A stretch of 64,000 nucleotides of DNA from Octopus sinensis (lineage: Eukaryota). A model generated the notes under the pieces. The model did not search any database and was not told the origin of the DNA. It was given only the letters and a program-made list of their open reading frames with translations. Where the stretch lies: contig NC_042998.1 of NCBI RefSeq assembly GCF_006345805.1, forward strand, positions 191,828,001 to 191,892,000, written 5' to 3'. Shown one piece after another: positions 1 through 64,000 of this stretch. The position numbers and the translations under genes were made by a program. The stretch's first letter is position 1, and every line of letters begins with the position of its first letter.

Positions 1-299
1 CAGAAACAATTCGTCTATAATTAATCTATATGCTGGGATTTCGTTATTTTCTCTCTTTTTGCCATATACAGGTTACAAATTCTGTTTGTTTGTGGAGTCT
101 TTTTATTAGTAGGAGAAATAGTGATCAATTTGGCTGCTATTTCTAATATTTTCGGTATGTGGTTTTGAGCAACTTGTTGCAATTAACCCTTTATTATAAT
201 TATTATAATCCTTACCAAATATGGTATTTTCCATAGCGATAAATCTACTAGGTGAAATTTATTAATTTTATTAAATTAATTATATTCCACCCTTTTTTG

Positions 300-344
300 C
301 ATATATATATATTATATATAAATGTATGTATATGTATGTATGCA

Positions 345-403
<59 letters not shown>

Positions 404-423
404 GTATATATATGTATGTATGC

Positions 424-476
<53 letters not shown>

Positions 477-545
477 TCACATACCTACATATATATATAT
501 ATAATATATATATATATATATAGAAATACACACACATACATATGA
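300..545. repeat. (TA)n/(TATG)n microsatellite
   Basis: Direct reading; the YI/IY-repeat ORFs over it are artefacts. Confidence 0.95.
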
Positions 546-547
546 TA

Positions 548-705
548 GAGCAATATGGTTGAATGGTTCAAAAGTTTGATTCTCCAACACGAGGTGCTGG
601 GTTTGATTCTACAGCCTGGCATCATAGCCAAGTGTCGTTTTCCGTAGCCTTGGCTGGGCTTATCCCTACTAAGATTAATTGGGAAAACGTAAACTGAAGG
701 ATGTA
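548..705 (+). mobile_element. Decayed tRNA-derived SINE head
   Basis: A-box-like TGGTTGAATGGTT and B-box-like GGTTTGATTCT, then ...GCCAAGTGTCGTTTTCCGTAGCCTTGG, which aligns loosely with the family A head (12731-13140). Confidence 0.55.
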
Positions 706-950
706 TTGGGTTGGTAATTGAAAAGCACGCTTTGAAACAACTTGTATCATGGTGACTTGTCTTAAAAATTACGCTAAGGATAGCCGTGTCTACCGAATAC
801 TCAGCCAATTATAAATTAATTCAAGGAATAAGCAAGTAACTTGACTGAACAATGTATTCCTACTTATCCAATGTATGCATGTAGGCAGTTAGGTAAGTGT
901 ATAGAAGTGAATTTATGTATATATCTACCGCTGTCCTCCTTTAATAATAA

Positions 951-954
<4 letters not shown>

Positions 955-1017
<63 letters not shown>

Positions 1018-1265
1018 ATGTTTGTGTGTGTGTGTGTGTGTATACATGTATATATATATATATGTGTGTATGTATATATTTATATGGGCTTTATACATTT
1101 ATAGTAAATATATATTTGTAGAGAATTATAATAGCTATTAAAGAAAATTATGAATATTTAATTTACATGAAAATAACTGGGCATAATTTGCAGATTACAA
1201 AATTATAAAATTTAATTTTCAAAGTATATTAACTGCAGAAATGACACACCAATACATATATACAC

Positions 1266-1299
<34 letters not shown>

Positions 1300-1405
1300 A
1301 TTCACACTAACACTCTTTCTCTCTATATATGTATATGTAAGTATGTATTATATATATACATACTTATATATACTTATATATATATACTTATATATATATA
1401 TAGTA

Positions 1406-1445
<40 letters not shown>

Positions 1446-1480
1446 AATTCATAAACACACACACATATTCATACATACAT
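955..1480. repeat. (TA)n, (TG)n, (CA)n microsatellite cluster
   Basis: Direct reading. Confidence 0.9.
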
Positions 1481-1962
1481 ATCGATTTATGCTGAATGCT
1501 AGGTGAAGGTGACCTTTGCAATTGAACTATATACACTAAAATATAAAACGTATATCATTAGATATTAATACTGACATTATATGTTAATATTTGAACAGAT
1601 AGGAAGAAAAATGAAATTATTGTTACTCAAGAGGCCAGAGTGAGAAATTATTGCATTGATATTTTCTATTTCAGCGACATGAAAATTGCTTCATTTCTTT
1701 CATATAACAAATCACGACGTGTGAAAACCCAACTGTGAAAACGGGGAATACTGAATATAGTAAACGTAGTTATACTTAGAATGCACATATGCAGACACCA
1801 GAGTTTATTAACACATGCGCACTGAAGAAAGCGATGGCTTCTACAAACGCATGTGCGCGCACACATACATGAAAATAGCACACAGTTCAGATGTATATTA
1901 AATTATCTGATAAATTAATCATATAATTCATAATTCACTGCAAATTTCTGAGTTTTGCTGGA

Positions 1963-2181
1963 GTTATTATTATTATTTTTATTGTTATGTTTGCTGCTTT
2001 TGCCTTTATTATTATTATCATCACCATTATTATTATTATTATATTATTATTATTATTATTATATTATTATTATTATTATTATGGATATTATTATTGTCAT
2101 TGTTTTTGTGGTTATTATTATCATTATTATCATTATCGTTGTTTTTGTGGGTATCATCATTATTATTATTATTATTAATAT

Positions 2182-2227
<46 letters not shown>

Positions 2228-2325
2228 TAATAATAATGATAGTAATAATAATTATTATTATCATCATCATCATCATTGTGTTTGTGGGTATTATTATTAT
2301 TATTAGTATTATCATTATTATTATT
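1963..2325. repeat. (ATT)n/(AAT)n/(ATC)n compound microsatellite
   Basis: Direct reading; source of the poly-I/L/Y ORFs. Confidence 0.95.
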
Positions 2326-2697
2326 TTGCTCTAACTGAACATGTCTGCCTCCTGTAGCAACAGCAGTGACGTCACGGATGAAATCATGCATTATAATTAC
2401 TAATCAGTTAACACTAATCTATTTCTATTTACATCAGACCATGAGTTCAAATACAATGAACTATATTTAAATTTAAAGTGCATAAAGCCAAATTTAGTTT
2501 CCTGAACTATAACGGACTATTGAAAAAACAAAATGTGTAAACCTCGCAATACAAAGAAACCGATGATCGTACACATCATCAGCAATTAGTCAAATGTAGA
2601 TTTTTATCGTGTTCTTCATCATGGAGTGTAAGAAAAAGTGTAATACTTGCCGTGACGTTGATAGTATAGGCTAATAAAAAATAATTACGGATCTAGT

Positions 2698-2991
2698 AAC
2701 AGTAGATGTCCACAGCTGTTCAATATCCTCCCGAAGAACCTGAGAGATCTGCATGGGGTGGATGGAGGTGTCTTCAAAATAAAGCTGGATCTCTTCCTGT
2801 CAGGTGTCGCAGATGAACCAACTTCACGGCAGGAGGTGCAGATTAGGGCAGCTGCATCAAACTTTCTCATGCACCAAATGTCAATTGCTAAAAAGCATTC
2901 GTGAAGTAAAATCATGTAGCAACTCCGAATGGCGGTGCTCCAGCATGGCCACATCTCGTGAGCTGAAACTAGATGAAATGAAATGAAATGA
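2698..2991 (+). mobile_element. 3' end of a CR1/L2-like LINE (ORF2 C-terminus, 3' UTR, (GAAAT)n tail)
   Basis: Frame from 2701 reads SRCPQLFNILPKNLRDLHGVDGGVFKIKLDLFLSGVADEP...SNFLMHQMSIAKKHS* (stop 2902-2904). It is homologous to the ORF2 end of the element at 3724-4893 and ends in ATGAAATGAAATGAAATGA. Confidence 0.85.
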
Positions 2992-3339
2992 TGAAAAGTA
3001 TATTCCTACTTCTTCCTACTATTTCCCAAAACTGGAATATCTACAATTTCCTGGAAATATTTTAAATCTCCCTCAAAATAAAAGAAGTTCGGAAACTTAC
3101 ATACCTATAGCTTTCGAACACACAAACGATCAGCTTTAAAAAAATTACAATTTCTCTGTGTATACTTATCCATTCCTCTGTCCGTGAGTATTCGAAAATG
3201 CAAACACTATATAATACACCTCCTAATCTTCGTATTCTTACTATACTAATCCACTAAAACTTCATCTCATAAATAGTGAAATATTCGATAGTTCAATGTA
3301 TGGCTTCCAAACTCAGTCATTTATCTATTATATCTTATT

Positions 3340-3580
3340 TGGGGATGAAGTGAGCGGAGCAACAACAGGAACTCGCCACCAAAGAAAAGCGCTCTCGACG
3401 GAAGGAAAAACCAGTAGCGCCAGCAAAGAGTCCCTTCAAATGCAGTCGCTGTAAGTGTGACTACCACAAACGTTTGGATCTCTACACTCGCAGTAGACTC
3501 TACACCACCACCAACAGGTGACACTATATTTCTTCGGGCGCAGATCTGTGGTCTCTTGAGACTGACAGATGCCTACTATT
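3340..3580 (+). mobile_element. 3' end of an RTE-clade LINE
   Basis: Frame 3357-3521 reads EQQQELATKEKRSRRKEKPVAPAKSPFKCSRCKCDYHKRLDLYTRSRL..*, a decayed RTE C-terminal EKRxRRK...FxCxxC..SRIGLxSH motif. It is followed by an RTE-type tail GGCGCAGATCTGTGGTCTCTTGAGACTGACAGATGCCTACTA. Confidence 0.75.
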
Positions 3581-3723
3581 GCTATTGCATTATTGCTTCA
3601 TATATATTGCTTTATATTTATGTTATATTAGAAAGACTGGTGCGATATACGTACATGTAGATGTCAACATAGGTCCATGTATGCGTGTGTTTCTGTGTAT
3701 GCGCTTGTGCACGTGTTTGCATA

Positions 3724-4893
3724 TTTCATTTCATTTCATTTCATTTGGGTTTGAGTCCATGCTCAGGCCAAGTCGAAGACTCCACCCTCAGAGTCTGGTG
3801 TGGTTGCCAGGTTGTATTCTCTGCTTAAATTGACATGTGTAGGAGCGAGTTTGAGTCAGTTTGTGCTCGTTGTGTATATCCTGGGAGATGGGGTTCATCT
3901 CTAATGGTGCTTAAGTATCTATCCAGTTGCAATTTGAATGATTCCACACTGCATCCTGATAGATTTCTGACATGTACCGGAATGGAGTTGAACAGTTGTG
4001 CTCCTCGAACCAACAGACTTGATTCTCGCAGGGTTTTTGCTGCCTGGCCAGCCTTTTTGTTGATTGGTGGCCTGGCAGCGTCTTCCGTGGCGCAGTGAGT
4101 GGTAGGTTTTGATACCAAAGTTTGGCACCTTCTGCTCTATCATTTTCCAATGTATAATTCGGTATCGCTCAAATCTTCTTTCTATTGAGTACATCCTCAA
4201 GGTTTTGAGTCTTTGCCAATAGTCCAGGTCCCTCGTTTCTGAGAAGTATGAGGTAAAATTTCTTTGGAGCGATTCTATCTTAGATAGTTGGCCCTTGTTG
4301 TTGGTGACCACAACTGAGAACAGTAGTCAATCCTCGGAAGTATCATACTGTTCCAGAGGGTTTTCATTGTTGAGGTATCTCTTGATTTGAAGGTGCGCAA
4401 GATCCACCCGCTGTACTTTCTTGCAGTAAGACAGACTGAGTCAAGGTGTTCTCTGAATTTAGGTTGGTTCCCATGTGGATGCCTAAATCTTTCACATACT
4501 GTTTTTTCCATTATTTGTTGTCCTGATGGGTTTCTGTAGTTTGTTTATTTTTCAGATCTTGATCTGTTCCGTAGCGAATTAGTTCAAACTTCTTATCATT
4601 GAACACATGTTGTTTGTTTCCTGCCATTTATATATGGTGGTCAGGTCCTTTGTAAGGCCTCTGTATCCACCTCGTCTTTGATTTGTCTCATGACCCTGGT
4701 GTCATCAGCAAAGGATGAGACGTTGCTGGTTGTATCTTCATCTATGTCAGAGATGAGGATGAGAAACAGGATTGGGCCGAGTACTGTACCCTGAGGAACA
4801 CTGCTGGTCACAGGTGATGGTGTTGAATGGGTTCCATTCACAGTGACTGTTTGAGTTCTATTGTAAGGAACTCGTTTATCCATGTACCAACTT
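3724..4893 (-). mobile_element. 5'-truncated, frameshifted CR1/L2-like LINE ORF2 (reverse transcriptase)
   Basis: SSVPQGTVLGPILFLILISDI...SSFADDTRV (RT motifs), SMILPRIDYCSQLWSP, IESLQRNFT...LDYWQRLKTLRMYSIERR and RGAQLFNSIP, split over several frames; (GAAAT)n tail at 3724-3746. Confidence 0.92.
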
Positions 4894-4960
4894 TATATAT
4901 ATCTTTGAAACATGTGTCGGAAGTAAAAGTATTTGAATTATACCTGCGTTAAACTCCATT

Positions 4961-5305
<345 letters not shown>

Positions 5306-5955
5306 GTACAAGCTTAAATAACTGTATAAACTAAATGTATTTATCTATACGCGTGTTTTTGTGCTAGCGTTGACTGGATGACAAAAGATTATGTTTCTCT
5401 TACGAAGGCTGAAATCTGACTTCAATGATCTGCCTAGATATATTTTAAATGATTATGCATGTTTCCAGCTGACTTTTCACAGCAGAAGAAAGACTAAACT
5501 GATTTATATAACGAGTTGAAAAGTAGCACTGTTCTAACCTCGTTGTTCTTACGCTATCTCTTTTCTTATTCATTCTCTGTATATATTCGATTGGTCTTTC
5601 TGAAATATCACTTGTTCATCGAGTTAGTTGGTGAATAAGTTATCTTCCAGTATTACGTTGCCTGTTCATAAGTGTTTAAAATATTACCGAATTTTTGCTA
5701 TGATGTAATCTAGGAATGGATCGATGAAATACTACCGAAACAGCTGTAGTAAATTTAAAACCCTACTTCCGTTCCCTTATATATGCACTACACTTGGAAG
5801 CGAACCTGAATTAGATCTACGGTGAATATTGTATCTGGTATATACGTACACGTACACACACCTACATACACACACACACGAACACATACATTGATAGATA
5901 CTTAGATAGATGGATATATATATATATATTATATATATATATATTATATATATAT

Positions 5956-5987
<32 letters not shown>

Positions 5988-6008
5988 TAGAGAGATAGAT
6001 AGATATAG

Positions 6009-6045
<37 letters not shown>

Positions 6046-7394
6046 AGAGAGTGGATATAAACATGCATATATATACGGGCAGTATAGTATCAACAAATGA
6101 AACCTTATGGTTGTTTAACTGTGAACTCAATGCTATGATACCAAGCCAGTCGTCCCTTTTGTAGATATGCCTAGATCCAAATGGAACCTGTAACTAATCA
6201 ATATATATAAATATGTGTGTGTTTGTGTGTGTGTGTGTGCGCGCACGTGCGTGTGTATGCATGTTTGTGTATGTTTGTATTAGTATATAACTATATGTCC
6301 ATGGATGTTTTATTCGAACACCGAATACTGCGTTAACTTGAGAGGAGAGCAGGATAAGAGCTGTATCCCACAGTCTGTGATATATAGAATTTCAAGGTCT
6401 TTTCAAGCAGTGATGTGGCACAGAACCAGCGGTAGCATAATTTTTACTGCAAAACATTTACAAATTATGTGAATACATTTATGTTATTCTTTATTGACAG
6501 TCTCTTTAAATTCTTTTGCTGGAAATTAGTACTTGTTATTAGTTTTGTAACATATTCTGCTTTAAATAGGAAGCAAGCTGCGTTTCTATGGCTATTAATG
6601 CCACATTTAGTATTCATAATTAAAATAGAAAATCCAATTAGAATTGTAATTTGGAAAGTTAATTTTGTTAATATGTCTATAATGAGGATTAGAAATTTGA
6701 AATTAATTTATTAGTGATCACCATCGTAAGGTAGTTGATTTTTGCGTTAATGATATAAAGTGTTTTTAATGTTATACTCATATTATAGTTGTTTAATATT
6801 TTTAGATTAAACTTTCATCCATATTCTGATATGCTATGCAGTTTCTAGAATTTTATTATCCTATGGTATAATGCAGTTTGCAGAAATAAACAATAATAAA
6901 AAAATTACTTTAGGAAGTAGGTTACCGAATAATTTACACAAGCTTTTAATACATGGGGATTATTTGGTATAAGTTTATAAGTTTTCAATGTGTATAGGTC
7001 AATGTTTTGAAAGAATTTCCACTCTGGAAGGAAAAACTGGATAATTTCCAAAGCAGGGATTCACTTGTATCCACACGTTGTTCATTTCTTTTCATAAATA
7101 TCTATAACGATGAATCCCTTTCTTCTTTGAATTGGTGCCACTGGTTGTCATTACCAGGAATGGCATTAAGGACTTAGGTTTAACTTTAGAGATCATCAGT
7201 CGAAATGAAACGTTAAGAGAATACTAAGCTGGGAATGATGTTGAAATTTAACCATGCGATTAAATGAAGTACAACCGTGTTAGGAAGTTAGAAGGAAATT
7301 TACATGTTGAATGAATTATAATAATTACAAGTGAAAAAAGTATTAAAATCTAAAAATATGATTACAACTACTAATGCGATAATGAGTTACAAAC

Positions 7395-7402
7395 AGATAT
7401 AC

Positions 7403-7467
<65 letters not shown>

Positions 7468-7495
7468 CATATATATGTATATATATATATGTGTG

Positions 7496-7559
<64 letters not shown>

Positions 7560-7733
7560 ACAACTTATAAATAAGGCAATTATAAACAACTTATAAATAA
7601 GGGCAAACGAAATAATTCTAATTTTTCGTTTGCCCTTATTTATAAGTTGTTTATAATTTAACCTTTAAATGTATTTTTTATTATGCTGGCCATTGATAAC
7701 ATTTTTTTCGAAAACATTTTATCCTACATAGAT

Positions 7734-7795
<62 letters not shown>

Positions 7796-7865
7796 ATATA
7801 TATATTATATGTATCTATATATATATATGTATGCATATATATATATGTATGCATATATATATGTA

Positions 7866-7902
<37 letters not shown>

Positions 7903-7968
7903 CATATATATATATATATATGCATACATATAATATATGCATACATATATATATTATATATACATATG

Positions 7969-7999
<31 letters not shown>

Positions 8000-8180
8000 T
8001 ATATACATATATACATATATATATGTATATATATATATATACATATATATATATACATATATATATGTATCATAGTATATATATATATATATATATATAT
8101 AACATATATATATAGAGACATACATACACAGATGCATACATACATACATGCATACATACATACATACATACATACATACG
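7395..8180. repeat. (TA)n/(CATA)n tract interrupted by a 35-bp-arm hairpin element (7553-7730)
   Basis: 7578-7612 is the exact reverse complement of 7624-7658. Confidence 0.9.
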
Positions 8181-8199
8181 GGAGATGTGGTGATTTGTT

Positions 8200-8442
8200 G
8201 TACTTCATAAGACACGTCAAGGTGAGTAAAATTGCTGCCTTGCACACTTATAGGCTTGTCCTTACATGTGTCGGTGATACTTTAAGGGCACTTGTGTCGG
8301 TGCTGCGTAAATGCATCCATGCCAGTGGCACGTAAAAATGATAGAGCACACTCTGTTAAATAGTTGGTGTTAGGAAAGGCATTAAGCCGTAGAAAACATA
8401 ACTGGAGTCTGAACAGCTCGCTATTAGTTAGCTCTATGTCAA
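8200..8442 (+). mobile_element. Decayed SINE body (family C)
   Basis: Reiterated GTGTCGGTG..ACGTAAA units, then CACACTCTGTTAAATAGTTGGTGTTAGGAAAGGCATTAAGCCGTAGAAA, resembling an abundant octopus SINE body as recalled; unverified. Confidence 0.55.
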
Positions 8443-11012
8443 GCCCCAGCAAGTCTTCACGTGACACTGTCTCAACTTTAACTGACCAATGGAGGGCGCG
8501 TAGTCTTAGCCCACGCATTCTCAAAACGAAACCGTTATCTGTCAATCAGCGAAACTACTTCTGTGTTAGCCTGTCTCATCTAGTGATGTTATTTTCCTGT
8601 CAGCTTGTTATGACTTTCAAGCCATTTTTGGTCTTCCCGTTTCAGCCATATATAGAAGCTGGCTTTTCGACCGCCTCCTGTATTCTCTTTATTAGTTGTC
8701 TCAGTTCCGAGCTAGAAATGCAAATCTTTTTAATAACGTTGTCATTTTTCTTTCAATGAAGCCCCTAGCCCCCACTGCCAGGTCGTATTACTCGACAGTC
8801 CATCTGTTCTCTGCACTCTTCGATTAGTTTTTCATACTTCTTCTCCTTTCGTTTCTCTGCATTGTCGATGTTTTCTTCCCATAGCACTGTCAGTTCTAGA
8901 AAAAATCCTATTCTCCGTTCTTTGTCCCATAGGACTAAGTCCGGTCTTTTTATTGTTTTCATGAGTGAAATATTACTAGCCTTTCCAAATCTTTGGCCAG
9001 CTCCCAGTATCCCTTAAATCTTTCGTCTATCACGTATATTTTATTTGTAGGCCAGATCATATATCCTTTCCTCTCCTTCTAGAAGTATACTTTCCTGCGT
9101 TTTTCCACTTTCGGGTACTCTCCCCAATTGTATCTTCTCCTTGAGCGCTGCGCTTACGACGCCGAGGACTTGATTATGACGCCATGTATACCTTTCTAGT
9201 GCTAGTCTGCAGTTTGAAAGAACATGTCTAACCGTCGCTTTCTCTCCACATTTACATTCATCAGTTGTTTTATGTTTCACCGGACTAAGTCCGCCGGCAA
9301 GGGTAGAACGTCGAAGGTAGACGTGATCAGGAAGGATGTTCTTACTTGTTCCCAAGCCCAAAGTGCCTTCCATGAGATTCTGCGACTGATCACATATTCC
9401 TCCGATCTCAGGCACTGTCTCTGCTGACTACATTGCACCAAATGTACATTTTGCCTTTCTTATTCCTCCTTTCTTACTTCGTGTACCACTGCCTCTTTCA
9501 TCTCTTTTACACTGCTCTTGCAAAACGGCCTGAAATTGTGCTACCTTAGGCCGGCTCTTGTTTCTTGCATCGCTCCGTCTATATCGGCCTGCCTTAGTTT
9601 TCCGATCGCCCATTTTATTGCCTCTCCCGCATTCCATTTCCTCCCTGTTCGTACCTTTGGAGGGTTTTCCCGGTGGCTCTGATCTTTTGAATACTTTAGC
9701 ATCATTACTATCCTTGCCTTTCCTACCTTATATTCTTAGGCGATTGATGTTATTGGTAGTTGCAGCACGGGTTTTCCATATAGTGTAGTTGTATTCAGTA
9801 GTTTCGGCAGACCAAGCCATTTTCTGATAAACACACTGCATCTTTGTTCCATCCTTTCTAATCTACTCGAGGCTATTTCGTACATTTGCAATGGCCACAT
9901 TATCCTTGGGTACAGCCCAAATTGCAGTATACAACATTTGAATTTTCCCGGCAGCGTTGTTCTGTCAATTGCCTTTAATCCTTGTTCTAATAACTCGTGT
10001 GTTTATTTCCTTTGCTTCTATTCATTTAATAAATCTCTATGCCATCTGCCGAGACTCTTTACTGGTTGTTCTTTCACCGTTGGTATATCTTCACCTCCTA
10101 TCCTGAATTTCACTTCTTCTTTCACTCCTTTTACGAAAGCCAAGCTTCGAGATCTTTCGGCTTTGAATTTGATTCTTGTCCATCCAATCAGATCGTCCAG
10201 CTGCTCTAACGTTCCCTCTGCTGCTTCTCTACTTTCCGATTATATAGAAACGTCGTCCATAAAAGCTCTTAATGGTGTCTTTGTAACAGCTTTCTCATAG
10301 TTTGTAGATCTAAGTAACATTTCCATGACTAGCACGAATAAGATGACTGATATCGTGCATCCGGCTGCAATACCTATTTCAAGCCGTTGCCACTCCGTTG
10401 TAAACTTTCCTTCTGTAAATCTCATCCTCAATTTGTCGTAGTAGAACATGAGTATTCGTTGAAGATCTTTTGGAATCCAAAAGAAGTCCATCGCTGTTTT
10501 TATTATTGCGTGCGGAGCAGATCCATAATCATTGGTAAGATCTAGTCAGACAACGTACAGGTTTTTCTTCAGTTGTTTTGCACAGGTGTTGGCTTTCCAG
10601 ATGGCAAATACGTGTTCTATGCCGCCAGGGATTCCGGGGATACCTGATTTTGGGATTGCTTCATTAATATACCCGTTATGCTGTACGAATCTTATGATTC
10701 GTCTAGCTATAATTCTAAACATGATTTTCCCGTCTGTATTTAATAATGAAATTAGTCCAAATTGTCCTAGTGTTTTTGCATCTTTCTCTTCAGGTAGATA
10801 GACACCTTCAGCTATACACCATCGCTCCGCTACATCTTTCTTCTTCCACATTTCTCTTATCAGTGTAAACAGCTGCAAACGTAATTTCGGGCGATATTTA
10901 TGCACCTTGTAGCTCACTTCATCGTTCCCTGGTGAACTTGCTTTTCTTATAAACTCATCCATTTCTTTCTGTTTGATGTCACTCAAATCAAATAGTACCC
11001 TTGGTTCAGGTG
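8443..11012 (-). mobile_element. 5'-truncated, decayed HERO-like RLE non-LTR retrotransposon (RT, CCHC knuckle, PD-(D/E)xK endonuclease)
   Basis: ISLLNTDGKI, GIPGGIEH, EWQRLEIGIAAGCTISVILF, LRAFMDD (RT); CKCGEKATVRHVLSNC..RYTWRHNQVL; RPDLVLWD...LELTVLWEENI...KEKKYEKL (RLE). Many frameshifts and stops. Confidence 0.9.
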
Positions 11013-11659
11013 TTTTTTTTTATGCATAACTAAATTCCCAATTCATATTGTATTTTTTTTATATTTAACATAGTAAACATTAAAATATAGAAACGTGTAA
11101 TTTTTCAAAAAAATCTTTTTTACGAATTTATCTTAGCCTATATTGTTACTTTATTCAACCTCTAAAAACACTTCTTTATTATCGTACAATCTTTTTCAAT
11201 AACCTTAAGTACAGCATGTATTTTCTTTCTAAATTCTGTAATATTAACAACTATTCTCCAACCTTCATTTCTCGTACCTAGACATTTCGCACAAACGATT
11301 ATAAACTTTTAACTAATAATAACATTTTCTTCCCTATTATATTAACCTAATAATTACCTACTTTCAACCCTATATCTTTTTTCATTTCAAAATCTAGTAG
11401 CTTATATAAAATTATATTAACTATTTGTATTTCTTATTCAAGGTATTTTTTTCAAAACAATTTAAATATACACCATATTTTATTTTAATTTTTATATATA
11501 CCTCTCAAAACTGTCAAATCAAATAAAATTTTAAATATAGCTCTGCTCTCCCATTGGACGCCATTTATTTATATATATACATACATAATACATACACACA
11601 TACATACATACATATATACATATATATAATATATATATACATACATACATATATACATA

Positions 11660-11727
<68 letters not shown>

Positions 11728-12056
11728 ATATAATATAATATCTTAATTCTTATGGTAAGTGCTTTATATGGAATGTATATCACTCAATTACTTATCTTCA
11801 TATGAAAAGAATGTTTCTTAAACATTTTTGACTTATATTTTCAAACAACCGTTAGCCGCATCAGTTATAGTTCATACACATCTAGACTCAACACTATCTT
11901 AGCATGCTTTTACCTTTCATAAGGATTTTATGTATATCCGAATACGTTATGAGTTATTCGCTCCCTCTGGCTTCTGTATCAATATAACATTCTTCTGATG
12001 TATCCTTTTTGGTGTATTCTTTTTTCGCACTGACGAGAACAGTAATACGCAATTAA

Positions 12057-12204
12057 TTTACTCTTTACTCTTTTACTTGTTTCAGACATATGACTGCGGC
12101 CATGCTGGAGCACCGCCTTTAATCGAGCAACTCGACCCCGGGACTTATTCTTTTGTAAGCCCAGTACTTATTCTATCGGTCTCTTTTGCCGAACCGCTAA
12201 GTTA
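12057..12204 (-). mobile_element. SINE family A, 3' fragment
   Basis: Matches the 3' part of 12731-13140. Confidence 0.9.
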
Positions 12205-12514
12205 TAATTAAATTAATTTCTAATTTTTGACCATGTTATTTACATGTTAATATTATCGTATGAAACGATCGTATGCCTGGATTAAATGTTTTTTTTAAGT
12301 TTCAACTTCTCTTCTCCATCTTTAATTGATTGTTGAGTTTCTATACAATTCGTGTTCTCTAAATGCTCATAACAGACCTTTTGTAATATTTTCATGTTCG
12401 AAAAATACTTACAACAGTAAGCTACCAATGTAATATGAAGTATCTGTACCAGAATCGACATTTAGAACCCCTCCACCGCAAAGTAAAGCTTGAAATAGAA
12501 GTCAACATTTTCTC

Positions 12515-12546
12515 ATATATACATATACATATATATGTACATATAC

Positions 12547-12621
<75 letters not shown>

Positions 12622-12680
12622 GAGGGAGAGAGAGAGATGTTTTATACGATATATAACATATTGATTTCTGTCTACCAATT

Positions 12681-12711
<31 letters not shown>

Positions 12712-12730
12712 ATATATATATATATATATA
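12515..12730. repeat. (TA)n, (GA)n, (TC)n microsatellites
   Basis: Direct reading. Confidence 0.9.
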
Positions 12731-13140
12731 CTTACTTTTTACTTTTTTACTTGTTTCAGTCATTTGACTGCGGCCATGCTGGAGCACCGCCTTTAGTCAA
12801 GCAAATCGACCCCGGGACTTATTCTTTGTAAGCCCAGTACTTATTCTATCGGTATCTTTTGCCGAACCGCTAAGTGACGGGGACGTAAACACACCAGCAT
12901 CGGTTGTCAAGCAATGCTAGGGGGACAAACACAGACACACAAACATATACACACACACTTATATATATACATATATACGACAGGCTTCTTTCAGTTTCCG
13001 TCTACCAAATCCACTCACAAGGCATTGGTCGGCCCGGGGCTATAGCAGAAGACACTTGCCCAAGATGCCACGCAGTGGGACTGAACCCGGAACCATGTGG
13101 TTGGTTAGCAAGCTACTTACCACAAAGCCACTCCTGCGCC
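12731..13140 (-). mobile_element. Full-length tRNA-derived CORE-type SINE (family A; probably octopus OR2-like)
   Basis: Minus strand: GGCGCAGGAGTGGC..GTGGTAAG (A box), GGTTCAGTCCC (B box), CORE-like CTTGGGCAAGTGTC, internal (TA)/(TG) spacer, tail GGCGGTGCTCCAGCATGGCCGCAGTCAAATGACTGAAACAAGTAAAA. About 10 copies in the window. Confidence 0.92.
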
Positions 13141-13518
13141 TATATATATATATATATATAATTTGAAAGACAGATATCTATATACTGTATGACGTATTAA
13201 CATCGCTCAGTAGCAAAACCGTAGCATCCTTTTTCATTAAATACCAAATAAATGTATTTGCAGCCAATTCATCTTCACACGTTTTACTCACCTTGATATT
13301 GAACAAACTCAGTAAACGCAATGAGCTACCAAAATAATGAAATCAAGAAGTATTTCGTCTTCCCATATTCTTTTCCTCCTTTATCATTGTTCCTTTCGTT
13401 TCTATAATTAATTTTCCATTGACGTTTCTGTTTCTATACAAATTACAGATAATATAATGTTCATCCACTTTATTTATTTCTAAGATTATATCCAATAGCT
13501 ATTGTGAAATACAATCTT

Positions 13519-13535
13519 GTATGTATGTATGTATG

Positions 13536-13567
<32 letters not shown>

Positions 13568-13630
13568 TGTATGTATGTATGTATGTATGTATGTATGTAT
13601 GTATGTATGTATGTATGTATATGTATGTAT
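13519..13630. repeat. (ATGT)n microsatellite
   Basis: Direct reading; further tracts at 14086-14205 and 15236-15495, and (TATC)n at 15499-15610. Confidence 0.95.
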
Positions 13631-14085
13631 GGGCAGATTTGTATGTTTTGCTTCATGCTTGTATTCCCATGCATATAGTTGCATAACTAGACATTCTGAT
13701 ATATATTTAAATGATGAACCTTTTAGTTCCAGATTTTTACACTTCCAGTGATGGATTGGGTTTGTAGTTTTCGAATTAGCTTTCTCCTTTCTGGTTTTGA
13801 CAAGCCTAATTTCTCGAGACTGGTATTTAGGCAGTGTGTTACATATCAGGACCACAATAATTACAGGTATAAACCTGAACCTGTAATCTCGATGGAGTAA
13901 GTGCAGATTTCTAAATAGTTGAGCGTAGGTACTCTCTTTTTCACTGATCTTCAGCCTTGTGGTAACTTCCACTGGGCAGCTAATTTCCACAAATGTTCGC
14001 AGTTTCTCTTCGCTATCCCAAATAATTATATCAGGTCTGTTGTCCTTACATTCTATTACGGTCTTCACTGACATAACAGCTTTGC
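13631..14085 (-). mobile_element. R4/Dong-like RLE retrotransposon, 3' fragment (endonuclease and 3' UTR)
   Basis: DNRPDIIIWDSEEKLRTFVEISCP...KISEKESTYAQL...RFRFIPVII; flanked on both sides by (CATA)n. Confidence 0.85.
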
Positions 14086-14205
14086 TATGTATGTATATAT
14101 GTATGTATGCATGCATGTATGTGTGTATGTGTGTATGTACGTATGTATGTATGTATGTATGTATGTATGTATGTATGTATGTATGTATGTATGTATGTAT
14201 GTATG

Positions 14206-15235
14206 TGGAGATTTGTATGTTTTATGTATATATTCTCATGCACATAGTTACATGTCTAGACATACTCATATATATTTAAATGATAAACATCTGGAAAGTT
14301 TTACAGATTTTTATAGTTTCAGTGATGGATTGGATCTGTAGTCTTCGAATTAGCTTATTTCTCAAGATTGGAATTTAAGCACTGTATTACATTTCTTAGG
14401 TCCCCAATAATTACAGGTATAAATATGAACTCGTAATCTGAATAGAGAAACTACATATTTCTCAATAGGTTTCTCTTTTTCACTGATCTTCAGCTTTATG
14501 TTAACATCTGCTGGGTAACTAATTTTCACAACTGTACACAGTTTCTCTATTCCAAATCATTATATCAGGTTGTGATTACATTTTATTGAGGTCTTCGCTA
14601 GAACATATCACCAGTATTCCTTTTCATTGTGAGTGGCAATTGATTCTACAATATTGTGGGTTTTTATTTTTTTGCCTTCGTGAATATACTTTCATTATAG
14701 ACGGATTTCATTATAGTGTCCGAACGACAATGTCATGCCTCATCGGTAGATAATGCCGTGGTGACATTTTTGGACAACTGCTTTTGATGTGGTGACATTT
14801 TGAGTGTAAACTCCGCAAAGTCTGCATCGGTTGTCACGTTTTACAGCATCTCTATCCCTTTGTGCATCAGTTACTTGGTTGATATTTCGTGATCCTGAAT
14901 TACAAACGCATAACCTTGAAAGTGGGAGACAGTAATCTGGCTATTCGTCCATGATAATCTGCATTCATGATCGATGTTGCTACCATCACGAGCTTTCTAC
15001 TAACATATTCGTACGTAGACTTCTGCTCATATAGGCTCATCCTTCCATTTGATAAGATGATGCGGTAGTGTCTCGCGACTTCTTTGGGTAGGCATTCCAG
15101 GTTATCAGACAAAAAGTGTTGCTCAGGGAGCTGCCTTCCAAGTCTTATGATGTTATCAGCATCACGTATGGAAACTTGCTTAGGGGATGCACTTCGACGC
15201 TTGCTGGTTAAAAGACGTTGCCAAAGAGATATGAT
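14206..15235 (-). mobile_element. R4/Dong-like RLE retrotransposon, longer 3' fragment
   Basis: IISLWQRLL..DNIIRLG; SHFQGYAFVIQDHEIST; DNRCRLCG....HI.SSCPKMS..HYLPMRHD (CCHC and RHD motif). The endonuclease and 3' UTR parallel 13631-14085. Confidence 0.85.
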
Positions 15236-15498
15236 GTGTGTGTATATGTATGTATGTATGTATGTATACATGTATGTATGTATGCATGTATGTACGTATG
15301 TATATATGTATGTATGTACGTATGTATGTATGTAGGTATGTATGTAGGTAGGTAGGCAGGCAGGTATGCATATATGTATGTATGTAAATATGCATGTATG
15401 TACGTATGTATATAAGTAAACGTACACACACATGCACATACACATAAATGAATTTATGCATGTTTGTCTATTTGTATGTATTTATGTATGTATGCATG

Positions 15499-15579
<81 letters not shown>

Positions 15580-15609
15580 GTCTATCTATCTATCTGTCTA
15601 TCTATCTAT

Positions 15610-15712
15610 GTCTGGTACTTATTACATCGGTCACTTATTCAAAAATGTTAAGATGCCCGGAGGGAAACACACCAATACCAGTTGTCAAGCGGTGATGGGG
15701 AAAACACATATA
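15610..15712 (-). mobile_element. SINE family A, decayed internal fragment
   Basis: GGTACTTATT..ATCGGTC...AAACACACCAATACCAGTTGTCAAGCGGTG similarity. Confidence 0.65.
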
Positions 15713-15738
15713 CAAAATAAACTACATATATGCCTTGA

Positions 15739-16003
15739 AACCAAGTCTATGCCATTACCTGCTTAGGGTGCGGTAATCAATATATTAGCCAAACAGGAAT
15801 ACCACTCCGCCGAAGAATCATCCTTCACAAAGAACAAATCCGCCACCCACAATACAGACAGACAGACACAGGTCAGTAAACACATAGAAAGGTCTGCTAG
15901 GAACCTTGATCCTAACTTCTTAATTTTCCCCTTCTATCAATATTCATAGAACACCTCTGTACAGAAAAGAATGAACAAAGAGGCAACTTTCATCAATACA
16001 TTT
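15739..16003 (+). pseudogene. Penelope-like element GIY-YIG endonuclease relic
   Basis: NQVYAITCLGCGNQYISQTGIPLRRRIILHKEQIRHPQYRQ, frameshift, QVSKHIE...FLIFPFYQ..*.TSVQKRMNKEATFINTF: VY-CxxC-YI(G)QT-R-H..H..R..E motifs. Not in the ORF track. Confidence 0.85.
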
Positions 16004-16039
16004 GGTAGTCGCAAACTAAAAGAAGCCCGTCGTATATAT

Positions 16040-16073
<34 letters not shown>

Positions 16074-16320
16074 ATATATATTATATATATATATACATGC
16101 GTGTGTATATGTTTGTGTGTCTGTGTTTTTCCCCAACATCACTTGACAACCAATGCAGGTTTGTTTACGTCCCGGTAACTTAGCGGTTCGGCAAAAGAGA
16201 CCGATAGAATAAGTACTAGGCATACAAAGAAAAGGTCCTCGTGTCGATTTGCTCCACTAAAGGCGCTGCCTCAGCATGGCCGCAGTCAAATGACTGAAAC
16301 ACGTAAAAGAATAAAAGAAT
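16004..16320 (+). mobile_element. SINE family A, 5'-truncated
   Basis: GAAGCCCGTCG(TA)n...CTTAGCGGTTCGGCAAAAGAGACCGATAGAATAAGTACT...CAGCATGGCCGCAGTCAAATGACTGAAAC..(TAAAAGAA)2. Confidence 0.9.
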
Positions 16321-17596
16321 ATTCACTTCTAAGTATTATAATATATATAATATGAAATACGTATTTTGCTTCTAACCTCCTAACACGTTTGTGCTTCATT
16401 TAATCTCATGGTTAGATTTTAACATCATTTCGAGCTTAGTATCCTGTTAACCTTTCCTTTCAACTTGATATTTTCAAATGCTTTCTTTAGTTTTCAGTTT
16501 GTCTTAGGCTGAATTTTATTGTCATTTTCTTATAATTTAGTTATTTCCTTACTATTTTATTTCATCCTATTGTTAATGTCTTTTCTTCTTTCATTTAAAC
16601 TTACTTTTAACATTTTCTAAATCATCAGTATTTTAATAGTCTTAGAAGTAACCTTATGCGAAACTTTTTTCTAAGATTACTTCCTCCATATCTTACATCA
16701 TCAGTTTTCAAAACCTTTAATGTAATCACGAAGACATGCACTTTTCAACTGTCGCTCATTTTACTTTTTGTCTTTTCCAAGAGGTTATTTGTAGTACTTT
16801 CAATATTCCATGTCATCGTTTCTCCTCTCTGTCTCTCCCCCTCTCTCTCCACTCTCTCTTTCACTGTATACACACACATACACACACATATATATACACA
16901 CAACACGTACACATACAACTGAACGCACAAACAAGCAGCATGCTTTAATCAGTATGGTGAACCGACGTGTTTGGCTATAAATGAATAAACAAAACAAAGA
17001 ATATTCCTGAATATAAACCATGAAACATTAAATGGAGTCAAAGAACAGCACAAAAGCATGCCAAAAACTTGTACCACAATCCACTACCCGACACACGCAA
17101 TAAAACAATAGAACTAAATATTCCATCTAAACACCAATCACAGCCTGAAACGCCTCATCTTCTGCTCACACTCCATAAATCTTACGAATCATTTGGTTAC
17201 AGTTACATTCCCAACACTAATTATAGGTTAATAAACAATTTTGAGATTTCACTGAGTTTAACTGGCGAAGTGTTCGTTTCACAACCATCCGTAAGATTAG
17301 AAAGATTAGAGCTTCGGTAGTAGAGAAAACAAATAATTCGCCCATTTCAATATAGTTGATTTCTAAGCACCGTTAGCTCAACTTTTTCTGAAAACCTTAG
17401 AATTTGAGAGACGTTTACCATCGTTAGAAGCATCGAGCCCAAGATGATAAAGAAATTTTAGAAGTCTCTCATTGAGTATGTCAAATCTTACTGAGTAAAA
17501 TAGGAAAGTATTTTTTCAGCCGATATTTCAATCGGAAACGATAAATATGTAGATGCATATATACATATATATATGTGTGTGTGTGTGGGTGGGTGT

Positions 17597-17793
17597 TTGT
17601 ATCGTTGGCGATTTTTTCCCTCCGTCTTCCCTTCCTTGGATCTTTCCTTTTCCTATGTTTCCGACGAAGAGCTCCGCTTGAAACTTTAAATCCTCCTTCT
17701 TTCTTTCCTCTCCTGAGCGTCCAATAGCACTTTACTTGTTCCACGTCCTCGCGTTGTTGTGTTTTTTCTTTGTGTTTTCATGTTTGGATTAAC
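17597..17793 (+). mobile_element. Penelope pseudo-LTR-like fragment with a decayed hammerhead motif
   Basis: GTTT-CCGACGA-A-GAGC(TCC)GCTT-GAAAC at 17657-17684; downstream similarity to 33054-33212; abuts (TA)n. Confidence 0.6.
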
Positions 17794-17841
<48 letters not shown>

Positions 17842-18631
17842 GCATGTATGTCTGCATGCATATATATGCATGTGTGTATGTGCATGATGTAAAGAAATTG
17901 CGTTGTTTTTTCTAGCCACACTCTCTCCAACATTATAACCAATACACAGAAATGTCTTATCTAATACTCATCTTCATTGCATTCTATTACCTTTCTTTCG
18001 AAGTATTTTTCTTTTCTGTTTTTTTTTTCTTTTAGAATAATCCACCTGAATAATGGATCTTCTTGAAGACATAAAGGCTTTCACTACTTCATGGCAAAAA
18101 GAGACATGCAGCATAGAGAAACATAATTACGATCAAAACGAAAATGGAATATAATAACAAAAATGACAAAATAGAGAAACTAAATAAATCATTGCAAAAG
18201 TCGCAGGTGGATAGAAAATAGAAAATCTTGTGCAAGGAAAAATAATTTTTTTAGAAGAAAGAAGCTATGAAGAGAATTTTTGCAGAACCTTGAAGTATAC
18301 TCCCATTTTTATAATTCGATTAATGGAAAAATGAGATGTCATTATGATAAAAAAATTTCTGTACCTATAGAATATCAAAGTTTATTGTTGATGAGTAAAT
18401 TTGAGAAAATTGCTTTCTAAAATTCGATCATTACAACATAATAGATGTGCTCTTTTCAGCTTCAGCAGTTAAACAGGCAAATAGAATTAAGCAAGAAAAC
18501 TAAATTATTATTATTTCTTTGAGAATTGTCAATGACAATAGAACCTATTTACATTTATAACTACGGGCATGAAGTTTGTTTTTGGTTAATGCGCAGTTAT
18601 ATGTGCGTATAAGTGTTTGTGCGTGTGCATA

Positions 18632-18669
<38 letters not shown>

Positions 18670-19299
18670 TGTACATACGAACACACTCACACGCACTCCA
18701 CAAACACATATGTACATACATACGTCTGGATGTAATCAGTTTCACACATATCCTTATTCATAATCACACACAGATACACGTATACGTTATCGAAGCACGG
18801 ACTCGCACCTATGATTGTGTGTGCGTGTGAATACGCGTTAATGCATTTCTCCGATGCCTTATCAGTAAAAGAGGTTTTATAATTCCTTCTGATATGAATG
18901 CGTTAAAAAAAAAAATCATGCTGTTTGATCAATATAGTTTAGGATGAACTTAGGTATCAAAATCTTAAGCATAGTTTTTTTCTTAGCTAATATCATATAT
19001 TGTTATCATAGTTGAAAAACGAGTGCAAGATTGTTCGTCGTTCTTGAATATAAAAGCACACACTTTTGCCAAAATCTCTGACGAATAAGAAATATAATCA
19101 GTTACTTTCCAATAGTAGACTCACACTCAGGAGCAGCTGTGGAAAAACCATTAATTTATCTTCTCTAATTCAAAAGCTCATAATACTACAGTCAAATATT
19201 ACATACAATCATCGGTACCTCCAGACGCATGTGATATATATAATGCAGAGCTCCAGCATGGCTACAGTCTATATATATATATATATTATATATATATAT

Positions 19300-19550
19300 G
19301 TAAAATAATATGTGACAATCATTCGGTAGCCAAGATAAAAATCTGAATTTCGGATGCCGAGGTAGAAATCCCCAACACCATCTCTTCGGTTATCTAAAGA
19401 GATGGTGTTGTGGATTTCCACCTCGGCATCTGAAACTCAGAGTTTTATCTTGGCTACCGAATAATTGTCACATATTATTTTACAGATAAATTGCCTCTAT
19501 TTACATAATATTGAGGTCTCTTTCTTTCTTTTGTTATCTTACCGTTTTTA

Positions 19551-19554
<4 letters not shown>
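19300..19554 (+). mobile_element. Foldback mini-element in (TA)n (inverted pseudo-LTR plus tail)
   Basis: 19300-19386 is inverted against 19397-19483, followed by a ~70-bp unpaired extension; (TA)n on both sides. Confidence 0.8.
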
Positions 19555-19585
<31 letters not shown>

Positions 19586-20409
19586 TAGAATTCGGGTGAA
19601 AACCTTGTAATGAGGACTTAAAAGCTCTTTTACCGTTACTCGGTTACCACTTGATATCTTGCAGTGGTGTGTACTCCAGGGCTGCATACACATGCGGAAC
19701 TTCTCTTTACGTGAGATTATTACAAGGATAATATAACAGGACAGAGGTCTTATGAGGTCTTAATAGTAACTCACAACAGTTTGTTTCTACACCACACACC
19801 AGCTTCAAGTTAATGAATTTATACTCAGATATTATTCTAGAATATTCTTTACATTTACCGTATAGTTGAATACTGTTCAGCAACAGCCGTGTGAGGGTAT
19901 TTCATAGGGTGGAATAGATAAATAAAATAAATTTGCAATAATACCATCAGTAACAATAACATTTTTATTTGGCCTTTAATGTAACTACCACCGTCGCTCA
20001 AATGAGATTCATTTTGTTATATATTTTTCTTCTTTAATAATATTAGGAGCACCTTGAAGGTCGCCTTATCTCTGCTACTGCCATTGTTGTTTTGATAGTA
20101 TTATTGTAATTTTACTTTTATGTTTACGCGTGGGACCCCGAAACTTGTCAACCAGATTGGACGAATGAAATGTGTATCCTAAACAGGATGCATCAAGAAT
20201 TAACCGTATTTCACCCGATAAAGTGCCCGCACACGGTGGTTAACGATGAGTATTCAATTTTATAATAATTATAAATGATGTTCTTCAATAATGATATTTG
20301 AATATAAGCTCAGCATATTAAAGCTCTGTGTGCAGTGCAGAAACAATTGTTGTGATCTACGATTAAAGCCTGTTATCCTCCATCTTCGTTTTACGCTTAT
20401 TATCCTCTT

Positions 20410-20461
20410 ACACACACACACACATACACACATACATACACACACACAGATAGACAGATAA

Positions 20462-20534
<73 letters not shown>

Positions 20535-20578
20535 CACATGCATGCAAGCATACATACATACATACATACATACATACA

Positions 20579-20610
<32 letters not shown>

Positions 20611-20652
20611 GACAGGCAGACAGACAGACAGACATACATGCATACATATACA
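20410..20652. repeat. (CA)n-(GATA)n-(CATA)n-(GACA)n compound microsatellite
   Basis: Direct reading. Confidence 0.95.
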
Positions 20653-22129
20653 CTCGCGCATTTGTGAACAATATTTATGGAATATTACAAAATAAATTTG
20701 ACACTAAACTGAAGACCCAATACTTTTTAGTAGAGTATATATTTATTAATCTTTACCGAAAAAAAAGTGGACAGTGATTGCCAGTTTCGACTTAGAAGCA
20801 ATTACAAATTGTAACACTTGTTACCTCTAAAACGATGGAATCTTTACGGTTGGAATGCCTTTTATCATATATTTGTTCACTGAGAGTCTAAACAAAAAAG
20901 GCGACGGTTGTTACAAGAACAAATTCAGTAACATTGTCAGCAAGAACATCAATATTAATCCACATATTTACTTCACTTTGGATGCTAAATTGCAAATCAT
21001 CATTTTCAGACTAAACAGGCTAGGTATAGCAAGCAAGAGTAAATTATGTCTAGTCCACGGATATTTACATGACATATCTATGCTAGAGGCACCAGAATGT
21101 ATACGTGAGATCCTCAACTGCTCTCCACGCGATTGATGGACTTTTATAACACATGTTTTTGAGAAATATTATTCCAATATCGTATTAGGTTTTCAAACAT
21201 ACCTTAATGTGAGGAAATCTACCTACTTAGCAGAGTTATTAAAACGACTCTGTGCAGTAAAACTGGGTAATCGATAGGATAGTAATCATACAGTGATCTG
21301 AACTGTCACCCCGACTACCCAGCAAAAAATATCTTGAATTTATGCTGTGATCTCGAAATTAATATCTAACTAAACATACTTATTGCTTTACATGAAATAG
21401 AGGTATCATAGCAGGTGTTTTATTAATTTAAGTATGTTTAATTATATATCGTAGCTCTAGTTGTTCGCCATTTTTCTTTTCTGTGTAGTGATGTTGAATA
21501 CATATCAAACACCTTATAGCTATTAGTGCTTAGCGAACAGAAAGTGTTCTTATGAGAAAAAGCAGTATAACTCGTACTCATTTCTTACAAGTTGGAACGT
21601 CGCTTGTTTTCTTTTCTAAAGAATTGTGTCATTATGATGTATATTTCGGTCAAAGGTACTTAGCTTTGCATGGTTAGTATTCAGAACTAAATGCAATAAA
21701 TTCAATGCCTTTTAATTCGTCACTGAAAAAGAACAAGCGATATATTGATGGCTAAATATCTTTTCTGTGAGGAACATCAAAAAACTTAATATGCAGCGAC
21801 AGAAATCTGTTCTGATTTTCCCCATATATTACTTGTATTTCAATGTTGATCTCAAATGTCGTTGGTTATTGGAACATACTTAATTTGAGATATTGGCCTC
21901 ATGACCTACGATTACTGATGTCATGTCGATCATTTAAAAAGAATATTTTGGCTTCAAACTCAGCTGACTTGGCTATGTTTACTTGTTATTAAGAGAGAGT
22001 ATGCGTCCTTATATTTTTCTGATTGTGCGTAACTATAATTTGATATGACTAACTAGTATATAATCACATAACATCAGAGGCTTAATGTTTTAATTATGGG
22101 AGACATAAGTCAAGTTCTTCTACAATATT

Positions 22130-22532
22130 CGGACATATTGAAAAGAATTTATGATGGATGCAAGAAAGGAATTATTTTTACTCTGAGAACATAATTTAAG
22201 TTGTCGGATTTATAAACGAGGATGCAGATTACCCATATCACAACTGGATTATCGTTCAGTTATTTTACAAGAGAGATGTTACCGTTCCCCGATTTTCGGC
22301 ATATGGTTCAAATTACCCTCTTCATGTTAAATACTAAATATGATGTTCCGGATATAATATATTTCTACGATTCTATATATTATGGTTTTGCATTATATTA
22401 TTGTGTGTCGGACATAAACGGACATATTGAAAAGAATTTATGATGGATGCAAGAAAGGAATTATTTTTATTCTGAGAACATAATTTAAGTTGTGGGATTT
22501 ATAAACGAGGATGCAAATTACCCATATCACAA
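22130..22532 (+). repeat. 114-bp direct repeat pair
   Basis: 22130-22243 and 22419-22532 are nearly identical (about 3 mismatches). Confidence 0.9.
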
Positions 22533-24748
22533 AAAAACGCTGTTTGAAGGAATACTATGAGCATTTTACGTAGAAGGCCACATGTGTTTGGTAAGGGGCG
22601 CTATGTGTTTACAGGGATTGCAGTGGTTAACAGGCACATATTTTATTGCTTGCAGAAGTTGAGAAGCAAAAATGACTTAGATTTTAAAGTGCAAACGTAA
22701 ATAGTTGTAATTCACTATCACAATTTATGCAATTGTTGAGATTCATCGCCATTTTTCTTCTTATGATTCTATTTGTAAAGTTATATCAATAGAAATATGG
22801 TTCACATAACGCGTCTGCTAATAAAGAACGATTATAACATAATATACGTTTAAAATATATCTAAATATACATTAAAATATAATTGGCTAGAACATTTATG
22901 ATTCAATTAACACCAATTCAGTGTGTTATGAATATATTTTCTGACGTTGCTGTCTTAAAAGCAAGTGAGATTTCAGAATATAGTGAAGTTTATTCTTTAA
23001 AATATAACTGAAGAATATCAATTCTCTTTCTTTTAGGCTAGCATTACATTGTCGTATTTTCTAGTGTTGCAATTTACATTGAAGCTTGAAGCATTTATTG
23101 AATACAGTCACTGAGAAAAATACTTAGAACATTCATTTATCACATTTACAGAAGCCTCCAGTTTTACCAGAATATTAACGAATGTTTTGCCACATAAAAA
23201 ACAGCGGCGTGAGGTACATGTTTGATGCCAAATCAATAGTTACAAGAAAGTTCCAATTATAACCTCGAAAAATGTGTGAGACCGTAATGTAATACAAGAC
23301 GATGACTGACTTTCTGCAATGTGTTCATGGGATCTGCTATAAATCATATATAGTGACCACATATACGTGAAAGCACGTATTGAATAATATATTTCAAGAT
23401 ATAATTTTCCTCGAAGAAATATAGCTTGGTCAGGGTTGGTACGCATTTCATTAAATTGGTGCTCAATACGCTATCAGCTTCTTTAAAATTCCCATTATTT
23501 TACTACAAACATTTTCTAGGTGTTATTGAAACAGAACATTGGATTAAACAGTTAGCAAAAAATATCATATATGTTTTTTTTTACTCTAGTTTCAGCTCAG
23601 AGCTGCGTATATGCTGATGCATCGCCGTTACTTAAAAAATGTAAAATATCACTACATTATAATCATTGCTTTTAAAACCAGAAAGGATTATTCAAATTTG
23701 ATTAAATATCTACTCAGTTTAAGTGATTCAGGAATATACTATATAACTTTTAGGAATATACTATATAGCTAGAAATATAGTACCCACAAGAGTTGTTCTA
23801 TTCCGACAATAAGATCTTCACTTACATAATTAACGAACATACCTGCAACCATGATACATGGCTATGCACTATGTGAATATCTATAGGATGTAGGAGTACG
23901 TACAAAGTAGTGCCCAGAAGTGAGAACAATATCTTATGTAAGTACTCAGGTCTCAATGTCATTTCACACGACCATAGAAATGTGGAGTAAGGTATTTCAA
24001 TAAATACTCGAAGAAAAATATTATGTATCGCAAAATAACATTATGCATCTATACATTTCTTGCAAACTTTAAAACTGGACTAGTGATCTTAATATCACAT
24101 CGCAGTTTTATGGTGGTCCTTTTACAATTCGAGGCGATAGCTACAGAATGCCTACTGAATAAAAGATTCTTAAGCGTTTAAACCACGAAAATACGACGGA
24201 AAATGTCAATAATGTCACTTATCTTAAAAGAATATTATACATGTTATCAGTAGCTTTCCTAAAATATCATCGAACGGGATGTTATTGCTAAAACAACGTA
24301 AAATGATATTCATGGAAAATAATACCCGAGATGATAAACGCTTTTTTTTTCTGTCATGATGCTAGGTAAATACCTCTATTTGAACATTGAGGATATTAGT
24401 TGAGCGTTTTCACAAATAGTTCCGCTAAATAACAGAAACCACACACACACACACACAAAACCCAGTTTAATATAGTTCTTTAGATCAGAAAAGAAATATT
24501 AATATAGTAATATTGCTTAGTAGCCTTGCAAATTTGAACATTTCATTAAAATTACCGAGAGAGAGAGAATGGATATGAATAATATATAAAAGGTACAGCT
24601 TTTCGTGTCACATTATAAATTTACAAACTTGTTCAACAGGATACTTTATACAGTTCTATATTTAAGAGATGAGGAATTATGTACATTATTTATATTATTT
24701 ACATTATTTGCATTTGGCGGATACTTGTCCTCATCTTGTTTTGTTGTT

Positions 24749-24794
24749 AACACAACGTTTCGGCTGATATACCCTCCAGCCTTCATCAAGTGTC
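24749..24794 (-). ncRNA. Minimal type I hammerhead ribozyme motif (C3U variant)
   Basis: GACAC-TTGATGA-A-GGCTG(GAGGGTATAT)CAGCC-GAAAC-GTT-GTGTT. The sister copy at 25106-25117 keeps canonical GACAC-CTGATGA but has lost the 3' half. Confidence 0.75.
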
Positions 24795-24960
24795 TTTGGG
24801 AAATTCCGAACCTGTGGAATGAAGTTAAAATAACAGAGAACAGCATTGGAAAATACGATAACCAAAAGAAGCAGCATATATGCTAGGACACAACAACCTC
24901 CTAAGCAGACCGAGTGCAGATATGAATAGCATATGAGAACCGGTATTAAGGAAGCTCTAA

Positions 24961-25023
24961 GATTGTGTAGTGGTTAAGAGTACGGGCTACTAACTCCAAG
25001 ATTCCGAGTTCGGTTCCAGGCAG

Positions 25024-25025
<2 letters not shown>
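24961..25025 (+). promoter_or_regulatory. tRNA-like segment with Pol III A/B boxes
   Basis: TGTGTAGTGGTTAAG (A box), loop CTACTAA, GAGTTCGGTTCC (B box); imperfect cloverleaf, so not a functional tRNA. Confidence 0.7.
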
Positions 25026-25059
<34 letters not shown>

Positions 25060-25181
25060 TCGAAAATACCTTAGGAATGAGAACCCAGGTTCGAAATTTC
25101 CCCAAGACACCTGATGAAGGATGGAGGGTATAAACAAGATGAGGACCAATATCCGTCAAATGTAAATAAAGATACTTAATA

Positions 25182-25292
25182 TTCACTTATTTTTCGATAT
25201 ATTTAGATGAACGCCGATATCACTTTTTGACATATTTAGATGATCCCCGATATCACTTATTGTTTAACATAGTTAGATGAACAACGATATCC
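25182..25292. repeat. ~33-38-bp minisatellite, 3 copies
   Basis: TCACTT...ATATTTAGATGA...CGATA repeated three times. Confidence 0.8.
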
Positions 25293-25365
25293 ATTCTAGA
25301 ATTTGTGTTTAAAAGATTGCAAATTGAAAGTATAAGCCGTACAATAACACGTGTTTCTCTTACTC

Positions 25366-26583
25366 GGCCGCGAAATTTTTTCCCCCACGAGAGTTCTGAA
25401 CCCCAGTTATGAACTCATTTGCATACAGCCAATCAGAGCTCAAATATCAAACTACTGTCCACCCAGTCACGAAAACACTCTGGTTGAGTTCAGTGTAAAA
25501 TGTGCATTATAGCAAAACCTAACTGTTCTAAACGGGTTTATAGGGGTGAAATTTAGTGTATAAAGTGAATGGAGAACTTTCCCCCGATTATACCATAAGT
25601 GTTGCAAATTTGCGTAATTTACTAAAAAATACAAATGTGTGTAGTTTCCTAATTTTTTGACTGACTCTGTTCATTCCTAATTTAAAATGTTGGTGTTGAT
25701 CTGGAAATATCGTAATCAATATGGCGTTGTGCCGTACTGCGCCCTCCTTGTATATATCAATGGGCACATGCAGTATCACAAATCTCATTCTGAGCCTAGG
25801 TACCTAATGTTAGCTCCATAAAGAGATGGTGCTCAATTGATCTATGAGCACGGTGACGGTGGATGTAGTGCTTATGTGTGACCTCTGTTGTACTCATAGA
25901 GTGACATACACCCTTCTATGCCTCACTGGCTGTACTGTAGTAGTATACAGTATTTTGGTTTTCAAGGTAAACTCTGATTGGCTGTATGCAAATGAATTCA
26001 TTACTGGGGTCCGGAACTCACGTGGTAAACATTTCGTGACGGGTAACGAAATTTTTCCCACGGAAGTTCCGGACCCCAGTAATGAACTCATTTGCATACA
26101 GCCAATCAGAGCTCACCTTGACCTTCTTGTCAAGTTAACAAACACACTCTACCAAGTAAACTCAAGAAGAAGAACGGTGTTGTAAGTCGACCGATCGCCA
26201 AGTTATGCCTGATTTTAGAAGGAGACAAACAATTTGATAGATTTGCATCTATATCCATTATCGGATTTTGTTAGGGCCCAATATGGTAAAGAAGTCAATA
26301 GGAAAAGAGTGGTTAGAGTCTAGTAACTTACTGTTTTACAAAGTAAGCAACAACACAAACTACACAGAGACAGCCATGGTTCAAACTAGAGCAAGAACAA
26401 CAAGCATTATCAAAAGAGAAAAGGAGCATGGGCATTCCTTATCCAAAAGCCCTTATCTTATCGCCCATCACTTGTTATGCGCTGAAAAATTAGCTTGATA
26501 TTTGAGCTCTGATTGGCTGTATGCAAATGAGCTCATAACATGGGGCCGGAACTCTCGTGGGAAAGAAAATCTCGCTACCCGGC
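25366..26583. mobile_element. Unclassified inverted-repeat element(s) with four ~75-85-bp modules
   Basis: The module CGAAATTTTTCCCACG..AGTTCCGGACCCCAG..ATGAACTCATTTGCATACAGCCAATCAGAGCTCA occurs at ~25370-25450 (+), 25962-26036 (-), 26046-26121 (+) and 26495-26575 (-). Confidence 0.75.
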
Positions 26584-26843
26584 CTCCCTTTATAATCATT
26601 CTAGTGGCATTTATATTGCTGCTATTTTCAATTTCCTTTAACCGCTACAAATGCAACGAATTTTAGTTTTTGTGTGTAGTTATATGTACATAAATACATC
26701 AATAAATACATACATGTGTGTATGTGTGTGTGTGGTGTGTGTGTGTGTGTGTGTGTCTTTGAGTCTGTGTTTGCCCCCACACATACACACACATTTGATA
26801 ATCGGTGCTGGTTTGTTTACGTCTCCGTAACTTTTAGTTTTGA

Positions 26844-26909
26844 TTTTAAGGCCGCAAAGTGTTAGTATCTTATAATTTTAAGACCGCAAAGTGTTAGCAT
26901 CCTATAATT
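26844..26909. repeat. 32-bp tandem duplication
   Basis: TTTTAAG(G/A)CCGCAAAGTGTTAG(T/C)ATC(T/C)TATAA, twice. Confidence 0.85.
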
Positions 26910-26984
26910 GTGCTTGTCATGCAGTTAGTAAGTCAGCACGTGCATTGCGATCTATTGGGCAATTATCATAAAAAAACTATGGTC

Positions 26985-27200
26985 TGGTAGAATTTTTAAC
27001 ATGTCGAAAAAAAATGCCTCTCGGCATTTTTTCCGATTTTACATTCCTGACTCAAATCATAGCAAGATCGACTTAGCTTTTTATCCTTTTATGGTTGATA
27101 AAATAAGAACTAATGAGGCACTGGAGTTGAGGTGATTGACTAACCCACCCCTCGCAGAACCAAACATTGCTGGCCTTGAGCCAATAATAGGAAAATTATA
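26985..27200 (+). mobile_element. Old SINE related to family B
   Basis: Decayed GATCGACTTAGCTTTTTATCCTTTT.TGGTTGATAAAATAAG central domain. Confidence 0.65.
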
Positions 27201-27273
27201 TCTCCTTCATTACAATTAGAAATATTGCCCTCGGGCTGGATTCTGATAGTCTTATTAACTTCGGAAGCATATT

Positions 27274-27504
27274 TATTTCTTTATTGCCCACAGGGGCAAA
27301 ACATAGAAGGGACAAACAAGGACAGACAGAGGGATTAAATCTATTACATCGACCCCAGTACGTAACTGGTACTTATTTAATCGGCCCCGAAAGGATGAAA
27401 GGCAAAGTCGACCTCGGCGGAATTTGAACTCAGAACGTAACGGCAGACGAAATACCGCTAAGCATTTCGCCCGGCGTGCTAACGATTCTGCCAGCTCGCC
27501 GCCC
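27274..27504 (-). mobile_element. Full-length tRNA-derived SINE (family B) with target-site duplication
   Basis: Head GGCGGCGAGCTGGCAGAATCGTTAGC..GAGTTCAAATTCC; central GTCGACTTTGCCTTTCATCCTTTCGGGG; 17-bp TSD AACTTCG(G/A)AAGCATATT at 27257-27273 and 27507-27523. Confidence 0.92.
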
Positions 27505-27644
27505 TAAACTTCGAAAGCATATTGGATTGTAAAATAGTGAAACTCGTGCATGAGAATATATTGAACACATTGCCACGATACGTCTTCAGAAAAGTTAGAT
27601 CACAAAAGCAAAACGACAGCAAATTTAGTAGAACCCAGTTTTAA

Positions 27645-27875
27645 GGTGAGCTGGCAGAATCGTTAGCACGCCGGGCGAAATGCTTAGTGGTATTTCGTCT
27701 GCTACTACGTTCTGGGTTCAAATTCCGCCAAGGTCGACTCTGCCTTTCATCCTTTCGGGGTCGATTAAATAAGTACCAGTTACGCACTGGGGTCGATATA
27801 ATTGACTTAATCCGTTTGTCTGTCCTTGTTTATCCCCTCTGTGTTTAGCCCCTCGTGGGTAGTAAGGAAATAGGT
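27645..27875 (+). mobile_element. SINE family B, full length
   Basis: Reverse-complement match to 27274-27504. A separate family A tail follows at 27907-27970. Confidence 0.92.
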
Positions 27876-28757
27876 ATGTGCTTGTGAAATAATTTAACAG
27901 AGAAAGGAGGTGCTCCAGCATGGCCACAGTCAATGACTGAAACAAGCGAAAGAATAAAGGAATAAAAGAATGCATCGCTATTATAAATAGGGAAATTAAT
28001 CCCAAGGGTTATATGTACTGTTGGGTCTATTTATTTATTTCTCCATGAAATCGTTGTTTTACAACCGTACTTACCTTAACTCTTTTAATAGAGCTTTATT
28101 ATCTATTAATGTACTGAATATTGGATATTCGTTTTGCAGTTGTTTATAACTGTCTCTAACATTAGATCAATGGAAACAACACTGAATCATGAAAATAGAT
28201 AAGAAAATAATTTTCAGTGTATGACTCTTTCAGCTCAGTAATTTGACATATTTGCCCTCACCGGTCTTTGTATTGATCGTAGCAACTGTATAGCAGCCAG
28301 TCATTTTGTTTTGGAAAACACAGACGAGCTAACAGACGTTAGCTCGGTGATGTACCGAAACAGAAATTAAAGTAACAAATACTTTTATTACTATTTTATC
28401 TAATATTGTGCTTCTTTCAGCAGTAACAGTAAAGTTACTTTCAACTTACACTTTCGACATGTCACCACACTCAAATTAATTTTTACTATCAATTGATACT
28501 AAAAATAAATTTCATAAGGTAGTAACTGAGTCTGCTTTGAACGACTATTGATTTGATACATCACGATGTAACAGACATCATTATCATTCGCTTCTCATTT
28601 TTCTTTCTTTCCTTTTTTGTTCATCATTAACATCATCATCCCCGCCGTTACCACTAACATGGCAACTACCGTCATTGTCGTCACCATTAGCATCCTCGTT
28701 GTTGTCGTGAACGTCGTCAACATCACATCATCATCATCATCTTTATAATTATTATCT

Positions 28758-29427
28758 TTATTGAGTGAGAGAGCAGTGCATGCCATCAAAGAGACACTGA
28801 GGTACTAATAAACGAAACTCAGTATGACTACCCGTATGATTGATGTAAGCACATGCATCACATTCATACGTGAACAATATGGTGATGGCTTATGAAGATA
28901 AACAGCGCATGACCTTGCAGGTGGGACCCGGGTAGAATTTTCTTCCGGTCGAGTAGACCATCCCACACAAAAGGTCCCTGAATAAGGTTTGTTTTAAGGA
29001 TGATGAACAAAACACCCATATTTCTAGAGGTGAAATATTCAATCCCCAAAGAATTCGTCTCAACACATGGCTATGATGCTCCCCCACTGCTTCTGCTCGT
29101 GATCAGATATATATATATTTTGTCAACCACGAAGGGACATGTTCAACTGGTCATGGTCAAGCAACTAGCAAGCAAGTCTGTGGTATTGGGCAGAATATTT
29201 GATGAAGCTCAGCTTTTACACCAAGACAAAAGATGTACATGATAACACTTCCAATCATTTACGATCAGAAGACATGAGAGACAGTACCTGATATTGCATA
29301 GCAAAGTGCCGCTGGAGTACAAATATACGAAGCCGAATATACACTTCATGACTACCCGTCCGATAGGGACATCTGCTCTATTGGTTATTATCAAGCAAGT
29401 GAGAAGCAAATCTGTGTATTGAGAAGA
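28758..29427 (-). mobile_element. Non-coding ~550-bp retro-type repeat (family D), plus a deleted second copy
   Basis: Aligns with 31911-32291; the minus-strand 3' end ...GCACTGCTCTCTCACTCAATAA runs into (AAT)/(GAT)n. The second copy is split by the foldback and resumes at 31794-31870. Confidence 0.75.
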
Positions 29428-31793
29428 AGTGTAAGAGAAAATCCACCTAGGACAAAAGTCCCAGGGGAAAAGCTCCCGGGACAAATTCCCCATAAGTTAA
29501 AGTGTGAAAGTGGGCAAAAGCCGCACAGCCACACGGACAAAAGCCCCATTCTTCGACTATTTTTTCGTTCTTTTTTCGTTTCACCTTTTACATGTTTCAG
29601 TCATTAGACTAATTCCAAGCTGGGGCACCGCCTTGAAGAATTTTTAGTTGAACGTATCGATCTCGGAACTTTTTTCTTCTCTTATTGCTTGTTGCAGCTA
29701 TTAGATTGCGGCCATGCTGGGGCACCATATTGAAGAATTTCTAGTCGAATGTATCGGCGATAAAGTTTTTTTCTGTGTTTACTTGTTGAGTTATTAAACT
29801 GCAGCCATACTGGGGCACCACCTTGAGAAAATTTTATTCGAACGTAACGATCCCAGAATGTTTTTGAATGATTTTCAACCTGCGCATAAAGTTAAGCCTA
29901 GCAGGTATCTCCACATGCGAGAAATAACAGCCAAATCTTTTGAAATTTTTTATAACGCCTTCGGTTTTTATATTTTCTAAAAATCTTTTTATTTGTTTCC
30001 GTCCTTGGACTGCGGCCATACTAGGGCACCAGCTTGAGAAATTTTTGGCCGTAGAAAAATCAGCATTTTGTTTTCTCCTCTTGGCACTTACAGATTAATG
30101 AGAATAAGTTGACCTTTTGAACTTTCTCTGGCCGTTGAAGGTCTGACAGAATTATGGCTCCGAATGGCAGTCATTCAAACGTACTTCTTGTTGTTTTTAT
30201 GTTTCTACGCATTTCTTGAAGTAAATGCTTTCCCGTTTGTTAGAATTCAAACAATATGTACATTGATTAGTAAAGAGTCTTGTGTTCTGTTATTCTATTA
30301 TTGATGCTATGGTTGATTTATTTTCATTTTCAAAATTATTATAAAATTATTCTAAAAAACGAAGATAATTGAAACACAGAACATACCATTGTGAGGGACT
30401 TAGATGTTTTGCAACCGTTTTACGATTGGATATATTTTGTTTACTTAAAAATAGGAATTTTGGAAAATAATATATTTGTTTTACAACATCGATTTCCGTT
30501 TTTGTTTACGTGAAATTATAACAGAAAATTTGTAACATACGGCTGTTATTTCTAGCGTGTGGAGAGACATTCTAGGCTTAGCTTTATGTGCTTGTTGAAA
30601 ATCACCTAAAAATCATTCTGGCGTCGATACATTCGACTAAAAATTCTTCAAGGCGGTGGCCCAGCATGGCTGCTACCCAGTGTCTGGAACAGGCAAAAAG
30701 ATCTTTAGAAAATATAAAAACGAAGAATAACCAACAAATATAGCCGGAGAGTAGGGTTATAAAAAATTTCAAGAGATTTGGCTATTATTTCTAGGATGTC
30801 GAGAGTCCTTCTAGGCTTAACTTCAAGCCCTGGTTGAAAATCATCTAAAAATATTCTGGAGTCGATGATTTGGTGAATGTCATGCACGATAGCTACGCAA
30901 CTCAACACCTTGTTAAATGCCGACCAACTAACACCAGAGTGGTTGATATTGGGTAGGACAGTATCTCAACAGGCTACAAATGACAGCCAAATCCCTTGAT
31001 CGTTTTTTATAACACCCTCCGGTATTTTTCTTTCATTTTCTAAAAATCTTTCTGCTTGTTTCAGACACTAGACTGCAGCCATGCTGGGGCACTTCCTTGA
31101 AGAATTTTTAGTCGCGAAAATTCATCGTTTTAAAATATATAATTAAAATCTTTTCTTTTCTTCTCTCAGCACTTACAGATTAATGAGAATAAGCTGATCT
31201 TTTGAACTTTTTCCGGCCGGTCAAGGTCTAATAGAATTATGGCGCCGAAGGCTAGTTATTTAAACGTACTTCTTATCGATCTTATGTTTCTACACATTTC
31301 TTGAAATAAATGCTTTCCCGTTTGTTAGAATTCAGACAATATGTAGATTGAGTAGTAGAGAGTCTTGCGTTTTGTTATTCTATTATTCTATTCTACTTAA
31401 TTATTTTCGATTGAAAATATTTTGTTTACTTAAAATTTGGAAATTTGGAAAATAAATTTATTTTTACAACCGCAATATCCGTTTTTGTTTATGTGAAATT
31501 ATAAAAATAAAAAAAAATTGATTTGGCTGTTATTTCTTGCATAAGGAGAGACCTTCTAGGCCTAATTCATACGCTGGTTGAAAAGCATTTAGAAAAATGC
31601 TGAGGTCGATAAATTCGACTAAAAGTTCTTCAAATTGGTACTCCAGCATGGCCGCAGTCTAATGACTGAAACAAGTAAAAGGTGAAAAAAATAAACAACG
31701 ACATAATAATCAAAAGATATAACCATAGGGCTTTTGTCCACTTTCACACTTTAAGTATGAGGCGTTTCTCCTAGGGAAATTATGTCCTACACT
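29428..31793. mobile_element. Foldback-type element with GGACAAAAGCCCC subterminal repeats and arrays of SINE/LINE tail motifs
   Basis: Inverted termini AGTGTAAGA / TCCTACACT; TTAAAGTGTGAAAGTGGGCAAAAGCC inverted against GGCTTTTGTCCACTTTCACACTTTAA; internal direct duplication ~30060-30700 / 31140-31680. Confidence 0.8.
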
Positions 31794-31910
31794 CAGACAA
31801 AACAATGTACATGGTAACACTTCGAATCAGAAAGCCTTGAGAGCCAGCGCTTGGTACTGCATCAGGGCATCTATTATCATCATCATCATCATCATCATCA
31901 TTATTATTTT

Positions 31911-32291
31911 TATTGAGTGAGAGAGCAGTGCATGCCATCAAAGTGACACTGGAGTAAAATATACAAGCCCAATATACCCATCATGACTACCCGTCTGATA
32001 AGGGTACACCAGGCACATGCATCACAACCATATGTGCGCGACATGGTGATCTCATATCAAGATAAACAGCACATGACCTGCTCAAAAGGTCCCTGAATAA
32101 GGGTTGTTTAAGGATGTTGAATGAAACACCCATGTTTCCAGAGGTGAATTATTCAAACCCCAAATAATCCCTCTCAACACATGGCTATGATGCTCCCCCA
32201 CTACTTCTGCTCGTGATCAGAGATGCACATATCGTCAGCCTCTAAGGGATATGCTCAACTGGTTAAGGTCACACAACTGACAAGCAAATCT
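31911..32291 (-). mobile_element. Family D repeat, 5'-truncated
   Basis: Homologous to 28758-29180; flanked by (ATC)n and (ATT)n. Confidence 0.8.
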
Positions 32292-32307
32292 ATTATTATT
32301 ATTATTA

Positions 32308-32362
<55 letters not shown>

Positions 32363-32511
32363 CATTATTATTATTACTACTATTTATTACGTCGGGGTCG
32401 ACTTTGTCTTTCATATTTTCGGGCTCGATAAAAAAAGGAGTACCAGTCGAGCAGTGGGGTCAATGCAATCGACTTAATCCCCTCCCCAAAATTTTATCTT
32501 TAGCGGTAGCT

Positions 32512-32551
<40 letters not shown>

Positions 32552-32811
32552 CAGCAGTAGTAGTTTAGGTAATAACAGTAGGTTTTATATTTATTGCCAC
32601 AGTTGTCATATCATACTACCTTTTTTTTTTACCACACAAACACAGATCTGTACGTCTTTGTATGGACAGTCGATCGTTTCATTTTGTTTGAATTAAGACA
32701 TCTTAGAAAATGTGAGTGTATCACTCATAAGTTCTATTTTCAGAATTCCGCATGTGGAGTAATTCCCTTCATGTCTTATTTGTTTCTATCTTTTATTTAT
32801 ATTAATTACTG

Positions 32812-33395
32812 TTTTACTCTTTTACTTGTTTCAGTCATTTGACAGCGGCCATGCTGGAGCACCGCCTTTAGTCGAGCAACTCGACCCCGGGACTTATTCT
32901 TTGTAAGCCCAGTACTTATTCTATCGGTCTCTTTTGCCGAACCTCTAAGTGACGGGGACATAAACACACCAGCATCGGTTGTCAAGCAATGCTAGGGGGA
33001 CAAACACAGACCCACAAACACGCACACACACACACATATATACATATATATACGGGAAGCTTACGAAAATAAACATAAGACGAAGGCAGGTGGAGTACAA
33101 ACAAACAATTGTATTAGTATGGCGCTCAGGAATAGAAATAAAACAAGTCTTTTACGTTTCGAGCCTACGCTCTTCAACAGAAAGATACACAGAAAAGAAA
33201 CACGGAGAGAAATACATATATATACATAAATACGACGGGCTTCTTTCAGTTTCCGTCTACCAAATCCACTCACAAGGCTGTGATCGGCCCGAGGCTATAG
33301 TAGTAGACACTTGCCCAAGATGCCACACAGTGGGACTGAACCCGGAACCATGTGGTTGCTAAGCAAGCTACTTACCACACAGCCACTCCTGCGCC
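32812..33395 (-). mobile_element. SINE family A, full length, with a nested insertion
   Basis: Collinear with 12731-13140 except for a 159-bp insert at 33054-33212. Confidence 0.92.
33054..33212 (-). mobile_element. Penelope pseudo-LTR-like insert with a minimal hammerhead motif
   Basis: Minus strand TCTTT-CTGTTGA-A-GAGC(GTAG)GCTC-GAAAC-GTA-AAAGA (33148-33185); flanked by duplicated TACATATATATAC. Confidence 0.75.
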
Positions 33396-33708
33396 TAATT
33401 GTAGTCGAGTTGTAGAAACTATCCATTAGTATTAGAAACTATACAGTTATTGATACCTGTGACTTAATTCCTTCTCTACGGATCTGTCGCCTTGTGGATA
33501 TTTTCTTGTTTATTGTGTCTTTGATCTTGGTTCCAGAATTATGTACGTGATTTGTTTTGCTGTGATTGGATATGATTTAATTGAGTTGTACTTTTTATTC
33601 GTAGTATTTATAGTTTTATCTATATCCTATTCATTATCATTATTATCAGATATTTTCCATACCATTTTTCTTATTTACGTTTACGATATAAGTGTATTAT
33701 ATTAGAAA

Positions 33709-34228
33709 CTAGCAGAGATACCCGCCGTTGCCTGGTTACATTCAATTCAAGAATTAGACTTTTCTGTTATATTTTCTGTAATGAACTGGACAATCTATGT
33801 TTCGAATTTCATCCAAATTGCAGATGAGGGTTATTTCCCTCTTTACACACCTTAAAAAATTTGTAATCGTGCCACATGTATCCCATACTACTGACTTTTA
33901 TGCGCATATTCCAAAATTCCAGTGTTATTGAACCTGTGAAAAAGACTTTGCTCCTAAAAAATGAAGGTCATGGAGCTCTAAAATGTGATAGTTAAGGCCC
34001 CTGTTGGAGGTGGGCATCTTAATGTCAACCAGAGAAGTTGAATTGTTGAAAATCTTTTTAACTTGGGTCTTATATCTATTGTTTGAATTTCTTTGAAATA
34101 GGAAATATATGTTCATTGGGTTTGTAAAAGACAGGAAAGCTACAGGAAACCAAAAGACGAATGATTACAATAAGCAGTCAGTTACCCAACCCTAGTCGTT
34201 ACTTGAAGTACCGGTTCAAGAACTATGT

Positions 34229-34291
<63 letters not shown>

Positions 34292-34293
34292 CA

Positions 34294-34356
<63 letters not shown>

Positions 34357-35442
34357 ACACACACACTTACACAAACACACACACAGATAAATTGATAGAT
34401 ACAACTGAGTGGGCAAACAAAAATATGACACACTGCATAATGCTTTTTTTATTTTAATAAGCCTGGTACTTATTATTTCAGTTTCTTCTTGTGAAACCAG
34501 TAAGTTATGGGGATGTAAATAAACGAACACCAGTTGTGAAACAGTGATGAGGGAGAAACACAAAGACACACACATAGACTTACATATATTCATACATATA
34601 CTTACAATTGATTTCTTTCAGTTTCTGTCTACAAAATCCACTGACAAGGCTTTGGTTGTTCTGACGTTATAGCAGAAGACACATGCCAAGTTACCACACA
34701 GTGGGACTGAACTGAGGACCATGTGTTTTGGAACCAAGTTTGTTACCACACAGCCACACCTGCACCTATGTATATGTGTGTGTGTGGGGGGGAGTCTGTG
34801 TGTGTGTGTGTATGGTGTATATATGTATGCATGTATATATATGTATATATATATATATATATGTGTACATATTACATGTACATCTATATATACATCTAGG
34901 CATATATGTTTACATGTATATCTATAGAAATACATCTATACATATACAGCTATACATATACATGTATACATATACATCTATATATATATACATATACATG
35001 TATATATATATATTATATATATATATATATATAATATATATATATATATACATACATATACATACAATAGAGAGATGCTTTTGTTTCACTTTTAACACGT
35101 AATACTGAAATAGTGGAGAAGATGTGATATTGCTGTGGGCTCGCCCTATGCAAGACGTTAAGCATTCTTTTGCCCATGACACTACATGGACCCTAAGTAA
35201 GTCATGTGTAAAATTTGAATGAAATTGGTTTTGTAGTTCTCAAATTTTAGGGATTCATAGTGGAGAAGATATGATATTGCTATGGGCTCGCCCTAGGCAA
35301 GAAGTTAATAGAATTTTTGCCCATGACATTCCTTGGACCCAAAGTAAGGCATGTGTAAAATTTGAATGAAATTGGTTGTGTAGTTCTCAGGTTTTACGGA
35401 CTCACACAGACAGACACATTCTCAGTTTTATATATATATAGA
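33709..35442 (-). mobile_element. Non-autonomous Helitron
   Basis: Minus strand begins A|TCTATATATATATAAAACTGAGAATGTGTCTGTCTGTG and ends in a GC-rich imperfect hairpin plus CTGCTAG|T. It contains a 147-bp tandem duplication (35110-35256 / 35257-35403), a decayed family A SINE (~34455-34768) and microsatellites. Confidence 0.75.
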
Positions 35443-35936
35443 TTTCCTCATAGATCGAAAGAAACTTTCTAATAATATGCGCTCGGTCCGAAATTTGTCA
35501 TTTAATATAAAACAGAAAGTCAGAGAACTTATTAATACAAAATCGGATGGCATTATTAGTTGGTGACGTTAAGAGCTGGCATCCATGTGTTGCTTTGGTA
35601 CTGTACAGCTTGTAGTGCGTTCATAGGAATGATAATCAATATTGCTTTCCTACAACTACATACCAATATAGAGATTTTATATTTATTGTTTCAGTTCTTA
35701 TTATTTACTATAAAAAGAAAAAATCTATAAATATTGCAATTACGAAGAAATGTGTCATTTTGAAAAAATAACATAATCAGTATCGTCATTTTCTTGGTCA
35801 TAATTATCATTATAATCATTCTGTCCATCTGCAAATTATCTACGCCATCATCGTCATCATCATCGCCCTCCTCCTCCTCCTCCTTCTCATCATCATCATC
35901 ATCCTCATCATCACTGTTTTCAATGTTAATTTCAAT

Positions 35937-36293
35937 ATCAAGCTTAAAATGTTATTCATGTTAATGGTGTTAACGAGACTAAGAAATTATCAGTTAACAC
36001 ATTAAAATATTGGCTTATTTTTCAGATTTTATTGTTTTAGTCACTGTTTGAAATCATCTAAATATTTTAGAAGCACACGTAAACTAAAATTGTTACAATT
36101 TTTATAAGAAAGTTTAATAATTGCTCTGAATTTTAAAGTGGAATTTTCTTTAGGTAAATTTACAAACATTTTATGTATTTCTTTACATGCTATTTGTATA
36201 TTTCTAGTTTATTGAAAGAAAAGAATATTTTCCGGAGTAAATAATTTCTCGAATAAATGGTTTAAACTTAGATATTTTAAACGAAATAAATTT
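35937..36293 (+). repeat. ~357-bp direct repeat, copy 1
   Basis: Highly similar to 41588-41945. Confidence 0.92.
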
Positions 36294-36999
36294 TGTATTT
36301 CTATTGTACGTTTAGTTTGAGCGTTTTCTTTAATAGAAAATGGAATACATATTGATTTCAGACATACATATACTTCTCGTACAAACACAAAGCTATACGA
36401 GTGTCATGTTGATTGAGTCAATTTCTATATATGTATCGGCGCGTATGGATGAAGAGCAAACTTAACCTGAGCAGGATTTGGACTCATAAAGCAAAAGGAA
36501 GTAACGTCTTGTCATGTACTCAAATGTTGTGCCATTGACTGCTTCAATACGAAACTCAAGATGAACTTCAAGTTGAAACACAAAAAAAAAAAAAAAACTA
36601 AGCTTTGATTCCTTACCTATTTCCTTCTATTGCACCGATAATGCTGTAAACCATTGTACATAAAATAAAGCAGTTTAGCATGTTACGAACATTATTCGCA
36701 ATGTCTTTTCACTTTTTTCTTTGACAAAATAATGATTCTAATCACTTTCTCTTGCACAGTTGGTAAGAATACATATCTCGTATTTGTTTACATATGAATT
36801 ATTAAAGAGCTAATTTCTGACCCTCTTCTTTTATATTTATCTCGTTAAGCTACATCGCGGTCAGACTAGCGAAAAATTATTCTAGAAGACTTTCTACCGA
36901 CTTCGTATCAAGAAGCATTCTTTCAATCCTGACTTTAAGAACTGTAGTTCTCTCCTCATAGAAAAGCATCCTTGGAACGGAGAGAGAATACTTTGCTAA

Positions 37000-39640
37000 G
37001 GCGAAGACTATCATAACTGATGCTGAAATCATAGGGCCACTTAAAGAGCTCAAATGTAGAAAGGCTTCTGGAGAGGAAGAAGTGGTAAAAGCCTTAAATC
37101 ACAAAAGGCAATCTATCTGTGACACGTGTATGCCAGGTGGCTTTGACCTCTGAAGATTGCAAACCTGGATAGTTATCCCAATATTTAAAGGGTGAAATAA
37201 GACAGTGCTCTAATTATAGAGGAATATCTTTGCTAAGCCTTCCCGGTAAAGTCTGTGCTAGGAGTCTGGAAAATACGTGGATGGAAATTGTCGAGTCCAA
37301 GCTTGCTGAAGGAGAATACTGCCTCCCTCCTGGATGCAGTACAACCGACCAGATGTTCACTCTACTTCATATCTTCGAGAAATCGTAGGAATATTGCTAA
37401 AATACGTACGCTTGCATTGTAAGCCCCGAAAAAGCATGTGACAGTGTGTCACGGGACATGCTTTGGCGTAATTAATGGGCAAATTATATTTGTTGCGAAG
37501 TTCCTTTACGATTGCCCAGATGTGTGTGTTTGGGTAAATAGTATTGTTATGAGTTTGGCTAAGTGCAGTTCTTGGTGACCCACTTTGGAATGGTGACGCC
37601 GGCACGTCTGGAAGAAAAGAGACAGTCCTTTGTTTACTGGGAGATTAATGGGACCTCTGGCCTTGTGCGGGTGAATTAGGGGTCGTTCTAGACACCCCTT
37701 GAAGAAGAGGAAGAATCTAGCAGTAGTGAGAAAAAAATAGAGTAAGGGCTGAGAGCAGATAGAGAGGATATTAGCAGTGAGAGAGGATGAGGGGGCAGAG
37801 AGGGACAGGCAGAGAGAGTATGGCAGAGCTGTCATGAGAGGGTAGCAGCAGCGGGCGATAGAGATAGGCAGTTAGGGACCAGAGCAGATAGAGAGGGTAG
37901 TGGGAAGAAGAGAGAGGAAGTGAGGTTTTGGAAGTTGGTAGTCGGTCGTCAAAGAGCACAGACGGATCTTGGAAGTCGGCAAGGAGTTGGAATTTTAGGA
38001 GCAAGCGATTGGGATGCGAGAGCTGGCGAGCTGGAGTTAGCAGTATTGAGAGAGAGATGAGGTGCAATATGGGACACTGGCGATTCAATTAGGAATTAAG
38101 GTATTTGATTATGTATTGATACGTGTTACGATGTAAAAGAAAAGAAGAGAAAGAAGAGAGAAAAAGAAGGACTCTGATGTAGACGATAATGAACTTTGAA
38201 TTGTAACGTGAATTGTTGTGATACGAACATTGTATAACGTATCGAAGTGTTCTGATTGAACTGTGACGTATCGTGAACATTATTTGATCTGAACTTGTTG
38301 TCTATGAACACTGTTATATTGTTACATGCATGTTTAAATGCTTTGATCTGTTGTATGATGTATTGATTTGTTGTATGCCCTTAAATGCGTTGATGTATCT
38401 TGATGTTGTAACAATTGATTGTCATATAAACTGTTGTTAAATGTAAGCCAGTTGTGCCTTGCCTCATTGCGTCTCTCTCGATTGCCTCTGCGCTGCTGCT
38501 GTTGTTGTTGTTGTGTATATCTCCTCTCTCTCCTCTCTCCGACGAGTTTTCGTAGCTTATTCGCTGCATCGAACGGGCCTGTGTGAGGATTTCCGTAACA
38601 GTTCGAATCGGATGTCCCACCCTTACGTAACAGTATTATATCGAAATCTTTCAACGTGGCTATTGAACTTCGGATGGAGTGTGTATTGTCACATCTTTTA
38701 ATAATTTTAATGAACTCGATTGATATGTGCAGCCGTTGTGGGAGTACCACGATCAGTGGTTGTAAAATCGGTCAGCTCTTTGAAAACGCCATGCATCATT
38801 AGATAGTGAACTCCAGTATGCATTGAATGGGTTCACTGCTGTGTACTGCCAGACAGGGATGAGAATTAGTTTTGCGAAGACTGGGATATTTGTTCTCTCC
38901 AGGAACTCATTCCAATGCATGTTAGTGGAACATCACAGAAGCATGTAGAGTAGTTTACATATCTCTAGACTGTATTCACGAATAAAAGAAGGCAGGAGGC
39001 TGATTTTGATGCTAGAATTACCAGTACTAGCACAGTAATACGCCAGCTCCAGCATTCGATCCCCAGAAGATGTCAGGTTGGGAAAAAAGTCAAATTCTCA
39101 ATCATAAGTTCGGTTTTCCTGCCTATTCTCATCTATGGTCATGAAAGTTTGGTAATGACCGTATGAGTACAACCGCAAATATCTCTAGAATAACGTTACT
39201 CGACAGGGTGCATACTTTGACAAGTCAGGTAATCTCTCCATTTAAAGCGGCGAGCTGGCAGAATCGTTAGCATGCCGGGCGAAATGCTTAGCGGTATTTC
39301 GTCTGTCTCTACGTTCTGAGTTCAAATTGCGCCGAGGTCGACTTTGCATTTCATTCTTTCGAGGTCGATAAATTAAGTACCAGTTACGCACTGGGATCGA
39401 TATAATCGACTTAATCTGTTTGTCTGTCCTTGTTTCTCCTCTCTGTGTTTAGCCCCTTGTGGGTAGTAAAGAAATAGGTAATCTTTCCATTTCGAGCCGC
39501 TACTTCTCCACATTAAGAGGTCACAGCTCGGTTCTACGGACATGTGATTAGAATGTTACAGGAAAGAATTTCAAGAAGAATTTTTCAAGCCACACCAACC
39601 GGCGGGATACCAAGTGGTAGACCAGGGCGAGAGGGTTATA
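37000..39640 (+). mobile_element. Decayed RTE/Expander-like LINE RT region, interrupted twice
   Basis: IVIPIFKG..CSNYRGISLLSLPGKV..STTDQMFTL..EKACDSVSRDMLW (37160-37470); GMRISFAKT..VE*FTYL..LPILIYGHESLVMT (38850-39160); EPLLLHIKRSQL.FYGHVIRM..ERISRRIF..PTGGIPSGRP (39493-39625). Inserts at ~37520-38740 and 39244-39475. Confidence 0.85.
39244..39475 (+). mobile_element. SINE family B with target-site duplication, inserted in the RTE relic
   Basis: 17-bp TSD AGGTAATCT(C/T)TCCATTT at 39227-39243 and 39476-39492. Confidence 0.93.
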
Positions 39641-39830
39641 ATATCCATAGTCACTACATATGTGTGTCTGTGTGTATTTGTAGGTGTTTGTGTTATATCT
39701 ATATCACACTATCTCCTGACGACATCTGTTGGCTCGTTTACGTCTACGTAATTTAGCGTTTCAGTTAAAGAGATCGTTAGAATAAGCACCAAGCTTAAAA
39801 TTAGATAGTAAGCTCGATTTGTTCAAATAA

Positions 39831-40460
39831 ATCCTTTTGAACGGTAGACAATTTCTAGTTAACTAAACACTTTAAAACTTCGTATACTGGTAGAATGTGT
39901 CAAAATAAAACATTTTTTCTCTTGGCTTTCTTGAGAAAATTGTAATCGTTTGTTTAACGCAGTTTAATTTTTCGAATTTTAACCAATCCTATGCTCTCTT
40001 TTGAGCTAAAATCATTTGCTGCGTCTAAAACTGAGACAACATCCTGTAACTACCCCTAAACCTCCCCCCTAACCCTAGCGCTAACCCTATTTTTTTCTTT
40101 TTAATTGTTAAATTCATTTAATTGTTACGCATGTAAAAAAACGAAAGCAATGGAATTAAATTAATTTAACAATTAAGAAAAAAAATTTATGGTTTGGGTG
40201 GAGGGTTTAGGATTAGTTACAGAATGTTGTCTCAGTTTTAGACGCAGCAAAGGATTTTAGTTGAATGGAGGTAATCGATTGGTTAAAATTGCCGAATTGC
40301 TCGGATTTTCAGACGAAATATCTTACAAACTATAGAATTTTCTCAATAAAGCCAAGAGAAAATGATATTTTATAAACACATTCTACCAGTATACGAAGTT
40401 TAAAAGTGTTTAGTTAACTAGAAATTGTGTTGACATGTGCCGTTCAAAAGGAAAGGATCC
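39831..40460. mobile_element. ~630-bp MITE/foldback with long imperfect inverted repeats, inserted in a decayed family A SINE
   Basis: TCCTTTTGAACGG..ACAATTTCTAGTTAACTAAACACTTTAAAACTTCGTATACTGGTAGAATGTG is mirrored at 40377-40452; the SINE body at 39655-39830 resumes at ~40461-40518. Confidence 0.88.
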
Positions 40461-41163
40461 CATGAATCCAGCATTGTTGCGGTAGGCCGTCTGAAACAAG
40501 TAAAATATAAAAGATAAAGTATCCCTTAAATCTCGTTCTATCGTCTTACAAACAGGAAAACACGCCAGATAAAGTAACACTAGAAATAGCTTTTGAATAA
40601 TGGAGGGGAATGGAATATTTTGGGCACATTTGAAAATAGGTAGCCTCAGTTACGGTAACCTTTGCCTGAACAACAACAAAAGCAACAAAATATTTGAATT
40701 TATAATGCTATCTTAAAGAGGCACGCCCTACCCCGTGAGACAAACTTAATTTCGCAATCACCGAACTGGTGTTTCATAGTCTCGATCTGGACTTACAGGT
40801 CATCCTAGAGGTACATATGGTTAAAGGTAACCTCATTATTCCTACGTCGAGACTCCACAACAGGATACAGTTTGACGTCATACCGACGACTTTTAATGTC
40901 ATACCCTAGCTACCATCACCAACAGGCTCTGCAGCTTCTTTGTTGGAATTGGAGCGACTGTGAATTGCATTAATTCAAAAATCTGTTGTATTGATAACAG
41001 CACGGATTGTAAGATATCTCGATATCCTCGATATCTAAAGAAACTGGTATATAGGACATTGACTCGGTATCTAGGACATTGATTCCGAATATAAAACATT
41101 CGTGCAAAACAGGAATAATAATAGTTAAGAAGAATAATCTTTAATCGCTGTAGCTTCCGATAT

Positions 41164-41560
41164 CTTTTACTCTTTTACTTCTTTCAGTAACTTTGACTGT
41201 GGCCATGCTGGAGCACCGCCTTTAGTCGAGCAAATCGACGCCAGGACTTGTTCTTTGTAACCCTAGTACTTATTCTATCGGTTCCTTTGCCGAACCGCTA
41301 AGTTACGGGGACATAAACACATCAGCATCGGTTGTCAAGCGATGTTGGGGAGACAATCACAGACACACAAACATTAACAGACATATATATATATATACGA
41401 CGGGCTTCTTTCAGTTTCTGTCTACTAAATCCACTCGCACATTTTTGGTTGGCCCGAAGGTATAGTAGAAGACACTTGTCTAAGGTGCCACGCAGTGGGA
41501 CTGAACCCGGAACCATGTGGTTGGTAAGCAAGCTACTTACCACTCAGCCACTCCTACACC
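41164..41560 (-). mobile_element. SINE family A, full length
   Basis: Collinear with 12731-13140. Confidence 0.92.
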
Positions 41561-41587
41561 TAGCAATCTTAGCAATAACTTTTTAAC

Positions 41588-41945
41588 ATCAAGCTTAAAA
41601 TGTTATTCGTGTTAAAGGTGTTAACGAGACTAAAAAATTTTCCGTTACCACCCATTAAAATATTGGCTTGTTCTTTAGATTTTATTGTTTTTAGTCAGTT
41701 TGAAATCATCTAAATATTTTAGAAGCACACGTAAACTAAAATTGTTACAATTTTTATAAGAAAGTTTAATGATTGCTCTGAATTTTAAAGTGGAATTTTC
41801 TTTAGGTAAATTTACAAACATTTTATGCATTTCTTTACATGCTATTTGTTAATTTCTAGTTTATTGAAAGAAAAGAATATTTTCCGGAGTAAATAATTTC
41901 TCGAATAAATGATTTAAACTTAGATATTTTAAACGAAATAAATTT
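41588..41945 (+). repeat. ~357-bp direct repeat, copy 2
   Basis: Highly similar to 35937-36293. Confidence 0.92.
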
Positions 41946-43318
41946 ATGCAACCTGTGAGAACATATCATGGCAGGGTAAATATTGCACTATTCCAAAGAA
42001 AGTTTGTTGCAATTTTTCATGAAATGTACGCGTGAAAGTCTTCTACTCCAAATACACAACCCTGTAGCCTTTTAATCCTTTGCTAATATAATGAAACATA
42101 TTTTTTTAATGTTTAAAAAATTAGCTGATATAATATAAAGCATTGACAAAATCTAAATCATTACGTTCCAACAAATATCGATTTTTGTATGCTATCATAA
42201 TGCTCTTTGATAACAGTTCTGTAACTACAATAGCCTGCAAATGTCACTAACACCTCAAAGACAACCGAAAAACATGAAACAAAAGCCAAATCATTAAAGG
42301 ATAGCTAAATACAGTGTGAAACCGCTAATGCATATTTATAGATAAGTTAGTCCATTTAATAAGAAATTATAGGGTAATATAGACCTGCATAACTCTGAAC
42401 TCATAGATGAAATCCCTTTGAGAATAGATATGCTTGATATACTCCTCAAAATAATCGAACATGCTTTATCAATTTAGACAGTTAGCACACGTTTTTCATG
42501 ACTTTCAGGCAGGATAAGCTTTTGCGGTTGCGACGGATGTAGAGCGTAGATAAAATAATGTTCACAGTTCGATGTTCATCAGCCCATAGATCCATCTTCT
42601 TCGCCCACTATTGCTGGAAAGAGCGTAGGGGCATATTCCTCATGTACCTCTTCCTTATCATCCTATCGGCAGTAATCATCATTAGATTTTCTCGCTGGAT
42701 TCCCAAGCTTCAGGGTTTTCTTGACTGAAGAAAAGAGAGAAAAAGAAAGAGAAAGAGAGCGGGAGAGAGAGAGAGAGAGAGAATGGATAAGCTGCCTGAC
42801 TGATTCAGATAATTATTTGGTTGATGTCGACATTGTTCAACGTAAGAGTATTTCTATATTTCATTTTCGCTAAAGAATTCCTTCCTGTTTTTACAAAGTA
42901 CAATTTGATTTCAAAGTTATTGCTCTTCTCGCGTAATACCAGATAGGCGGCCAAGCTGGGAGAGTACATCTCAAGGTATTTGATCTATCATTTCTATGAC
43001 AGTTATATTTTCTAGTTCCCTTTTTATTTAATCAATCTTTTATGATAAAGCTAATTTACGTCGAGTGAAACAATACATATTTTATACCAGTAAAATATGA
43101 ACATTGACACAGAGTTGTAAATACACACGTATGATTATGTATGTGTATGCACACAAATATTTTTTCAAGAATTTTACATAGAAGACCTTACTGTCTCACA
43201 TTGTGCACTTTTTTAAATGATTTTTCTTCATATTTCCTTAATTTTACTTAATGCTTAATCTAGAACAGGAGATTTAAAGTTCTCAGAAATCCAAGATTTC
43301 ATCATTTATATGAAGTTA

Positions 43319-44400
43319 TAGGACAAAAGCCCCCCATGGACAAAAGCCACATGGACAAAGCTCCCACGGAAAAAAGCCTTCGGACAAAAGTACAACGCTT
43401 ATATTTTTCGATTATTTTTCGTTTTTTGCACCTTTTACATGTTTCAGTTATTAGACTGTGGTCATGCTAGGAGACCACTTTGAAGAATCTTTAGTCGAAT
43501 GTATCAACGCCAGAATTTTATTTTTATTTTTACTCGTTGCAGTTATTAAACTGCGACCATGCTGGTGCACCACTTTGAATTTTTAGTCGAATGTAACGAC
43601 TCCAGAATGTTTTTTAAATAACTTGCAACCAGCGCATGAAGTTAAGCCTAGACGGTATCTCAACAGGCTAGAAATAATAGCTAAATCCTTTGATTGCTTG
43701 TTATAATCCCCTCGGTCTTATTTTTCATTTTCTAAAAATATTTTTACTTGTTTCAGTCATTAGACTGCGGACATGCTGGGGCTTGAAGAATGTTTAGTCG
43801 CGAAAAATCAGCGTTTTAAAATATATATTTAAAGTCTTTTGATTTCTTCTCTCAGCACTTACAGATTAATGAGAATAAGCTGACCTTTTGAACTTTTACA
43901 CTCTCGATATCCGTTTTCGTTTTTGTGAAATTGTAAAAATAAAAATTTAAGATTTGGCTATCTTTTCTAGTATACGGAGAGAGCTTCTTGGCTTAACTCC
44001 ATGTCTTGGTTGAAAATCATTTAGAATAGTTAAAAATGGTGGTGCCCCAGCATGGCCGCAAACTAATGACTGCAACAAGTAAAAAGGAAAAAAAACGAAT
44101 ATTTCACAGAAGTGGTTTTCATCAGGCTTAAAAAACATTCTGCGTCCCATACAGTCATCGAAAAATTATTCAAGTCGGTGCCCCATCATGGCCGGCCTCA
44201 GACTAATAATTGCAACTAGTTAAAAAGAAAAAAAATCGTGAATTGATACGTTTAACTAACTAGTCTAATTAACTAAAAATATAACCAAAAAATACAAACG
44301 TCTGACTTTTGCACAAAGGGTTTTTGTCCACTTTCACACTTTAACTATGGGGTTTTTGTCCGAGGGGCTCTTGTCCTAAGGGGCTTTTGTCCAGATCCTA
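43319..44400. mobile_element. Second, shorter copy of the GGACAAAAGCCCC foldback family
   Basis: Left (GGACAAAAGCC..)x5 and right (GG.TTTTGTCC)x4; same internal tail arrays and CACTTACAGATTAATGAGAATAAG core as 29428-31793. A stray fragment lies at ~44987-45066. Confidence 0.82.
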
Positions 44401-45107
44401 TTTAATGAACAGCCAGCGATCAAGGAACTGACGTTGTAAATGACAAAATAACCATCGCCGTTGGCTTACGAATTGTTTACCGGTCAATTCCAGTTATTTT
44501 GAGTTTTAGTGTGTATTTTGTTCTTAACGAAGTTCCTGTTGCTAATCTTCGTAAACAGAACATTTATGAAACCTAACCGTAAACTTACAATATATTTTCA
44601 CAAAATAATTCTGCCACACTTGAAAGAAAATCTCACTAACAGTAAGCTCTTTCTTAAAAGTTAATGACCGTACTTCACACAGTTTGTATAATATAAAAAG
44701 TTGAATCCAAACTGGTAATTTATGTCTTGCGCACAAGTCAAATACTTACTCATCGGTTAACGATGCATTTATTACAAGGAACCATTTCAGAACCTTATAA
44801 TAGAGGACATCAAAGAAAACTAAATTTTGAAAAATTCATTGATTAGAAGAACTAAAAGTTATGAAGCCTTGATAATGGCTAAACAACAATCTAGTTATCA
44901 AGATACAGACACGACGCACGCGAAATAAATTGTGAAAGTAGTTTGAGGCTAATCGTTACGTTGTTTTATATCCACCTATGATGACGCTTAAAAAAATTCT
45001 GCGTTCTATACAGTCATCTTCAAGGTGTTGCCCCAGCATGGCCGGCTGCAGTCTAATAATTGCAACAATATTTATCCTTCTTTATCTCTGACGATTCCCG
45101 TTATATA

Positions 45108-45248
45108 TAAGGTTGTCCCAAAAGTTCGTAGAAAGTCTTGGAAAATAATGGTCTTTATTTTGAGGAATAATTTTTGTTGTTTTTGTTAGTACTTGGCGAG
45201 TAAAAATTCAATTTTCGCAAGTGTTTACGAACTTTTGGGACAACCTAA
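45108..45248. mobile_element. Tc1/mariner-type MITE
   Basis: Perfect 21-bp TIR AGGTTGTCCCAAAAGTTCGTA / TACGAACTTTTGGGACAACCT in a TA context. Confidence 0.85.
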
Positions 45249-45671
45249 TAAATTATGATATTGTTGGATGACCGTATTCTTCTTCGATTGCAAATAGTCT
45301 TTCCCAAATAAAGTTGAACTGACGGAATATGCATTTGCGAACGAAATAAAGATAATACGCAATCAAAAGTAACCAGAAATACAATCTACAATCTGTAAAC
45401 ATCTTTTCTTTTATGACATTTAATGGAAGATTCTCCTTCATTGATTTTTTTCAGACGTCACCTCAATTTTAAAACAAAATGAGATTAATACAATTTTCTG
45501 TCGTATTTAGCAAGCTAAAATGCTATGTGATGGTCCACTAACTCCATGTCAGCTTGAATATTAGATTAAGAGGTATATATTCTGTACACTACTAACCCTT
45601 TTCTTTTGGTACTGCTTGGACTAAAACTTGAATTATGCGATTTAAAAAAATTACTCTTCTGAGGAATTTCA

Positions 45672-45975
45672 ACCGTGTTTCGTGGTCTGCTACCACAACA
45701 GCTCCTTTATAGGATCCAGTTAGCTCAAGACATCATCAACAGGAACCACGTCCGGTTTCGGTCCCTACTCCTCTACCGTTTTGACGTGCCCCCCCACCCA
45801 TTTCGGAGGTGTCTTCAGCTCTGGTGTTGGGTGCATGTCTTCTTTCTTCTGTTCCCTGGCCTCAACGAGTGTCAGCGGGCGACTGACTGGCTTGTCGAAT
45901 TTTTTCCTTTAAATACCTACATCAGGCTCCAGCAGGCAGCCCCAGGAAGTGGTCACGTGACACTGTCTCAACTTC
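45672..45975 (-). mobile_element. GC-rich fragment overlapping the sequence downstream of the HERO-like ORF
   Basis: GCCCCAGGAAGTGGTCACGTGACACTGTCTCAACTT (45939-45974) matches GCCCCAGCAAGTCTTCACGTGACACTGTCTCAACTT (8443-8478). Confidence 0.55.
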
Positions 45976-46271
45976 GCCACATTCTTCAAATGTATGCATA
46001 TTACAAAATTGATTCAATAAAAATGATAAACACGTGCATGGCTTTTGTTTACCCCACTCAGAGTACACAACAGAAATTCCTCAACCCAGGAATATAGAAT
46101 TGCATTATGAGACTTCGTTTTACAGATTCAAGATTCTAATGATTGAAGGTTGATCTTTCTTGTTACCGAAGAGAGAAAATAATACTTAAAGGATATCTCT
46201 TCGAACGAATTCAAACAAATTACAGTGATATCTTTATGTCAGGGAGTACTTCAATGAATAGTCTTATACAT

Positions 46272-46643
46272 TTACTCCTTTACTTGTTTCAGTCATTTGA
46301 CTGCGGCCATGCTGGAGCACCGTCTTAAAGAAATTGACCTCAGGACGCATTCTTTGTAAGCCTAATACTTCATATATCTGCCTCTTTTGCCGAACTGCTA
46401 GGTTAGAAGGACGTAAACACAACAGCATCGGTTGTCAAGCGATGGTGGGGTTCAAACACGAACGCACATAAGTAAATACACATGTATTTAGGACGGGCTT
46501 CTTTCAGTTGCCGTCTACCAAATCCATTCACAAGGCTTTGGTCGACCTCGGGCTATAGTAAAGTACACTTGTCTAAGGTGCCATGCAGTGGGACTGAACG
46601 CGACCATGTGGCTGAGAAACAAACATTTTACTACATAACGACG
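46272..46643 (-). mobile_element. SINE family A, diverged near-full copy
   Basis: Collinear with 12731-13140. Confidence 0.88.
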
Positions 46644-47149
46644 CTTTAAATTTGTAACATCCGCAGAATATTGTGCAACGAAAGTAATAATGCGTCTGCT
46701 TTCAAAAAAACAAAGCAGAATTTAGTTACACGCCTGTGTCTTGAGTTCAAACCTGATCACATGTGGTTTTCAATTTTCTCTTCCTGGTCAATGGAAATAA
46801 AATATACGTCAATTATTGAGGGTCATAAAGTCGATCAGACTGTGATTAACATATCAATTAATATATACCGTTGCAGTTACTATTTTTGAAATGAATGTCA
46901 CTCAATGCAAAATAAATTTAGTGAACGAAACAGATATTAATTGACAATACGGCCAGAGTAAAGTTATTTTCAGCAAATATTCATTCTATCTAATTAACAA
47001 AATCTTCTGTGATTCTCTATCATTCGTTCACTTTCTTCTCTCACTTCATCTCAAGCGTGTTATCTAATGAATTATCCCGGCCACTAGAGAATAATAAGAT
47101 ATTTTGAAAGCGACAGGCAAATATATGCGTCCGCCGACACCATCACCAC

Positions 47150-47183
47150 ACCATAACAGCAACAACAACAGCTGCTGCTGCTG

Positions 47184-47222
<39 letters not shown>

Positions 47223-47465
47223 TACTACTACTACTACTACTATTGCTACTACTACTACTACAATGGCACCAACAGTAATATCAACAATAACTGCAAACAC
47301 AGTAGCAACCGTACCAACATCACCAACAGCAGGATCGAAACCAAAAATTGCCCAAACAGCAACAACAACAATTTTTGCAGCAGCCACAGCAGTAGAATCG
47401 CGATCAATAACAACAGCAGCATCAGAAACCCCAACAACAACAAAAATAGCTATTTCAACAAAACA
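47150..47465. repeat. (CTG)/(ACT)n/(CAA)n trinucleotide tract
   Basis: Direct reading. Confidence 0.85.
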
Positions 47466-49774
47466 CCAAAAATCTCCCCAAGACATGCCCTTGTCTTCTT
47501 CGGATTACTCAGACATTTGTAATGAAAGGGATTGTGTGGAACGTGAATGGCAAACGGTCACAGATATCAGGAACAGAATGGAACAAAAAACACACCAACA
47601 CAACAAACTGGCGGATACGAACAATTGAAGGAGATGACTTTGAGCAACATTACTTAAACACCACTTCAACCTTCTGCATCTTAGTTCACCCGCGATGCCC
47701 CTCGAAACGTCCAGCTTCCGTGGTAATGGTACAAGAGTCAGCACGTACATTCTAAATGATTCCGTAAATTCACTTTCACCAGCGAACAAATGTCGCTGTA
47801 CATTGCAGCGATCCAACCTCTGAAAACAGGACCAAAACCAGCCGACGCGACGACAGCCACAAGTACTGGTGGTCAACCTTATCAAAAACTTTTGATTTAT
47901 TCTAATTAATCAGAGTCCCACCCATGCCAGATTCCTTACCAATCCTCTATATAATGCGCGAGGTGGAGGTAGTCGTAGATATATATATATTTGTTTGGTA
48001 TAGTGCATGTTTACACGTCACCGACCAGCTTATCGATGATAATCGCCAACTATTTGGCTAACACCTTCGCCAAAATATTATAATCTGCGTTCAGCAGAGT
48101 TATGTGCTTAAAACTAGCATTTAGCTAGCCCATCTTGTTTTGGTCATTTATCAGCAGCATTACCACGCCTTCGTATCTTTGATACCTTTGTTAAGATTGA
48201 AATTTTACGTCATGATTCCGATTTTACATCATGATTCCGATCATCCTTGTTTAACATGTTGCCAAGCTATTTGAAAGTGAAAATACTTTTCACTGCTACG
48301 CTATACACCGTTATATTGAGTTTCGTACCGGGTTTTTCGGAGCATAATCGACCAAGAATAGTTTATTTATCAAAGTTAATTGAGAGACATAACATGCTTC
48401 GTGAGATGTAAATTCTGTCTATGAGAGTTCCAATATTTTTTTCTTTGAGAGCGACAATAACACAAATATCAGATTAAAAAAAAAAGATCTCTTATCCGGG
48501 GTACAGAAATGTATCATTTAGATTATGAGATTGAATAAAATATCACATTTACAGAAGCAAATACAGATATCCCTAAAACGCTTTTGAAAGCGATGGAAAA
48601 AGAGAATTAAGAAGTGGAAGAAGCCAAGTAAAATTCAAATGTTGTATTTTTGCTATAAATGTGCATAAAATCGGCCACGGAATTGACATCGCAAAGCTTT
48701 AAGAAACATTTGTGAAGCATGATTGGCTTATAGCAAGCCTTATATTCATTGGTGTCAACTATCAAATGGGCCGTTTTAAAAAAGCGTTTTACTAAATTTT
48801 GAAGTAAATGCTGACAGTTCCAAAGCCAAATTATAACATTTTAACTATATGGAAATGACTTAAGGATAAAATCATCAAAACAGCAATTTTTCTTAGCAAA
48901 ACTTAAAACTGACAAATCAATGATTCAAAATCGAACTGGGAATATTAAGAATAAATGAATTGAAGATGCCCGTGATCTCTGGAAAACATACATCACACAT
49001 TATACTGAAGGATGTCACTTCACTGGAAATCATGCTTATGGTCATAGCTGAATTTGTCGTCATCTGATTAGGCATATATATGGCAGAAAGCTTTTTAAAA
49101 TTTCAAATAAAGTGTTTCAGTAGTAACATATTCTTGAAATTCACCTGTCTTGGAATGAATAAGTATTAATTTGCACTAACTTAAAATAGTAACACTCCAG
49201 GTACAAGTAGTAAACCATCAGTAAGACACTTCTGTAAATCAAAGAAATAGCGTATTGGACCTTCTGTATTGGATTACGATGCAGTTCTTCAAGATATGAG
49301 GGATTTGTTGCTGAAGATCTTGGTATTCAGCACCGCAAAGTTATAGTGAGAATATTGAGCAGAATTCTTCTGGAGAGACTTACTCACCATGTTAGAATAT
49401 TCTTCTGGATCTCAATCACATTTTTGAGATGGATATGGAACTTATTTGCATATTTTCTTTTTGTATAAACTACCAGCCAAATAATTTGAACAAAGGTTTG
49501 ACCTCCATTAAAAATCCATTGATTAATTTAACGTTTTTGACTCAGTGAAACATGGTACATTATACGCAATGCCCTATAAACTTAGTTGTCCTCATATATA
49601 CACAAATATATTCCAGTCTTCTTGTACTAACATGAGAGCACGTGTTGTAATCTTTGGCGAGTGCACATGCACGATGCAGTCAATAGTGGTCGTCTAAAAC
49701 AAAGTAATATGAAAGAAATTACATTATTTGTTTTAATATTCACAATTGTAATTTCAATCTCTTCGAAAGAATTT

Positions 49775-50012
49775 GTATATACATACACACATAAATATGT
49801 ATATTTATGCATATATGTATGCAATCTATACCAGATGCATCCATAAATATACATACATACATACATACAAACATAGGTACATACATACACACATACATAC
49901 ATACATACATACACACACACATATACATACATACATACATACATACATGTATATATACATACGTACATACATACGTACATACACACATACATACATACAT
50001 ACATACATATAT
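49775..50012. repeat. (CATA)n microsatellite
   Basis: Direct reading. Confidence 0.92.
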
Positions 50013-51026
50013 CCCTCCCCCGACACAAACTATCGCTCTCTCACTTACCCATGCATTTTAGAAATGGAGACATATTTCTAAGTGTGAGGAGATATTTTAG
50101 CGAATGTATGCATGTATGACAGCATGTAGGTTTTTAACGAAACAAACAGGAAATAAAGAATAGATATTATTTTGATCGATTGATTCCTTTCTAATGTATT
50201 ATCTTACACATTTATTCCGTTATCTTTTCTCTTAGAAATTTATTATCCCACACATTACTTTTTCTTGTAAATATTTCTAAATAAAGATTTAGAATATGAA
50301 CAACAAAAACAATTTTTGCGAATATAAGCAAAATGTATAATTTTCTGTAAAATCATTTCCTTCTATAAAATTTTGATATATGTAAGTGAAAAATCTTTAC
50401 AAATATAAATTTTTAAAAATATGTAAATTTTTTATATATCAATATGGTTTTTGGTTATATTTTATGAATACATATATGCATAAAATAGTAAAAATAATAT
50501 TGTTAAATATGAAATTATTAGAGTAATGTTCCGTCAAAATATTCTGATTCGTTTAACATTAAACATGGAGATTTAAATGCGAATTAATTTTCCATGAACA
50601 ACTAATTTAATTTTGCTCTACTAAATATAATTGTTTTTTAACGTTAGAAATAAACATTAACCTATGGCATCTGTTGCAAGCAGTTCATATATGTAGGATA
50701 ATACGTTTAAGATTGTAGTTTAAGCTTGAGTAGTATCTCATAATTTGTGTAAATGTTTCTAGCTTATTTTAATTTAGAATCAATATTTATTAAGAAATAA
50801 ATATCAGAATCGAGAAGGAAATCTAGTTAACGCCAATAAAATGCTTTGTAAGCAAATATCTAATAACTCTCTTTTCTTAAATTATATTTCGTGACCTGAA
50901 CGGTAATGAGGACGATCGGTTTCGTTTCTGGAATCGTATTTGTAAACTATTCAAACTGAAATACCATTCTAAGAGCAATAGAGGAAGGTTACTAATTTCG
51001 TTTTCACAGATAACTCCGACACTATA

Positions 51027-51362
51027 TTTCGTTTTTGGATTTGGTTTGCAAATTTCTTTATATGAGTTCGTGTGTTGAAGCATATTCTATTGTGTCTGGG
51101 GAGGGTCGTTTTCTTTTTGTGCCTTATTATTTAACACACTCACCGGTAAAATTTCCACTTATTTTCTAATTTTTCTTGTCCTAAACTTTTCGTTGCGTCT
51201 TACAACCTTTTCAATATTCTTAGTGAAGACTATTGAAAAGGTAGCAAGACGCAACGAAAAGTTAAGGACAATAAAAATAAGAAAATAAGTGGAAATTTTA
51301 CCGGTGAGAGTGTTAAATAATAAGGCACAAAAAGAAAATGACTCTCCCCAGACACAATAGAA
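51027..51362 (-). mobile_element. Palindromic mini-Penelope-like element with tail and target-site duplication
   Basis: Arms 51084-51216 / 51231-51363; unpaired tail 51027-51083; flanks TC(C/T)GACACTATA at 51015-51026 and 51363-51374. Confidence 0.82.
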
Positions 51363-51952
51363 TCTGACACTATAATACAATGGAAAAAAACACAGTATAG
51401 TGTTATTTCATTTCGGTGGTCAAAATCATTGGTCACATCGTCCGTAACCATGACATTTAGGGGTTTCACCAATAACCATTCTACAAGCGAATGAATATGT
51501 AGAGTCCTGGGTATGGAGAATATATCTTGTGTCAAATCTGAGTCCCTAGGTATTATGCATTCTTTCCAACAGCAACTAGCCGGATAAAAAACAATACAAC
51601 AGGAGTAACAAATAGAAACCCCTCTAAGACAGAGGTCGTGTTCATGATATATGTGTGTACGTATATGTCTATGTTACTCTGTGTATGTGTGTGTAAGTAT
51701 GGATATATATTCATATATAAAAGAGGTGTGTATAATCATGAATAACTCACAATTATAATGAAGAGGGTTGTAAAAGCCCTTATATATTTAGAAATAGAAG
51801 TCAAAACGACTATAGCGATGTCATTGAATAAATTTACTCTTTAGTATTTCGATATATTTTTATGGAATTTTGGTAAGTATATCTGTTAAAATGAGATGTG
51901 TGTGTTATATCCGTTTTTATGTAATTTAAACGACAGTTTATATATTCTTATA

Positions 51953-52083
51953 TTTGTTTTATACATTTGACTGCGACCATGCTGGAGCACTACCTTTAGT
52001 CAAACAAATCGGCCCCAGAACAGATTCTTTGTAAGCCTTGTACTTATTATATCATTCTTTTGTCGAGCCACTAAGTTACGGGT
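51953..52083 (-). mobile_element. SINE family A, 3' fragment
   Basis: CATTTGACTGCGACCATGCTGGAGCAC...CTAAGTTACGGG. Confidence 0.85.
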
Positions 52084-52395
52084 TGCTAGTTTTTTTTTCC
52101 CTATGTATGAATGAGCTACACCTCGGCGGTCACCGGCGTGATATTTGATCATTCTGTAGAGTGTTTGAAGGTCGGTTTGGTGTTTAGAATTGGATAGGTT
52201 ACCTTATAGGCAGGTAGAAGCTCTTTAAACCTGACTGGTAATCTACCTATTAGAAGTAAATCTCCGAAATAAAACTTTAGGCTTTGCAAATTCCTGGCTT
52301 TATCAATCTTAATAAAATCATTGAATTGGTTGGTTGGCAGAAACCAAAAAACGCACTTGTAACTTACTCTTAAACGTCTCAAACGGATTCAGTAT

Positions 52396-53390
52396 ATGGC
52401 AAAAAAAAAAGGCTTGGTAACATTAGGGGAACAGGTCTGGCTCAGCAGATCTCTTAGAGTATCACAGGCTGGGCCCAGTCGTCATCCTGCCACTGTGGTC
52501 CAACAATCTTCAAAAAAACGTAAAACTAAATATCCTTTGAATTTTGGCTTTTGGAATGTGCGCACACTTCTTGATAATTTCAACAAGAGGCCAGAAAGAC
52601 TCACTGCAAGTATGGAATATGAGCTTAAGAAACATTTCCTTGGTATAAATGCCATCTCTGAAACTCGTCTCTCTGGTGAGGATCAAGTAACTGAACCTAC
52701 TTATGGAAATACTATCTTTTGGAGAGGCCTACCTGAGGGTCAGCGTAGAGAATCTGGTGTTGGGTTTGCTCTCAAGAATACATTAGTATCCTCCTTTGTA
52801 CAGATTCTGATTAGTATATCTGAACGGACCATGTCATTCCGTATTAAACAGACAAAAGATACGTTTCTTACCGTTGTCAGTAGTTATGCACCTACAATGT
52901 CCCATTCTGATGAAACAGTAGGAGAGTTTTATGATGATCTAGCACAATTATTGAGGTAAGTACCAATTTCTGACAAGCTGGTCATACTGGGACTTTTCAA
53001 TACAAAAGTTGGAAAGGACTAGGTTTCATGGCCTGTTTTAGGTCGACATGAGATTGGAAAATGTAATAAAAAGGGAATAGCTCTTTTGATGTTTTGTACT
53101 GAGAATTATCTGGTTCTCACCAACACTCTGTTTAAGCAGAAAAATAAATATACAACCACCTGGATGCACCCAAGATCTAAGCACTGGCATCTCATAGATT
53201 ATATTCTGATCAGAAAACGTGATATGGAAGGTATTTCTAGCGTTCAGGCTATGAGAGGAGCAGAGAGCTGAACTGATCATCGTCTAGTGCGTGGGAAAAT
53301 AGATTTTTTGAGAGTCTAGTCCTAAGGTACTCCAAAAGTTAAATGTTGCAAACTTTAAATTATCAAGCAACTTGCAAAGATTCTAAGTGT
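52396..53390 (+). pseudogene. RTE/BovB-like LINE 5' region: AP endonuclease domain, disrupted
   Basis: GFWNVRTLLD, AISETRL, RESGVGFA, SERTMSFR, SYAPT, FYDDL, then in-frame stops, LVILGLFNTKVG, LTNTLF..TTWMHPRSKHWHLIDYIL..TDHRLV. No RT follows. Confidence 0.92.
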
Positions 53391-56300
53391 CCACGAATCT
53401 TCATACGGGTTCCGAGATGGACTAGACGGAGAGAGAAAAGTGTTGTTAAACTGGAAACCTGATCCGAACAACAAGTAGTGACTTTGTACCAAGCGAGCGA
53501 TTAATCTATCACCAAAGCCGGCCAAGACAGAAATTAGGACACCCAGTGCAAAGAGCCAGTATAAATACCACCGAATATCCCGCTCGCATTTCTTACAAAT
53601 GCAGTGCCCCTCAACTTTCTCTGAAATTTATCCTAGTTGGGATTTGAACTCAGAACACAGAGAGTCGGAAACATAGGGGGATGTATTCTGAAGACTCTGC
53701 CGATTCACTACCACTGATTCTCACCTGTTTGTTGTAACTCTAGAGGATAAACATCGCTCTAGCACGGAAGAATTTTCTTGCTCTGAAGAATATTCTTTCT
53801 TCTTAAAGATAGTATTTTGCCAGGGTTCTATAATATTTATACCAGGATCCATTAGAATTGTTGGATCTAGCATTTGTAATGTCTTCAACTAGAAAGTATT
53901 TCTTCTCAAAACGTTATCGAAACTATGAAGGAATCTATATTGTTTAGTCCCCGCTAAAAATGTTTCGACGTGTATGTTCAAAGGAACTCCAATAACTCGC
54001 ACAGAATGTCTATAATGCATATGGGCAATTTCTGTATGTGAAGTTCTAAAGAGGCAAGAAGAATTATTTGCGATTTCAAACGATAGCGAGGACGTTATTA
54101 AGAGACGAAAGTATACAAGTGTCATAACTGAGTCTATATGAACATCTGAATGAATAATGCAAACACGTTGGAACACACAAACGAAGATATTTGCCATTCT
54201 TTCTTTCCTTAAGAATTTTATTACTGGCATTTTTCGAAATCATAGATTTTAATGTTACTCTACCAGTGATCACGAATACAAGCTCAATCTTTTTCCATTA
54301 CCTTACAGATTTATTTATCTAGCTGAATGTAGCTGATTCGTTGTACCTTCCCCCAACAAAACTCTTGCATAATCTATCAGAAACGTACATATAATTGTAA
54401 CCAATTAAATTTCACATCAATTGATATTTTTCATGAAAGTTCAATTAACACCTGTTCAGCCGTCAAATTCTATCATCAAAAATTCTGTTCCTGATTACAT
54501 TTTTAATCAACTGCCTATAAATATACACATACATACATACATACATACATGCATACACGCATGCATACATATATACATACACGCATGAATACATACATGT
54601 ATGCATATGTATGCATGTATATACACAGACAGACACTCACCCACACACACATATATAATGCATGATTACTTAAACACCCGATACTCTGTAAGTGTTAAGA
54701 CACTAATGGATTTGGATTCCTTAAGGTAGCTGCTTGTAGATTATTGAAACCTTCTCTGATATTCTGATATGTGTGAAAACTTCGAATAAATGACTTGACA
54801 ATGAAGCCAGAATTATACTAATATGCATTTAAATTCTCGAATAATACAGAGAGTAGCCATCAAATTGGTTTGGCAACATTATATTATTACAAAAATATAT
54901 AAATAAATGAATAGAATTAACAACATCGAAAATAGGATAACAACATGAAATAGTTAAAACAGAAAAGGCGAAGTAATAATTCCTTAAAAGCTAAACGTAT
55001 TATGTAAATTAGTATAGAAATTAAGCTCAACATTGTGATGAAGCATAATTTTCAACGGGGTAAACGTGCAATGATTTTTAAAAATTAATTTTCTTTGAAT
55101 TCTATGAAACACAAATTATTTACCACAAATTTTTCACAGTTCCAAACTTAGATCAAGTCAAAAAAAAAAACTCTGAATACATTGTATAGATTTCCCTATT
55201 GAAATGCAGCTTATGTAACCGGTAGCATAACCTTTTATCAAAGAAAACGTAAATATCTCATCTCATTTTATTTTCATTCATATCCAATATCTTAACTCTC
55301 TTGAAATCGAGCAAATATATTCGACTCAAACAGAAATACTGAAACCATTGCAAAGTGGTTAAAGACATGATAACTATTTAAAACAAATGCGTATATTGCA
55401 TATATGCTGTGTTTTATTTCCTGTGTACAACGAAAGGCTTCAGTACATTGTAATATTACAAACTAAAACAAAAGTGAATGAGAAGCTGTGTGTTTGTATG
55501 TGTATTGCTTATCACAATCTGTTTGGTGAGCAGTTATTGAAATTGTATTGATTTTAAAATCCCAAATCTTTTAAATCTCATATACCCATATTTGGTTCAG
55601 GAAATATATTGAAAATAAATCCCGAGTTGCCAAATGCTGTATAAGATATAGCATTTTAAAATAATACCGAATATTTTCCCTTCTTACAACTTGTCATTCT
55701 AAATGCTAATATCTAAATTCATATTCGTTCTTCTATACTACTCTCAGTCAGATATTTGTTTAAGAAAATAATAACAAATCTAAATGAAACAAACACTTTG
55801 TGTCTCCCACAAATAGCTCTTCAAAAGGTTTGACACCTGATACCATCATAAGATATTTTTAATATCGGTAGATATAAAATACCTTTAGAAGTACCTATTA
55901 ATTTGTATGCACAATCATTATAATTAAGTTCCGATATTACGACGTTGAAGAAAGTAAATATGCAAAACATATATAACTTATTAAGCTATCGATAGTTTTC
56001 CCTTCTAGCAGAACACTTTTATCGTACAACTTTTGCAATGTAAACGACATATCATTTAATTAAAAAATAAAGCAGGTTCCGTACCCTACAGCTCTACCGC
56101 CAGCTTGAACGCTTATATATATATGCTGTTCTGCCTACCGCGTTCTGACAGAAAACGATTTGGAATTTTTTATTAATTTATATACGAAGTCAGTACAAAT
56201 CAATATTTACTGATTACACAGTACATATTCAAGCCAACCAAAATTAGATCACTGTCGTAAAATATATTTCAGAATGAAATTAACTTTTCTTCATATCAGT

Positions 56301-57494
56301 AACACTTAGATCATACAAGCTACAAAATTTATATTTCCGTTACGTCAGCAGAAGATATACAATCATAAACACGTACATTATTTTTGACCGTTCTGTTTTT
56401 AAAATTAATGTTGATAGGCATTAGCAATTTTATACAGGGAAACATAAAGACATGTCGGTAAGAAAAAAAACATGTTTCTGTTTATGGCTACTGGAGTATA
56501 CATAAAGATGATATATGAATTTAATATCATCAAGGCAATTGCCATCGTAGACGTTCTTTTAAAACCATGAACTAGTTCGCTAAATTTCATTCAATTTTCA
56601 AGAACTCTATCTAAATATTTCTAAAATGTTCATATTACAAACGGATAAATTATATTATAAATCTCAGAATGATTACATATTTGGGTTTTACAGAACAATT
56701 AATCAAAAAAGAAAATTTATTGGCTTTCAACCTATATAAAATTATCACCTTCTAACAGGATAAAACGAGCAACCACTTGGTTACTCGTTCTTCTGAATAC
56801 TGTAGACAAATATTCAAGAATAATTGGGAAGACACGCTAAAATGCACACAAATTGAGAATAGAGTTGAAGGCACATTATATAAATACTTAAAACAGACCT
56901 AAATGTTTTAAATCAATTAATAGGCATCAATACTCTAGATGTTCCCTCTTCCCAGTGATATGCTATACAAAAGATGGTAAATGAATGACCAAGTCTGCAT
57001 CGAAAAGTAAGACGAATAATGACGCCACTAAGATAATACTATGCAAAACCTGGAAGATAATATTTACCATGAATATAAGGAAGTAAGCAATAATAAATAC
57101 ACCTACACATCTACAAACATAACAGTGTTAATATTTATGCAGCAAAAATTATGACAGTATCAGCACAAGTGGAGTTATATAAACATACTTCACAAACGCT
57201 CACGGCGATAACAAACATACGGTACTCTGGGATATGCCAATTCATACAACGTGTTTAACAAAGCTCGTATATTGATACATAGAACCAACAACAAAAGAAA
57301 CGCCTTCAAATCGATATATCAGACTTCAACTGATGAAATATCTCTCTCAAAGAAATACATATATCATATATGTATGCATAAAGACTTGGAAATAAAGATA
57401 ATCAAAACTGGAGATTAATCATATACCTATAATATGATTACAATCATGGAGACAGTTACATAACCAAAATTGTAAGACATAAACATTATTATTA

Positions 57495-57780
57495 GATCTA
57501 TAGGCAACAATTTTGAGAGATAGAATTAGTCGAGTACGTCGCCCCCAGTCTCCAGTACCTTACTGGCAAATTATTTTATCGACCTCGGTAGATGAAAGCC
57601 AAGTTTAGCCTCAGTGGTAAATGAACTTAGAAAGTAACGAAACAAATAATACCTGGCATTATTTCGGATGTTGTAACGATTCTAGGCACAATGTAAGCAG
57701 TGTTTTGAAGATCGGGATTACTGGATTACATCTACTACAATACTGGACTGGTATTTCATTTTATCGGTCCCGAAAGAAAT
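57495..57780 (-). mobile_element. Decayed family B-related SINE fragments
   Basis: TTATTTTATCGACCTCGGTAGATGAAAGCCAAGTTTAGCCTCAG and TTTTATCGGTCCCGAAAG resemble the family B central domain. Confidence 0.55.
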
Positions 57781-60745
57781 AATGTGTTTAGTGGAAACTG
57801 CATAAAGAAGCAATGTACACAATTCGAACAAAATTCAAAATAATATCATAGCATTCACCGCTGTCAATGCTATACAAAACATGTGTGGATACCTCACGCA
57901 ATCTGAATGTTATTAGGAGTGGTCTGATAACGTCTCGGACAGACACTTTCTCATTTGATGGAAAACAAGCATATTGATACGGACAAATTTTCCGAGATTT
58001 TATCACTGCTCTTATGGAAGAACAACCCTACATCAGTTATCGGATGTTAACTTTACTGTGACTAATAGTTCAGTTAAAGTTCTAGGTATTATCTAGTATT
58101 TTAAATGAAAACATACAATTAAGTCACATTAATGCGAGGATTGCTTTATCGTAGACAAATAAGAAATGTTTTCATAATACACTTAACACTACTACCAAGA
58201 TAAAGTGACATATTTTTCGATATTTTTTCAATGGCAGTTAAATATGAAATTCTGTCAAGATTCCTATCATATAAAATTTACATACTTTACATCCCGTGGA
58301 TATAAATTTAATTGTTGCTCTCCTATATACTTAATAATCATAATAACCATGTATAAGTGGTTTGTACACAGGCATATGTTGACACAAACAGACATACACA
58401 CTCATGCACACGCGTAAGTATATATTTATATATTTATGCAATTTAGAAAGTGGTTTCACGAACAAAGTAAACAGCACTCGATTCTTCATCCAAAGTAAGT
58501 CATCATTAACATCTATATTATAATATATACGTACCAATATATATACAAACACGCACATACAGATACACATACCAAACATGCATATGTGTGTATTTCTATA
58601 CACACACACGTATAGATAGATAGATCTTTGTATGTCCATGTCGATATGAAGTTCGATAACTATGCTTGCGTTGAGTGTCCTCAAACTTATTAAGAATACA
58701 AACTCTTAAAGATGGATCCTGAGTGGTTCTGATACATCTAGGTCAAAATGTATACCATCAGTCTCATTAGTCATAAAGACTAAAGTACAAGTGAACTGAT
58801 ATATTAATGGCAGAAAACCTACGGCTAATTATTGAAGAATCATCGGAGCAGGATTAATTTATTCTATAACGTTCTAAAATTCATTGAGAAGATCGATTAC
58901 CTATCTATATACGAAGATCTCATCCACGTTTGAAATTTCTTTAATTAGATCTAATTAATAACACATCATAATGACACAGTGACTGCAATTTAATGAGATA
59001 TTCTTTTTTTTTTTTACATAACTTTCTCACCGTAGTAATTAGCAACTGATAATTATTATCTCAAGACATATTTACTGATCAATTCTTTTTCTACATGTAA
59101 AAAAGAAACTTTTGTTAGGCAATTGATCAGTGCCAAATTTAGTACATGATGCAGTTGATGCGGGCTAATAAGGCCAAAACATGTTGCCCAGTGGTTTGCT
59201 ATTCTTCTTACCACGACCAGAGTTTTCCACTTGATAAGATCATTCAATTTTCTGCGAACTAATTCTTTAATTTATAGAAATGTTTTATGCTTTTCCGTGA
59301 CAATCGGTAACTAACATCAGGATTTTGTTTTCTTTCCCCAAGTAGCGGACAAATTTTAATTCATTAAGAATTCTTTGCGTAGTCATTCAGTATACCAGTT
59401 CTTAGTCTATGGAAATGACTATAGTTCATCCGATGTGTCCAGAAATTATTTCAGTTATATAGCACTAATTTTCATTTCTTTCACTTAGAAGGACGATCTG
59501 TGTTCATGATTTTGTGGAGGACTTCTGTATGTGGTGGGAGAAAGAGTGGAATTTTTCTCAGATCAGGAACGTGACCCAAATTCTAGCAACAAAGTTAAAC
59601 CAGCTAAAGCACTAAAACAAGAGTTGGATACGTAAAATCTGAAAAGTGGCATATGCTACCACACTGTACGTTATAGATGCATAATGCTAACAGTTTAGAA
59701 TAAGACATTTCACATATCTTCTATACGGGCGCCTGCATGTGTGTGTGTGTACAAAAAGGAGAATGCGGGATTGTTAAGAGGGAGGATAAACAAGTATGTG
59801 TAGATGATATTAAGGGAGGAGGTTGCAACAGATAAACAAAAGAAAGAGAGAGAGAGAGAGCGGGAGAAGTATGCATTAGAAAGGGAGAGATACTCTGTTT
59901 TATAAGAATTGGTAAAATGAAGAGACTATGTATCACGTGACTAAGAGAATGTTGAAAGCTAATTAATATGTTTGTGTGTTAGCTATACAGCCATTGTTGT
60001 TTAACCCCGGGTCAGCTTCAATCGAGGATACCATTAATGAAAAGCTTTGAACCCATATCCATGAAACCCTTTATAATATCATAGACTACATCGTCCAATG
60101 AAACCTTTTATTAAGACAGTAAAACTGTAATGTGACTGATATTTCTAGCGGGTCATTCAACTGTGTTGAGGTATTCTCTTTAATTTGTGTATTGCCTATC
60201 ATCATTGATAATTCTTATTTTTGCAGTAAACCAATTGAAGAAAAGTAATTGGAAGATTCCCGAATAGATCAACCAGAAATGTAGACACTACATAAACATG
60301 TCTAAAATGATTCGGGTCAGATTATTTCATCAATTTCGCAAATCTTTCTAAAACCTTTTCTCATTATGAAATGCTTTTTTTTATTGTTTCGTAGCCTCCA
60401 GTCAACCCATCTTGAAAATAGCGAAGTAATTAATTTCCAGTTTTTCATCATTTCTCATTAGCTATTCGTGTAAAATTCTATCAAATAAACGGCATATTAC
60501 TAATTATGACTGAACTGATTATTATCCTTACTGTTTATAAAATAAGATTTGTCTTCAATAGACAAAGGGTTGTGTGATTTGACTAAAGAGGCCCTAAAGA
60601 GGCCCATAATTCGTATTTTATCAACTAATGCGAAAAATAGTATTCGAGCCAATAACAGGGTCTCTGCGTTGTCACATAGCCTCATAGTAATTGCAAACAA
60701 ATCTCTCACATGCTATGCTCTTAAAGCGAAAACATTAAATACTGC

Positions 60746-61380
60746 ATATTGTTGTATTTAGGAATGGTCATGTTGCCAGTTTAGCCAATAAAAACACACG
60801 CACTATATATTTGGTGTTAATTTGCTTCAGCTTTATCTATTTTTTAATATTAATCTTAATCTTATTTCGGTCAGAGTCCTTTCGTCACACTTCTGTGACC
60901 TATACATTAACAAATCTTTTTTTAATTAATTTAATTAAATACAAAAAAAAATAATAATAAGTAGGTATAAACAAAAACAAATTACACGAACATGTATAAA
61001 GAGGAGATACAGATAATACAGGCACTTCCCCCCACACAAACACACTAACTAAGCAGAGACACACATAGAGGTATACGCACATGCATAAATAAAGGCATAC
61101 AATAAGAATACAAAATACAAACTGGCTGATCGTTAGTAAGGAGAGACACACAAATAAGAAAGAAGAAAGCAAAGGACCACTTATGAGGTCGCAGAAGTGT
61201 GACGAAAGAACTCTGGCTGAAATAAGATTAAGATTAATGTAAAAAATAAATAAAGCTGAAGCAAATTAACACCAAATATATAGTGCGTGTGTTTTTATTG
61301 GCTAAACTGGCAACATCACCATTCCTAAATACAGCAATATCTGCTTCAACACACGATTTCACATCAAGAATCTTGTGTAA
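60746..61380 (+). mobile_element. Non-autonomous Penelope-like element: inverted 5' pseudo-LTR, 3' pseudo-LTR, 40-nt tail, 12-bp TSD
   Basis: 60746-60901 is inverted against 61186-61340; tail 61341-61380; exact ATTAAATACTGC at 60734-60745 and 61381-61392; hammerhead-like motif at 61177-61216. Confidence 0.88.
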
Positions 61381-62694
61381 ATTAAATACTGCCTTTCTCT
61401 ATAAATCTGAGGTGGCTATGGCTGGGGCGCTATTACTGATAGATGATCATTGAGCAGGACTAAACACCAAAAACATTCCTGGAAAGGTAAGGTGTAAGAC
61501 ATTTGAAGCTACTCACTTCAGAATTATACAGCTCAGCAGTTAAAGAATTTAATTTGACATATTTGATCAAATCCCATATAATATAAATTACAGGCAAATG
61601 TAACTGTAAATTAATTAAAAATGATCTATCTTTGTTGTTTGGTACGAGTTGACTCAATGTTCGTTATTTTTGTCATTCTTTGCAATCAAATACCAAACAA
61701 CGTTGTAAAAGGAATAATATAATAACATTAAAACGACATTTAGAAAAATATTATTCATTCGTGGTATATTGCGAACTGTACAATTAAGGAAGTATCGTTC
61801 AAATTTTTAAGAAAAAATAATCAATATTCTAAACTGAATGTGAATCAGCCATTTATTTTATATATTTAATCCAAGCATACACTTTGTAACGTCTGTTAGA
61901 AAATTTATTTCATTTATCACTTCAAATTTCACCTCTATAGAATTAATTATCAGCTAATTACATACCTAAGTTTTCCTTATATACGTCTGTTCAGTAAAGC
62001 AAGTTTATAACGTATCGCTTTATTTCAATGGAGGCACAACTACGTATCGGTGGTGTGATATTTATGAATGCAATTTAGTACAAACACCGAAAATAAATTA
62101 TTATGTATGACGCACCTCTGACGTGATGTCGTTATATAAACACTTACAAACACAAATCTATTAAGACATGCTTCGAAATTTTTCAAGAGATGATTCGAAA
62201 TAGCTGGATTTCAATTTCACTTATTTTCTATTTCTGTCATAAATATTGAAATACATAAGCAAAGAAAATTTTCCTCATCATCTTACAGGACGTTGTAAAC
62301 TCCCGAAGAACTAATTCTGAGGCATGGTATTGGTACCCAATGGAAGCAATTTCCCTTCTATACAGTCAATAACCTTAGAGAGGCTCACCATTTTACTTTA
62401 CATTTTCTATAAATTTGTGAGAACGTGCATCAATGAAAATAATAAATAATAGATATACAATTTGGTAAAAATAACTTAAATTCTCTTCATACAAATTGGA
62501 ATGTCAAAAGAGGAAATAAAAACGTTCTTACAAATTTATTTTCAGATTTACACATACACATATGTTGAAATTTAATTATTAATTCCCGGTTGATAAATTA
62601 ATTACCTAAAATAACTGAAATGCCAAGCTATTTATTTTCTTTCGAGAACATTTCATGCTTCTAAACGTTCAGGAACTAATAAAACCGCTGGCTA

Positions 62695-62757
62695 CACAAA
62701 CACACACACACACACACACACACACGCAAACACACACATACACACACACACACAGAA

Positions 62758-62790
<33 letters not shown>

Positions 62791-62831
62791 TACACACACA
62801 AACACACACACACACATACACACGCACACAC
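62695..62831. repeat. (CA)n microsatellite
   Basis: Direct reading. Confidence 0.95.
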
Positions 62832-63920
62832 GATTTGTAATTGTATACCATTTCTCCGTTTTTTTTCTGTCCTTGTTTTCGTATATATTCGCTTGCTTTC
62901 TTCCAAGGAATCCAGTGCTCATACCTTAGATTTTCTTTGTGCCGGCCAGACTGGAGCAGCCACGCGTGTTGAAATGTTTACAATTATTTCCTACCCATCA
63001 CTGAGCAAACAGATCTACGATTAACGGTATTCCATCCATGACACTCTCACTTTTAGAGTTTTCAACTACATCATCTGATATATATCCTATCCCATCACCG
63101 AATTTGTTCAGATAGCTATTGTTATGTTTGTCACTTTTTTTTATATCAAGTCGACTTTGATTACATTATCAAATATCCTTTTTAATATATTAAGATCTTG
63201 TACAAACGAAATTTAGCTGCTATTTCTAGGAGAAAGAACGACCATGCGAAGGTGTCCTAGGTGATTCTTTTGTCGCTGAAATAGTATCCGCAGATGTACC
63301 AGAGAATGGAAAGTATTTCAGTTCATAAGAAGTGATAGTCTTTAATTTAATTCAAAGCATCTTTTCTTATTTATATGTGTTCTGCCCAACATTGTACTAC
63401 CATGTTTGCATATGAAGCAGCAACAATGCTATGAATCGAAATTGAGCTTTGTAGGTGGTTCGGCAGTTATTCAGTACGAAAAAGAGTCTTAGAAAAGTTA
63501 TACATGCGGTTTCAAAAGAAAGAAGCAGTTAGACAAAATCGCGAGTACCCACCTAACATATATGAATAGCTAGGACTACAAGAAACATAGATAAGCATCC
63601 AATGGAAAATTAAAACTTCATCTAGAATTAGACTGAAAACGGCTAAATGAAACAGAATATAAGAGATGTTACGGGAGATGATTAATTATTGATAGATTTG
63701 CTAGTTGAAATGAATTTTGAGGGTTTGCGGTATGTAGGTTAGTCAAGCATAAGTGTGTAGCGTAAGAATATTTCTTGCTGCTTGAGAATATATAAAGTAA
63801 TCTTATTTCTCTCGTATTTTCAATGTCCGAAATATGTTACGATAACTCTGTAACAGAGGTGCGTGGAAGGCAACGTTCGAAGAGAGGTTCTCGAGTGTGA
63901 GAGAATCAACAAAGTGGTCG

Positions 63921-64000
63921 ACTACTACTACTACTACTACTGCTGCTGCTGCTACTACTACTACTACTACTACTAATACTACTACTACTACTAATACTAA
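63921..64000. repeat. (ACT)n/(GCT)n microsatellite
   Basis: Direct reading; runs off the end of the window. Confidence 0.95.

Follow-up and report, generated by a model that had tools for sequence, protein, structure and literature searches.

The question raised by this locus is whether a tRNA-like segment with Pol III promoter boxes, found beside a hammerhead ribozyme at the 3' end of a Penelope-like element (PLE), is a stray insertion or a part of the element itself. The locus lies in a window (the whole stretch of DNA analysed) of 64,000 nucleotides from Octopus sinensis, contig NC_042998.1. It holds one copy of a Penelope/Poseidon-type element, truncated on its 5' side, with an arm in inverted orientation and an 11-bp target-site duplication (TSD), and the following features were located in it:

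24640..24650, no strand: left TSD, 11 bp, one mismatch to the right copy
24651..24814, minus strand: inverted pseudo-LTR (pLTR) arm with full tail, joined to the sense part via a 4-nt overlap (24811-24814)
24749..24794, minus strand: minimal type I hammerhead of the inverted arm, complete in its helices but with U in place of core C3 (UUGAUGA)
24811..24951, plus strand: 3'-terminal stretch of the PLE ORF, coding for the C-terminal portion of a putative GIY-YIG-type endonuclease, broken, true stop deleted
24952..24964, plus strand: what is left of the spacer that separates the ORF stop from the head (family -31 to -18), containing the TAA earlier read as the stop
24965..25026, plus strand: tRNA-derived head (family +10 to +71), A box truncated, B box at 25008-25017 with one change
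25026..25057, plus strand: (AAT)n tract, a fixed component of the family pLTR that varies in length
25077..25079, plus strand: ATG, upstream of the hammerhead, that opens the long ORF of the family when the repeat is the 5' pLTR
25106..25131, plus strand: 5' half of the hammerhead, GACAC-CTGATGA, with the 3' half (26 nt) deleted
25132..25170, plus strand: pLTR tail, stopping short of the longest tail end in the family
25171..25181, no strand: right TSD, pairing with the left one

The TSD with its single mismatch, the inverted tailed copy, the (AAT)n tract and the GACAC-CTGATGA motif (25106-25117) were all present as described in an earlier note on this DNA. That note had also taken the TAA at 24958-24960 for the ORF stop, with the tRNA-like segment directly after it. 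This TAA, however, belongs to the spacer; in the family, the ORF terminates elsewhere, in ...EPVLRKDRKILDL*, and the head begins 30 nt past the stop. It is because of two deletions in the window copy, of 25 nt (family -56 to -32) and 27 nt (family -17 to +9), that the spacer TAA falls in frame and the head seems to adjoin the ORF. Altogether, deletions took the true stop, the start of the A box and half of the plus-strand hammerhead. The A box has lost its initial TGGC and the B box reads GTTCGGTTCC, neither box being intact, and the 26 nt missing at 25131/25132 comprise the GAAA core together with the 3' strand of stem II and that of stem I. With the UUGAUGA of the inverted arm, neither hammerhead copy in the window is intact. 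Because the head and hammerheads are here too decayed or minimal, no tRNA was detected in the window by ARAGORN, and neither a tRNA nor a hammerhead in 23500-26500 by Rfam (E<=10). A T run lies at 25190, in the flank just past the 3' end of the copy.

The layout itself is real and family-wide. The family unit consists of head, (AAT)n, ATG, minimal hammerhead, tail, a 2.5-kb RT/endonuclease ORF, the 30-nt spacer and again the head. The head was present within 120 nt in 23 of the 29 loci chosen by their ORF end, and among 29 loci chosen by their head, (AAT)n follows in 28 and the pLTR in 25. This linkage rules out a one-off SINE insertion and bears out the suggestion that the element carried its tRNA-like part along when it moved. 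The head also opens the 5' pLTR before full-length ORFs (L073, L133, L145 and L143/L148), where it could serve, as had been proposed, as promoter for a tandem copy, putatively through Pol III. The head is where the element's own pLTR begins, at both ends of the coding element.

Copies of the family occur as solo, inverted or ORF-linked units; the pLTRs stand in partial tandem as well as inverted, with a TSD and an optional tail, and the tails of short copies end at the pLTR-ORF junction. Two other identities were rejected. A separate SINE family would have a small-RNA-derived 5' head, which is present, and would be non-coding and have no more than its tail in common with an autonomous partner, yet the whole unit, with its head, is the pLTR of a coding element, at both of its ends. 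As for a non-LTR retrozyme, none of the 29 copies selected by tail only begins at the cut site, the closest lying 8-9 nt upstream (L228, judged by eye). The Penelope-mobilised SINE or retrozyme imagined earlier is not supported as a separate entity, the short copies being the element's own pLTR, and the short self-cleaving RNA envisaged from its 3' end is unsupported, the short copies spanning the hammerhead cut site. The annotation can be corrected: thousands of apparent tRNA-SINEs in the Octopus sinensis genome are solo pLTRs of a PLE. The family looks old. No sister subfamily devoid of the head was found in a search with the relative P0005, which returned this family only (30/30 loci, 89-94%).

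By column majority, the A box of the head is TGGCGTAGTGG at +8 and the B box is GTTCGATTCC at +53, a tRNA-like spacing, and in 61 of 155 distinct heads both still match the consensus; neither is intact in the window copy. The head aligns to tRNAs of the same genome, which confirms the tRNA-like segment of the earlier note. Tried against 11 tRNA genes of 8 anticodon types, a minority of the isotypes (63 candidates were scored), the head reached z 2.9-7.8 over shuffles, with 40-47 identities and the best values for Arg-TCT and Ala-TGC; the best gene agreed in 46 of 77 columns (z 7.8). The best match of all was the head of a tRNA-derived SINE of the same genome, found in the flanks of L095, L115 and L240 (54/82 columns, z 9.1, for L240; 46/79, z 5.9, for L095), but its body and tail differ from those of the element and it is too divergent to name the donor. 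No cloverleaf is formed by the head, the acceptor and T stems being unpaired. Upstream, a TATAA at -34 to -30 overlaps the stop codon of the upstream ORF and is therefore available only in tandem copies. For type-2 promoters, a -31/-24 zone upstream of the start is described in the accessible part of one report (PMC7279448); the TATAA falls within it if the start is near -7.

The hammerhead core CUGAnGA..GAAACGUH is intact in 54 of the 244 family matches that span the hammerhead. The form that had been pieced together from the two window copies is the commonest in the family and occurs intact in natural copies. Stems I and II are paired in 97.8% of cells among 9 distinct rows selected for an intact core, and in these rows, as neutral copies, no compensatory change was seen. 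The ribozyme is minimal, with an ACGU palindrome (positions 15.2-16.2) and no loop 3.

At the protein level, the RT was recognized by a Pfam RVT_1 match (E 1.2e-9) on the natural copy L053, and the family shows 52-68% identity to 7 relatives carrying PF00078/PF26215; one cluster includes barnacle proteins, and a sequence search of the PDB gave weak RT matches only. No match to the Pfam GIY-YIG domain was obtained in the family. Its C terminus, compared by profile with the Pfam-positive domain of another PLE, gave a match over 61 columns (E 1.2e-4, probability 55%), and it carries the motif CVYSIPCSCGRLYKGET..R..EH, which fits the pattern of GIY-YIG endonucleases. Unlike the other PLE families of the genome, this one has, by eye, no Cys-rich segment in the linker that joins RT to endonuclease. 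An additional Zn-finger linker at this place marks Neptune/Nematis apart from Penelope/Poseidon.

Where the copies begin was read, partly by hand, from 59 loci picked by tail sequence only (L151-180 and L212-240). An arm extends into the head in 42 of them: 11 end inside it (+12 to +74) and 31 reach its start, where 27 stop at -9 to +11 and 4 pass; the rate of stops within the head would predict 3.0 (binomial P 7e-24). Most copies reaching the head therefore end at its first bases. Loose ends on the 5' side were compared in two RNA runs and two contig sets, from three organisms and three studies, and -7 and +2 were among the top places listed in 4 of 4. Across the head start, RNA read depth goes up about 3-fold. 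Three raw RNA runs under a related label show no accumulation of read starts at the head; they are unstranded and their depth tracks genomic copy number, and no RNA run carrying the family sequence is listed in the run index. Against a Pol III reading, among the eight distinct 5' pLTRs that bear an ORF and get as far as the head start, four extend into a preceding ORF, and longer templates therefore existed.

The sense strand, 2,701 nt in length, contains no T4 run, versus 29 on the opposite strand. From synonymous shuffles of the same protein, 2.9 would be expected (P 0.029), in a test on a single family chosen after its sequence was inspected; G4 runs are likewise absent (1.05 expected). T4 runs seen in individual copies are private, any one site having them in no more than 4 of ~60 copies, and amount to 0.36/kb, versus 0.47/kb simulated for the decay of a T4-free master. 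As controls, 20 of 20 ORFs with the same T content, from three other PLE families of the genome and these only, showed 2.2-4.9 T4/kb and no A/B pair, a contrast that is overstated by cross-family rates because the clade is Phe-poor (2-3%). Among metagenome PLE ORFs, T4 was found in 13/14, and no A/B pair was seen within 500 nt downstream of any of the 14 long ORFs (80 loci; relatives at 25-41%).

Taken together, the pile-up of ends at the head and the T4-free 2.7-kb coding strand suggest that the whole element was likely transcribed by Pol III. As far as sequence can tell, it is slightly more likely than not that Pol III made the master RNA, ORF included. The limit of the copies at the head would then be the RNA 5' end, with transcription beginning a few bases ahead of the tRNA-like +1, ~27-28 nt behind the TATAA, and Pol III would read through the whole unit because no T4 terminator occurs on its sense strand. 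In the Poseidon element of the anole, internal initiation on uncleaved RNA is described in the accessible part of the report (PMC11167929). By analogy, the protein would bind just inside the ORF, and reverse transcription would begin at the tail of the uncleaved RNA and run to the RNA 5' end, producing many short head-to-tail "solo pLTR" copies that resemble a SINE; starts at the second pLTR of a longer-than-unit RNA would give the ORF-bearing copies, including that of the window. The short copies, with tails ending where pLTR and ORF join and with the cut site spanned, match such internal initiation. The putative RNA would have no m7G cap and would require cap-independent translation.

The fuller picture is one we hold tentatively, as falling a little short of an even chance: an autonomous coding retrotransposon transcribed end to end by Pol III, whose pLTR gained its 5' end by the capture of a tRNA/SINE head, whose 2.7-kb sense strand was purged of T4, whose uncapped RNA would be translated from a start codon after an A-rich (AAU/AAC)n leader and before the hammerhead, and whose solo pLTRs would act as a SINE within their own autonomous element. 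Two points from the literature speak against Pol III: according to one study, it is too weakly processive for autonomous elements, so that the partners must use Pol II (PMC10886601), and the only Penelope promoter to have been dissected, in D. virilis, is described as internal and LINE-like (PMC2377424).

The 5' pile-up would be accounted for equally well if Pol II started at the head, from the TATAA at -34 to -30 and/or an internal promoter, the tRNA piece being a captured SINE head that is now 5' UTR. The position of the TATAA 27-28 nt upstream of the apparent start is in agreement with this, the PLE promoters described in the consulted parts of three reports are of Pol II type and lie in the pLTR (PMC2377424, PMC8557442, PMC3846280), and the cap problem would be removed. 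We nevertheless regard a Pol II start as unlikely, since it leaves unexplained both the T4-free 2.7-kb sense strand and the coincidence of the start with correctly spaced consensus A and B boxes. The head start might instead be a place where reverse transcriptase stops or snaps back at a local hairpin, with the promoter elsewhere and the head a passenger. Spacer and head start do form a hairpin (-17 to +12, -13.4 kcal/mol, in the top 1% of 40-nt windows), and snap-back priming could add to the pile-up because, among the 27 stops, many are junctions of a fold-back with this hairpin at the centre, and many inversions pivot at its loop; the 5'-terminal palindromes of rotifer PLE pLTRs have been attributed to self-priming (PMC3846280, as excerpted). 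Stronger hairpins in the ORF, however, stop few copies: one of -14.6 kcal/mol stops 0/18 of those selected by ORF end and 2/67 in all segments, and the strongest (-16.8 kcal/mol) 4/34. Moreover, copies free of fold-back start at the head too, in unrelated flanks (L152, L153, L165, L175, L221, L230, L073 and L145), the stops centre on -7 to +5 rather than on the 3' base of the hairpin near +12, and the palindrome may be a relic of fold-back at a pre-existing 5' end. This makes the hairpin an improbable sole cause.

Pol III could also make only the short head-to-tail RNAs, as a SINE-like by-product, which was the idea of the earlier note, with the mRNA supplied by Pol II reading through tandem arrays or host genes. 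Short head-started copies do far outnumber ORF-bearing ones (4/31 pass the head start), half of the ORF-bearing 5' pLTRs contain the end of a preceding ORF, and copies with the 3' end meet a T run soon in the flank (25190 in the window). But the stretch from head to ORF has no terminator, and therefore Pol III from the 5' pLTR would enter the ORF; short copies with long tails end where pLTR and ORF meet, as from a template continuing into the ORF, which the anole element requires; and a separate non-coding lineage was not seen. We consider such a division quite improbable. That the tRNA-like fold is a processing signal, with RNase P cutting at +1 to trim a longer Pol II RNA, is very improbable: several copies start at or just past +1, but the head forms no cloverleaf, ARAGORN is blank in the window, and fold-back-free copies start at -2 to -5 (L073, L145, L230, L133 and L093).

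With transcription of the whole unit by Pol III as the preferred reading, the family can be set beside known systems. Like Poseidon_Ac of the green anole (PMC11167929) and Penelope of D. virilis (PMC2377424), as described in the accessible parts of these reports, it has a single ORF encoding an RT followed by a putative GIY-YIG-type endonuclease, pLTRs that stand in partial tandem or inverted and come with tail and TSD, an ORF start within the pLTR that overlaps a minimal hammerhead, and copies probably made from uncleaved RNA. Unlike them, its pLTR opens with a tRNA-derived A/B-box head and (AAT)n, and its sense strand is T4-free; the PLE promoters described in that text are of Pol II type (PMC2377424). 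In the full-text literature searched, no tRNA-headed or Pol III PLE was found, and Repbase, Dfam, subscription papers and supplements, which lay outside that search, may hold a consensus of this family that includes the head.

If the reading is true, it would also bear on how PLE RNA is translated and on the role of the weak PLE hammerheads. To our knowledge, Pol III promoters have been described only in non-coding retroelements (SINEs, Cassandra, Helenus and Ajax). R2 elements use Pol I, and a 2.7-kb coding PLE RNA made by Pol III would break the Pol II-only rule much as they do. A tRNA head at the 5' end of the pLTR, together with a T4-free sense strand, offers a sequence test for other genomes.

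The TRIMp3 elements Cassandra, Helenus and Ajax likewise contain a small-RNA-derived Pol III promoter within a terminal repeat, for which insertion of a SINE into the repeat has been proposed; as far as the accessible text goes, they are non-coding, LTR-type and at most 1.3 kb, whereas the repeat of the present family belongs to a 2.7-kb protein-coding PLE (PMC10886601). Schistosoma's Sm-alpha and Sj-alpha repeats, also retroposed, share the order of Pol III promoter and type I hammerhead, and are described, in the parts available, as SINE-like units in tandem that are non-coding and have hammerheads with cleavage activity in vitro (PMC6765202, PMC2770079). Here, by contrast, the unit is the pLTR of a coding element, stem III has no loop, and the cut site does not delimit the copies. 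Finally, the non-LTR retrozymes of animals derive from or are related to PLE pLTRs and have type I hammerheads, but form head-to-tail tandem arrays of cut-site-bounded units, and neither a tRNA head nor a Pol III promoter is mentioned for them in the accessible portions (bioRxiv 10.64898/2026.07.22.740005; PMC7229834), while the pLTRs of this family are dispersed, solo or inverted.

The genome search with window positions 24940–25170 gave 3,244 first-look candidates in the 2.72-Gb genome, 40 of which were scored, and the layout of the family was derived from loci selected separately by ORF end, RT, ORF start, head and tail. The order is head (the tRNA-derived segment opening the pLTR, 75 nt), (AAT/AAC)n, ATG, minimal hammerhead, tail, ORF body, stop, 30-nt spacer and again head. 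A head lay within 120 nt in 23 of the 29 loci selected by ORF end; among 29 loci selected by head, 28 ran on into (AAT)n and 25 into the pLTR. The linkage described in the earlier note for one copy therefore holds family-wide, and a one-off SINE insertion is ruled out.

In ORF-bearing copies, the 5' repeat opens with the same head. Locus L073, for example, reads flank, head, AAT, hammerhead, tail, ORF, spacer, head. Among the 30 loci selected by ORF start, L133, L145 and L143/L148 (one insertion) begin at the head, and L135, L137, L139 and L141 extend into a previous ORF end; with L073, each type accounts for 4 of the 8 distinct cases. The head thus occupies the position of a promoter for a tandem copy, as had been suggested. 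The other suggestion, a separate Penelope-mobilised SINE or retrozyme, fails: the same head and repeat are the pLTR of a coding element, and none of 29 loci selected by tail only began at the hammerhead cut site (judged by eye). By the features examined, the element is neither SINE nor retrozyme, and by most of them it is a PLE.

The natural ORF pieces contain an RT (Pfam RVT_1, E 1.2e-9) and, at the C-terminus, a domain bearing the motif CVYSIPCSCGRLYKGET; the Pfam search of this domain gave no GIY-YIG match, and its similarity to a Pfam-positive domain in another PLE was weak (E 1.2e-4). Seven relatives were found at 52–68% identity; one cluster, P0007 (52%), includes proteins of the barnacle Amphibalanus amphitrite, the only named ones among the near relatives. 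Over the 3' region, copies were a median 93% identical to the column majority (range 82–97%; 108 matches, not deduplicated), and none of the top-matching copies in one genome search for the family is free of stops or frameshifts; judged from their sequences, the copies are old. Identical insertions with their flanks occur on several contigs (L328, L329, L330, L333 and L041/L042), as segmental duplicates or assembly redundancy.

The window copy comprises the following parts:

24640–24650 and 25171–25181, target-site duplication of 11 bp with one mismatch, flanking both arms
24651–24814, minus strand, inverted arm
24811–25170, plus strand, sense part with ORF 3' end, tRNA-like segment, (AAT)n and GACAC-CTGATGA repeat

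The duplication around the whole unit was found as previously reported, while the TAA at 24958–24960, read as the ORF stop, is spacer sequence, because two segments are missing from this copy: 25 nt with the true end of the ORF, and 27 nt with the remaining spacer and nine bases from the start of the head. Its A box is truncated and its B box altered, and Rfam and ARAGORN searches at the element gave no match. The hammerhead assembled earlier from both arms equals the family form, which keeps an intact core in 54 of the 244 matches spanning it, but neither window copy is intact: the plus-strand one lacks 26 nt and that of the inverted arm reads UUGAUGA. In the neighborhood, three copies of a 33–37-bp minisatellite (25183–25300) lie directly beside the right duplication. 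A 55–85-bp repeat with CCAAT- and ATGCAAAT-like motifs occurs in four direct and inverted copies (25370–26575), surrounding a possibly coding stretch (26377 on), and is possibly a small DNA transposon. A 209-bp inverted repeat (27292–27853; 91% complementary, arms 144 nt apart) may be MITE-like or a second inverted pLTR pair.

In rows selected for an intact core, hammerhead stems I and II pair, and no covariation was found in them. Stem III consists of the palindrome ACGU and has no loop, as described for dimer-type PLE hammerheads in the available text of PMC4209133. Core position 7, a free position, is U in 41, A in 12 and C in 1 of the 54 intact cores; the copies with CUGAAGA for CUGAUGA (12 of these 54, and also seen among L212–L240) are perhaps a subfamily.

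By column majority, consensus A and B boxes lie in the head at +8 and +53, and under the usual patterns for these boxes 61 of 155 distinct heads retain both. Of 11 tRNA genes from the genome, the best one aligned with the head at 46 of 77 positions (z 7.8); the head of a SINE from this genome matched at 54 of 82 (z 9.1). This abundant tRNA-derived SINE, distinct from the element (L095 2225–2302, L115, L240, L111 flank), has a first-25-nt pattern in common with the head, and is a candidate relative of the head donor by sequence. Seven tRNA-Cys-type genes cluster within 3 kb at L197 493–3006. A cloverleaf fold of the head was looked for and was absent; that RNase P cuts at the head to trim a longer RNA is very improbable.

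Where copies begin was read from two sets picked by tail sequence alone (30 + 30 loci, query copy L211 excluded, n = 59), 0 being the first G of the head, with limits taken from alignments, partly by hand, and fold-back pivots set to −3. Seventeen of the 59 end in the AAT tract or pLTR and 42 reach into the head, 11 of these ending inside it. Of the 31 reaching its start, 27 end between −9 and +11, against 3.0 predicted from the within-head rate (P 7e-24). The other four run past it (to −36, −199, −388 and −863). Public reads from three organisms, in two RNA runs and two contig sets, agree: mapped on a natural copy spanning −220 to +75, they gave −7 and +2 among the listed top 5'-side loose ends in 4/4 runs; RNA depth rose about three-fold across the head start, these reads reflecting genomic copies and not the element's own transcript.

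A hairpin stop at the head start could also produce such ends. The spacer can fold onto the start of the head, with pairing between −17 and +12 (−13.4 kcal/mol, within the top 1% of 40-nt windows), many inversions pivot at the loop, and palindromes at rotifer pLTR 5' ends are attributed to self-priming in the text available of PMC3846280. Hairpin strength is weakened as a cause, however, as an ORF hairpin of −14.6 stops 0/18 ORF-end-selected copies; over all segments, this one stops 2/67 and the strongest, of −16.8, 4/34 (sets biased to long copies). Some copies that lack a fold-back and have an unrelated flank also begin at the head. A 5-nt fold-back and a start at −7 are indistinguishable in these copy ends. 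This explanation is unlikely. A Pol II start at the same site is doubtful, if less so.

TATAA at −34 to −30, overlapping the ORF stop codon, would fall in the −31/−24 zone that assists type-2 promoters (PMC7279448, in part) for a start near −7, but would suit Pol II equally, and with six occurrences of the motif in the unit, the chance of meeting one is about 2% for any 8-nt window.

Pol III terminates at T runs of at least four (T4). The 2,701-nt unit has no T4 on the sense strand and 29 on the opposite one. When the 836 codons are shuffled synonymously, 2.9 are expected (P 0.029). The test was chosen after sequence inspection and covers one family; as the clade is Phe-poor, this within-family P is the fair figure. 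T3 runs numbered 13 versus 18 in shuffles (P 0.048) and G4 runs 0 versus 1.05 (not significant). The T4 runs present in 103 natural segments (121 kb) are private to single copies, and their rate of 0.36/kb is near the 0.47/kb simulated for decay of a T4-free master. All 20 ORFs from three other PLE families of the genome, of equal T content, have 2.2–4.9 T4/kb, at or close to what shuffling each of them predicts; within 6 kb they show no A/B pair. Of 80 metagenome PLE loci, 14 had an ORF of at least 350 aa, 13 of them with T4. The control families (L381–L400, e.g., L382 1732–4074, plus strand) are presumably Neptune-like by motif, since a Cys-rich linker separates their RT from GIY-YIG, and look recently active because several copies have open 700–780-aa frames at 98–100% identity.

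Layout, head as part of the pLTR, 5'-end pile-up and lack of T4 are direct observations; beyond them, we somewhat favor full-length RNA, ORF included, made by Pol III. That Pol III makes a short RNA only is quite unlikely. For the full-length RNA, Pol III would start a few bases ahead of the head and read through the ORF, reverse transcription would be primed internally at the tail, and ORF-bearing copies would come from longer-than-unit templates. The (AAC)n tract presumably resembles A-rich viral leaders. The first ATG lies within the pLTR, upstream of the hammerhead, so cleavage would strip it unless the RNA circularised. A Pol III RNA would presumably need cap-independent translation, which in RNA viruses is reported to be linked to ribozymes in the available part of PMC13725137. 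Short copies with a long tail terminate at the pLTR–ORF junction. In the anole Poseidon element, according to the available text of PMC11167929, the hammerhead region likewise contains the ORF start, the template is mainly uncleaved RNA, and this RNA has to extend into the ORF because reverse transcription is initiated internally, at its tail; by analogy, abundant short head-to-tail copies would be copies of the 5' portion of a longer RNA.

A tRNA-headed PLE was not found in the literature searched, Repbase and Dfam lying outside that search, nor is one mentioned in the available text of a 2026 octopus repeat annotation (PMC13282606), its repeat library being outside the comparison. Described PLE promoters are of the Pol II type in the portions available of PMC8557442, PMC3846280 and PMC2377424, unlike the one proposed here. 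The combination of Pol III and hammerhead is already described for Sm-alpha (PMC6765202, PMC2770079, in part). Non-coding TRIMs are described as carrying Pol III promoters in their terminal repeats, and their autonomous partners are held to use Pol II (PMC10886601, in part), whereas here the repeat belongs to a coding PLE.
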